A DNA stretch of 64,000 bases from Eledone cirrhosa (Eukaryota), in assembly GCA_964016885.1 (NCBI GenBank), contig OZ024741.1, positions 43,524,001 to 43,588,000 on the forward strand. The letters run 5' to 3'. The notes beneath the pieces were generated by a model. That model made no database searches and had not been told where the DNA came from. It was given only the letters and a program-made list of their open reading frames with translations. The position numbers and the translations under genes are program-made. The number at the start of each line of letters is the position of its first letter. Within the stretch, counting starts at the first letter, position 1. Below are positions 1 to 64,000 of the stretch, in pieces.

Positions 1-50
<50 letters not shown>

Positions 51-80
51 ATACAGACACACGCACACACACACACATAC
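1..80. repeat. (AC)n microsatellite
   Basis: Direct sequence. Confidence 0.95.
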
Positions 81-103
81 ACTCCCACACACATATCACA
101 TAT

Positions 104-232
104 AGGCGACCCAAGGCAATAGTCGACCCAAGGCAATAGTAGAAGATACTTGCCCTTGATGCCAGACTGTGGAACTGAACCTAAATTCACGCGCTTGCGT
201 AGTAGTGAGTTCATTAAACACACAGCCATACA
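104..232 (-). mobile_element. Degenerate tRNA-derived SINE 5' fragment
   Basis: Reverse complement reads TGGCTGTGTG...GGTTCAGTTCC...GGGCAAGT (A/B-box-like head); CGACCCAAGGCAATAGT is tandemly duplicated. Confidence 0.5.
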
Positions 233-2370
233 TGACCTGAATAACCATGGTTCCTATATGAACGTAATCAGACTGATTATTGGTGCGTCTTGAGGGTGGG
301 ATACATGTGTGTTTTGTATAGGTGTAGTAACTATTTAAAGCTGATGTATGTTCTAGCTTTGAAAATTAACTTCATATATTGGGATTCATTTGACTGTATA
401 TAAATAGAGAAATCGAAAATCGAGTGGGAGGTTTAGAATTTGCTGAATAATTAAAGGTATATATGAATGCTGTTAATGGATTATAGTAGACGTAGTTCAC
501 GTAATTACAGTTGTGTTGAGCTAAAGGATCATATAGGATTATCAATCTCTTTCGCATATTTCCAATTAAAGAAAAATTCCAATTAACAAAAACAAAAATC
601 CTTTAATATGATCAGCTCAACATTAATAAATGCTATCCATTGCTTAATATTGGTTTAGGAAAGCTAGTACAATTCTGGAACGAAATAAGTGAGTGGAATC
701 AGAAGCAAAGTAAAGTATACTGAAACAATAAATTACACTTTTGTAACTTGCATAGCATTGGTTTTGCTGAAGCGATTTTACAAACATATATTCCAAGGTT
801 TCATATAAACTCACTCTACTACATTATTCATTGGTAAGCCATGTCCCACGATGATCTACAAATATTGGATATTAACATTAAACATTGAATTCTGTGCATC
901 TGCAAATAAAACTAGTTGGAAAAAAAAAATAATCACCTGGCTCTTGACAGTTCGACCTACTCTGATGTTACCACTTTGACACATAAAACACTGCTCCTTA
1001 GCTACATATACGATCTATTTCTTGTTCTTTGTTATCCCTCTTGTTTTAAAACAAAGAAAATAAAACAAAATCCACTACATACTGCTAAACTAGAGTAAGT
1101 CCCCAGATGGCATTCTTTGTAATAGTAGACAGGATGGTATATTTTTACATTTCCTTTTCTATTACAATCCATACACAACATTCCTCTCTTCATCTCTGTG
1201 TTTTATGTATTATTTTCATTCAATGTCTCGTGGTTAGAAACGAAGATTAAAAAAACAGATTGCTATATCAAATCTCTGATTCTGGTATAGGAAATTTATA
1301 TAGATGTGTTTATTGTCGCATGTAACAAACAAAAAAATGTTTCTAAAATGTTTGAGTGATATGCACACTGATAAAGATGTACTCGGATTAAATGATAAGA
1401 GATATTGCAAGGGGAATCGATAAAATGTAAATGTTGCAAGAAGGTTTCACCAAATTGTGACAAAAGTAATCTTAAATAGATGTATGTTATTCTATGCTAA
1501 TGGTAGTTGTCAAATTTTACAGAAGTATCATGAAATATATTATCATAAGCATAACTCATTTACTCTCAGTGTGTTGGTTTCTGTCATTGGAGCGGGTCCC
1601 TATTGGAGAAACACATGGACTGGATAGTAGAGTATATCGATTCAAGTATTGTATTAATCTCTATTTTTGAAATACTACCTCAGGGACACGAATAAAAACA
1701 TGGACGTATACGCATAAACATACAAACCTACTGTATTCAAAATTACACACGTAAATACACAGTTACACACACACACACACTGCATCTTCATTCATAACCA
1801 TACACGCTTTCTATGCAGCCCCTTTCGACTCCTGCTATGTGTAGATGTATGTAAACTTACAAGTTCATATATATTTTTGTACATCTCCCTATGTTAGTCA
1901 GTTCACACGCACATAGCTGCTCACTCTCATAGCAGCTAGCCTGTCAAGGTCCGACCAGTATCTTTCAAACTACTGCACAAACCAACAAACACACCTGCAT
2001 GCACACACACGCAAGCGCGCAAGAACATACAGTTACGGCCGCATACACATATCCATCCCAAGTTTAGAATGATTACACCCCTACCTAAAATTCATAACGC
2101 CTAAGATTTTCATGGTCAGCAATTCCCCCAAATGGTCGACTGAATACGTACATGTCTTTTTTTTTCTCAGCGTTTTCCCCTTGCTTCACTTTCTCATTCT
2201 ACTTTAAACGTAATTTTCTATTTCTCATTCTATCTTCTGATGAATGACTAGTGTCCGAAATGTTAAACACTTTTCCTATTATTTCGCGCGTTAAAGTAAT
2301 ATGTTTCGTCATTGTATTGTGTTGTTTGCTTTGTTATTTCTGTTTACTTTTTACATACATCTCTCTATCG

Positions 2371-2454
<84 letters not shown>

Positions 2455-2484
2455 ATATATATATATATATATTTATATGTATGT

Positions 2485-2890
2485 ATGTGAATTTCTAATA
2501 TCCAATGATGTACAGTATGTTTACGAATAAACATTTGGAAAGCCTTCTAGCTGTGAATATCTTAAAAACTGGTGTCTGGAACCCTCTAGCAGAATTCAAC
2601 AGAAATAGTGGGGAACAACTGCTAACGCATTTCTAGCTCAGCTCGTCATCAGAACAGTGCTTTCCCTGCTCTCTGCTGCAATTTGAAACAGGCGAAATTA
2701 TATAAATGTTTTTGTCTCTTTAGATTTAACGCTCCAACATAGCTGTATACATATAACTATGTGAATTTCGTATATCTAATTATGTACGGTATGTTTACGT
2801 ATAAACATTTGGAAAGCCTTCTAGGTATGAATATTGAAATGCTGACGGCTAGCGCCGTCTAGTAGATTCCAGCAGAAGTAGCGGGATACT
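2485..2890 (-). repeat. Partial tandem repeat, ~274 bp period, containing a hammerhead motif
   Basis: ATGTGAATTTC...AAACATTTGGAAAGCCTTCTAG at ~2485 and ~2759. Confidence 0.75.
2618..2658 (-). ncRNA. Minimal type I hammerhead ribozyme
   Basis: Minus strand: ACUGUU CUGAUGA CGAGCUGAGCUA GAAAU GC GUU AGCAGU; 6-bp stem I with one G-U pair. Confidence 0.65.
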
Positions 2891-3994
2891 TGTCTACAGC
2901 TAAATCAGAGCGTAAACTTTTATAAATATATATATATCTGTGTGTGTATGTGTGTGTGTGTGTGTGTGTTTGACTACGGTGGTGAGTTGCCTTAACCAGA
3001 ACGTACATAACGCTACCACAACCCGAACCTATCAGTAGATAGATTCCTCACCAACTACAAATTACCCACGACCTCCAAAACGTTAGATTTGATACTTCAC
3101 CGTGTAAATTATAAAGAGACTGTAGAAATTGCTATTTTTTAAATTTTTTGTAGTCATGTTCTTTGTTTGTTAAACCTTGTTCATGTCGGTGAATATGCGT
3201 TTTTAGTTTTGACATCGTCTTTGATTGTTAGGAATTGTTGATCGCTTCATAATAGGAATTGTCTTGTAGTCTCTTGTGACGCTAAACTCCGAGAGTTGCA
3301 GACTGCGCATCAACATGTGATATCTCTCTCCATAAATTTCGATCACAACTTGTGAGTAGAGATAGTATAATAATATGGTAGTGTTCATAACGATAAAAGC
3401 ACTTCATTTATCCGTTTTCTTAATCACAAAATCATCATTGTTTTAGAATTCATGGATAAATTTCCGTTTCTTTCGACTGGTTTGAAGTTAGTTCAAAAAG
3501 TTTGGATAAAACAGATAAAACACGAACAAATAAGAATATATATATATCCAAAATTACAAACTACGCCTGTGTTCATTCACTAACAACTAATCTCTCTCTT
3601 TCACACAGACACATGCACATGCACACATAATATTTGTTCATTTTCCTATTTGACATGCTGAAGTTACAAGCCGACAACCACCACTATCAACACAATGATG
3701 AATTCTGCATGCATGTTACTAACGTAGGGACGTAGTAGAGAATAGATTTTATGCTAGACTCATGATCAACTTCAAGGTGCCAAGGTGTCTTAAAATATAA
3801 TAATTTAAGGAACGTTCTGAGAGTAAAGCAAGGGAATATTCAAGCTCCAGCTAACCATAAGATCTTACAGCAAAGCTCCGCATGTATATCGACAAAAGGA
3901 GTAAAACTGTAAATCAAACTTCCTCAGAGATATAAAGTACATTTTCCTTATATACGTACATACCCCCCCCCCCCCCACACACACATATATATAT

Positions 3995-5165
3995 AACGGC
4001 GATGAATTAGTTTTGCGAGGTTTTTTATATGAAATCGTGCGTCGAAACAAATATTGTTATACATGGGGAGGGTCATATTTGTGTAATAATATTGCCAGGA
4101 TTAATAACAGAACACACTCATTGGATACCAGAGTGTCATGTTTGTGGACGCTACCCCTGGAGGGAAATTAGCTAACCAGTGTAGAAAGGCCCTGAGAAAG
4201 ACCCACTTAAAAATCAAGGTGGTAGAAAAGCTAGGAACCACCATAAAATACCTGATCAGCAAAACCTACCCTTTTAAGAAAACCCACTGTACCAATAGGA
4301 AATGTATCATATGTAAGGTAAACCCCCGGATAAACTGTAAAACTAGAAACGTAGTCTATAGCATAAGATGTACAGAGGGTACCTGCAGAAACATGACAAC
4401 AACCTACATAGGTGAGACAGCTCGTAGCATAGGTGAAAGGATAGACCAACACTGGGGGGAACTAAAAGGACGAAAAAACGGTTCAGTACTATACGAACAT
4501 GCCAGACAACAACACGACGGTAACATAGACAATATAGAAATTAGAATAATATCTAAACATAGAAATGACCCAGCAGATAGGCAAATCAGAGAGGCCAGTG
4601 AAATAGAACTTAGAAGACCAAGACTAAACAGAAAGAATGAATGGAATAACAAGAACACCCAAACAAACAACACTGACCTAAGAGAAGTATAAATAAGTAA
4701 ATAAAATAAAATAAAATAAATAAATAAATAAATAAATACATACACAAGCACAATAAAAACAAACACATAAACACACATTAGTCACCCAATCACGAACACA
4801 CATCACACATCAAACTAAACACTATACACACACGCAAACACATGCGCAAAGAAGACAAAATAAAATAAACAAACAAGCAAATAAATAAATAAATATATAG
4901 ACAGACTGAATAAAAATGGCGTAGCCATACAATTTAACAGGAGGAAACAATAGCACCACTGACGATGTTGCAGATGTGCAACAAAAGATTTATGATAAAG
5001 TATATATATGTGTTTGTGCCTATATTGTATCTGTATTATTTTTGACCGTCAGTCAGTCAATGGCAACATTGAGGACCGAATAAATTAAATTAACCGATAT
5101 AAAAGACACAGAAGCAAAAACCAACCAAACAGTGAGTGTGTTCTGTTATTAATTCTGGCAATATT
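3995..5165 (+). mobile_element. 5'-truncated Penelope-like element (GIY-YIG end plus pLTR) with inverted pLTR fragment at 3995-4122
   Basis: Same family as 45010-50810; 4080-4122 is the reverse complement of ~5130-5165; flanked by short TA repeats. Confidence 0.9.
4138..4692 (+). CDS. PLE GIY-YIG endonuclease domain (C-terminal ORF fragment)
   Basis: NVVYSIRC...YIGETARSIGERIDQH...RQIREASEI...LNRKNEW, preceded by a Cys cluster; part of a truncated element. Confidence 0.85.
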   Translation: MFVDATPGGKLANQCRKALRKTHLKIKVVEKLGTTIKYLISKTYPFKKTHCTNRKCIICKVNPRINCKTRNVVYSIRCTEGTCRNMTTTYIGETARSIGERIDQHWGELKGRKNGSVLYEHARQQHDGNIDNIEIRIISKHRNDPADRQIREASEIELRRPRLNRKNEWNNKNTQTNNTDLREV

Positions 5166-5174
5166 ATATATATA

Positions 5175-6531
5175 TGAAAGACGTAAAATAAGAAAATTAT
5201 GAAAGTTAACTTACTTACTAAAATTTCACTCAAACTAATTAGTTTCTGAAAGGGAATAAACATGGTTTCCGAAGGAAAACATGGAGAAAGCCTTTCGTCA
5301 TCAGGGAAGTCTATTCTCAGGTAATTTCCCAGGCGATGCGTGGTCACAGGGAACTTATACAAAAATAATTCAGTGGATGGAAAAAAGCAAAGCGTGGACT
5401 AAGTTCCAAGACACTGAAAAAATCACTGCCTACTTGGTCGGTGGCAAATTCAAAAGAATCAATCACGTGAGATCGAGGTTAATCAGTGAGGAGTGGGGTT
5501 TTAAGAAGACAGCAGCCGAACCATTACTATGAACTATAGTAGCAGTTTTGGCAAATTTTTGCTCAACAAAATAATTTGGAGATAATTATAAAGAATTAGT
5601 ATATCTACCAACATATATATACAGATGCATACCTATGGTAGCAACTATATAGGTTTTGTCTTAGTAACTTTGTGGTTCAATGCAAGGGGATGCAGAACAA
5701 TTATATTAAAGACGTAAAATAAGAAAATTATAAAAATTAACTTACTTACTAAAATTTCCCTGATGACGAAAGGCTTTCTCCATGTTTTCCTTCGGAAACC
5801 ATGTATATTGCCTTTCAGAAACTAATAAGTTGGAGTGAAATTTTAGTAAGTAAGTTAATTTTAAAATTTTCTTATTTTACGTCTTTCATTTAATTGTTCT
5901 GCATCCCCTTGCATTGAACCACAAAGTTACTAAGACAAAACCTATATAGTTGCTACCATAGGTATGCATCTGTATATATATGTTGGTAGATATACTAATT
6001 CTTTATAATTATCTCCAAATTATTTTGTTGAGCAAAAATTTGTCAAGACTGCTACTATAGTTCATAGTAATGGTTCGGCTGCTGTCTTCTTAACACCACA
6101 CTCCTCACTGATTAACCTCGATCTCACGTGATTGATTCTTTTGAATTTGCCACCGACCAAGTAGGCAGTGATTTTTTCAGTGTCTTGGAACTTAGTCCAC
6201 GCTTTGCTTTTTTCCATCCACTGAATTATTTTTGTATAAGTTCCCTGTGACCACACATCGCCTGGGAACTTAGCTGAGAATAGACTTCCCTGATGACGAA
6301 AGGCTTTCTTCATGGTTTCCTTCGGAAACCATGTTTATTCCCTTTCAGAAACTAATTAGTTGGAGTGAAATTTTAGTAGGTAAGTTAAGTTTTATAATTT
6401 TCTTATTTTACGTCTTTCATATAATTGATCTGCATCCCCTTGCATTGAACCACAAAGTTACTAAGACAAAACCTATATATTTGCTAGCATAGGTATGCAT
6501 CTGTATATATATGTTGGTAGATATACTAATT

Positions 6532-6535
<4 letters not shown>
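5175..6535. mobile_element. Non-coding HHR-bearing repeat (retrozyme-like), 530-nt monomer; ~1.1 copies on minus (5175-5757) fused head-to-head to ~1.5 copies on plus (5757-6535)
   Basis: CTGATGA at 5760 and 6290 (530 apart); the inverted arm is visible; TA-repeat flanks. Confidence 0.85.
6284..6366 (+). ncRNA. Type I hammerhead ribozyme with extended stem II (other copies 5756-5836 +, 5228-5310 -)
   Basis: ACUUCC CUGAUGA C GAAAGG..CAUGGUUUC/GAAACCAUG..CCUUUC A GAAAC UAAUUA GUU GGAGU. Confidence 0.8.
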
Positions 6536-6569
<34 letters not shown>

Positions 6570-6936
6570 CGGGTTATAGATACTGTCGCTCAGAGAGTGG
6601 GATTGGATCAGTGCACAGTCTTTCCTCACTTTAAAAATTATCTACATGCTCAGACATTGCACGATAGAATTAATTAATTGTTTCTACATTTGGCACAAGG
6701 CCAGCAATTACCCTATGAATTACTGGTACTTTATTCTATCGACCCCGGAAGGATGAAAGGCAAAGTTTACCTCGGCGGGATTTAAACTCAGATCATACAG
6801 GGAGGCAACTCTATGCATCAAAGCATGGCATCCGACACTCTACCGATACTGCCAATCCACAGAATTAATTAATGACTATTAATAATGGTATATCGTGCAA
6901 TGGCCATACTCGATAACGAGGGGGCATCCATCATCA
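6570..6936. repeat. Unclassified dispersed repeat, interrupted here by a SINE; uninterrupted inverted copy at ~56660-56830
   Basis: GGGTTATAGATACTGTCGCTCAGAGAGTGGGATTGG...CATTGCACGATA matches the reverse complement of 56660-56830. Confidence 0.8.
6679..6860 (-). mobile_element. tRNA-derived SINE with Meta-type central domain, 13-bp TSD
   Basis: A box TGGCAGTATCGG, B-box-like GAGTTTAAATCCC, core GCCTTTCATCCTTCCGGGGTCGATA; TSD AGAATTAATTAAT at 6666-6678 and 6861-6873. Confidence 0.9.
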
Positions 6937-7468
6937 TGTATGTATGTATGCATTTATGTATGTATGCGAACATGTATGCATGTATGTATACATGTATATA
7001 TGTATGCATGTATGTATTTATGTAGGCATGCATGCGTGTGTGTATATATATATATGTATGAATACATAAAATATAACAATGCGGCTGTATGTGTGTATAG
7101 AACTTTCTGTCGGGCATTACAGTCTGGGTTGTTCTACGTCTTTTATTAGTTATCTCAAAGATGGTATGATTTCGATTAGGCGGAATCATTGAAGCAATGT
7201 CTTTCTATATCGAAAACACACTCGCACACACAAAAACAGAAGAACACACACACACACAAGCGCGTACGTATATATATATATATATGGAATTTTTTAAATG
7301 AATTTATTTACTTTGTTTTACTATTATCTATTTTGTGTTTCGTTAGTACATATTTGCAGAATTTCATTTTATCTTCATTCTCCAGGGATTTGACGGTTTT
7401 AGTAAAAATTTCGGACACACGATAATACTATAATCTGCAGACTGCTATTTCCATTTAATGACATATAA

Positions 7469-7583
<115 letters not shown>

Positions 7584-7706
7584 AAATATATTATATAATA
7601 AAATTATACATACACATATATATATATAAATATATATATACCTACATACATATATGCGTATGAGTATATATATTTATATAATAAAGTTATACAAACATAT
7701 ATTCAT

Positions 7707-7799
<93 letters not shown>

Positions 7800-8317
7800 T
7801 AAATATATATATATAATCATATATATATATATATATAATCATTCCAGAAGAAGAACCGAGCTATGTATCCGATTTCAATTATTTATTTCTAAATTCGTTT
7901 CTATAAGGATAGAAAAAGTGCCAATCAAATGAATTAATTAAGCCATCAGTTAGTCAATTAATTATATATATTGCACAAAATCTACTCCCCTTATATCTTC
8001 TGAAAATACTGAAAAAATAATTGAGATACTTAGTCCCGCTAAGAAAATACATAAAGAAAGACATAAGAATTATATAAGCAGGTCAGTTGTGTATCTAAAT
8101 AATAGTCCATTACTTTAATCATGTAGGACAGTATAGTGTAAGAAATAAAAACGGAATTGAAGATCACTACTGACGCTAAAATGATATTATTTAAAGTAAA
8201 ATGTAAGTATAGATATGTTGGTTTAAAGCACCAATAATAATATTGTCCATGTTAGAATATACATAACAATAGTTATGTGCTAACACGGAATCGAATGTTA
8301 TATGTATATATATATAT

Positions 8318-8945
8318 ACTAGAAGTGGTTCCCGGCATTGCACGGGGATAATTTATTTTGGAACGAGGGTCGCCAACAGAACTAATCGTGGAAAATCTGT
8401 ATGCCTGGACAATATGTAAAGAATACTCTGATGGCTGGATAATCTTTATGATTATCCTCTATAAAGCAGGAAAAATTCAGGTTTTCACCTAATGCGTGCC
8501 CTAGGGGATCAAGAAAATGAATTTTTTTGTGCATAATATGCCTTGAAATTTCGGGAATATCGGCTAGACGTAACACCTCAAAAAGCCCTAAAAAGCTGAG
8601 AGAAGGAAGTTTTTCACCTCCGCCATGAAAAAGTTGGATTTTCTTTGCTCACGGTATGAAGAAGAGTCTGACTAATACATAGTTACAATTTCAAGGAAAT
8701 CGGTCTGACGTAATGACTAAAAAAAAACATAAAAAAGCTGAAAATGCAGTTTTTCACCAAATGCGCGCCCTAGAGGATAAAAAAGTTGAATCAAAAAGTT
8801 GAATACCTTAAACATAAATAATAAACATATAAAGTTTGAAAAAATTCGGATGGGTACTTCTCGAGTCTTAGGGATTCAAACTCACAGACACACACATACA
8901 CACACACACAAACTAACACACAGAGACAGACATCCTCAGTTTTAT
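8318..8945 (+). mobile_element. Probable non-autonomous Helentron/HINE-like element
   Basis: Starts ACTAG...CCCGGCATTGCACGGG hairpin; ends CAGACATCCTCAGTTTTATATA; both termini recur inverted at 36158 and 37493. Confidence 0.55.
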
Positions 8946-9804
8946 ATATATATATATATATGTATATATATTATTTATATGTTGACACAAGAGAAACACA
9001 CATACTTGAATAAGTAAACACACATATATAACTATACACACACACACATACACACAGACACAGACAGACACAGACAGACACACACACACACACACATATA
9101 TATATATTATATATATATATATATTATGTGTGTGTGTCTGCGTGTGTGTCTGTGTGTGTCTGTGTATAGTTATATATGTGTGTTCACATATTCAACTATG
9201 TGTGTTTCTCTTGTGTAAACTTATAAATTATCATTGTCATATACATATGAATAGCCAGTCATGTAATTCAGTAATTAGGGATGTGTGCAAAACTAGCTGT
9301 CTATATGTCTATCTGTGTTTATGCCTATATGTGTACACTTGCCTATATGCCTCTTTGTATTTATGTTTGTACCTGTATCACCCTTCTTGTTTGACTGTAT
9401 GGCTGTCATTCCATATATATGTCCATCATCATGCCTGGATATGTTTCTTTATATTCAACTAAATGTTGGCTGATATTTCTAACATTGAACATAATTCATA
9501 AAAGTGAGGCTCTCTCGAACACGAGGCTTCGTGCAGGTGGTCTGAATCAAAACGGAGTTTGTTACCTTGTCATCCATTCAATAACAGAGACTTCCTAAAG
9601 ATATCGGAATAAATAATCAGATAGCTGAAACAAATATTCTCAGAATCAGATGATAGAAAATGTTTGAGAGGAAGTCAATAAATGGTAAAGAACGAACGAC
9701 GAAGGAAAACGGATGAAAATATAAAATTAATGAAAAATGAATAATTCCTGGAATAAGGAATAAAAAAGAAAACCTAGCGAATAGTGAATTGAGGAAAATG
9801 GAAA

Positions 9805-9965
9805 CAATAATTGTTTCTACTTTTGGCACAAGGCCATCAATTATCCCAGTGCATTACTGGTACTTTATTTTATCGACCTCGTAAGGATGAAAGGCAAAGT
9901 CAACCTCGGCGGGATTTGAACTCAGATCGTAAAGGGACGTAACTATGCTGGAAAGCATGGTGTCT
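9805..9965 (-). mobile_element. SINE copy (5' truncated)
   Basis: Matches 6679-6860 and 16435-16624. Confidence 0.9.
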
Positions 9966-10026
9966 AGAATAGAGAAGAACATGGAAGCAATGTATGAATA
10001 AGAGAATAGAAGAATGAATGAATAAC

Positions 10027-10215
10027 GTAATAATTGTTTCTACTTTTGGCACAAGGCCAGCAATTATCCCAGTGTATTACTACTACTTTATTTTATCGAC
10101 TTCGTAAGGAGGAACGGCAAAGTTAACCTCGGCGGGATTTGAACTCAGAATGGCAAGGGTGGTAACTCTATGCGTCAAAGCATGGCGTCCGACCCTCTAC
10201 CAATACTGCCAATCA
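10027..10215 (-). mobile_element. SINE copy
   Basis: Same family. Confidence 0.9.
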
Positions 10216-10389
10216 AACGTAATAATTAAAGAAATAAAGGTAGCGACAAGTACTAAAGAAAGCTTGAAATCATAAAATCATAAATCAAATTAGAAATAAA
10301 GGAAAATGAAAGAAATTAGTAAAGTACACAGTTATGAAAGAAGAAATGAAAGTGAAGTATATAGTAGAATGAAAGAAAGAAAACCAGGG

Positions 10390-10590
10390 TGAGCTAGAGA
10401 GAGGGAGGAGCAAAGAGAAAGAAAGAGAGGGTGAAGAGAGAGATGGGGGGGAGCAAAGAGAGAGAAATAGGGGGAAGAGAGAGAGGAGGGTGCAAAGATA
10501 GAGAAAGAGAGGGCGAAGAGAAAGAGAGGGGGAAGAGCAAAGAGAGAGAAAGAGAGGGGGAAGAGAGAGAGAGAGAGTGAGGGGAGAGAT
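10390..10590. repeat. GA-rich polypurine minisatellite (~30 bp degenerate unit)
   Basis: Recurring GCAAAGAGAGAGAAA..GGGGGAAGAG. Confidence 0.7.
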
Positions 10591-11573
10591 CACCGAGGTA
10601 AAGATGAAAATATATTTCAAGATTGAAAAAGAAATTGGAGAAATAAAGGAGAGAAGGAAAATAGAGCAACAAGAGAGAAACTTGTAAAATTTTAGGAAAA
10701 GAGAGGAACATAGAAAGAAAGGAGAACATGAAAAACTTTAAAAGAAATTATAACACAAAAATCAAAGGGATGACGTCAAAATAATACTGCTTTGTTTCGA
10801 CAATCTTAAAGAATATACTTAAAATAAAACATCGTGTGTATTCATGTAAAAGTTGTTTTCTTGATGTTATGGTTTGAGTTTTAATTTATGGCATCATCTA
10901 TCAAACGGATACTTCTTTCAGGGGACCGAAATTCCCACAAAAATCCAAAATACTGCATAAGTGAGTAGAGTTCCCAGATGATCTTTAAATTAATTAAAAA
11001 ATAAATAAAAAAAAACTATAAATTACAGTATTAATGATGGCATTAGTTATTTCCGTGGTATCCGTGGTTTTTTTGGTTCTGGATTTGGCGGCGGTGGGGT
11101 GATATTATGATGAAGATGTCGATGATGATGATGGCGATAACGATGACAGAGAAGTGGAAATAATGGTGATGGTAATTAGGATGGTGGTAGTTTTGCTACA
11201 GATGATGACGATATTGATGATGGTGGTAATGGAGATTGCGACGACGTATCTGTAATAATAGACTTTCTTTACAAGTAATCATATGTACGTATATAAATAC
11301 ACATAGACACACATATATGCTCTCTCTCAATCTCTCTCTAACACACACACACTATTATATATATACTAGTGTTGTAGTTTGGTTAAAGCATTGTTGAATA
11401 GGAAACACAAATTTAAACAATCTTGAAAACCCTACAATTGACTAGAAAGAAATTAAAATTGTTAAGATAGCAAAAGAATCTTACCTTATATATATCACTG
11501 AAATGTTTATGCAATGATTCTATCAGTGATAGTCCCTCTTTCTAATGTTATACCTTTATATATATATATATAA

Positions 11574-11988
<415 letters not shown>

Positions 11989-12372
11989 TGTGTGTGTTTT
12001 TCTAATCTTAGTCTTTATTTACCTTTTATATGTATTTATATAATTTTCTTCTTGTATGATGTTTTGTATATGTTTAACTTTCTTGTGTTTATTCTATACA
12101 TAACTGATCTTTATAAATTTCTGATTGAGTCGTTTTAAATATATAGTCGATTGTGTATTTATCTAGTTACCGGCACACTTAGATACTTGTTTCAGCCATA
12201 CCTACTGCATCAATAGGATATGAACCCCAGCCAGACATCCAATTAATACATCAGTTACACATTATAGCCCTTTTTTCTTCCTTGGGTTACGAAGCGGGGT
12301 CTGGATTCAACGGTATAGTATTGATGCCACATCACACATATATACATGTACACATATTATTACTTGACACAG

Positions 12373-12512
12373 AGAGTTACGGCCCTTGTCATTCTGTGTT
12401 CAAATCCCGCCGAGGTTAACTTTACCTTTTATCCTTACGGGGTCGAAAAAATAAAGTACCAGTAATGCACTGGTTAATTGCTGGCCTTGTGCCAAAAGTA
12501 GAAACAATTATT
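12373..12512 (+). mobile_element. SINE copy (5' truncated)
   Basis: Same family. Confidence 0.9.
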
Positions 12513-13122
12513 ACATATGTGAATGATAATGGCACATTGGTACTGTATAATTGGTATCATGTGTACAGTATTAAATGTGCTGGATTTCTCTGCACACGTT
12601 AGCCCCTTACGGATTTTCGTTCATCCTTAAACGTTTAATTATTCAATTTTTTATTTTATCTTATTTTTCATATGATTCTTATCTATAGGTTACTTTTATT
12701 TACTTTGCAGTTTTTATATTCATTTTGTTTACAGTCGCACCGCTTCTTTACATCTCAATTTACATATCTAGTTATAGCTCAAATTTATATTTATATTTTA
12801 CTTCCTTTATCTTATCTCTAGTCCTTTGTTTTATTTTTGCTTCTGTGTATCGTTTAAACGCACGGTTTATATTTTAAGTACCCCTCTCCTTGGTTCACAC
12901 CACCGTTCCACATACGACCGCTACACAGGTGTCTAAATATATTTTCACACCACTGTCTAAATGTATTTTCCCTAACATTCTAGTATGGCCTGAGCAACAC
13001 CCGCAGAAATTTTTTAGAATAGCCGCTTTAATCTATAAATCGTAACACACTCCTTTAATAAATATGCTCTCAAATGCCATACACATCTATCAGTCTATCT
13101 ACCTATCTATCTATTCTAGCTT

Positions 13123-16100
13123 ATGATCTAGCTGTCGTCTGCTCGATAGCGTAGACGTAATTCACTTCGCGCAGAAGTTTTGTTCCAATTTATTGCGGAA
13201 ATTTTGTAAGTTTAATTTAAATTTTGATACTATTTTGTAGCTTGATCCTCCGTCTGAACTGTCAGGCGGTGGGTCAGCTCATTTTCGCCCCTCCCAGGGG
13301 TGAAAAACCTGTTTTTAAAACATTTTGTTGCATAAAATTTCAATCGTCTGGGAGAAATGTTAAATGAAGCTAACGAAAATAGTGGTGGGGGACAGCGGTA
13401 AGAGTTGTAAGCTCGCACGCTTTAGTCCCCCCTTCCTTCCCAACTAACGTCATAGAGAAGGAAATAAAAAATAAAATAAAAATAGACGAATGTGCGGAGA
13501 AAAATGTCGACGAAAACACAAATCTGGAGATTGATTCCAACAACTGTGCCAACCTGGACTTGGACGAACCACAGTGGTCAATCTAGATCGTACTTAGATA
13601 GATTCTTAGTTAGAAGTAAGGATAGGGACATATTAAGCTGTCTAGAAATGCTCACAGTTGGCTATACATATCACAAATTAGTGACCTGCGTAGTCAATCT
13701 CGAGAGAACACATAGACAGGGTCCCGGTTACTGGAAACTTAAGTTGTCTTTACCGGCAAAAGAGGCTTACAGAGACCGGATTAGCAGATTAGTTAAGGAG
13801 AGGTTGACGGGTGCAATCGTCAACAACCGATGGTGGGCATCTCTCAAAAGAGAGATTAGAACAGAATCAATAAGTTATAGCAAGATGTTAGCTGCCGATA
13901 GGAATAGGAACGAGAAAGAATTAACAGGTAAATTAGAAGAGGCAATCAAGAGCGAAGATGTGGCCAGAGTGCTGGCATGGAGGACGGCATTGAGCCAGTT
14001 TTTCGATGCAAAGCACGAAGGCTGCGTCATTCGAAGTAAAATACGTGGGGGATAGTATAAATAATTTTCGGCCCATAACCCTGCTAAACACAGAGTTAAA
14101 GATTTTGGCCAAGGTGTTAGCAAAGAGGTTGGCGCTTGTCGTGGATAGCCTGTTGGGAGATGCGCAGACATGTGCTATCCCATCCAGGTCCATTCACGAC
14201 AACCTCCACCACATGCGATACATCATAGAGAGGGTTGGCAACAAACCCGGCTTCGGTGGGGCCCTGATCAACTTGGATCAGTCTATGGCGTTCGATAGGG
14301 TCGACCATGGTTACCTGGATGCGGTGCTAGCGGCGGCTGAGTTCGGTCCTGTTTTCAGAGGCTGCATTACTGCCTTACATAGCAACCACATCTGTTCTAG
14401 GATCAAGGTGAAGAGCTACCTTTCGAAGCCATTCGAAACCACACGATCCATTCGACAGGGGTGCCCTCTCTCCTCCCTTCTGTACGTATTGACTCTCGAG
14501 CCTTTACTGAGGAAGTTGGAGTTGTTGCAGGGTATCCCCCTGGAACCAGGATTGAGCAAAGCGGTGTCGGCCTACGCCAATGACGTAACAGTAATGGTAT
14601 CGACCGACTCGGAGATCGAGGCGATCGGTACCTTACTGGAGGAATACGAAAGGTTGTCAGGAGCGAAACTGAACCGGGAAAAATCCATCGAGCTGCAACT
14701 CGGTACGTGGGGAGGCAGACCGATGCCTCCCGACGGTGTCGTCAGACACTGGACAGAGGGCTCGGTGAAGTTGCTTGTGGTCTGGTTTGGACCGGACCTC
14801 CAGGTGGGAAAGAACTGGGGCGAGGTTACGAGCAAGGTGTTTGCACTGACCCAGAAATGGGCCAAGTGTAAGCTGTCCCTGAAAGGTCGGGCGGAGGTGG
14901 CGAACATTTACATAGCGTCCGTCCCCTACTACCGCCTGACTGTCGTGCCTTGCCCTAAGGAAACACTCACCACCATGGAACGCATGCTCTTTCAATTTCT
15001 TTGGTAGAAGCGCCCTCCTATGGTGAGAAGATCCATCTGCTGCCAACAACCTTCGAAAGGAGGGCTGGGGATGCCGTGGTTGATGATGCGTAGGCACGCA
15101 TTAAGGCTACGACACCTACAGGTATTCCTCACTGGCCAACCGGTGTGGCCTCCGTTCGTGAGACGAGCCTTTCCGAGACTCGTCTCGCTCACCGAGCTGC
15201 AGTCCTGGGTCAAGCAAAGATCCGGAAAACTGGGCAACTGGCACACTGAGTGTGCCCAGGCGCTCAGGGCTCTCCGGCAAGCGGACCCGGCCATCGGTGT
15301 AGAATCCACCTCATCATTCTATAGAGGGCTGGTGGCTAGCAGGGGCGATGACACCCTTGGAGAGTCGCTGGACATGGAAGAGGATGAACTGGTCAGCCTG
15401 TTCGGTAGGACTTTCGGCCCGGGACCAATGGACAACTTCCAGAAGTCACTGGCCTGGCAGTGCTACCGGGGGGTTCTACCCGTTCGAGAAAAGCTCTACA
15501 GACACGGGCGCCCGGGCAGGGATCCCTGGAAAAAGATTTGCCCTACATGCGTTCGTCACGAAGAAACCGCTGCGCACGCATTGGTGCACTGTCCGGGCGT
15601 GGCTGATCTGTGGGGCTACGCTGTACGACTGCTGTCGCGGGTGGCGCCGATTCGATTGACCGCCGTGTCCGTGATAACAATCAAGCCGCCTCCCCTCTTC
15701 ACAAAAGAAGCAAAGGCGGTTTTTCTGTGCGTAATAGCCATGTTGAAAGAGGTTGTTTGATGGACACAATTGAAAGGTCTGAGGTCAGGCAACTTCCTCT
15801 CTGGCCTTAGTCTGGTCTACTTCTTCCGATATCACTTCGGAAGAAGGATAAGAATGGAGAGAGAGGTGCTTGGCCACAGGCAGTTTTATGAAAGGTGGGT
15901 GATAGTGGCAAGAATGGCTCGTGTAAATGGGCCTTCTCTGTATACCATCCTGTAGGTAAAGAAGTGAAGGAGAGGGTAGCACCTTCTCCATGTGCTCCCC
16001 GGGAAAAGGATTGCACACTTTTTCGGGGGTGTGTGCAACCCCCATCACGTCCCCTCCCTTTTGAGATTGTTTTTGATTATTTTCATTTTATACCCTTTTT

Positions 16101-16172
16101 ACTCGGTTTTATGTAAACTCCCCCTTTGTATTTGTCCCTTCTTTTTATGCCTTTATGGTAAATAAAGAAATA
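13123..16172 (+). mobile_element. Internally deleted Tx1/L1-clade LINE with 19-bp TSD
   Basis: TATCTATCTATTCTAGCTT at 13104-13122 and 16173-16191; AATAAA at the 3' end; ORF2 remnants inside. Confidence 0.9.
13530..15955 (+). pseudogene. Tx1/L1 ORF2 remnant (APE C-terminus, RT, CCHC Zn knuckle) with stops and a deletion
   Basis: WTW...SYLDRFLV, GPGYWKL, FRPITLLNTELKILAK, AFDRVDH, RQGCPLS, AYANDV (YADD mutated), KGGLG, CPTC..EETAAHALVHC; stops at ~15005 and ~15758. Confidence 0.92.
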
Positions 16173-16434
16173 TATCTATCTATTCTAGCTTTCTATTCCG
16201 AATATTTTTCTCTTTGGTCCCGTCGCTACTCACACACATGACAGCAATGTAGAAAGCCGTGAATAAACCTACACTATCAGAATCCTTGAAAATGTTCTAA
16301 TCTAATTTCACCTTTTGAATCTAATTTCACCTTACCGAGACTTAATTAAAATATATCATTTTCTAATCACTCTGATACTTTCCTCATTATTGATATTGAT
16401 AATCTTCGATATAATCAATATGATTTACCGTTAT

Positions 16435-16624
16435 TAATAATTGTTTCTACTTTAGGCACAAGGCCAGCAATTACCCAGTGCATTACTGGTACTTTATTTT
16501 ATCGACCCCGTAAGGATGAAAGGCAAAGTCAACCTCGGCGGGATTTGAACTCAGATCGTAAAGGGACGTAACTATGCTGGAAAGCATGGCGTCTGACTCT
16601 CTACCGATACTGCCAATCCACCGC
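16435..16624 (-). mobile_element. SINE copy (full length)
   Basis: Same family. Confidence 0.9.
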
Positions 16625-16734
16625 CAATTTAACGTTATTAATAATATTTATTCATATTATTATCTTTTTTAATTTTAATTTTTTTTTTTACTATGTTAAT
16701 TATGTTCATCATTATCATTTTACTTTCATTATTA

Positions 16735-16923
16735 GGTGGATTGGCAGTATCGGTAGAGGGTCGGACGCCATGCTTTGCAGCAAAGAGTTACGGCCCTTTA
16801 TGGTCTGAGTTCAACTCCCGCCGAGGTTAACTTTGCCTTTCATCCTTACGGGGTCGATAAAATAAAGTACTAGTAATGCACTGGGTAATTACTGGCCTTG
16901 TGCCAAAAGTAGAAACAATTATT
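16735..16923 (+). mobile_element. SINE copy (full length)
   Basis: GGTGGATTGGCAGTATCGGTAG...GAGTTCAACTCCCGCCGAGG...AGAAACAATTATT. Confidence 0.9.
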
Positions 16924-17411
16924 ACTACTATTATCATATTATCTTGCTATCGCCATCATCGATAGTTTGTTTACAATTGTATTCATTGTTTGGCATCGAT
17001 AAGATTGAACAAAACAGATGTTGCTAGCGGTAATAAATCAACCCCAGATCATGACTGACCTAGGAGAGTTAGGGCTAGAGCAATTTCGGTGAGCGAGAAC
17101 AAGTGGATGCGTATAGATGAATACACATGAACAAACGTTATTTATGGCCCCCTGCTCGATAGAAAGGATAAGGCACATAAATCATACTTCAACGATCATC
17201 ATTTATACTAATTCATAAAACCACAAGATTTTTTTTTAAAATCCACTAATGAAAATATAGATACAAGAGAATGGAATGTTTTCTTTGGCCAACATCATCA
17301 CAAACCACCGATATAATTGTGTAAAAATCCCACAACTCATCATCTTGTGTTATTGTCTTCAATGAATTGGTAATTGGTTCCTTGTAGTGTGGCAGGAATA
17401 GGTGGGTGAAG

Positions 17412-17450
<39 letters not shown>

Positions 17451-17599
17451 GGAAAGTTATATTTAAATTGTTGGGTTACAACTAGTAAATATTTATAACT
17501 GATATAAAAGCACTCAACAAGTATTTGGAGTATATTTACGATATATATGGTTTTATAAATATAGTTTCCATTTATTTAATATCGTATTATATATATATA

Positions 17600-19260
17600 T
17601 ATATATTTAGAAAGTGACGTTTTTTTTTCAAAATGAAAAATAACACGAGTGAAAGTATAAGGAAAAAAGATGAAATCGAAAATGCAACTGGATTTTTTTT
17701 TTAATATATATATTTATTTGGTTCCTTTATCGGTTTCACAGTTCTTCTGCTTTTCAAAAGTAGAATTGAGATGGGGGGTCTGTGGTTTTTCTCACATCTG
17801 GTTGGTCTTTGAATGTTGCTTCTGTTTTATATGGAAAAAAGTGGCTCGAAATGCCAGGTTTTTAGAGAAGTAATTTGGTTGGTTGGTGAATAAGTATAAT
17901 AAATTTCGCACCAGTTCGCGTTACAAAGTTCTTCAAACAAAGGGAGGGCTGAGGTTGTTTTTTCATATGTGAGTGAAATTTGGTTCGTTGATGCAGTCAC
18001 GTGAATAAGCACATCAGCTTTCGCGCCAATTTGTGTTTGAATATCTTTTTACTTAAAGAAAAGTGGCTCACGAGGGCTTTTTTTTTTATAAATGTTAATT
18101 GATTGGTTATAAATGAAATTATTAATGTCACGTGAACAAGTACATTAAATTTCGCGCTCGTATTTTGGAATATTTTTATAGCCATTTATAGAATTTTGTG
18201 CCAAACAAAAGATAATGGTCAAGAAATGGGGATGGATGGAGAATTGTTCTGAGTATGGCTGATGTGCTGAAATGTAATTTGATTGGTTATAAATGAAATT
18301 TTGACTGTCACGTGAACAGGTACATTAAATTTCTCCCCCGTATTTGGGAATTTAATTTTGTAGCCTTTTAGAGAATTTTGTGCCAATCAAAAGATAATGG
18401 TCAACAAATATGGGATGGGGAGAATTGTTCTGGTTCAGTGAATATGGCTGGTGTGCTGGGGTGTCAAAATTCAGATTTTTCTATTGAAATAAAGAAAGTA
18501 GAGATATGTATGTTTATTTGTGTGCGAGTGTGTGTGTGTGTGTGTAGAAAGATGATTCTATTAGTAGACATGGGGGAGGGAGTTGTGTGTGTTTGTATGG
18601 GTGTTATGTGCATGTGTGTGTGGGAGTATGGTTAGCATGTTAAGGTGGAGAGAATATATATATTTTGTGCGTGTGTAGGAAAATGATTCTAGTAGTAGAA
18701 ATGGGGGAGGGATTTGTGTATGTGTGTGTGTGTGTATCTGTGAGTGGGAGTATTGTTAGCATGTTAAGATGGAGAGAATTTTTGTGTGTGTGTGTGTAGG
18801 AAAATCATTCCGTTAGTAGAAATGAGGGAGCGAGTTATGTGTGTGTGGGGGATGTGGTTAGCATGTTAAGGTGTTAGAGTATTAACGTATGTTAAGGTTT
18901 ATTTATTTCTGGTTTTTATTTTCTAAAGTAGAAGGTGTTATGTGTGTGGGTATGTATGTGTCTGTTTGGATGGTTAACATGTTATGGTGTTGACATAATG
19001 TATATTAAACTATATTTAATGCTGGTTTATATTTTTTAATAAACATATTTTCCCTATTTATTCGTATTTGTTCTGTTGTATTGTCGGCGCAAAGATAAAA
19101 TGGGAAGATTTGGAATTTGGGTGTCTTATTACTTGCGCATATGTCTAGATGTGCACTTAGTGGTATCTGTAACGTGGTTGGATCTCGTAATTGTTGGCGA
19201 TGAACTGTCATTCTGTTTCTGAGTGTGAGTTTAGTATGTCCTATATAATGTTCTAGTTTT
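17600..19260 (-). mobile_element. Neptune-like PLE 3' fragment (GIY-YIG end 19005-19255) with repetitive 3' region
   Basis: YIGHTK..LRNRMTVHRQQ...IPLSAHLDICA..FQIFPFY..IKKYKPALN is homologous to the 39268-39807 ORF; left boundary approximate. Confidence 0.75.
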
Positions 19261-19499
19261 TCATATAATTCTGCTCCAGTTTGTCAAATATAGAATAATT
19301 TGCATTATGATTAATTAGCACTAGATCAATTTTCTTCATGTGCAATTCATATTTCCGTTAGCTGTAAACATTTCTTTGAACCAACTAATTTGTTCGTTAT
19401 CTGCGATATATTTGAATGTTCGGCATTGAGAGGGCCTCAATCTTGTTGGACTCTTGTTATTGCTCTTTCTGGTGTGAATCTCACCTTAGTTAATCATTT

Positions 19500-20330
19500 A
19501 TTTAAATTGGGAGCTTGGCATTACTATTCGAACCTCGCCCATCCTAATTAATGAGTATATCAACACCAACTCCCCTTCTTTCCGCAAACACATATCAAGA
19601 GCAGAAACAGGGACAGTAAAATATCCACAACCATCAAGGCAAACGGGCGCAGTATAGGAAACCTGAGAATCAAGGAAGCCCTCTTGATTAAGCAACTAAA
19701 GCCCCCCCACTCCCCTATATTAATAATAGAATGGAAAGGAATGTGACACAATGGCTAATCTAACTTGTCCCACCTCGATATTCCATCGTGTTATCATCCC
19801 AACTGTCCTCTGTAACGAACATTCGTTTCCTAGCCTAGTTTGGCATAACTAATGCTAGCAGGTGACAAATTCCTTATTAACTTTGAGTGGTCAGCTAGCA
19901 GACAAAAAATGTTGCAGGCCAACTACGCTAACACGCCTTTCCTCCTTTATCCCTTAAAACTCTGTTCTCCACTACACATACACACTTACACATAGGCAGA
20001 CTCGCACGCATATATCATAACATACTCACACATGTTCTTCTTACACACATGTGCAAACAACACTAAACTTTAACGTTCTTTTATTAAATATGATTCGAAG
20101 AGCGGCCCATTATATTTCACGGCTTACTCCTTAAGGTCAGCCCTTGATAATGGATGCAAAGTCTGAAAATATTTGGGATCGTTAAAAATTGCAATGCGAA
20201 TTTCCTGTTGTCCTTACTCTTTTTCACCACACTGTGTTCTTTTTAATCTTCTACTTTCTTATTACATTGGCAATTTCACCAAACACATTGTCAAGCTTTC
20301 AAGTAACCAAACTTATTTTTTAGTCTTAGT
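19500..20330 (+). mobile_element. Degenerate PLE 3' fragment
   Basis: 19663-19705 translates LRIKEALLIKQLKP (GIY-YIG C-terminus); decayed HHR-like TTGATAA..GAAA near 20145; boundaries approximate. Confidence 0.5.
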
Positions 20331-20374
20331 TGTAACTCATATTCTACAATGCTTCAAGCAAGCCACAACACCTC

Positions 20375-20458
<84 letters not shown>

Positions 20459-22761
20459 GGGGGTGTATGTATGTATAAGTACATACATACAATCATATAT
20501 GTACATTCACATGTACATACACACACACACTCACACAAACATATATATATACATATATATATTTACCCTAATATTTACAATCGAAATAAATTGACAGCTA
20601 TGAGGATATAAATTATATAATAGGAAATAAATGTGTGATAGTGATAAATAATATGCAACAATGTGCATATACCTATATATATCTACATACATATACTACA
20701 TACATATACATACATATACTTGCATACGTACATACGCACACACGAATGCACGTTCAATTGCACACAGTCACACGCACATACACACACGAACACAAATATA
20801 TATATATATCATTATTAAATAAATATAAATATAATAACTTGAGAAAATATTGAAAATATATTAGTTCATTTTTTGAAAGTGTGTAACTCTTGAGTTCACT
20901 AGCGACGTGAGGTTTCTTTAAAACATTAGAACCACTTTGAAGTTAATGTATATATACATATACATAAAATATAGATATAGATATATATGTTAGATGTAAA
21001 TAAGATTTGGGTTTAATGGCTGTAGAATTCGTTTCCAGGATGGATGTGATGCAATTATTAAGGATAAGAACTTTCCCATTCTTTGTTGAATAATCATAAC
21101 CAACTTACATTATGTCTTGCACATTCCTTTTCCTTTCGTTTGTGTGAATATCTATATTGTATTACGAACAAGCAAGATATTTGTTGTAGATTGGGAGTAA
21201 TATCGTCTTTGTAAAATAATCCTGTAGAATAATAGTTTCATTTTAAGACGTTGAAAGCAACATAATGGTTACGACTTTATTATAATATACTAATAGAATA
21301 TGGCTTATTTTTGTACACGAGCCCACATATTTCATTCATCCATGATATATCTTTATGTTCATTGAAACAAAGTGCACGAACACATACACACATACATAGA
21401 CATATTAATTTAACTTTATTTGTTTAAAATTTAAGGGGCTCCTCCCATCGTCCCTTTTCTGACCATGATGTAAGATTTATTTCGTCATCCGGTTTTATGC
21501 CTCAACATGGTGCTTTGGTGCCTTTAGTAGATTCCTCTCTATTGCAATCATTTGGGTCAGGTCACTGGTTTAGGGTTTCTCCCTCTGTTCTTTCTTCCTA
21601 CTAGTCTCCGAGTGTGTATTAAAGTCATAGATATTGCACTTCACTCCTCGATAAAATAGTAACTAAATTTAGGAAATGGTTGTTTTCTATACAAAGAGTA
21701 CAACTGTAATTGAATTCGCTGGGATTGAAAGATCATATACACTAGGTTAACTCTACTCTAATATTGCATTATTTAATATAGACCACCTGAAGATATGTTG
21801 TTATTTATGTTAACATACCAATATTCTTTAGATTGACAGAACACTCTAGAAAAATACGGAATCTTTCAAGTGGATATAATATATATCCTACCTATCAGGT
21901 TTACAACCATATTATTAATACATAGATTAGTCCAATGGATTAGCAATTATATAGAGTGGGAAAATGTTCAGCATATATGTACTACTGATATATACATGTA
22001 TGTGGGAGTATTTTCATAGGAATATCTTTTTACAGGGACAAATGCAGTGTTAGATACCTTTTGATTGTCGTAACATTTCATAAGATGTTAAATGCATTAT
22101 GTGTATGTGTAAATGTTTGTGTGTAAATTTTCAAGTGGCCCCAATTTCACTCACAAGGCTTGGTTAGAACCGGAATAAGGTAACCAAATGCCATCCAAGA
22201 TGCCACGCATTTTCATAAAATCCCGAACCATGTAGTCGTGAAAGGATCTGTTTATCTAAATAAACAATCTATGTGTACTGAATGGGTTAACATATTACAA
22301 TAAAGTGATATATGTGTGTGTGTTCATGTGTTTGAGTGTATTCATGCGTGTAATGTGGGTGCATGTGTGTGTGCCTATATGTGTGTGTATGTGTAAGTGA
22401 GTGTGCATGTTTGCCTCTGTGTTGCTCTATCTGAACGTAAAACAATTGAACGTAAGACAACCGCATGTACTATCTCCCGGGAAAGTAGTTCAGAGTATCA
22501 AAATACGTGCTAAGAAAACAAAACAATGAAATATACACATATGTAAAATATGTATCATAACACGAGGGATGAGAGTATATTTTGTTATTTATATTCTGTA
22601 TATGGGTTAAACATACTGAAAGAGAGTCATTGCGAAAATAACAAGGCCATATATCATCCGTTCGTTAAAACATTGCCAGAAGACAATTCACTGATCAAAT
22701 AAACCATTATTATTACAAACAGGAAAATACACAGCTGAACTTACCGTATATACTAAGTATA

Positions 22762-22828
<67 letters not shown>

Positions 22829-22848
22829 GCGCGCACACACACACACAT

Positions 22849-22911
<63 letters not shown>

Positions 22912-23579
22912 ATTATATATATATATATGCGCATAAACACACACACAAACACACACATATATAATTGTGTGTGTGTAATTTAAATGCTAAACAAATATTT
23001 TTTTATCCAATATATATTAACATAAAATTCCTTTTAGAAAATCTTTTATCATATAATTCCAGATTGAAACAAATTTATTATGTCATTAATTTTACTTTTA
23101 TTGTTGTCTTTGTCGCTTTTGTTGTTGTTATTTTTGTTGTTGATGTTGTTGATAATGGTATTTCTTTGCTGGCTGCTGATATTGATAAAAGTTTTGCTGT
23201 CAATAGTTTCAAATAGATGTTTGTCTTTTTTGTTTGTTGGTTCGTTATATATAGATTTTTATTTTCTTTCTCGTGTTTTTACTCAGCAATGTACTCAGCA
23301 ATTTTATTTAATAAACAAAAGAAGATAATATAGATTCCTACAGGCAAACATTTGTAAGAGTGGAGAAATATTGTACAGAGGGGACCGCGTTTGCCAAAAT
23401 TAAAGATGAAATGTCTCAAATATTGCACAAAAGTACCTTCGTTACTAATGCAATCCTGAAGAATTTAACAATCTTTTTCTATATAGTAATTTCCGATAAC
23501 TCAAAATTAACGCTCGACGTAAACCTTTGAAAAAACCATACAAAAGCACACATATATACATACACATATACACTCATGC

Positions 23580-23609
<30 letters not shown>

Positions 23610-23610
<1 letters not shown>

Positions 23611-23790
23611 AAAAAGTATGACCCCGACGGCAGAGCTCAAGCCGTTTCGACGGCTATTAGCCGTCGAAACGGCTTGAGCTCTGCCGTCGGGGTCATACTT
23701 TTTCCTATTTCCAACTCTACTACCCTAAGTATTAAGTACTCTGGTGCGTTATGGTCCATTTGGTTCCTTACCACAATTCCTTTGTTATAT
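23610..23790. mobile_element. Short pLTR-like element with perfect 47-bp fold-back (23610-23704)
   Basis: Same family as 11707-11900; arms 23610-23656 and 23658-23704. Confidence 0.85.
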
Positions 23791-23854
23791 ATATGTATAT
23801 ATATATAGTAATAATAATAAAAAATTCGCTCTACATGGCTGAGTTTATCGAATA

Positions 23855-24240
23855 TTAATAATTGTTCTTCATTTGGCACAAGGCCAGGAATTAACCAGTG
23901 CATTACTGGTACTTTATTTTATCGACCCCATAAGGATGAAAGGCAAAGTTAAACTCGGCGGGATTTGAACTCAGAATGGCAAGGGCTGTAACTCTATGCG
24001 TCAAAGCATGGCATCCGACCCTCTACCGATACTACATAATTGCTTCTACTTTTGGCACAATGCCAGCAATTATCCCAGTGCATTACTGGTACTTTATTTT
24101 ATCGACCCCGTAAGGATGAAAGGCAAAGTTAACCTAGGCGGGATTTGAACTCAGAATGCAAGGGCCGTAACTCTATGCATCAAAGCATGGCGTCCAACCC
24201 TCTACCGATACTGCCAATTCACCACCCTACCGATACTACA
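23855..24240 (-). mobile_element. Two tandem SINE copies
   Basis: Units at ~23855-24035 and ~24036-24225. Confidence 0.9.
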
Positions 24241-26321
24241 TAATAACATTCGAGTCAGTTAACACGGTTAACAAGTGAGTTTTATTACTGTGTTACACTG
24301 GAGTTTAATGAAATGAATATTAAAACTTTATTTCGGTGATTGAGTACTCTTTTTCCCCTCAGCCGTAAACCACACACACACACATACATACACACACACA
24401 TTTAAAGTTCTATCTAAAACAATATACATGCGCTAGTGAAATCATCAACCATTTACGCTCTAACTTAATGAGCAGATAGTTGATTTGATTGAAGAACTGA
24501 CTACATAACTTCGAAACCGAAGGAGATATATCATTTTACTTATCACAGTTGATTTTGCTTTAAATTTCTATACTGTTGAATCGCAAAAGCAAATCTAAAG
24601 GTCTTATATGATATTGTTAAAGGACAAACCAATTATTTTTGTCCACAGTAGTATTACGTGTTATGAAAAAATCCATAGAATTTGTCAACAACAACACTGG
24701 TTGATTTTAAATATAATATTCCTTTGTTTTAAGGTGAATGTTTTATTTGGAATTCATGAAACACTTAAGAACAAAAGAGAACGAGATGCGGTGAGATTTT
24801 ACACCATTGAACGGACAATAAATCTGTCGTGCGTCGCGGCTAATTTGGATTACCTAACACTCCTTGATGCGACACCGCCTGGACCAGCCACCCAAGGTTC
24901 TTTGATACAAAACTTGGTTTTAAAGGGTTTCTATGTATCTAACATATTACCATCACACATTTATGAATTAGCATATGTATTGTAATGTTCCGAACACAAA
25001 TTTGATAACGCAATAGTTCGTTATATTACTAAAACCATTCAACCAAAGGTAATAATATATGGACGAATTGGTTTAACATTGATGATGCTTTACCACACAG
25101 GATAAATAGATCCAACACGTCTGATGCTATTATTATAAAGGGATTTAAATATACTTTATTAACAACTTAGTTTTCAAGCAAAATGTAATTAAAAATATGA
25201 CAAAAAGTAATGAGAATCTTCCCAATCCACTATTTAAAAAAGGAAAAGAAACAAAATTAATTTTAAAGACCGATTATTTTAAGATTTTTTCTTCTATTTC
25301 CGAACTAAAATACCAATGCAATTATATCTTCAAGTAGAAAAGGCATTTAGAGAAATGTTTGTTTCTTAATATAATGCAGTACAAACAAAGATATTTACAA
25401 AGAACGTTTGCGTGCAGAATATTTTCTGGAGGGCAGAAATATGCACAAATATTCATTAAGTTCTACTATATATGATGGAGGAAATTGTCAACTTCAAAAC
25501 AACAATATTTATTTAACTGTCATTTTGGCTTGGAGTTAAACACTGGTTATCTATTCAGGATTTGACACAAACCAGTGTTAAAAGAATAGTATGTAAAAAT
25601 AGTTATTACGGTTTTTCAGAAATGAAGTGTCATACCTTTTCTTACTTGCATATTCAAGTATCCATCAATCAAAGACGGGAAGAAGATAAAAAAAAATCCT
25701 TCAATATTATTCCATTATCTATATAAATAGACGCACGCATACATATCACTGTCATAAGTACATGTATAATTACACAGAAATACACATACACACATACACA
25801 CACATATATATATATATATATATATGCATAAATATATATATATATATATATGAATTCAAATATAACATATGTTTGCATACATACATAGATAAATGTCTGT
25901 ATATATAGGCGTGTTTCTATGTATGTATCCATGCAAATACACAGTCGCACACTAATATATGTATGTCTGCGTGTGATTTCTTTAGTGCGCGTGCGTGTTA
26001 GTTAAGATAAATGCAGTTGTTGAATATATATATGTATAGACGGCTGTATATATAAATATATTGATGTTGGAGATAAAGAAAGTTACACACACACACACAC
26101 ATACATATATATATATATTTATATGTATATATTTGTCGCTATATATTTGAGTGCGTTTCAGTTGTATCATCTCAATCAATAATTTATGGCATAGACAGGT
26201 TTTAGCACACTACCGCGGTGGTAATTATCCAGCATTGATATGAGATCCATTTTCAAGCGAAGGGGTATCGGCATCATACGAATGAAACACTTCTTGTCCT
26301 GTAGAAGCTATTTCTCTCTTA

Positions 26322-26565
26322 AATAATTGTTTCAACCTTCGGCACAATGCCAGTAATTATCCCAGTGTATTTACTGGTGTTTGATTTTATCGATCCTGTA
26401 AGGATCAAAGGCAAAGTTAACCTCGGCAGTATTTGAACTCAGATCATAAAGGGAAGTAACTCTATGCTTCAAAGCATGGTGTCCGACCCTCTACCGATAC
26501 TGCCAATCCACCTAAATAATTGTTTCTACTGTTGGCACAAGGCCAGCAATTACCCAGTGTATTAA
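26322..26565 (-). mobile_element. SINE copy plus adjacent 3' fragment
   Basis: Same family. Confidence 0.85.
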
Positions 26566-26653
26566 TGATGCTTACACACCACTGATGCATTGTGTTCCTG
26601 TTTTATATGTGGTTCTGCCCCGATCATTCTCGATATATATATATAAATATATA

Positions 26654-26719
<66 letters not shown>

Positions 26720-26724
<5 letters not shown>

Positions 26725-26905
26725 ATTATAATAAATGTGGAAAAATAAAATCCGAAGATGGCTCGATAAGGATAATATATATATTAAAAGTATATAAAAC
26801 CGTACTACAATTATTTATTGAAACAACAGATTAAAGTTTAAGCAAAGAATCGCTGCTTTTCCCCTTAACGGAATTTCTGAAGATCCCGTTAAGAGTTAAA
26901 AAAGT
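26720..26905. mobile_element. Short rearranged HHR-fragment element (GAAAGCA family); relatives 32848-33040, 36770-36840, 40856-40985
   Basis: Shared AGCA(G/C)CGATTCTTTGCTTAAACTTTAATCTG and GGCTCGATAAG blocks; CTGAAGATCCCGTTAAG at ~26877. Confidence 0.7.
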
Positions 26906-27549
26906 TATTCAATTCATTATTAGAGTGTAAGCATTATTATTTAATATAGAAATAGCTTCTACAGCATTAGAACTGGCGCATTCTTATGAAATCATCAGGA
27001 ATACCAAGTGGATTAGAGATTGCTTCGTATTGATAAGTTTCCCAGTGGTTGGGTATGGTATAGGCTTTGTATGCATGTATATGTATTGATGTGTGTTTGT
27101 GTGTGTGTGCATACATCTATACACATACACAAACATATACAAAATATATATATATATATGCACGAGTAATACTCGGTCTCTTTTGAAAGACGGTCCCGTA
27201 TTTTTGCCCCCCAAAATGGAATTTTCCATAGACCTCTTATAAAAGTCGACTCTAGTATTTCACGGAAAACAGGTGAATATTTGTGGGTCAAGATATCATC
27301 ATGCCAGGATGATATTAGATGCATTTAAAGTGCCATGATGTGACAACAGAGAATGAAAACCGTTTTATATTGTTCCATAATCAATTCAGCTCTCAACCAA
27401 ATCACGTGCCATGATGTAACGCTTCTGTTTGGCTCTAATATCTATCAACGGCAAAAAAGTATCTTTTTATATATCGGGAAAAAAATTCTTAGTTACATTT
27501 CCAACTCTGTAACAAATCTTTTTTCAATGTGCATACATATATATATATA

Positions 27550-27722
27550 TAAAAAAGAGTCAGGACACGGACGGCTGAGCGCCGGCCGTTTCATTAAGTT
27601 CAGCTAGATTCCCGCCGTCCTAATACTGCTGGTTTGTTCGGATCTAGCTGTCGAAACGGCCGGAGCTCAGACACGGGGTCCTGACTCTTTTCCTAATACC
27701 AACTCTACTAACTTTCTTTGTT
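27550..27722. mobile_element. Diverged member of the 11707 fold-back family
   Basis: Inverted arms AAAAGAGTCAGGAC..CGGCCGTTTC / GAAACGGCCG..GTCCTGACTCTTTT. Confidence 0.75.
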
Positions 27723-27954
27723 ATATATGTATGTATATATATATATATATTTATACATTTATATATACAATTTATATATACAATTTATATATTTAATATT
27801 CGGTTCCGTTAATTTGTTGAGCTATTTCAAATGTCGAGTAAACCTGGCTGCTATTTTTAGTGGTGTGGGTTTGTGAGACTCGCTTGGATGCCATGTGCGC
27901 TGTTTTATTTTTTATACATAGCATACATAGATGTGTCTAGGATACTAATTTATA

Positions 27955-28026
27955 ACCCACTGATGAGCTTGGATTAGTATTTCTATTCACAATAAACGTT
28001 GCGAAACAATAACAAGTTGTCTGGGT
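27955..28026 (+). ncRNA. Type I hammerhead ribozyme, canonical core
   Basis: ACCCA CUGAUGA GC...GC GAAACAA uaacaag UUGUC UGGGU; stem I extends via ACUAAU/AUUAGU. Confidence 0.85.
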
Positions 28027-28792
28027 GATTAGTAGTTACCACAACTCCGGTTTGTATTTATTTTCTTAATTTTTTCTTAAATTGAGACAAGCGAACCTAA
28101 TTGTCTATAGTTAGTATTCTTTTCACCTTAGCGAATCAGGTCCCTTACGATTGGAACACATATATCTATATATCTGTGTTCGCTTTTCTTTTATATTCTA
28201 TTATAATATAGGGCTCAGAAATATCTCTTTCTTAGAGCTATTTTGTTGTAAAAGACTATTTTGAGTTGCTAACTCAATTTATACATTTAATATATATATA
28301 TATATAAAATATATATATGTAGAATAATTTTTGATTTTTAATTTTTAGTTTTAATTTCCAACTCTCATTCATAATTTCCACAGTGAAACCCTAATACCTA
28401 GAATTAAGTATATTTTCTCTTAGGGGTTGATGGTCAATTCTACTGCCCATGCATAATGTAGGGTAGTATTGAGACCTATTGTTACTCATACTCTCCCCGA
28501 ACCCCACTAGCTTTCGGCTGACCGCTACTGACGGGGTGGCTAGCAGTAAGCTATATATTACAGGCCTGAATAGGTCATTGTTTGGTTGAGAGGGGGAACA
28601 GCCTAGGCGAATTTCGTTGAACTCTGCGGTAGCTGATGGTCAACTTCCTTCGGACCTGCGCCTGTGCAGACCAGTGGGAGTGAATTGGTACTCACAAGGG
28701 AACGGACGAAGAACCCAAGAGCACACACTTCGTCCGTTCCAATGTCGATTCAATTTGTATTGCCTCGGAAACGTAACCTTATTATGTAACAA

Positions 28793-28866
28793 GCTGTCTG
28801 ACGATGTCGCGGCCCTGGCGCACAGAACAGTGTGGCCACTGTGGGCATTGAAATATGTATCACAGC
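28793..28866 (+). ncRNA. Type I hammerhead ribozyme (AUC site); homolog on minus at 43064-43138
   Basis: GCUGU CUGACGA ... GAAAU AUGU AUC ACAGC. Confidence 0.7.
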
Positions 28867-29239
28867 ATTATTATTAAAGGACTTGAACATCTCAAACTAC
28901 TTCGCTTTTCCTTATTCGATATTTACTCCGTCACTCCTATGTGGAATAAGTACGTTGAGTGTTTGAATTGAATTGCATCAATATTTACCTTAAGTATATA
29001 TATATGTATATATATATATATATATACATGTTATATATATATACATGTTATATATATATATATATATACATATATACATACATATATATAAATATATACA
29101 TATACACATATATATATATACATATATACATACATATATATACATATATATGTATGTATATATATACATATATACAAACATATATATATATATATATATA
29201 CATGTATACATATATATGTATGTATAAATATACATATAT

Positions 29240-30559
<1,320 letters not shown>

Positions 30560-31003
30560 GGAATTCCAATTTTGTCTGATTTACTCGTTTTATTTACAAT
30601 CCTTTAAACTTATTATGAAGTAGTATGGTAGAATATTAAATGTTAATTGAACAAGTACTTTCATGCTTTCGCAATCTTCAGGTTCATATTCAGTGTTGAC
30701 AGTCAAGTTTGCAATTTTCAACTGTCATGAGATGCGTAAAATCTGTGCCTTATATTCAGTAAAAAGGAGCTGCAGAATGCTATGTTTTACAAACTGTATT
30801 TCGACCAATCGGTGTGTAGTTTCAGTAGATTACTAAAGCTGATTGGTTTAGGCGTCACGGTTGTTTGAGAATATCTAACGACTTCTATTTTACCCTATCC
30901 AAAGCCTCAATTGTTTTGCTATCTTTAGAAATAATGAAAATAGCATTTTCTAGGGGTTTTATAAAAAAATCTGCAGACCTTAGAAAATGCTATTTTATAT
31001 ATA

Positions 31004-31919
31004 CGAGGTGTGTCAGAAAAGTTCCAGGACTGATGTCACAAAAGATTTATTTAAAAACCCAAACTTCACACTAAGAGTTTTCTCCTTCAAAGTATCTCCC
31101 TGGAGTCTAATGCAATTTTCCATCCTTTTCTGCCACGCTTGCATGCCCTTCTGGAAGGATTCTTCCGGGATCCTCCGCAGTTCTGTCGTTACGGCCTTTT
31201 TGATGTCGTCTACGTCTTAGAAACGGGTCCCCTCCGGGTCGTACTCGAAGATCCATGACTCATCACCTGTGATGACTGTCCCTAGCAAGTCTGGTTCGGT
31301 TTTAAGACGCCCGATGATGTACTGGCTCACTTGCATGCGTCGACCCTGCTGGTCATCATTCAGCATTTTTAGCACCATCTTCGCGCAGACTTTCCGCCTG
31401 TCCAAATCTTCAGTGAGAATCTTCTACACGCTGTCCGGATTCATGGCCAGCTCATTTGCCATCAGTCGAACAGTCAGCCGACGATCACTACGAACCATCT
31501 GCCTGACGTGGTCAACGTTGCCCTCAGTCCTGGTTGTTGAGGGCCTTCAGCTCCTGGGGTCATCTTGCACGTCCTCGCGTCCTTCTTGAAACCTCTTGCA
31601 CCACTCAAAAACACGTAAGTGTGACATTTGTCATCTCCATACACTTGCTGTAGCAATTCCAGTGCTTCTGACAGCGTTTTCCCCAACCGTACCAGAAACT
31701 TCAAGTTTGTTCGTTACTCTGTGCTCATTGATTGACGACCTGAAACAGAGGACATGTATATAAAATTATGAAGAAAAAAGTTTGATCGCTGCAGAGAGCT
31801 AAGATTACAGTTACATACTCCAGGGGGATTACTTGGAAGGTGAAAATTCTTAGCGTGAAGTTTGGGTTTGAAATAAATCTTTGGTGACATCAGTCCCGGA
31901 ACTTTTCTGACGCACCTCG
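31004..31919 (-). mobile_element. Internally deleted mariner transposon with ~70-bp TIRs and TA TSD
   Basis: TA-CGAGGTGTGTCAGAAAAGTTCC.../...GGAACTTTTCTGACGCACCTCG-TA; remnants KFLVRLGKTLSEALELLQQVYGD and ITGDESWIFEYDPE fused directly to GTRF. Confidence 0.93.
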
Positions 31920-32037
31920 TATATATATGAATATATATATATATGTGTGTGTGTATATATATATGTATATATATATATATATATACATACATATATATGT
32001 GTGTGTGTTTATGTATATATATATGTATATATGTGTG

Positions 32038-32086
<49 letters not shown>

Positions 32087-32093
32087 GTGTGTG

Positions 32094-32192
<99 letters not shown>

Positions 32193-32209
32193 GTATATAT
32201 ATATATATA

Positions 32210-32632
32210 GTTAAAAGAATAGAGGTGTAACACACAAGTACACAAGTTATTATATATTGGTAAACGGAATAGAAAATGCTGACAAATTGTTGACAGTGAA
32301 AAATAGTTTAATTAGGAATAAATGAGAATTAGTAATTGTATTGGTTAGTAATCAGTTTTGGTTTTAAGTTTTACCGGTTGTGCATTTCTAAATGCTTTTC
32401 AAAAATAATTTTGAGATAGTGCGTCCGTGATGTTTGCTCTGATCTGATTAGTTTTGGGAATTTTACCTGTTTTATGTTAAAAAAGTGGCTCCAGCTCTAT
32501 TAAAATTGTTTTTTTGCGCCAATTCGTGTTGCAAAAATTCTTGTGGTCAAAACAATTTTGATTGGTCGGTAGAGGTCATGTGAATGTAAAAAATTGATTT
32601 TGCGCCAAGACTGAGAAATGACCCTTACACAA
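32210..32632 (-). mobile_element. Solo pLTR of the Neptune-like family at 38103-40740
   Basis: Nearly identical to 38103-38500. Confidence 0.85.
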
Positions 32633-32756
<124 letters not shown>

Positions 32757-32784
32757 TGTGTCTATATGTATATATGTATGTATG

Positions 32785-32853
<69 letters not shown>

Positions 32854-33478
32854 TAAAATAGCAGATTAAAACTTAAGCAACGAATCGCTGCTTTGACCCT
32901 TAAGCAGCGATTCTTTGCTTCAACTTTAATCTGTTATTTTAATAAATATTTGCTCTACGGTTCTTATATATTTGATATATATTTATCTTTATCGAGCCCT
33001 CTTTGGATTTTAGTCTTTAAATTTATTATTATTACTATTTGGCTCCATCGGTTGAGCACTCTATTGACTTATATTCATCATGCAGAAACAACATCTGAAT
33101 ATACCTGTACCAAGCAGGAAAACATACCTAAAACTCCTGATACAGAAAACAGACGCGTTCATTAAAAGGTTGCGTTGGCGTGGCTTTTGTTTCGATAATC
33201 AGGGAAAAGCAGACAACAAACAGGATACATTTGGGTTTAAAAGCTATAATAACCCTGCGAGTAACCCAGCATTGCTACCCTTCGAAAATGATGTCTTGGA
33301 ACTCATATGGAGTAGCGAATTTCGCAATCGGAGCAATTCCTTCCAGCAGGACCTGAAGAATAGAATTCGTTCTATTAAGGATTCTAATGCCGTGCACATC
33401 CACTCCGACAAAACTGGCAATCTATATCAAGTGGAGCGCAGTACTTACCATCAACTGCTACATATATATATATATACA

Positions 33479-33566
<88 letters not shown>

Positions 33567-33569
<3 letters not shown>

Positions 33570-33706
33570 CGAAGGAAATGTGGTAAAGAACCAGGTGGAC
33601 CATAACGCACCAAAGTACTCAATACTTAGGGTAGTAGAGTGGGTAATAGGAACGAGTAGGACACCGACGGCTGAGCTCAAGCCGTTTCGACAGCTAATTC
33701 TGGACT
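33567..33706 (-). mobile_element. Member of the 11707 family, truncated in HHR stem II
   Basis: Matches 11707-11845. Confidence 0.85.
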
Positions 33707-33721
33707 AATACATACATACAC

Positions 33722-34665
33722 AGGCAATCAAAAACCCGGCTGACGCTGCTCTTTTACAACAATATCTGGATGCCACATACAAATGGGCGGAAGACAACAA
33801 CATGCAGTTTAATGGTGGCAAATTGCAAGCTCTACAATGCAAACCTGCAAACACAAATACAGTACAAGCCAGTTACGCCGGACCAGGAGGGTCCGATATC
33901 CCCGTGTCAAAATCGATACGAGACCTGGGTCTAGACATGAGCGATGATGGATCTTTATCCTCACACATCATGAATGTGGCGACAATGTGCAGACGACTCG
34001 TTGGCTGGATCTTGAGGACTTTCCGAACAAGAGTCCGAGACACCATGTTGATACTATGGAGGACATTTGTCCTAAGCCGCCTGGATTATTGCTCACAGTT
34101 GTGGTTACCCCATAATGTCGAACTAAACACGTAGCCTGAGGCAATCCAGCGAATCTACCCCGAGAGGATTGCGACGATGAAGGAGATGAGCTACTGGGAA
34201 AGGCTAAGTGAACTGAACCTCTACTGCTTGGAACGAAGACGGGAGAGATATGCAGTGATCTACATGTGGAAAATTCTGGAGGGACTAGCACCAAACTTTG
34301 GCATTGGGAGATGGACCAACCGTCGAGCAGGACATCACTGTGTGGTGCCAAAGGTTCCGCCTTCCACATCTAGAATAAGGAGCAGATATTGCAATGGCCT
34401 GGGGTTCAAGGGCCCTCAACTCTTCAACAAGCTGCCGAGGGATCTGAGAGATCTGCCTGGTGTGGATGTGGATGTCTTCAAGAAACATCTCGACACCTTG
34501 CTATCCAGGATCCCGGATGAGCCCGCATCAAGGCACGAGGGAAACCTAAGGGTAGCACCAACGAACTCCCTTTTGCACCAGTGACCAACCGATACAGGCT
34601 GGTGATAACATGTGTAGCAACAAGGGCGGTGCCTCAGCAGGATGGCTGGAACAAGTAAAAGTGTA
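33722..34665 (+). pseudogene. CR1/L2-group LINE 3' fragment (RT C-terminus)
   Basis: WAEDNNMQFN, RDLG, SRLDYCSQLWLPH, SYWERLSELNLYCLERRRERY. Confidence 0.88.
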
Positions 34666-35944
34666 AAAGATATATATATATATATTTAAAAAAAAAAAAA
34701 AAATGGTATGTGCACAGACATTCAATGAAGAACCATGCACTGATAAATTCTACAACCCTCGCCAATAAAATCTGGCATCTTAAGGACAAAAACCTTGATT
34801 ATAATATTAGCTGGTTGAAATTGGCGGGGCAAAAACATATTGCAGCGGTCTGTCCTACTGCGGGCTCTGCAACCTTGAATTGCTGCATATCTTAAGGAAC
34901 GATAAAATGCTACTCAACAGCAAAATAGAAAGGTCAATTTTCTGCAGATATAGGATTGCTACAACATTCGCGAGATTTAAACACCGTGATTTGAACCAAT
35001 ACCACTTAGCTGTTAACACAGGAAATCCACCTTCTCACCAAGCCCAATACGGAACTATAATCTTCTATAAATACCTTATAGCCTCCCTAATTCTATTCCA
35101 CTGGAATATGTCTAAAACTATCTCATCAGCCCATAAATCATTCCTACCTTCGCTGTTACCCACTACTTCGGACCAAGGATTTATATCTCTCATTAGCACT
35201 CATGATCTCTAATAGATGACCCTAATTCTAAGTACATTATCTTATTACTCCTACACCCCTTGAAATCTCACATTCCTCTTATTATTCTTATTATTCTTAT
35301 TATTATTATGAAGATCTCAATATAGCCCTAATATTATTCATCAAGTTCTATATATCTACCATGCACATTTTACTACTTTACTACCATCTATTATTGTTGT
35401 TATCACTGTCTTATTTATACACGATTTGTTATTGATGCTGTGAAAACTAAACCTCCACGATTCGAACTAACAATCCTTACCTTTAGTATAGGCCACTTAA
35501 ATAACGAATCTACAACTCTATTTAACACCACATAAAAACTATCATCATCACTAAATTAATCAAACGAAAATGTTTATCTGTCAAATAATAAAAAAATAAA
35601 AAGTAAATCTCCGGTTTATTGCTAGAATACCTACAGCACAGTGGATACCTCATAAATTCTGTCTCCAAGTACATCTTAGTGGTTACTGTTATCTAGTCGC
35701 TACCCCATGTCTATATCTAATGTACCCTATAGCAGTTTTCACACATCAATTCCATACATCTGTATCATATCAGTCAGTTTAACATGCTAGATTCTTGATT
35801 ATACTCTATCTCTTACTTATATTGACGTTATTATTTTAATTGTCTGCTATCTAGTTATTTAATTTTATCATTGATATTATTGTTCTCGTTTAATACCACA
35901 CTTATATAAAAACCATGCCTTATGTATTTTCTTCGCTACATTCT

Positions 35945-35975
<31 letters not shown>

Positions 35976-36108
35976 ACACACATATATATATATACTTATA
36001 TATACATATATATATATACACATATATACATATATACACACATATATACACATATACATATATATATCTATATATATACGAAAGTTTAAGCAAACGATGA
36101 TTGCTTAT

Positions 36109-37493
<1,385 letters not shown>

Positions 37494-37494
37494 T

Positions 37495-37547
<53 letters not shown>

Positions 37548-37765
37548 TATATGTGTGTGAACTGCGGAATACTCTAATTCCGATCCTTGTATAATTAACA
37601 AGTTCCAAAGTGTTGAGCTAATAAATTCGAATGGCTGGCTGCCCTCTCTAGTATCTTCCCTAATTCATGAGAGCCGTTATTTGATGCAAATAACACGTGT
37701 TTTCGCACGTGTATATGTGCGTTCTCTCTTTCCATTAGGCTAGATGTGTAGCTAACAATTCCACA

Positions 37766-37841
37766 CTTGGTGACTGAGGACCCTGTGGACTTTTACACTA
37801 CATATTTCAGTGGCGAAACGAAATAGATTCGTATCAGCAAG
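37766..37841 (+). ncRNA. Type I hammerhead ribozyme (GUA site), base of stem II imperfect
   Basis: CUUGGUGA CUGAGGA CCCUG..CAGUGGC GAAACGAA auaga UUCGUA UCAGCAAG. Confidence 0.75.
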
Positions 37842-38029
37842 CTTATAGTTATAAGGTTGGTAATTTAAAACTCTACTTCAGACATTTGATTCTGACTTAG
37901 TATTCTTGCTATTTAATTGCCAACCTGTAGGTATTGTTTTCCATACAGCAACGGTTAAACTCATGTGTAATAATTCTTTACACACATCTCACTGTGTAAC
38001 ACACTTCTCTCTGTGTAATATATATATAT

Positions 38030-38102
<73 letters not shown>

Positions 38103-38108
<6 letters not shown>

Positions 38109-38519
38109 AAAGAATAGAGGTGTCACACACAAGTTATTATATATTGGAAAACGGAATAGAAAATGCTGACAAATTGTTCACAGTTGAAAAATGGTTTAAT
38201 TAGGAATAAAAGAGTATTAGTGATTGTATGGGTTAGTATTCAGTTGTAATTTTAAGTTTTTAAGTTTTTACCGTTTGCGCATTTCTAAATGCTTTTCAAA
38301 AATAATTTTGAGATAGAGTGTCCGTGCTGTTTGCTCTGATCTGATTAGTTTTGGGAATTCTACCTGTTTTTATGTTAAAAAAGTGGCTCCAATTTGCAAA
38401 AATTCTTGTGGTCAAAACAATTTTGATAGGTCGGTAGAGGTCATGTGAATAAAAAATTGGTTTTGCGCCAAGATTGAGAAATGACTCTTTCACAACAAAT
38501 ATGCGTGTGTCTGTGTGGG

Positions 38520-38570
<51 letters not shown>

Positions 38571-38662
38571 TAGTAGTAGTAGTAAGGTGTTCGATGTTGT
38601 GATAATGGTTAGCAGCGATGTGTGTCAAATGGCTATTAAGATAAGTGTGTGTGTATGTGTGT

Positions 38663-38702
<40 letters not shown>

Positions 38703-40735
38703 CAGAGTAATTCGTAGTGGCAGGGATGAAGCAGTCATCTAGATATCCCTTCCAGATATGCTTCATCCTTTGGCACGAAAACATCGAAAAACTTAAAGAA
38801 TTTCACACCTTTATAAATGGGCTCAACACAAATATTATCTTCACGATGGAATACAGCCATCAACAATTCCCCTTCCTCGACATCCTCATTAAGATCCATA
38901 ACAAAAAATAGAAACAGACATATACTACAAGCCCACAGACTCCAAGCAATATCTCCCCTTCAACTCTTGCCACCCTAGACACGTTAAAATTAATATTCCC
39001 TACAACTTAGCCAAGAGAATCTGTACTATAGTCTCCAATAAAAACATATGCTACTTACGGCTACAAGAACTAAAGGACACACTCATAGGCAGGGACTACC
39101 CTGCATCACTAATTGTCAATGGAATCCAACGTGCCCTAAAACTCAGTACCCAGGACCTTAGACACCCTAAAGTAAATCAACCAAAACTAGAAGCTCTTCC
39201 ATACATCTCCACACACAACCCCCTCAACAATGAGGCCTTTGACACCATCCTCCAGAACATCCCTGTATTGAAAAAGGACTATAGAATGAACCAAATTCTA
39301 CGAACACACGACATCATAAAGAGCAAAAGACAATCCAAATCAATGAAAAACATCTTAACACATGCCAAAGTACTGCCAACCACAACAACGAAACCCACAG
39401 TAAAAGAATGCGATAGACCCAACTGTGGCATTTGCATCAACCTAATAGAGGGTTCGGAATTCTATTTCAAAGATGGACAACGTTTTATAGTAAAACCCAA
39501 TTTCACATGTGCATCGGAAAATCTAATATATGTATTAACTTGTTCAGGTTGTCGAGAACAATACATAGGCCAGACGAAAAACAGCCTCCGCCAACGCATG
39601 ACTGTCCATAGATCCCAAATCAAAATACGGGAATACAGGAAAATACCACTGAGTGAACACATTGATACCTGTGCCGCCCAAAATCATCCCAACTTCAGAA
39701 TCTTTCCCCTCTACAAATTTAAAGATAATGCCGCCCACACCCAGCGCATCAGCAAGGAATCTTACTTCATTAACAAATACGGACCTCGTCTAAACACTTC
39801 TCCCTAAGACGAACCCACAACATACACACGTCAACATACATACCTACATCAGCACACATCTCTACCCACATATAAATACAATGACATACGCAAACACACA
39901 TGCTCTATGGTGCAACACAAGAAAATATATGTGCACATATATATATGTATATATATATGTATATATATATGTATATATGTATATGTATATATGTATATGT
40001 ATATATGTATATATATAGTGAATGTATGTATGTGCATATATATATAGTGAATATCATTTCACACCTTTTATTGTTAAGATTTTTGATGTTCTATTAAGAG
40101 AACCGATTTTACTGAAAAAATCGAATAATGTACACCATTTACCAGGGAAAAAAAAAATACTGGTCCACCCACATACACACACACACACACAGACACACAC
40201 ATATATACACACACACATACACACGCGTACATCAACATACAAACAGACTTATATATACACACACACACACACATATTTGTTGTGAAAAGTCATTTCTCAA
40301 TCTTGGCGCAAAACCAATTTTTTATTCACATGACCTCTACCGACCAATCAAAATTGTTTTGACCACAATAATTTTTGCTGGAGCCACTTTTTTAACATAA
40401 AAACAGTCTTGGCGCAAAATCAATTTTTTACATTCACATGACCTCTACCGACCAATCAAAATTGTTTTGACCACAAGAATTTTTGAAAATTGGAGCCACT
40501 TTTTTAACATGAAAACAGGTAGAATTCCCAAAACTAATCAGATCAGAGCAAACAGCACGGACACTCTATCTCAAAATTATTTTTGAAAAGCATTTAATAA
40601 TGCGCAACCGGGAAAAACTTAAAAACTTAAAACCACAACTGAATACTAACCCATACAATCACTAATACTCTTTTATTCCTAATTAAACCATTTTTCAACT
40701 GTGAACGATTTGTCAGCATTTTCTATTCCCTTTAC

Positions 40736-40740
<5 letters not shown>
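38103..40740 (+). mobile_element. 5'-truncated Neptune-like PLE with inverted pLTRs (38103-38500 / 40277-40740)
   Basis: RT thumb and GIY-YIG coding region, flanked by reverse-complementary ~400-bp blocks and (TA)n. Confidence 0.88.
38759..39807 (+). pseudogene. PLE RT C-terminus plus GIY-YIG endonuclease (frameshift near 38905)
   Basis: CFILW..FTMEYS..FPFLDILI, TDIYYKPTD..SCHP, CDRPNCGIC, NLIYVLTCSGCREQYIGQT..LRQRMTVH. Confidence 0.9.
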
Positions 40741-40808
<68 letters not shown>

Positions 40809-40824
40809 TACATATATATTATAC

Positions 40825-40855
<31 letters not shown>

Positions 40856-40976
40856 GTAATACTAATAAAAGTGAAGACTAAAATCCAAAGAGGGCTCGAT
40901 AAGGTTATATATATATCAAATATATAAGTACCCTGGGGTGAAAGCACCGATTATTTGCTTAAACTTTAATCTGTTA

Positions 40977-41016
<40 letters not shown>

Positions 41017-41553
41017 AATATAAATTAGCGAGAATCGTATTTCGGCTTTGGAATTAACGAAAAACAACTTCCGAGATGTGTGGCAAACGCTCAATTATTC
41101 TGACGAACCATAGCTACAACATACGTTAAAGGCCAAACACACTGAGACGATGGTTAAACCGTCATCCGCAAAGCCATAGAAACGACGAAGTAATTCGGGT
41201 CAAACAAATAAAAAAATATGTGATTGAAAAATTTACCCGGACCCCTGGATGGTTGGTAAAATCCAGCATTTGTGTTTATGCGACACATAAATCTAGTACT
41301 GTCCGCTCTTACAAATAATGTTAGGCTTCTGGTAAATGATTGAACAAGGAAGTCACTTTCTCAACAGGTTTTAGTTCAAGTGCCAGGCGAAGGAATGACC
41401 GTTACCGATACCCATGTGTGGCTCGATAAGGGAGGCAGCAGTACATATGTAAACGTAAAAGAGTGCAAATGCATTAGTCATATACAGGAAGGAAACAAGC
41501 AATGGTATTAGGCATATATAATTGTTTGCAAACAAAGGTATCACATAAAATAA

Positions 41554-41620
<67 letters not shown>

Positions 41621-41744
41621 TTTATAGTTATGTATACACTAATTACAACTATAAACAGGAAAGATCTGTAATTTATTACTACCTTATTACCAGTACGAAA
41701 AATACCGCAATGTAAATACAAGAGATGTTTTACAGAGCCGGAAT

Positions 41745-42945
41745 ATAAATTACACAATAATCAAAGCTATGTTCAAATCATTGTATTGCTGACAATCGTT
41801 TCTTCCAAAGAATCGTTTGGATTCATCGGAGTAGTAGCAATGTTTGTACATATCATTAACCTCCTATTCAACTGAACAATCATATAGATACATGGATATT
41901 AATGTTGTCAACAACAGTTTCATATTTACAGAGTGGAATGTATGCGACATAGATTACAAGAGAATTGTACAATAATTAAAATTAAAAATTAAAAATTAAA
42001 AATTAAAAATTAAAAATTAAAAATTAAAAATTAAAAATTAAAAATTAAAAATTAAAAATTAAAAATTAAAAATTAAAAATTAAAAATTAAAAATTAAAAA
42101 TTAAAAATTAAAAATTAAAAATTAAAAATTAAAAATTAAAAATTAAAAATTAAAAATTAAAGATTAAAAATTAAAAAGGCACAGATTGGAATGCAAGCGA
42201 CAGAGATTATAAGGGAATAGTATAACAATTAAAGAGGCATTAAGGTAGGAAGTTACTCCTAAAACGAAGACACTAGCAGTACATATGTAAGCGTAAAAGA
42301 GAGCAAATGCATTAGTCATATACAGGAAGGAAACAAACAATGGTATTAGGCATATATAATTGTTTGCAAGGCAAAGGTATCCCATAAAATAAGCATATCA
42401 GGCAAACCTGTTTTTGTATTAAAACTATGGGTTTATGGTGGATGTAATGTGACTGTTTTTTCTGTAATGTTCAAATGTATATGTGCTGAGAGTATCAATG
42501 TTATTGCTATCATTTCCATTATGTTGGCTATGTTTTATTTTAGTGAATGTTTTTAATCAGTCACAGCCATGGATTGTACACCGGTCCTATTATATTACTA
42601 TCAGGGCTTCAAGTTGCTGTGGAGTGATTCTTCTAACAGTTTAATTTACGGAAGTGAGTTTGATGTATATTAAGACGAGATAATACGAAAGAGGAGGTAA
42701 CTAGCGAATTACGTTGTATATGATAGAAGAAATTAGAAAAATGTAAAGTTGTTTACATTCCACGCTGTAAATACGAAACTGTTGTTGACAACATTAATAT
42801 CCATGTATCTATATGATTGTTCAGTTGAATAGGAGGTTAATTATATGTACAAACATTGCTACTACTCCGATGAAAACAAACGATAATTTGGAAGAAAGGA
42901 TTGTCAGCAATAAAAGGATTTGAACATAGCTTGGATTATTGTGTA

Positions 42946-42950
<5 letters not shown>
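41745..42950. mobile_element. Non-coding element with ~200-bp inverted ends each holding a degenerate HHR (41785-41841 -, 42855-42911 +); internal (AAAATT)n at 41975-42175
   Basis: CCGAUGA AUCCAAA..UUUGGAA GAAAC GAUU GUC AGCAAU; also a direct repeat 41437-41557 / 42275-42397. Confidence 0.7.
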
Positions 42951-43009
<59 letters not shown>

Positions 43010-43895
43010 GGGGGGGGGGGTGAGAGAATAAGAATATGCGAAATAGTTTCTGATGTTGATAGGGCTGTGATACATATTTCAATGACGACAATGGCCACGC
43101 GATTCCGCCTATCCTATGCCATGATCTCATCAGATAGCTTCTTACATAAGGTTTCGTACTCGAGGTAATACAAATTAAAACGATAAAGAAACCGATAAAG
43201 ATAATGTTTTTGAAGCCTTCGTGCATTCCATTGTCGGCCCTAAACTCTCGCCACTGTTTTGCGCAGGCGTAAATGTGAAGAAAGTTTACCATCTAACTTC
43301 TACTCAAAACACAACGAAAGTAGCCAAGGCAAGTCCCCCCACCACCAAACAATCTCCCCCATCCCGGTGTGACGCGAGCCCCCAAGTTATAATTTACTCC
43401 CAGTCCCACGTCCTGCAGCAGCCGACCAAAACTCTGTGGTAGTGGTATAATTTAGCTAGAAAGTTATATAGAGAGATCGCTGGATATATAGATAGGTACG
43501 TACATGGATATATATAGTCAAATAGAAAGATAGATAAACAGAGACTTAGACAGATAGATAGACATATGGATAGAGAGATTGGCAAATAGATAGATTGATT
43601 AATTGATTTAAAAAATAGGTGATAAATGGACAAATAGATAGAAAGGTTCGGTTGATTTGATGTGATGTTTAGGAGAGATGTATATTATTATATTCACACG
43701 CGTTGCACATGCATATTTACCGATAAATATTTAGAAAGGAGAGCCCACAAATAGCTGGCGCTAGTCGTTTATACGTCTTGTAAGATACAATTGACTTGAA
43801 TGTGTTAAAAGCGATTCTAATGCAAGCCTTCATATAGTCGTATCGTTCTCTAAAATTGTATTTAGCTAATAGCGTGGAGAATGCTAGCTTAAACG

Positions 43896-43952
<57 letters not shown>

Positions 43953-43976
43953 GCTAAAGTATATATATATATATAT

Positions 43977-44314
43977 AAGTTAAAGAAAGAAGAGTAACAT
44001 GGTTGGCTGTACAATAAAGCGCCTTATTTAAAGTACTGACAATTGTTTCGTTGATCAGGTGTGTCTAGAGTTCGCTAGATTGCGTTAATCGATCTCCAAT
44101 ACATTGTTTACCACTTGTCAACACATCAGAGTATGTAGATATGAAAATAATTCACTCGAGGCAAGACTTATATAGCGTAAAACAAAACAATAACATCAAT
44201 AATAGAGCAGCGTATAATTAAAACAATAACATCAATAATAAAAAATGTATGGTAAATAGATAGAGAAGTTACAGGTGTAAAAAGTGACAAGTAAGATATA
44301 TGTAGGTTACATTA

Positions 44315-44346
<32 letters not shown>

Positions 44347-44845
44347 TGAGGAAATGGAAAATACGGAGAAATAAAAGAAATGAATGTGTGATATATTGTA
44401 CTTAGAGTTAGATTTTAAGAAAGTGTTCCTTGGTGCTAACATGAGAGGCCGTATTTTAGAAGTAGATAAATTTGTTTGGAGGATCCGGTAAAATAGAAAA
44501 CAAAAAAATAGAGATTAATTGATGTATACTATTTATGGGTTGACAGGTCATTTGATAAAGGTTCGTTGTAGATGGTGATTGTTCTATCTTAATGAGGTTG
44601 ATGGAGAGAGGGTGGAATAAGTGTACAGATATTTATGGTCCTGTGATCGGTTGGCAGTATGTAGTCTTGCCTCAAGTGAATTATTTACATATCTATTTGC
44701 TCTGATGTGTTGACAAATGGTAAACAATGTATTGGAGATCGATTACCGCAACGTCAAGCAATTAGCGAACTCTAGACACACCTGATCAACGAAATAATTG
44801 TCAGTACTTTAAATGAAGCCATGTTACTCTTCTTTCTTTAACTTT
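43977..44845. mobile_element. Non-coding element with ~190-bp inverted ends each holding an HHR variant (44034-44133 -, 44698-44806 +)
   Basis: UACU CUGAUGU GUUGA..(long insert)..UCAAC GAAAC AAUU GUC AGUA. Confidence 0.75.
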
Positions 44846-45494
44846 TATTACTCCACGTATTACCTGCTTAGAAATTACCGCGAACTCGCTGCATAACTAT
44901 GGAAACATCTTGTTGAGTCAAACAAAGCCGTACGTTAAAACCATCCCCGACGTAGAGTACTCTACCTGGATTACCTATAACGATAACATGTTATCCCATA
45001 TATATATATATATTGTTATACTTGGGGAGGGTCATATTTGTGTAATAATATTGCCAGAATTAATAACAGAACACACTTACTGTTCGATTGGTTTTCGCTT
45101 CTGTGTCCTTTATATCGGTTAATTTAATGTATTCGGTCCTCAATGTTACCATTGACTGCCAACGGTCAAAAATACAGATACAATATAGACACAAACACAT
45201 ATATATAGTCTAACAAAGTTTTTTCGTTGCACATCTGCAACATCGTCAGTGGTGCTATTATATTTCCTACCGTTGCATTGTATCCCTACGCCATCTTTAT
45301 ATAGTCTGTTTATTTATTTATTTTTTTGTTGTCTTCTCTGCGCATGCGTTTGCGTGTGTGTATAGTGTTTTGTATGATGTCTGTTCGTGTTTGGGTGACT
45401 GGGTATTGGTTATTGTATTCTATCTTAGTTTACTAGTGTGTGTTTATATGTTTGTTGTTATTGTGCTTGTGTATGTATTTATTTATTTATTTAT

Positions 45495-48400
45495 TTATAC
45501 TTCTCTTAGGTCAGTGTTGTTTGTTTGGGTGTTGTTGTTATTCCATTCCTTTTTTCTGTTTAGCCTTGGCCTTTTAAGTTCTATTTCGCTGGCCTCTCTG
45601 ATTTGCCTATCTGCTGGGTCATTTCTATGTTTAGATATTATTCTAATTTCTATATTATCTATGTTACCGTCGTGTTGTTGTCTGGCATGTTCGTATAGTA
45701 CTGAACCGTTTTTTCGTCCTTTTATTTCCCCCTGTGTTGGTCTATCCTTTCACCTATGATACATTTCCTATTAGTACAGTGGGTTTTCTTAAAAAGGTAG
45801 GTTTTGCTGATCAGGGATTTGATGGTGGTTCCTGGCTTTTCTACCACCTTTATTTTTAAGTGGGTCTTTCTCAGAGCCTTTCTACACTGGTTAGCTAATT
45901 TTCCTCCAGGGGTAGCATCCACAAACATGACCCTCTGGTATCTCTGGTTATCGTACCATGATATGGCTTTCCTTTTTCTTATGTCTAGTCCTATGGAAGC
46001 TATTCCATGATTTGCTCCTGTATAATGGGCAAATTCCTTTCATGTCCAGTTTTATGAGGGTCTTATACTTCTCCGTGGTTCCTTCATATACTTTGATTCT
46101 GTCTCTTTGGTTGTAGCCAGAGAACTGCATGCGGTTGATGAAGTTTTGGATGTGCCTTTCCATTTCTGTTGGGTCGCACATGCGGGACACATTCTTCACC
46201 ACTCGTACCAAGTCTGCGATCAGAATATTAAACTTAGCACTACTAGACATTGCTGAGTTTTTGAGTATCAGGTATTTGGAGCCATGGGTTTAGCATAGTG
46301 TGGGTGGATAATTTGGGCTCTCTCGTCTATAGTGTTAATCCAGAATTCCGTGTCTAATACAGGTAGTCTATTGTTAGAGTGTTTGGAAGGGCAGTCGATA
46401 GTTACAGTTACACTCTGGTGTATGGAATTAGCTATCTGCTGGATGCTTTCCATTGTGCTACGTTCTAAATCAAACTTGTTAGTGCTCTCTTGTGGGATGT
46501 CCTTATTACTATATTGATGTCGTCTACGTAACGACAGTACATGATGTGGTCTATGGAGATCTCATCAAGATCTTTGAGTCGCTTTTCCCAACATACCATA
46601 AAAAGGTTGGCAGCGTCACCAGCTATGCTTACGCCAATGGCTGCTCCCTCATTTTGGGTGTAGATCTTCTCGTTGAACTTGAATATGTGGCTCTTTAGGG
46701 TAGTTTTTATACTAGCCCCTATTGCATGTGCGACCATTTTTCTTACCGGATCATTGTTTTGGGGGGTTCCTTATAGTTTTGGTCCACCCAATCCACCTTC
46801 CCATGGGAGTCTTTTTTGCCATTGAGGTTATGGTGGTGGGTCTACCTCTTATGGGTCTACTGGGGAAGAAACGTCTAAGGTCGTGGCTGTCTAGGTAGTC
46901 AGTGTCGTAGGTAAGTCTAAGTAGGAGGCCCAGTTTGTCTGTGTCGACGTCGCAGAACTCCACCTCACTCTCAATGATCATCTCCACACATTTTTCCACA
47001 GCAAAATCAATGTTAATGGATGGGTACAGTGATACCACATCCATACTGCCTATTATGCAGTTGGATAGGTTCCTGTTTTTGTTGCACTCACTGATTCTGC
47101 TGAGGAGGTCCTCTGTACTGTCACATACATCTGGGGACATCTTCATTATGGGGCGTATAACCATTGAGAGGAAGTAGGAGATCCTGTAGTTGCTAGCTAT
47201 ATTTGCTCCGCATACAGGTCTTGTTGGTTGCCCTGTTGTCGGGTCGTAGACTGTCTTGTGGCCTTTGCGGAGCCCATACAAGGGTGGTATGCCATTGTTA
47301 GACGCCTGGAGGTTGTTGGCAGTGCGTCTGGTTGGCTTTAGGATGTCGGTCCACATCATCATATGAGCGTTGAGGGTTTTCTCTCTCCCATCATGTATTT
47401 GCTTTACAATTCGCTCGTGTTGGTGATGTGGGGTTGCATAGCCTTCATGTATTTCGGCATGCTGTCTATTGACATCCTTCCAGACTTATCCGCGGTTAGA
47501 CATACTACCTCACCATCCCTTGTGCGCTGCTTGAGGCTAACCAAGCCTTCTACAGGTTTCCTCCCAAGTTGTTGGACCTCTGGTGTGCTCTGTTTCTTAG
47601 TATACCGGTCTATATTTGTCTAATCTTATTTCTAGCTATGGTGAACTGTGCCTCTGTCTCGTCATCTATTTGTTGTGGTATGCAAACCCCTTTTATTAAA
47701 AGGTAACCTCGTAGGATAGATATTACCCATCTTATATGTTTTGTCAGCTGGGTTGAAGAATAGTTTCTCTAAGGGATTGTCATTATATCTATCGTCATAG
47801 TTGTGTGTGTTGTTATTATTGTTATTATGGTAGTTGTTGTTCCACCTATCATTAGCATTATTATTATTGATATGATTGCGAGATGTAATGTTGCTGTGAT
47901 TGTTAGATGTGTTGTTGTTGTTTTCTCCACCGTTATTGTTGTTGTTACTGCTATTTCTACCATTGTGGTTGTTACTTTTATTATGTTTCTTGTTTTTGTT
48001 GTTGTTGTGTCTATCATTAATGTTGCTACATATATTATTTCTGTTATTACCACTATGGTTGTTGTTGTTGTTACTCTTACTGTTACCGTTATTACTACTG
48101 TGGTCGCTGCTGCTGTGTATGTAGTTAATATTTCTATTATCATTATTATTCTGGTTGTTGTTGTTGTTCTGTCTATCGTTAGTATTATTACCATTATTAC
48201 TATTTCTCACTCTCCTGCTATTGTTATTGTTATGACTATTACTATTATAGCTGTTATGTCTATACTCAGAGTTATTGTTTATATTACTACTATCGTTATT
48301 AGTGTTGCTGTTGTCCGTATATTTGTTGTTGTTGTTTACTTTTGCATTCCAACGTATTTTTGTGAAACACTTTTCCAGCTCCGTTTTGCACTCGATAGGG

Positions 48401-49076
48401 TTAATCTTTTTGTAGATGGCAAATCTCGGTGGTAGCTGCAGGATTTGTTGTTATTGTTCACTGATTAAAGTGTTCCCATAAATATTTACTGTGTGGTCAT
48501 TGGTAAATACTCCGATAGTTCTACATCAGTCATACGGATATTGTTGATGTTATCTGGGTATTTTGGGGAATATTCTATTTTTCTTTCTTCTAGTTTTTTC
48601 TTATTCATACATTCTAATTTCTTATTGAAATGCCTATTGCATTCGTTTCTGGCGTATTTCGTTTCACGTCGAATGATGCTCATGAAGTCATCCCTCTCGT
48701 TTGGTGTGGTGAGATTTCGGACTTCCTTACCGTTAATGCGTTTCTGTCTGTAAAGTTCGTTAACTTTTGTGTATGTTGTTCTTTTCATATGAACTGTTAT
48801 TGTCTGTTTTAGTCGTCCAGCTTCTGTTTTGTTCAATAATAAATTATTTACTTGTTTTGATATGTTTGTTGTGTATATTTTGAAGGAAACACAGTGTTTT
48901 AAGAAGCGGATTTGTTCTGTTGTTATTGTTGTTTTTATATAACAGAATACAGTGTCTTTCAATAACCTTTCAGCTTGGCACCAGCTAATGCCATAACGGC
49001 GATGAATTAGTTTTGCGAGGTTTTTAATATGAAATCGTGTGTCGAAACAAATATTGTTATACTTGGGGAGGGTCAT
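45495..49076 (-). pseudogene. PLE polyprotein (N-terminal domain, Asn-rich tract, RT, GIY-YIG with internal deletion), multiple frameshifts
   Basis: ADKSG, PPLYGLRK, PTRPVCGA, SMDVVSLYPSI, YTQNEGAAIG, CRYVDDI, LPVLD; the YIGET segment is deleted relative to 4138-4692. Confidence 0.92.
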
Positions 49077-49251
49077 ATTTGTGTAATATTGCCAGAATTA
49101 ATAACAGAACACACTCACTGTTTGGTTGGTTTTCGCTTTTCGCTTCTGTGTATTTTATATCGGTTAATTCAATTTATTCGGTCCTCAATCTTACCATTGA
49201 CTGACCAACGGTCAAAAATACAGATACAATATAGACACAAACACATGTATA

Positions 49252-49305
49252 TAGCCTAACAAAGTTCTTTCGTTGCACATCTGCAACATCGTCAGTGGTG
49301 TTATT
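49252..49305 (-). ncRNA. Hammerhead-like motif in PLE pLTR (also ~4952-4995 +, ~45208-45258 -, ~50508-50553 +)
   Basis: CUGACGA U GUUGC AGAUGU GCAAC GAAAG AA CUU; stem I pairs poorly and two copies have lost GAAA. Confidence 0.55.
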
Positions 49306-50824
49306 ATGTTTCCTCCCGTTGCATTGTATGCCTACGCTATCTTTATTTAGTCTGTTTATTTATTTATTTATTTGTTTATTTTTTCCCCTTCTCTGCGCAT
49401 GCGTTTGCGTGTGTGTATAGTGTTTTGTATGATGTGTGTTCGTGTTAGGTCAGTGTTGTTTGTTTGGGTGTTGTTTTTATTCCATTCATTTTTTCTGTTT
49501 AGCCTAAACAGTTCTATTTCGCTGGCCTCTCGGATTTGCCTATCTGCTGCGTTACTTCTATGTTTAGATATTATTCTAATTTCTATGTTGTCTATGTTAC
49601 TGTCGTTTTGTTGTCTGGCATGTTCGTATAGTACTGAACGGTTTTTTCGTCCTTTTAGTCCCCCCCCCCCAGTGTTGGTCTAACCTTTCACCTATGCTAC
49701 GAGCTGTCTCGCCTATGTATGTTGTTGTCATGTTTCTGCAAGTACCCTCTCTACACCTTATTCTATAGACTACGTTTCTAGTTTTACAGTTTATCCGGGG
49801 GTTTACTTTGCATATGATACATTTCCTATTAATACAGTGGATTTTCTTAAAAGGGAAAGAAACCCACTGTACTAATAGGAAATGTATCATATGTAAAGTA
49901 AAGTGTAAAATAGAAACGTAGTCTATAGCATAAGATGTACAGAGGGTACTTGCAGAAGCATGACAACAACATACATAGGCGAGACAGCTCGTAGCATAGG
50001 CGAAAGGATAGACCAACACTGAGGGGAACTAAAAGGACGAAAAACGGTTCAGTACTATACGAACATGTCAGACAACAACATGACGGTAACATAGACAACA
50101 TAGAAATTAGAATAATATCTAAACATAGAATTGACCCAGCAGATAGGCAAATCAGAGAGGCCAGCGAAATAGAACTTAGAAGGCCAATGCTAAACAGAAA
50201 AAGGAATGGAATAACAACAACACCCAAACAAACAACACTGACCTAAGAGAAGTATAAATAAATAAATAAATAAATACATACACAAGCACAATAACAACAA
50301 ACACATATAAACACACACTAGTAACCTAAGATTGAATACCATAACCAATACACAATCACCCAAACACGAACACACATCAATCAAAACATTATACACACAC
50401 GCAAACGCATGTGCAGAGAAGACAAAAAAACAAAACAAATAAATAAATAAATAAACAGACTAAATAAAGATGGCGTAGGCATACAATGCAAGGGGAGGAA
50501 ACATAATAGCACCACTGGCGATGTTGCAGATGTGCAAATAAAGAACTTTGTTAGACTATATATATGTGTTTGTGTCTATATTGTATCTGTATTTTTGACC
50601 GTTGGTCAGTCAATGGTAACATTGAGACCGAATAAATTAAATTAACCGATATAAAGGACACATAAGCGAAAACCAACCAAACAGTGAGTGTGTTCTGTTA
50701 TTAATTCTGGCAATATTATTACACAAATATGTCCCTCCCCAAGTATAACAATATTTGTTTCGACACACGATTTCATATCAAAAACCTCGCAAAACTAATT
50801 CATCGCCGTTATATATATATATCT

Positions 50825-51005
50825 ATCTATCTAAGGCGGGTAAAATTCCTGAGATCCATGGACGGGTTCTCTCCAGCGGTCTCTGTCCCTCATTATCGCT
50901 GCCATATCCTGCATCTCCAACAGACCAGTGTCTGTCCTTAGGGCATCAACATATGTTAACCTTGGTCTTCCTCTTCTAGTGTGTCCATGTAGGGGCTCCC
51001 AATAT
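50825..51005 (-). mobile_element. RTE-clade LINE 3' end
   Basis: WEPLHGHTRRGRPRLTYVDAL..MRDRDRWR followed by a short-repeat tail. Confidence 0.75.
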
Positions 51006-51120
51006 GTATAGCTAAAGTATATATATATAGATAAAATATATATATATATAGATATGACTGCCAATACTGGAATTTAAATATCAAGACCGTAGAGGTATGT
51101 CATATATCAAATGATATATT

Positions 51121-51180
51121 TTATCTGACGAGGACCTACTGGAAAAAAAAAACACACTACCTTCGAAATATATGTAATAA
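51121..51180 (+). ncRNA. Minimal type I hammerhead ribozyme (GUA site)
   Basis: UUAU CUGACGA GGA..UUC GAAAU AUAU GUA AUAA. Confidence 0.7.
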
Positions 51181-51250
51181 CGTATATATTTTGATTATGT
51201 GAATATCTTCATTTGTTAATATTTTGAATAATATATATATATATATACGA

Positions 51251-51339
<89 letters not shown>

Positions 51340-51439
51340 CAGGCAGTGCAACTTGGAGTTACTGTAGGTTCACCCGGGTGAGCACTCGAAGTTTAGGTTC
51401 ACTTCTGTCTCGAGGTGTAGAGCTAGACAGAGTGTATTA

Positions 51440-51694
51440 TAGTAAAATTTAAAAAAAACAAGGACTATTGGTTACTCCTTCATTATGTTTATTGTTTGTT
51501 GACGCGCGTTTCGCCATTGATTAGCTCAAGGTTCGATCTGTATCGATCTAGCCCCACTCTGTAATTCGGATTACAGAGTCGGGCTAGATCGATACAGATC
51601 GAACCTTGAGCTGATCAGTGTCGAAACGTGCGTCAGCAACCAATAAACGTAATGAAGGAGTAACCAATCGTCCTTGTTATATTTTATTTTACTA
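51440..51694. repeat. ~255-bp imperfect palindrome carrying an HHR 3' half on each strand
   Basis: Centre TCGG at 51566-51569; GAAACGTGCGTC at 51623 (+) and GAAACGCGCGTC at 51501-51512 (-). Confidence 0.85.
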
Positions 51695-52087
51695 CATATA
51701 TATATATATGAATTTATATATATATATACACAGTTCAAGAGTAAACCAATCTTAAAGAGAGAGATGGAGATAGGAGAGGAGAGGAGAGATTGGTGAATTT
51801 GCTAGAAGCCAAATGCGTAAAGGCATGTGCTCAATGTGCAATATGCAGTGGAAAGCAGCTAGAAGGGTGGGTTCATACAGAGATTAGGTGCACAGAGATG
51901 GAAATATTTATTAGTTAAGCAAAACAAAACCACAACTTTCACAAGGAAGACGTTATTATTATCCTTATTATTCCTTACATTAAAGTATAATTACACTCCT
52001 TATTCCTTAAATGAAACTGCAACTATGTCGAAACTCATTAAATAACGTCTTCATTGTGAAATTTGTGGTCTTGCTTTGCTTAACTAA

Positions 52088-52138
<51 letters not shown>

Positions 52139-52143
<5 letters not shown>

Positions 52144-52715
52144 ATGTTGAAAAGGTAACACATTAGAGGGAGATAGTGCGCCATCAATAATATAGGGAAA
52201 AACCACCAGTGTATGGAATCTATAACCTATGAAATATAAATTAAAATGTATATACGTACCTCTATAACTATATAACACACACGTACAAATCCAAAGCGAT
52301 CTGGTTGAGCACACTTCTCTGAGTGGTTTTGGGCTGCCTTTTCTAGCAGCTCGTCCCTCAGACACCACTGGTTCACTGCCCTAAACACACTGTGACATCT
52401 CTCTCCCACGTGTAGCTGGACGGTTGCTTTAAATTCTCTTCGCGTTTTCTGAAATGAGAGCTTGCACACGCTGATGAACCATGGGCTATTCCATTTCAGT
52501 CAACAACTTCTTGGCGAAACAGATCTCTTTGGATTTGTACGTGTGTGTTATATTGTGATAGAGGTACGTATATACATTTTAATTTATATTTTTAATTATT
52601 GTGAGTCTACCCTGCCTTTCATAGGTTATAGATTCCATACACTGGTGGTTTTTCCCTGTTTTATTGATGGCGCACTATCTCTTTCTAGTATGTTACCTTT
52701 TCAACGTATTGTATT
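52139..52715 (+). mobile_element. Non-coding HHR element with an inverted copy of its 3' part (52139-52310 vs 52515-52715)
   Basis: Reverse-complement match; (TA)n on the left. Confidence 0.8.
52464..52546 (+). ncRNA. Type I hammerhead ribozyme with stable stems I and III (GUA site)
   Basis: GCACACG CUGAUGA ACCA..UGGC GAAACAGAUCU cuuu GGAUUUGUA CGUGUGU. Confidence 0.88.
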
Positions 52716-53861
52716 TTAAAGAGCTCAGGATTGATTTACCTTTGAGCATATTAGTGACACCGAATAGCGAGGGTCTATGGCTGCGTTAATTTATCGGTAT
52801 ATATATATATATATATAGTGTGTGCCAGGGCCTATTGCAGTTATGGTTTAGGTTGAGTGTTCAGATAACTGTTTTTTTCTCTGGAATTGCTTCTGTGTAG
52901 GCCGTGATTGTAGTATTGTGCTGCGTTATTGATTATTTCCTCTTCAGTAAAAAAATTTAAAGATTCTCATGGAGATTTGTATAGTTAAATTATTAGTATT
53001 ACTAGCAGAAAAACCACCTTTCAGGTGGTTTTCTGCTAGCATGTGTAGTGTGTATATGGATATTTTACGCAAGTATATATACATGTAGATATGATACATC
53101 AAATAAAATCGTAATTGACAATATATTATACATAGACATTAAACGAAGATTGCGTTACACTGACTTATGTAATCAGTAACGTAATCCATGATACATTAAA
53201 ACAGACGATATTATAAATAAACTGCATTAGGAGAAAATTAGTGACAGAAAATTAGTATGTTTATTTAAGCGATGGCCAACCGGAAGTGTTGAACCTCTCA
53301 GAAATCTACATTACGTGTACACATGTCTGTAGAAGGTATAGTAAATTTTCCGTTATTTTCCTTTGTGCTTCCTTTGTTTGAACAACTGGATCACTTATTG
53401 TCGGAAACGGTTGAAGTGCATTAACCAGAACAGAAAAAAATAGTAGAGTCAGTTAGTTGGAATTCCAGCACCTCTATGGTTTGCGTTACAACATTAAATA
53501 CGGCAATATATATCATTGAACGTGGAGAAAATTAGCCTTCCTAAATATCAAAAGTATCATATATCTAAAAATAACATTAGTAGGCAAGAAAAAAAAACAT
53601 TAGGCGCTTTAAACAAACTATCAAAACCAAAACAAACATATACAAGTAGAGATTAATTTTTCTTTCAGAATATTTTTGGCAAGGTGGTGTAAGCTAGAGA
53701 AAAATGTCAACATTTGCAGAATTTTTGTCACTGTGAATTACTCAACTCAGCGTAATGAAGTGGTAATTATCTCAGTTTGAATACAAGAACTCAAACATTG
53801 ATTTAATTTACAGTTATCAATATAAACACAGCAGCATTTCGATCTCATTTTAAATGTTAAT

Positions 53862-53931
53862 AGAAAAGAAAAGAAAAGAAAAGAAAAGAAAAGAAAAGAA
53901 AAGAAAAGAAAAGAAAAGAAAAGAAAAGAAA
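53862..53931. repeat. (GAAAA)n microsatellite
   Basis: Direct sequence. Confidence 0.95.
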
Positions 53932-54663
53932 ATCAATTTTCCCACGAATGAAGAGAAGAATGTGCATCGTGGACAGTTTATTTTATTAGAATTTGAAATA
54001 AGATTTAGAATATTTCGAGGGCATGTCTGCAAGAATGGTCAATTAATCCGTATTTATTAAGTGTATTTATTTTCAGAACCATGGCTACATGACATGATGA
54101 TTTTGTTGACCAAGTAACATTTTGACGTGGTTTTCGTTTATAAGATTAAATCAAGTATTAAGTGAAATGGAGAAACCAATTGTTAAGTACTTGAATAAAG
54201 AAAACAGAACAACAATAAACAGCTATAAATAAGAATCAGTTTATCGAAGAAAATAAGAAATAATAATGGGCAACAATCTAAATTGTTAAATACAGATTTT
54301 AATGAACTATAGTATGTAAAGGAAAAAAAGGCGATCAATGAGAATATTGGACATTTTAGATAAAATACTTCCTCTTCCTCTTTCATAATCATGATTGCTG
54401 ATAGTTCTGATGTTAATAGCAAAGTAGAGGATGTGACATTCATACTTTGCAGCATGAAGCATATTAGAGATTTTATATTTTCGAAACGTAAATTGATCGA
54501 ACATCTGCTAATTGGAGCTAACTTGTAGTTTAGGCGCAACCTTTTGAGTCAGCTAAATGGCATCCATATTGTTTTACAACTTACAAGAAATAGCAGCAAA
54601 ACACTCTTTGGATAGTTCTTCGTAAAACATCCATTTGCTCTCACATGTCCATATGTATTAAGC

Positions 54664-54692
<29 letters not shown>

Positions 54693-54696
<4 letters not shown>

Positions 54697-56581
54697 TAAT
54701 TTAATATATCAACTAACATAGGCGCACAGATGCACGTCCATGCCAGCAAATACACAGGTTATGTCATAGTACCTAGGTGGTTCAATGCAGGAGGGTGCAG
54801 AACAATAATATAAAAGACGTAAGATTAGAAAATATTTTTTAAAGAATTTTTTAAACTTTTTTTACTTACTTACTTAAATTTTCACTCCAACTAATTAGTT
54901 TCTGCAATGGGATAAAGACAGTTACGTAATCCAACTGTCGAGAATTCATTGCGTCATCAGGGAGTCTATTCTCAGCTGAGTCTCCAGGCAATGCGCGGAC
55001 ACTGGCGGCTCATATAAAAATAATAATAATTCGGTAGAAAGAACAGCTGGCGAGGACTGGATTCCATGTACTGAAATTCTCACTGCTTCTAGTCAAATGG
55101 CCGATTCTAAAGAATCAATCACGTGACACAGAGGCTAGTTAGAAGGAATGGGATGGTAAGATGACTGACGCCTACTAACACCCCAAACAAAATTTAGAAG
55201 TGGTTTTGGCAGGTTTGCTCGACAAATCAGTGATTTGGAGATAAATATAGATAATTTAATATATCAACTAACATAGGCGCACAGATGCTCGTCCATGCCA
55301 GCAAATACACAGGTTATGTCATAGTACCTAGGTGGTTCAATGCAGGAGGGTGCAGAACAATAATATAAAAGACGTAAGATAAGAAAATATTTTTAAAAAA
55401 ATTTTTTAAAAATCTTTTACATACTTACTTAAATTTTCACTCCAACTAATTAGTTTCTGCAATGGGATAAAGACAGTTACGTAATCCAACTGTCGAGAAT
55501 TCATTGCGTCATCAGGGAGTCTATTCTCAGCTGAGTCTCCAGGCAATGCGCGGACACTGGCGGCTCATATAAAAATAATAATAATTCGGTAGAAAGAACA
55601 GCTGGCGAGGACTGGATTCCATGTACTGAAATTCTCACTGCTTCTAGTCAAATGGCCGATTCTAAAGAATCAATCACGTGACACAGAGGCTAGTTAGAAG
55701 GAATGGGATGGTAAGATGACTGACGCAAACTAACAACCCAAACAAAATTTAGAAGTGGTTTTGGCAGGTTTGCTCGACAAATCAGTGATTTGGAGATAAA
55801 TATAGATAATTTAATATATCAACTAACATAGGCGCACAGATGCACGTCCATGCCAGCAAATACACAGGTTATGTCATAGTACCTAGGTGGTTCAATGCAG
55901 GAGGGTGCAGAACAATAATATAAAAGACGTAAGATAAGAAAATATTTTTTAAAAAATTAAAAAAAAATTTTTTACTTACTTACTTAAATTTTCACTCCAA
56001 CTAATTAGTTTCTGCAATGGGATAAAGACAGTTACGTAATCCAACTGTCGAGAATTCATTGCGTCATCAGGGAGTCTATTCTCAGCTGAGTCTCCAGGCA
56101 ATGCGCGGACACTGGCGGCTCATATATGTTAGTTGATATATTAAATTATCTATATTTATCTCCAAATCACTGATTTGTCGAGCAAACCTGCCAAAACCAC
56201 TACTAAATTTTTTTGGGGTGTTAGTAGGCGTCAGTCATCTTACCATCCCATTCCTTCTAACTAGCTTCTGTGTCACGTGATTGATTCTTTAGAATCGGCC
56301 ATTTGACTAGAAGCAGAGAGAATTTCAGTACATGGAATCCAGTCCTCGCCAGCTGTTCTTTCTACCGAATTATTATTATTTTTATATGAGCCGCCAGTGT
56401 CCGCGCATTGCCTGGAGACTCAGCTGAGAATAGACTCCCTGATGACGCAATGAATTCTCGACAGTTGGATTACGTAACTGTCTTTATCCCATTGCAGAAA
56501 CTAATTAGTTGGAGTGAAAATTTAAGTAAGTAAGTAAAAAATTTTTTAAATATTTTTTAAAAAATATTTTCTTATCTTACG

Positions 56582-56588
<7 letters not shown>
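54693..56588. mobile_element. Non-coding HHR-bearing tandem array (retrozyme-like), 555-nt monomer; ~2.6 copies on minus plus an inverted ~0.8 copy (56126-56588)
   Basis: HHRs at 54884-54965, 55439-55520, 55994-56075 (-) and 56434-56515 (+); (TA)n on both sides; distant relative of 5175-6535. Confidence 0.9.
56434..56515 (+). ncRNA. Type I hammerhead ribozyme with extended stem II
   Basis: ACUCC CUGAUGA C GCAAUG..GACAGUU/AACUGUC..CAUUGC A GAAAC UAAUUA GUU GGAGU. Confidence 0.85.
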
Positions 56589-56661
<73 letters not shown>

Positions 56662-56839
56662 GATGCCTGCTTCCTCGTTATCGAGTATGGCCATTGCACG
56701 ATATACCATTATTGATAATTATTAATTAATTCTATCGTGCAATGCCTGTACTTGAAGATGTTTTTTAAGGTGAGGAAAAACTGTGCACTGAGCCAATCCC
56801 ACTCTCTGAGCGACAGTAGCTATAACCCTAAAAGAAGAA

Positions 56840-57170
56840 AAGATCGACATCATCGTTAACTACTCAGCCGCAGGTTTTATATCGGAGCTATCCCATGTTT
56901 CGCATCGACAACAAAGATCACATACCGCAATAACCTTTGGTTCAAAGGTCCCAAACGTTTTAGTAAACTACCAAAAAATTGAGAGATCTACATACTGTGA
57001 ATATAAATGTTTTCAAGAAACAACTTCTGCTAAACAATATCACGGATATTAGAGTGACAGTAACAATGTCTTTTTGCATCAATGCCAACCAATGAGTGCT
57101 GGTTGTAGAAAGTCTAGCTTCAATGGCGGGCTCCAGCATTGTCTAAGCCAATCGGTTGGAACGGGTAATA
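56840..57170 (+). mobile_element. Degenerate CR1-like LINE 3' end
   Basis: GGTTCAAAGGTCCC and TTCAAGAAACA resemble 34400-34640. Confidence 0.55.
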
Positions 57171-57234
57171 AACTAGTATATATATATATATATGTGTGTC
57201 TGTATGTGTGTGTGTGTGTATGTATGTATGTGAG

Positions 57235-57299
<65 letters not shown>

Positions 57300-57302
<3 letters not shown>

Positions 57303-60300
57303 ATGTGTATTATTGGTTGTGTCATACGGTTCAATAAACTTTTGTTAGCACTATTAAGTTCTCCACGCTTTTGTATATCTCCAATTCCATTTGGAACAAT
57401 TCCACAGGAACAGCTAGATGATGTAAAACGGAGTATTTGTATCAAAATAAAGATCCGAAGGCATGGCATAAATTTCCAATCATTTTAATCACGACACATG
57501 TTTCAATAAGAGATAGGTCGATCGTGCAGCCATGATCGATTATCACTGATCTCGTCAGGTGAACATGAATTGTCTTCAAATTCTTGATATGAGGGAGAAC
57601 ATTTAACGATGTTCACTCACTAGAGTTTTGTCCCCCATATGAAGATTAAGCAGCCAAAACACGCCAACTGCTATCGTCCTCGGTTAAGGTCATAAAACTA
57701 TCAAGTCTCTATCTCTCAATAGCTGTAAAAGACGCTGGACGTGTCTAATCTCAACATCAAATTCTTTAGAATTACATCGGTCACAGTTAGTGTGAGTGAG
57801 TACACACACACTCACACACACCGACGCGAGGTCGAAGAAAAAAAAAATATATAGCAACATAGTTAATTTACAAAACAACAAATGTTATATTGGTCAAATC
57901 TCAACTTGACGATGTAAATTGGAGAAATTGGGTCAACCGCAACCCTATACACACGCAAGTAAATTCAGTGTATCGATTGAATTCTAAATAGTGTATGTTT
58001 TGGTATATACACATCCGTATTGTCTAAAAAAGTGTATGTTTTGGTATATACACATCCATGTGAAGAGCAAGTAGTCAGCTAATATCGAAATCTGTATGTG
58101 CCGTTGTCCGATTGAGAATCTGAATCATCAAATCTGTGCGTGCAAGCAACCGCCATGTAGGCCATCAAGGGGCTCTGTGTAGGGTTGTGTATGTGCGTTA
58201 AGGTGTCAGTATGTGCATTTTCCCGTCATATGGGCCCTTGGGCTTTTAAGATAGGTGTTTGAGTGGTGGATGTGTGTTACCCAACACAGAAATAAAATAA
58301 AATATAAAAATAGCAAAACCGAGGATGTGTGTAAGCCCATTAATGGTGTGTAAGTAAAATTGCCCAATCAGTAACCATGAGCACTCCATGGTTATATGAT
58401 CACGGATCAAAACCTAGTGTAGTTTTCAATTGATATGATCGTGACCAGTCATAACTGTGGGAACTCCGTGTCTAAAGAAACCGGGTACTGTGTTTAGAGT
58501 CATGTATAAAGAGCGTAATCAGTCTTAATTGAGTGTGTAATGAGTCTAACGATTTACTAACCGAGAGAACTCAATGGTTAGGGTATTCTAAAGTAATGGT
58601 CAATGCGCGTAATCGGTCTTAACTGGGTGTGTAATCATTCTATCTATTTACTAATTAGGTATTCTAAAGTAATGGTAAATGTGCACTCAGCTGTGGGAAC
58701 ACTGTGGAAACAAACGGAGTACCGTTCCTAAGTGCGCAAACGATCTTAGCTGTCTACTACCTGAGTGTGTGATTGTCTGTTTTTTGCTATTTGAGAGAAC
58801 TCTATGGCTAAGGTAAGAAGGGAGCAAATTATGGACCAGGATAAGGAGTGCTCTATATTCTGTTGTTTAAGCTTCCAGACTAATTTAGAAAGCGCCGTGC
58901 TATTTGTTTTATCTAATCTATTAAATGTATGGCGGTGATTATACCATATATCCTTAAATTCAGTGGCAGTTGCCCCAACATACCTGAAGGTTCTATCTAA
59001 AGTGGAGACCTTATAGTCGTAGACTGTTTTTCGTGAGGCATTTCCCAGCCATGGGGCAAGTGGCGGTGTTGCTGTAATTACATTTTCTGTTATCGACCTG
59101 CGTAGTTCCAGAGGAACCACGGTACCTCTGGTGTCGGGTCTCAGTTCTTGTCTGCTCTATGGGTAAGTTCCCAGGGGTTGGGGTGACCGACTCGCCTCAC
59201 GCGTATGAGACCGTTCAACAATAGAGCTGCCATTAGTTCTGCCATGTCTCATCCCGCCTTGGGCTGTCCTAAGTCTACGATAATTCATCTTAGCTATATT
59301 CTTAGCTATGTTACTGGTTGTGGAGTAGGACAGCTTGATGGTATTCCTATTGAATATTTTATAGCATCTATGTGATCTAGGGAAGAATTTGTCTAAGGCC
59401 CTAAAGAAAGGCTGAGCTATATTCGTAGTCAGGCCGGTGGAGTATGGGGGGTTGTACCACAGGATTTTTCTTGTTCTTATTATCTATACTAGTGTTACCT
59501 CTCTCCTTGGTTGCTACTGGTCTATTAGAACTGATAACTACCTGTGGATCGATGGTGTCCTGGGGTGTCCTGATGGTGTTTGGAATCGTCCCAAGTCTCT
59601 GGGCGGGGTACCCCATGCAGTTATTGGGATTACCATCCATAGCAGGGTTTTATATCCACTATGCGCCTCCTACATTTATCCCTATTCCCTCACCCGACCC
59701 CCGTTCTATTTTAAGTCGACGGTTGTTTTATCAGTTCTACAATTAAGGTTAGAATTAGAGTTTCCGCTGGTACGGTGCTCGGACGCCATGTTTGTACCTG
59801 GGTGATTGTTTCCATTGGTACCATCAACATTGGGACTAGAAGGCAATACAACATGAAGTCTATATTGATCCTCCCTCGCCTGCCGCCTGCTGTTAACTAA
59901 AGTGTCACTATTTTAGCCTAAGCTATCGCAGGCAATGTTGCTACCACTATTTAATGGACGTTTGAATGACATTCCCTCGCTACGCCCCTCGCGTTCCAGG
60001 GCGCTATTATAGTAATTCGAGATCCTATCAAAAGTATCTTCCTTGGAAGATAGTCCTGAAATTGTACAAAAGACGCTTTTGGTAATACCGTTAGTGACTA
60101 TTCTTATTCTGCGATTTCTCAAACTAGTTAATTACCTCACTAGTTTCTGGCCACAATTTAAGCTTCGATTTCCTAATTAGAGTGGGGATTATTTTATCAA
60201 GGATGTTTTTACTCACGATTCCTATGTCCGACTTCGAAGGGGCTATCAGCCTGACAGGTCTTGATGATTCAAAGTTTAATTTGTGGTCTTTCAATAAAAT

Positions 60301-61045
60301 CCTTGGAATTCTAGGATGGTAGGGCTCAGTTTTATCTTCAATACCCTGTTTAGTCATGACGCTATTGGCCTCCGTGTTGATTAAATCCAGGTTGGTCTGT
60401 GTAGTTTTCCTGTAGCTTTTTCTAAGTTCTCTGATTATCAAGTCATCATAGGTTACTTTATCCATATCGTACAGGTTGTTAGTTTTATCTGCGTGCACCA
60501 GAATGCCTGTTTAATTCTTTAGTTTTCCTAGATCACCGTTCAGTCGTCTTAAGTAGATTTTTCTCCTGGGTGGGTTTTTCCTAAACTTAAGGTTGGACAC
60601 TATGTTAGCCATTTCATTCTCGAATTCCTCCAGGTACTTATTGTGCGGTGGGTTTCTTCTGGATTTTATTTTTCCCTCGATGCCGCGCGTTCCCTCCCTG
60701 GGTGGTTTGTTGGTGTTCCTATATTGAAGTGGAAGGCCTTCCAACGCATTCTACGGACAAATTAGTCCATTTTACCTATTGCCAACCTTGTGAATTCTTT
60801 GATGCTAGGCATAGGGATGTCCTTAAGCGAAGAGTTCACCGAGAATTTCTCCTTCATATTCCTTGCTTAACAGCATTAACTGCTCAACAGATTTAGGAGC
60901 TTTAATATGTTATATAGTAATTTCACCTGACGAGATCAGTGATAATCGATCATGTCCGCACGATCGATCTATTTCTTATTGAAGTATGTGTCGTGATTAA
61001 AATGATTGGAAATTTATACCATACCTTCGGATCTTTATTTTGATA
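57300..61045 (-). mobile_element. Naiad-like PLE with deleted RT core, 3' pLTR (57300-57565) and inverted pLTR (60922-61045)
   Basis: DIPMPS..RRMRWKA, ADKTNNLY, LKDHKLNF..PVRLIAPSKSDIG, WYNPPYS, YVGATATEFK..YNH..STALSKLVWKLK; no YxDD region between 60124 and 60060. Confidence 0.88.
57489..57562 (-). ncRNA. Type I hammerhead in Naiad pLTR (GUC site); mutated copy at 60923-60996 (+)
   Basis: UCAC CUGACGA GAU..UCGAUC/GAUCGA..AUU GAAAC AUGU GUC GUGA. Confidence 0.85.
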
Positions 61046-61054
61046 TATATATAA

Positions 61055-62612
61055 GTCATACGGCCTATCCGTAAATATGGACCTCAACCACAAGGTTGTC
61101 AACTTCCTGGACGTGACCCTGGAGTTGAGTACGGGCTTATACAAGCCATACCATAAGCCTGGAGAGTGCTTCTCTTATATTAATTATGCCTCCAACCACC
61201 CTAAACAGACTCTCAACTCTATAGTCTATAGTATCTCACATAGAATCTCGAGGCTATCCACCAATGAGGATATCTTCAACTAAGCGGCAGATTACTACAA
61301 TAATAAGCGCTGGCTTTAACCGAGGAATTCCCTACATCCCTAACGCTAGCTCTAGAACCCCCCCTCATAAAACGAACGTTATAGTAAGCCATACCTATAA
61401 ACGATCACGCGGCGACCTCGGTGAAGTGGGATACAATAGAATAGATAATCGCACTAAAGATCACGACCCCGTCGACGGTGACCACTGTAGATTACTCGAA
61501 CTATTCCCCTACTACGAAACCAACAAAGGCGACGGCCTACTACCAACGCCTTCCAACATCTTCCTGTACATAAACATGGAAGAAGGAAGAAGAGTGCATC
61601 CGAGCATAAAGTGAAAGGGGCACCTAACGGGCTACAGCGCATTAACATATATAAGAGCGTTCACCTAGATGGAACCACCCGTAGCAAATGTACAAGGAGA
61701 CGTATTCGCCACCGTAACGTCCTATGGTCCCCCCCCTACTCTCGGAGTGTGGCCTCCAACATACCCCGGATATTCTTCGAAGCCTTAGAGAAGAATTTCC
61801 CGCCCAACCACAGGTATAGAAACATTCTTAATAGGAACAATATAAAAATATCCTTCTCTACTACTCCTAACCTAGCAGACATCATAGGAATAACGAACCA
61901 TAGTAAGATTACCAAGACACAGCACCACGACACAGACGCACCTACACCTGACAATAACTATATCAGCCTTAACAACACCCTAGCAGTATCCAATAGTGCT
62001 GGCAACCGCCTCCGCAGACGCAACCAGCATGCCCGCGAAATGACAGGGGAACATGCAGGACATGACGTGCGGAATAACAATCGCACCACCCCGCGTGCTG
62101 TGGGTTGTAATGGTGCTACTGACAGCTGCGGGAGCGTAGGTAACAACGTAGGCAGCAACAATGATAGCCTTACTGTGGGAAATAGATGGAACCGCGACAG
62201 AAATTGCAACTGCCGCGACAGAAGACGCTGCCCCCTTAGAGGATACTTCTTGACTGATAGGGTTATATATAGATGCACTGTAACTAGCCACAATAGCGTT
62301 AAATATTATATAGGGGCTACCTCCGGCCCGTTCAAAATTAAGTTTCGAACACATCTCCACTCTTTCACAAATAAAAAAACTAAAACACTCCACTTCGCTC
62401 GCAGACAAAATCAAATCACTAAAGGACTTAAACATCAGCTTCTCCACGACTGGGATATTGTCGGAACGGCTGCACCTTACAACTTCAAGAGGAAGTGCGA
62501 TCTTTGCCTCATGGAGCTCTACCACATCATAACTACACCCCACGAGCTCATCAACAGCAGAGCTGAAACAGCGATGAGTTGTACACATCGCTTAAAAATA
62601 TCCTTCTTCTGA
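61055..62612 (+). pseudogene. Second Naiad-like PLE, 5' truncated (RT thumb plus GIY-YIG)
   Basis: VVNFLDVTLEL..YKPYHKP..SNHP, WSPPYS, HRYRNILNRNNIKISFSTTPN, CNC..CPL, VIYRCTV..YYIGAT..FK, CDLCLME, INSRAE..CTH. Confidence 0.88.
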
Positions 62613-63008
62613 TGGGTTAAGGATAAGGACTGAAACCGTGCATCGGATCTCACTGCAACAAGTTGTAACACCCCGGCGGGCAGGCGCTGCAAAATAACAT
62701 CTAGGAAACTAACCATGCATACCAGACCCAGCCTCAAACGACCCAGACAAACATGTGCGGAAAAACAAACGTCTCAAAATAAGCGTTGGTTACATGACCA
62801 TGTGCGTATCGACAATGGTAAGGTTGTAACCTCATCTTGTAACGGATAAAAAGTTGCCCGGGAAAGTCTGCCCTAACACCGTCCAGAGTTACCTCCCTTG
62901 ACCTGCTGCAAAATCAAAACAAGGTATTTTTGCGAGCAATAAATCTTGTCGTGAATTTAACCTCAAAAACTCTTTCTGAGTAATGTAAGGAACACTTTTG
63001 GTTATTTA

Positions 63009-63048
63009 TGCCCTTGAGAAGCCAACTGGGCGAAACGTTCGTAGGTGC
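63009..63048 (+). ncRNA. Degenerate minimal hammerhead at the 3' end of the second Naiad
   Basis: CC UUGAGAA GCC AACUG GGC GAAAC GUUC GUA GG; first core box is mutated. Confidence 0.45.
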
Positions 63049-63360
63049 TGTTTTAAATAAACATGTTTTAACGGTCTATTCTCCGATTTCTTACGTTTCC
63101 ACGTATATATATATATAATAAATGTAATCTGAGTTTCTCGAATATTAATAATAACATTCGATTTGTTTGCAATTATGCAAACAAGCCTCAATTTTATAGC
63201 CATGACAGTAGAATGAACACTTTATTCTTGCTCTTGTGTTGGCATACGAACATTATTAATAACAATCGAATATTCGAAAAACTCAGATTACATTTATTAT
63301 ATTCAGCCATGTCGAGCGAAATTTTCTTTATATATATATATATATGTGTGTGTGTGTGCG

Positions 63361-63515
<155 letters not shown>

Positions 63516-64000
63516 ATGTGTGTGTGGGTGGGTGTATTCAATCGTATTTCTGAAACTGTATGTAAAGCGAATTGTGATGTTGAAGCCGTCTGCACAAATT
63601 AGTAGGTTATTGACGCACAATCGTATTGTGAAGTGTCTGAATCGTGGACCAAGCCGCACGTTGGCTCATTGAAGAAAAACATTTCATTTCAGTTTCATTC
63701 AGTTTATCCAGTCAACAAAAAGAAGAGGGTCACCAGGAGATTGGTGTTAACCCTTATAAAAGACTGACGTTAGGTGAAAAGTGACGTCACTTTGTGATTG
63801 TACAGGACATTAAGCCGTAAAGGAACCTCCAGTGAGATTACAGCCCATAGAAGACCAGATATATTGACGTAGGTGTGAGCTGTAACAACATTTATAATTA
63901 TGACAATATACTAGAAAAATAATAGTATTAATTAATCTAAGTCACGAAGTGCTTTTGAGATACACGTTAAACTCCCCTAATTAGACCATCACTTTATTAT

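Follow-up and report, generated by a model that had tools for sequence, protein, structure and literature searches.

Three groups of described hammerhead ribozymes come closest to the repeats analysed here. Metazoan non-LTR retrozymes are tandem, non-coding, low-GC units with one type I hammerhead each, occurring in thousands of copies, with a strongly self-paired predicted circle and a palindromic stem III (Cervera & de la Peña 2020, PMC7229834; Li et al. 2026, 10.64898/2026.07.22.740005); they have been proposed to be non-autonomous Penelope-like elements (PLEs) in both accounts. The hammerheads of PLE pLTRs have a short stem I, a long stem II and a palindromic stem III (Cervera & de la Peña 2014, PMC4209133; Craig et al. 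2021, 10.1101/2021.04.23.441226), and in the elements themselves one arm is inverted and 5'-truncated, only one end has a tail, and microsatellites are the targets (PMC4209133; 10.1101/2021.04.23.441226). The third group comprises pseudoknot-stabilised and U10.1·U11.1 hammerheads (Perreault et al. 2011, PMC3088659; crystal structure, PMC11300833), mostly microbial, in which a Watson-Crick brace joins stems I and II, a 10.1·11.1 mismatch is tolerated, stem II is short and terminal loops or tails serve as the pairing partner.

The repeats described below lie in a 64,000-nt window of the Eledone cirrhosa genome (contig OZ024741.1, positions 43,524,001–43,588,000) and have the traits listed for the retrozymes, from which they differ by a two-tier stem II of about 50 nt (4 bp in theirs), a C·A opposition and a predicted Watson-Crick pseudoknot in place of loop 1–loop 2 contacts (PMC7229834; 10.64898/2026.07.22.740005). 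Their unit length is 508–560 nt, compared with 170–400 nt in PMC7229834 and 51–972 bp in 10.64898/2026.07.22.740005, and a comparable mismatch, U·U at the base of helix II, is described for the axolotl retrozyme hammerhead HHR_Amex2 (PMC7229834). The stem proportions, inverted arm, one-end tail and microsatellite targets of PLE pLTRs recur here, but there is no ORF, the two tails differ by ~115–122 nt as opposed to 30–40 (10.1101/2021.04.23.441226), and the PLE hammerheads keep G10.1-C11.1 with one extra base (PMC4209133) where C·A stands here. With the pseudoknot hammerheads the repeats have the brace, predicted in this case, and the mismatch in common, whereas here the predicted pairing partner is an internal loop set in a long stem II, and C·A is what stands at 10.1·11.1.

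Our preferred reading, to which we assign a probability of roughly three in four, is that these are non-coding tandem units with a type I hammerhead of covarying two-tier stem II and C·A; a pseudoknot likely braces the fold, the RNA likely cleaves itself as a stem III dimer, and its copying back into (TA)n likely depends on a Penelope-like element. Elements of this class are known; what appears to be new from the sequences is the C·A opposition, the predicted leader pseudoknot in a long two-tier stem II, and the junctions at the cut site. Literature searches met no description of such an architecture, which does not establish its absence from print. No paper that combines hammerhead with C10.1 or A11.1 came up in a whole-word search; its scope did not extend to the PLE hammerhead variants of Lünse et al. 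2017, the supplement of PMC7229834 or one supplementary file of PMC4209133, any of which may already show C·A or such an architecture.

Hammerhead arrays in the window and genome

The features of the window are as follows.

5171–5757, minus strand: inverted arm of the 530-nt retrozyme insertion; outer end 61 nt beyond the cut site, at (TA)n
5755–6538, plus strand: direct arm of the same insertion, ~1.5 units; outer end 176 nt beyond the cut site, at (TA)n
5223–5327, minus strand: hammerhead copy 1; C3 at 5304, G1.1 changed to U
5756–5841, plus strand: hammerhead copy 2; C3 at 5760, leader lost at the junction of the inversion, palindrome broken
6267–6371, plus strand: hammerhead copy 3, intact; C3 at 6290, C10.1 at 6297, A11.1 at 6347, G12 at 6348; predicted cut after 6361 (GUU/G)
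6276–6280, plus strand: leader GAGAA, 5' strand of the predicted pseudoknot
6298–6346, plus strand: long stem II; outer stem 6298–6303/6341–6346, inner hairpin 6311–6333
6306–6310, plus strand: 5' strand of the stem II internal loop, predicted pseudoknot partner
6350–6361, plus strand: palindrome AACUAAUUAGUU, stem III and predicted dimer helix
29378–30527, no single strand: sister retrozyme with a 531-nt unit and U10.1·U11.1; leader GGAAAA, loop UUUUCC; cores at 29569 (minus), 29694 (plus) and 30225 (plus)
54691–56591, no single strand: 555-nt subfamily insertion; outer ends 203 and 81 nt beyond the cut site
54879–54982, 55434–55537 and 55989–56092 (minus) and 56417–56520 (plus): hammerheads of the 555-nt subfamily

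Motif inspection of the window located the cores of the 530-nt family at 5304 (minus), 5760 and 6290 (both plus), the last two 530 nt apart, and those of the 555-nt family at 54960, 55515 and 56070 (minus, spacing 555) and 56439 (plus). All seven copies have CUGAUGA-C before the first and A-GAAAC after the second strand of a 6-bp stem, and in all seven the order is stem I, CUGAUGA, C, 6-bp stem, internal loop, inner hairpin, 6-bp stem, A, GAAAC-UAAUUA-GUU and stem I again. This layout is that of a type I hammerhead: the core has C3-U4-G5-A6-N7-G8-A9, G12-A13-A14-A15.1 and U16.1-H17, and there are three helices, the motif being open at stem I, with the stem III columns forced by the search pattern. 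The departure is at G10.1-C11.1, a highly conserved pair with known natural U·U exceptions, where these copies hold C·A.

A first-pass annotation had set both families between 5228 and 6366. Every motif that it quoted occurs in the window, but the 555-nt family lies at 54.7–56.6 kb, and within the annotated range one of three copies is fully intact, since the 5760 copy is damaged and the 5304 copy carries the G1.1 change. The perfect inner strand quoted for the 530-nt family, CAUGGUUUC, was found in the 6290 copy and is private to it, the other two reading CAUGUUUUC; the palindrome described as kept is present in the 6290 copy and broken in the 5760 copy. Most genomic copies have a mismatch or bulge in the inner stem, and its column pair 52-69 is unpaired in 44 of 104 aligned rows. 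The two monomers are ~71% identical overall, and only two of the six outer-stem pairs differ between the families. The reading as a "non-canonical HHR fold" is incomplete: apart from C·A the core is canonical type I, the element class is known, a mismatch at 10.1·11.1 has a precedent in U·U, and the likely leader pseudoknot had been overlooked.

The prediction that standard searches would miss the motif was borne out. Rfam hammerhead models gave no match at E ≤ 1 across the window, none at E ≤ 10 in 6200–6450 and none at gathering score in six loci of other families; the Rfam matches that did fall inside the window were microsatellite artefacts under the gathering score. The final filter of Perreault et al. 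2011 excluded 10.1-11.1 mispairs (PMC3088659). In comparison, a model built from the 104-copy alignment retrieves the seven window copies and, weakly, the three of the 29.4–30.5 kb array. Whole high-copy hammerhead radiations in animal genomes can thus escape descriptor and Rfam searches.

In the animal's own 3.0-Gb genome, the core pattern had 9,151 exact matches and its reversed control none. C10.1·A11.1 is present in 8,669 of the 9,151, so it is filed as a variant; both positions are altered in three only. Patterns with other stem III sequences added 972 matches (control 0), and further stem III patterns 7,265 (control 18), the latter with mixed architectures and some chance matches included. 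Tandem periods are 508–560 nt in the focal superfamily and ~483–531 nt in its sisters, with one type I hammerhead per unit, as in non-LTR retrozymes. Both arrays are non-coding, without a frame of at least 120 aa, and have GC of 0.35 and 0.37, the limit for the class being 45–50%. The sister superfamily of the 29378–30527 array accounts for the 972 pattern matches and includes G-C subfamilies.

Contigs of four runs of unrecorded kind carry the repeat in three organisms; starts, ends, strand and level are not readable there. Metagenomes had no match to the tight pattern, and among viral contigs (44 of 64 parts scanned) both stems occurred in one of 121 matches, with ~0.5 expected by chance on our estimate. 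A family retrieved by the C...A pattern (L110, L141-L152, L158-L166) lacks stems I and III and was set aside as another dispersed repeat.

Further CUGANGA...GAAA motifs at 43133 (minus), 28798 (plus), 27960 (plus), 2652 (minus), 60927 (plus) and 57558 (minus) may be additional hammerhead families or decayed copies. Elsewhere in the genome more families were seen (L008:370, L091:451, L074:68, L128 (-146), L065:2668), among them PLE-type minimal, U3-A8 core variant, short U·U, canonical and UAUAUA stem III forms.

Covariation of stem II and the state of 10.1·11.1

The sample of 197 loci plus the window yielded 174 copies with 118 distinct ribozyme regions, of which 104 were aligned; the other 14, with apparently truncated or altered leaders, were omitted, and the sample is skewed to best matches and pattern-selected subfamilies. 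Core and stem III were forced by the search patterns, so their invariance is no evidence. In a structure-blind alignment of the 104 copies, 93.3% of cells were paired compared with 39–51% when the partners were slid, and 10 of 24 pairs changed on both sides. The outer-stem pair 10.3-11.3 occurs in all four Watson-Crick types (AU 46, UA 27, CG 20 and GC 10 of 104). RNAalifold recovers both tiers of stem II unaided, albeit closed by a competing CUG/CAG core pairing.

The annotation had read the differences between two families as compensatory and called for an alignment of many copies. A tree-aware count on the 104 copies found 9 double Watson-Crick changes in the outer and 10 in the inner stem, compared with null means of 0.06 and 0.52, and none of 20,000 draws reached either value. 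In total, stem II underwent 19 independent double changes where ~0.6 were expected, which bears out a conserved fold to an extent that two families could not have shown. Only 8 of 2,648 non-structural column pairs had at least two double changes. With a tree of the flanks alone the counts rose to 20 and 20, probably because it was poorly resolved, and the lower ones were therefore adopted. Selection on the RNA fold thus has the support of covariation in many subfamilies. Alternatively, template switching, which can correct short hairpins, might have generated the complementarity by repairing quasi-palindromes, in DNA or in the course of reverse transcription, and RNA would then be under no selection; we hold this to be very improbable, given that ~37 nt separate the outer-stem arms, unpaired loops persist between them, the arms of the pseudoknot are not nested and individual copies retain single mismatches.

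The placing of C·A at 10.1·11.1 was also supported, in this case by sister families with unchanged spacing. The pair following C·A shows no compensation and is G-C in 98 of 104 rows; moreover, minimal PLE hammerheads retain G10.1-C11.1 and have an extra base between 9 and 10.1 (PMC4209133). Together these suggest another reading, in which that G-C is the functional 10.1-11.1 pair and C and A are two bulged insertions. Sisters hold G-C, U·U and A·C at this place with stem length unchanged, however, and their next pair is often other than G-C, which makes the insertion of two bases unlikely. One sister family has G-CUUUG.../...CAAAG-C in some subfamilies and U-CUUUG.../...CAAAG-U in others at equal loop spacing, and a three-copy subfamily has A·C or A·U ahead of the same GAAAGG/CCUUUC stem. 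Since G-C, U·U and A·C occur at the same spacing in sisters, the sequences favour a true substitution at 10.1·11.1 as the better reading. Across 24 families the states include G-C, U·U, C·A, A·C, A-U and others, some of which may be single-copy decay. U·U was already known at this position (PMC3088659; axolotl, PMC7229834). As these 10.1·11.1 states occur naturally on a single scaffold, they can serve to test how tertiary bracing buys tolerance in the core.

Predicted leader pairing and stem III dimers

The internal loop of stem II has a 5' strand complementary to five nucleotides that lie ~7–9 nt ahead of C3. The leader/loop pairs differ by family, being GAGAA/UUCUC, GGAAAA/UUUUCC, GAGAAG/CUUCUC and GAGCG/CGCUC in some and GAGCU/AGCUC, GAGUU/AACUC, AAAGA/UCUUU and GAAGAAU/AUUCUUC in others. 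The pairing was tested by permuting leaders among 24 families and comparing self with permuted pairing, after removal of two tandem micro-repeat matches (L199, L200). For the 5' loop strand the longest run was 4.71 for self and 3.63 for permuted pairing, and -dG was 5.37 and 3.09, respectively, with none of 100,000 permutations reaching these values (P<1e-5). In comparison, the 3' loop strand gave P=0.09 and 0.33 in the 24 families, and leader pairing with it was discarded as unsupported at coarser clustering. A far-upstream control window had P of 0.07 with 24 families and P=0.003–0.02 at a finer clustering into 34. The leader/loop signal persists when only the 19 long-stem families are used, and also after reduction to a single family for each stem III lineage (n=11), where the median P was 0.002–0.004 and the worst 0.02.

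Within the focal superfamily a single compensatory event was found in the pseudoknot, and hence its support comes from the other families. With at least four covarying Watson-Crick pairs computed to link the stem I and stem II regions, as in the pseudoknot hammerheads, the leader-to-internal-loop pairing is likely a pseudoknot. Pseudoknots between these two regions are known activators in all three hammerhead types (PMC3088659; PMC11300833), and the predicted one would activate cleavage here. Fold and cleavage might be real while the complementarity is inherited sequence or an alternative pairing, with C·A merely tolerated in the dimer. The lone event in the focal superfamily, the relatedness of the families and the lack of pairing in 5 of the 24, all short-stem, fit such a case, but the pairs vary by lineage (e.g., GAGAA/UUCUC and GGAAA/UUUCC) at constant spacing and the signal remains after collapse to 11 lineages, leaving it little probability beside the activating pseudoknot.

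Stem III alone has a folding energy of +1.5 kcal/mol as a hairpin and -9.0 as a homodimer. In the minimum-energy fold of the isolated motif the core pairs with stem III, and the hammerhead fold lies 2.5–3.9 kcal/mol above that minimum when neither pseudoknot nor dimer is included. The folding z-scores of the motif were only -2.1, -0.4 and -1.9, while circular monomers folded better than their shuffles (z -7.4 and -4.0). Sister stem IIIs are mostly self-complementary (CCAUGG, CCGCGG, CCGAUCGG, CCGCGCGG, CUGAUCAG and CUGUACAG), their outer bases being pattern-forced. A dimer mechanism has been described for metazoan type I hammerheads (PMC4209133; PMC6765202), and the modelled energies and self-complementarity fit it.

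Cut-site junctions and insertion ends

Copies starting at the predicted cut site were sought with a pattern in which the three bases before the cut are all foreign. It had 64 matches (control 2), compared with 7 at one control site 6 nt upstream, two of which are point or indel variants. Of the 63 cut-site matches recovered, 61 are junctions and two (L394, L414) are point variants with GUC instead of the GUU cleavage triplet. In 18 head-to-head arms the opposite arm also ends at the cut, with a linker of 0–3 nt; in 8 of the 18 this is a single A, possibly an untemplated base or a copy of U17. Blunt CACTCC/GGAGTG junctions, in which both arms end at the same bond, were found in L382, L422 and L434, and minimal inserts (L422, L434, L380) consist of (TA)n, a short arm ending at the cut, a long arm beginning at the cut, and a microsatellite. 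A separate list of 5' ends was uninformative on cut-site starts, its loci having been chosen for whole ribozymes. In one unit, L376, all of the ribozyme from the leader to the cut is absent, possibly through a template jump that began at a cleaved 5' end.

Arms meeting head to head at the cut are the product expected from two cDNAs running off a cleaved 5' end, and the cut-site starts suggest hammerhead cleavage in vivo. On a rough estimate, they make up ~2% of arms, from which most templates would have been circular or uncut. The function of hammerheads in endonuclease-bearing PLEs has been called unclear (Craig et al. 2021, 10.1101/2021.04.23.441226), and Frangieh et al. saw no RNA ends at the cut site; a genomic pile-up at the predicted scissile bond bears on this debate, and 5'-end mapping of this kind is repeatable in any genome. 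The structure could instead be selected for a helper reverse transcriptase or packaging rather than catalysis, the starts then being stalls of reverse transcription at the base of the palindromic stem III duplex. The dimer helix begins directly beside the scissile bond and predicts a similar start position, ~98% of arms read through (a rough estimate), and hammerhead mutants had no effect on Poseidon PLE insertion in vitro (PMC11167929). Such stalling is nevertheless improbable in our view, in that catalytic nucleotides are retained in dozens of divergent families, though partly pattern-forced, and the blunt junctions exist.

The 3' ends of the insertions are fixed. In the 530 type, 38 of 44 distinct ends fall at +56–64 or +171–181, and in the 555 type 10 of 11 at +81–84 or +203–206, followed in both by (TA)n or similar, while the 5' ends of the same loci are scattered. 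In each of the two window arrays, one outer end is short and the other long. A paired-end tally was discarded because an internal TA run at +142 confounded it. Fixed internal 3' ends, a tail at one end, an inverted arm and a microsatellite target are together what is expected of a non-autonomous PLE. PLEs have an inverted truncated arm, a tail at one end and microsatellite targets (10.1101/2021.04.23.441226), and initiate internally on both strands (PMC11167929); the ends of the arrays match this layout and two-strand internal initiation. Among the long frames of 247 loci no autonomous element sharing the repeat was seen. Different retrozyme families stand side by side in the same (TA)n tracts (L037, L038, L050, L005, L100).

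Returning to the putatively self-cleaving retrozyme, its cycle would run as follows. The tandem units would be transcribed, and the dimeric RNA would cleave itself after GUU via the palindromic stem III, the leader pseudoknot standing in for the loop 1–loop 2 contact and relaxing the need for G10.1-C11.1. The cleaved RNA might be circularised by a host ligase, and a PLE reverse transcriptase/endonuclease would prime two cDNAs at ~+61 and ~+176 nt. Both cDNAs would run off at the cut site of a linear cut RNA, leaving the short head-to-head inserts; with a circle or uncut multimer as template, synthesis would continue past that site and yield the common arrays longer than a unit. A broader proposal, for and against which we see about even odds, is that of an undescribed radiation of ~17,000 type I hammerheads in dozens of retrozyme families, in which the pseudoknot frees 10.1-11.1 to drift among G-C, U·U, A·C and C·A and the head-to-head inserts are a fossil record of self-cleaved linear RNA twin-primed by a Penelope-type enzyme, i.e., of cleavage in vivo within the Penelope cycle.

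A PLE 3' fragment (4108–5167) adjoins the 530-nt retrozyme through a short (TA)n. Its frame at 4108–4692 is 30% identical to a Pfam GIY-YIG frame, with a Cys-rich linker before the nuclease, and a minimal hammerhead-like motif with one extra base lies at 4959; related copies are at ~45045–45732 and 49073–49295. The fragment, which lacks homology to the retrozyme, possibly represents the helper class. Three more nuclease-like frames, probably from Penelope-like elements, occur at 38902–39807, 58746–59156 and 61491–62612, with a Pfam GIY-YIG match in the first only.

Other repeats of the window include a broken non-LTR retrotransposon with an RVT_1 domain (13486–15760) and a dispersed SINE-like repeat, which looks cephalopod-like, at 6682–6850, 9816–10207, 16445–16613, 23858–24212 and 26333–26501. 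Another repeat, at 11599–11887 and 33459–33702, is 95% identical between its two copies and has a long internal palindrome near 11790–11900.
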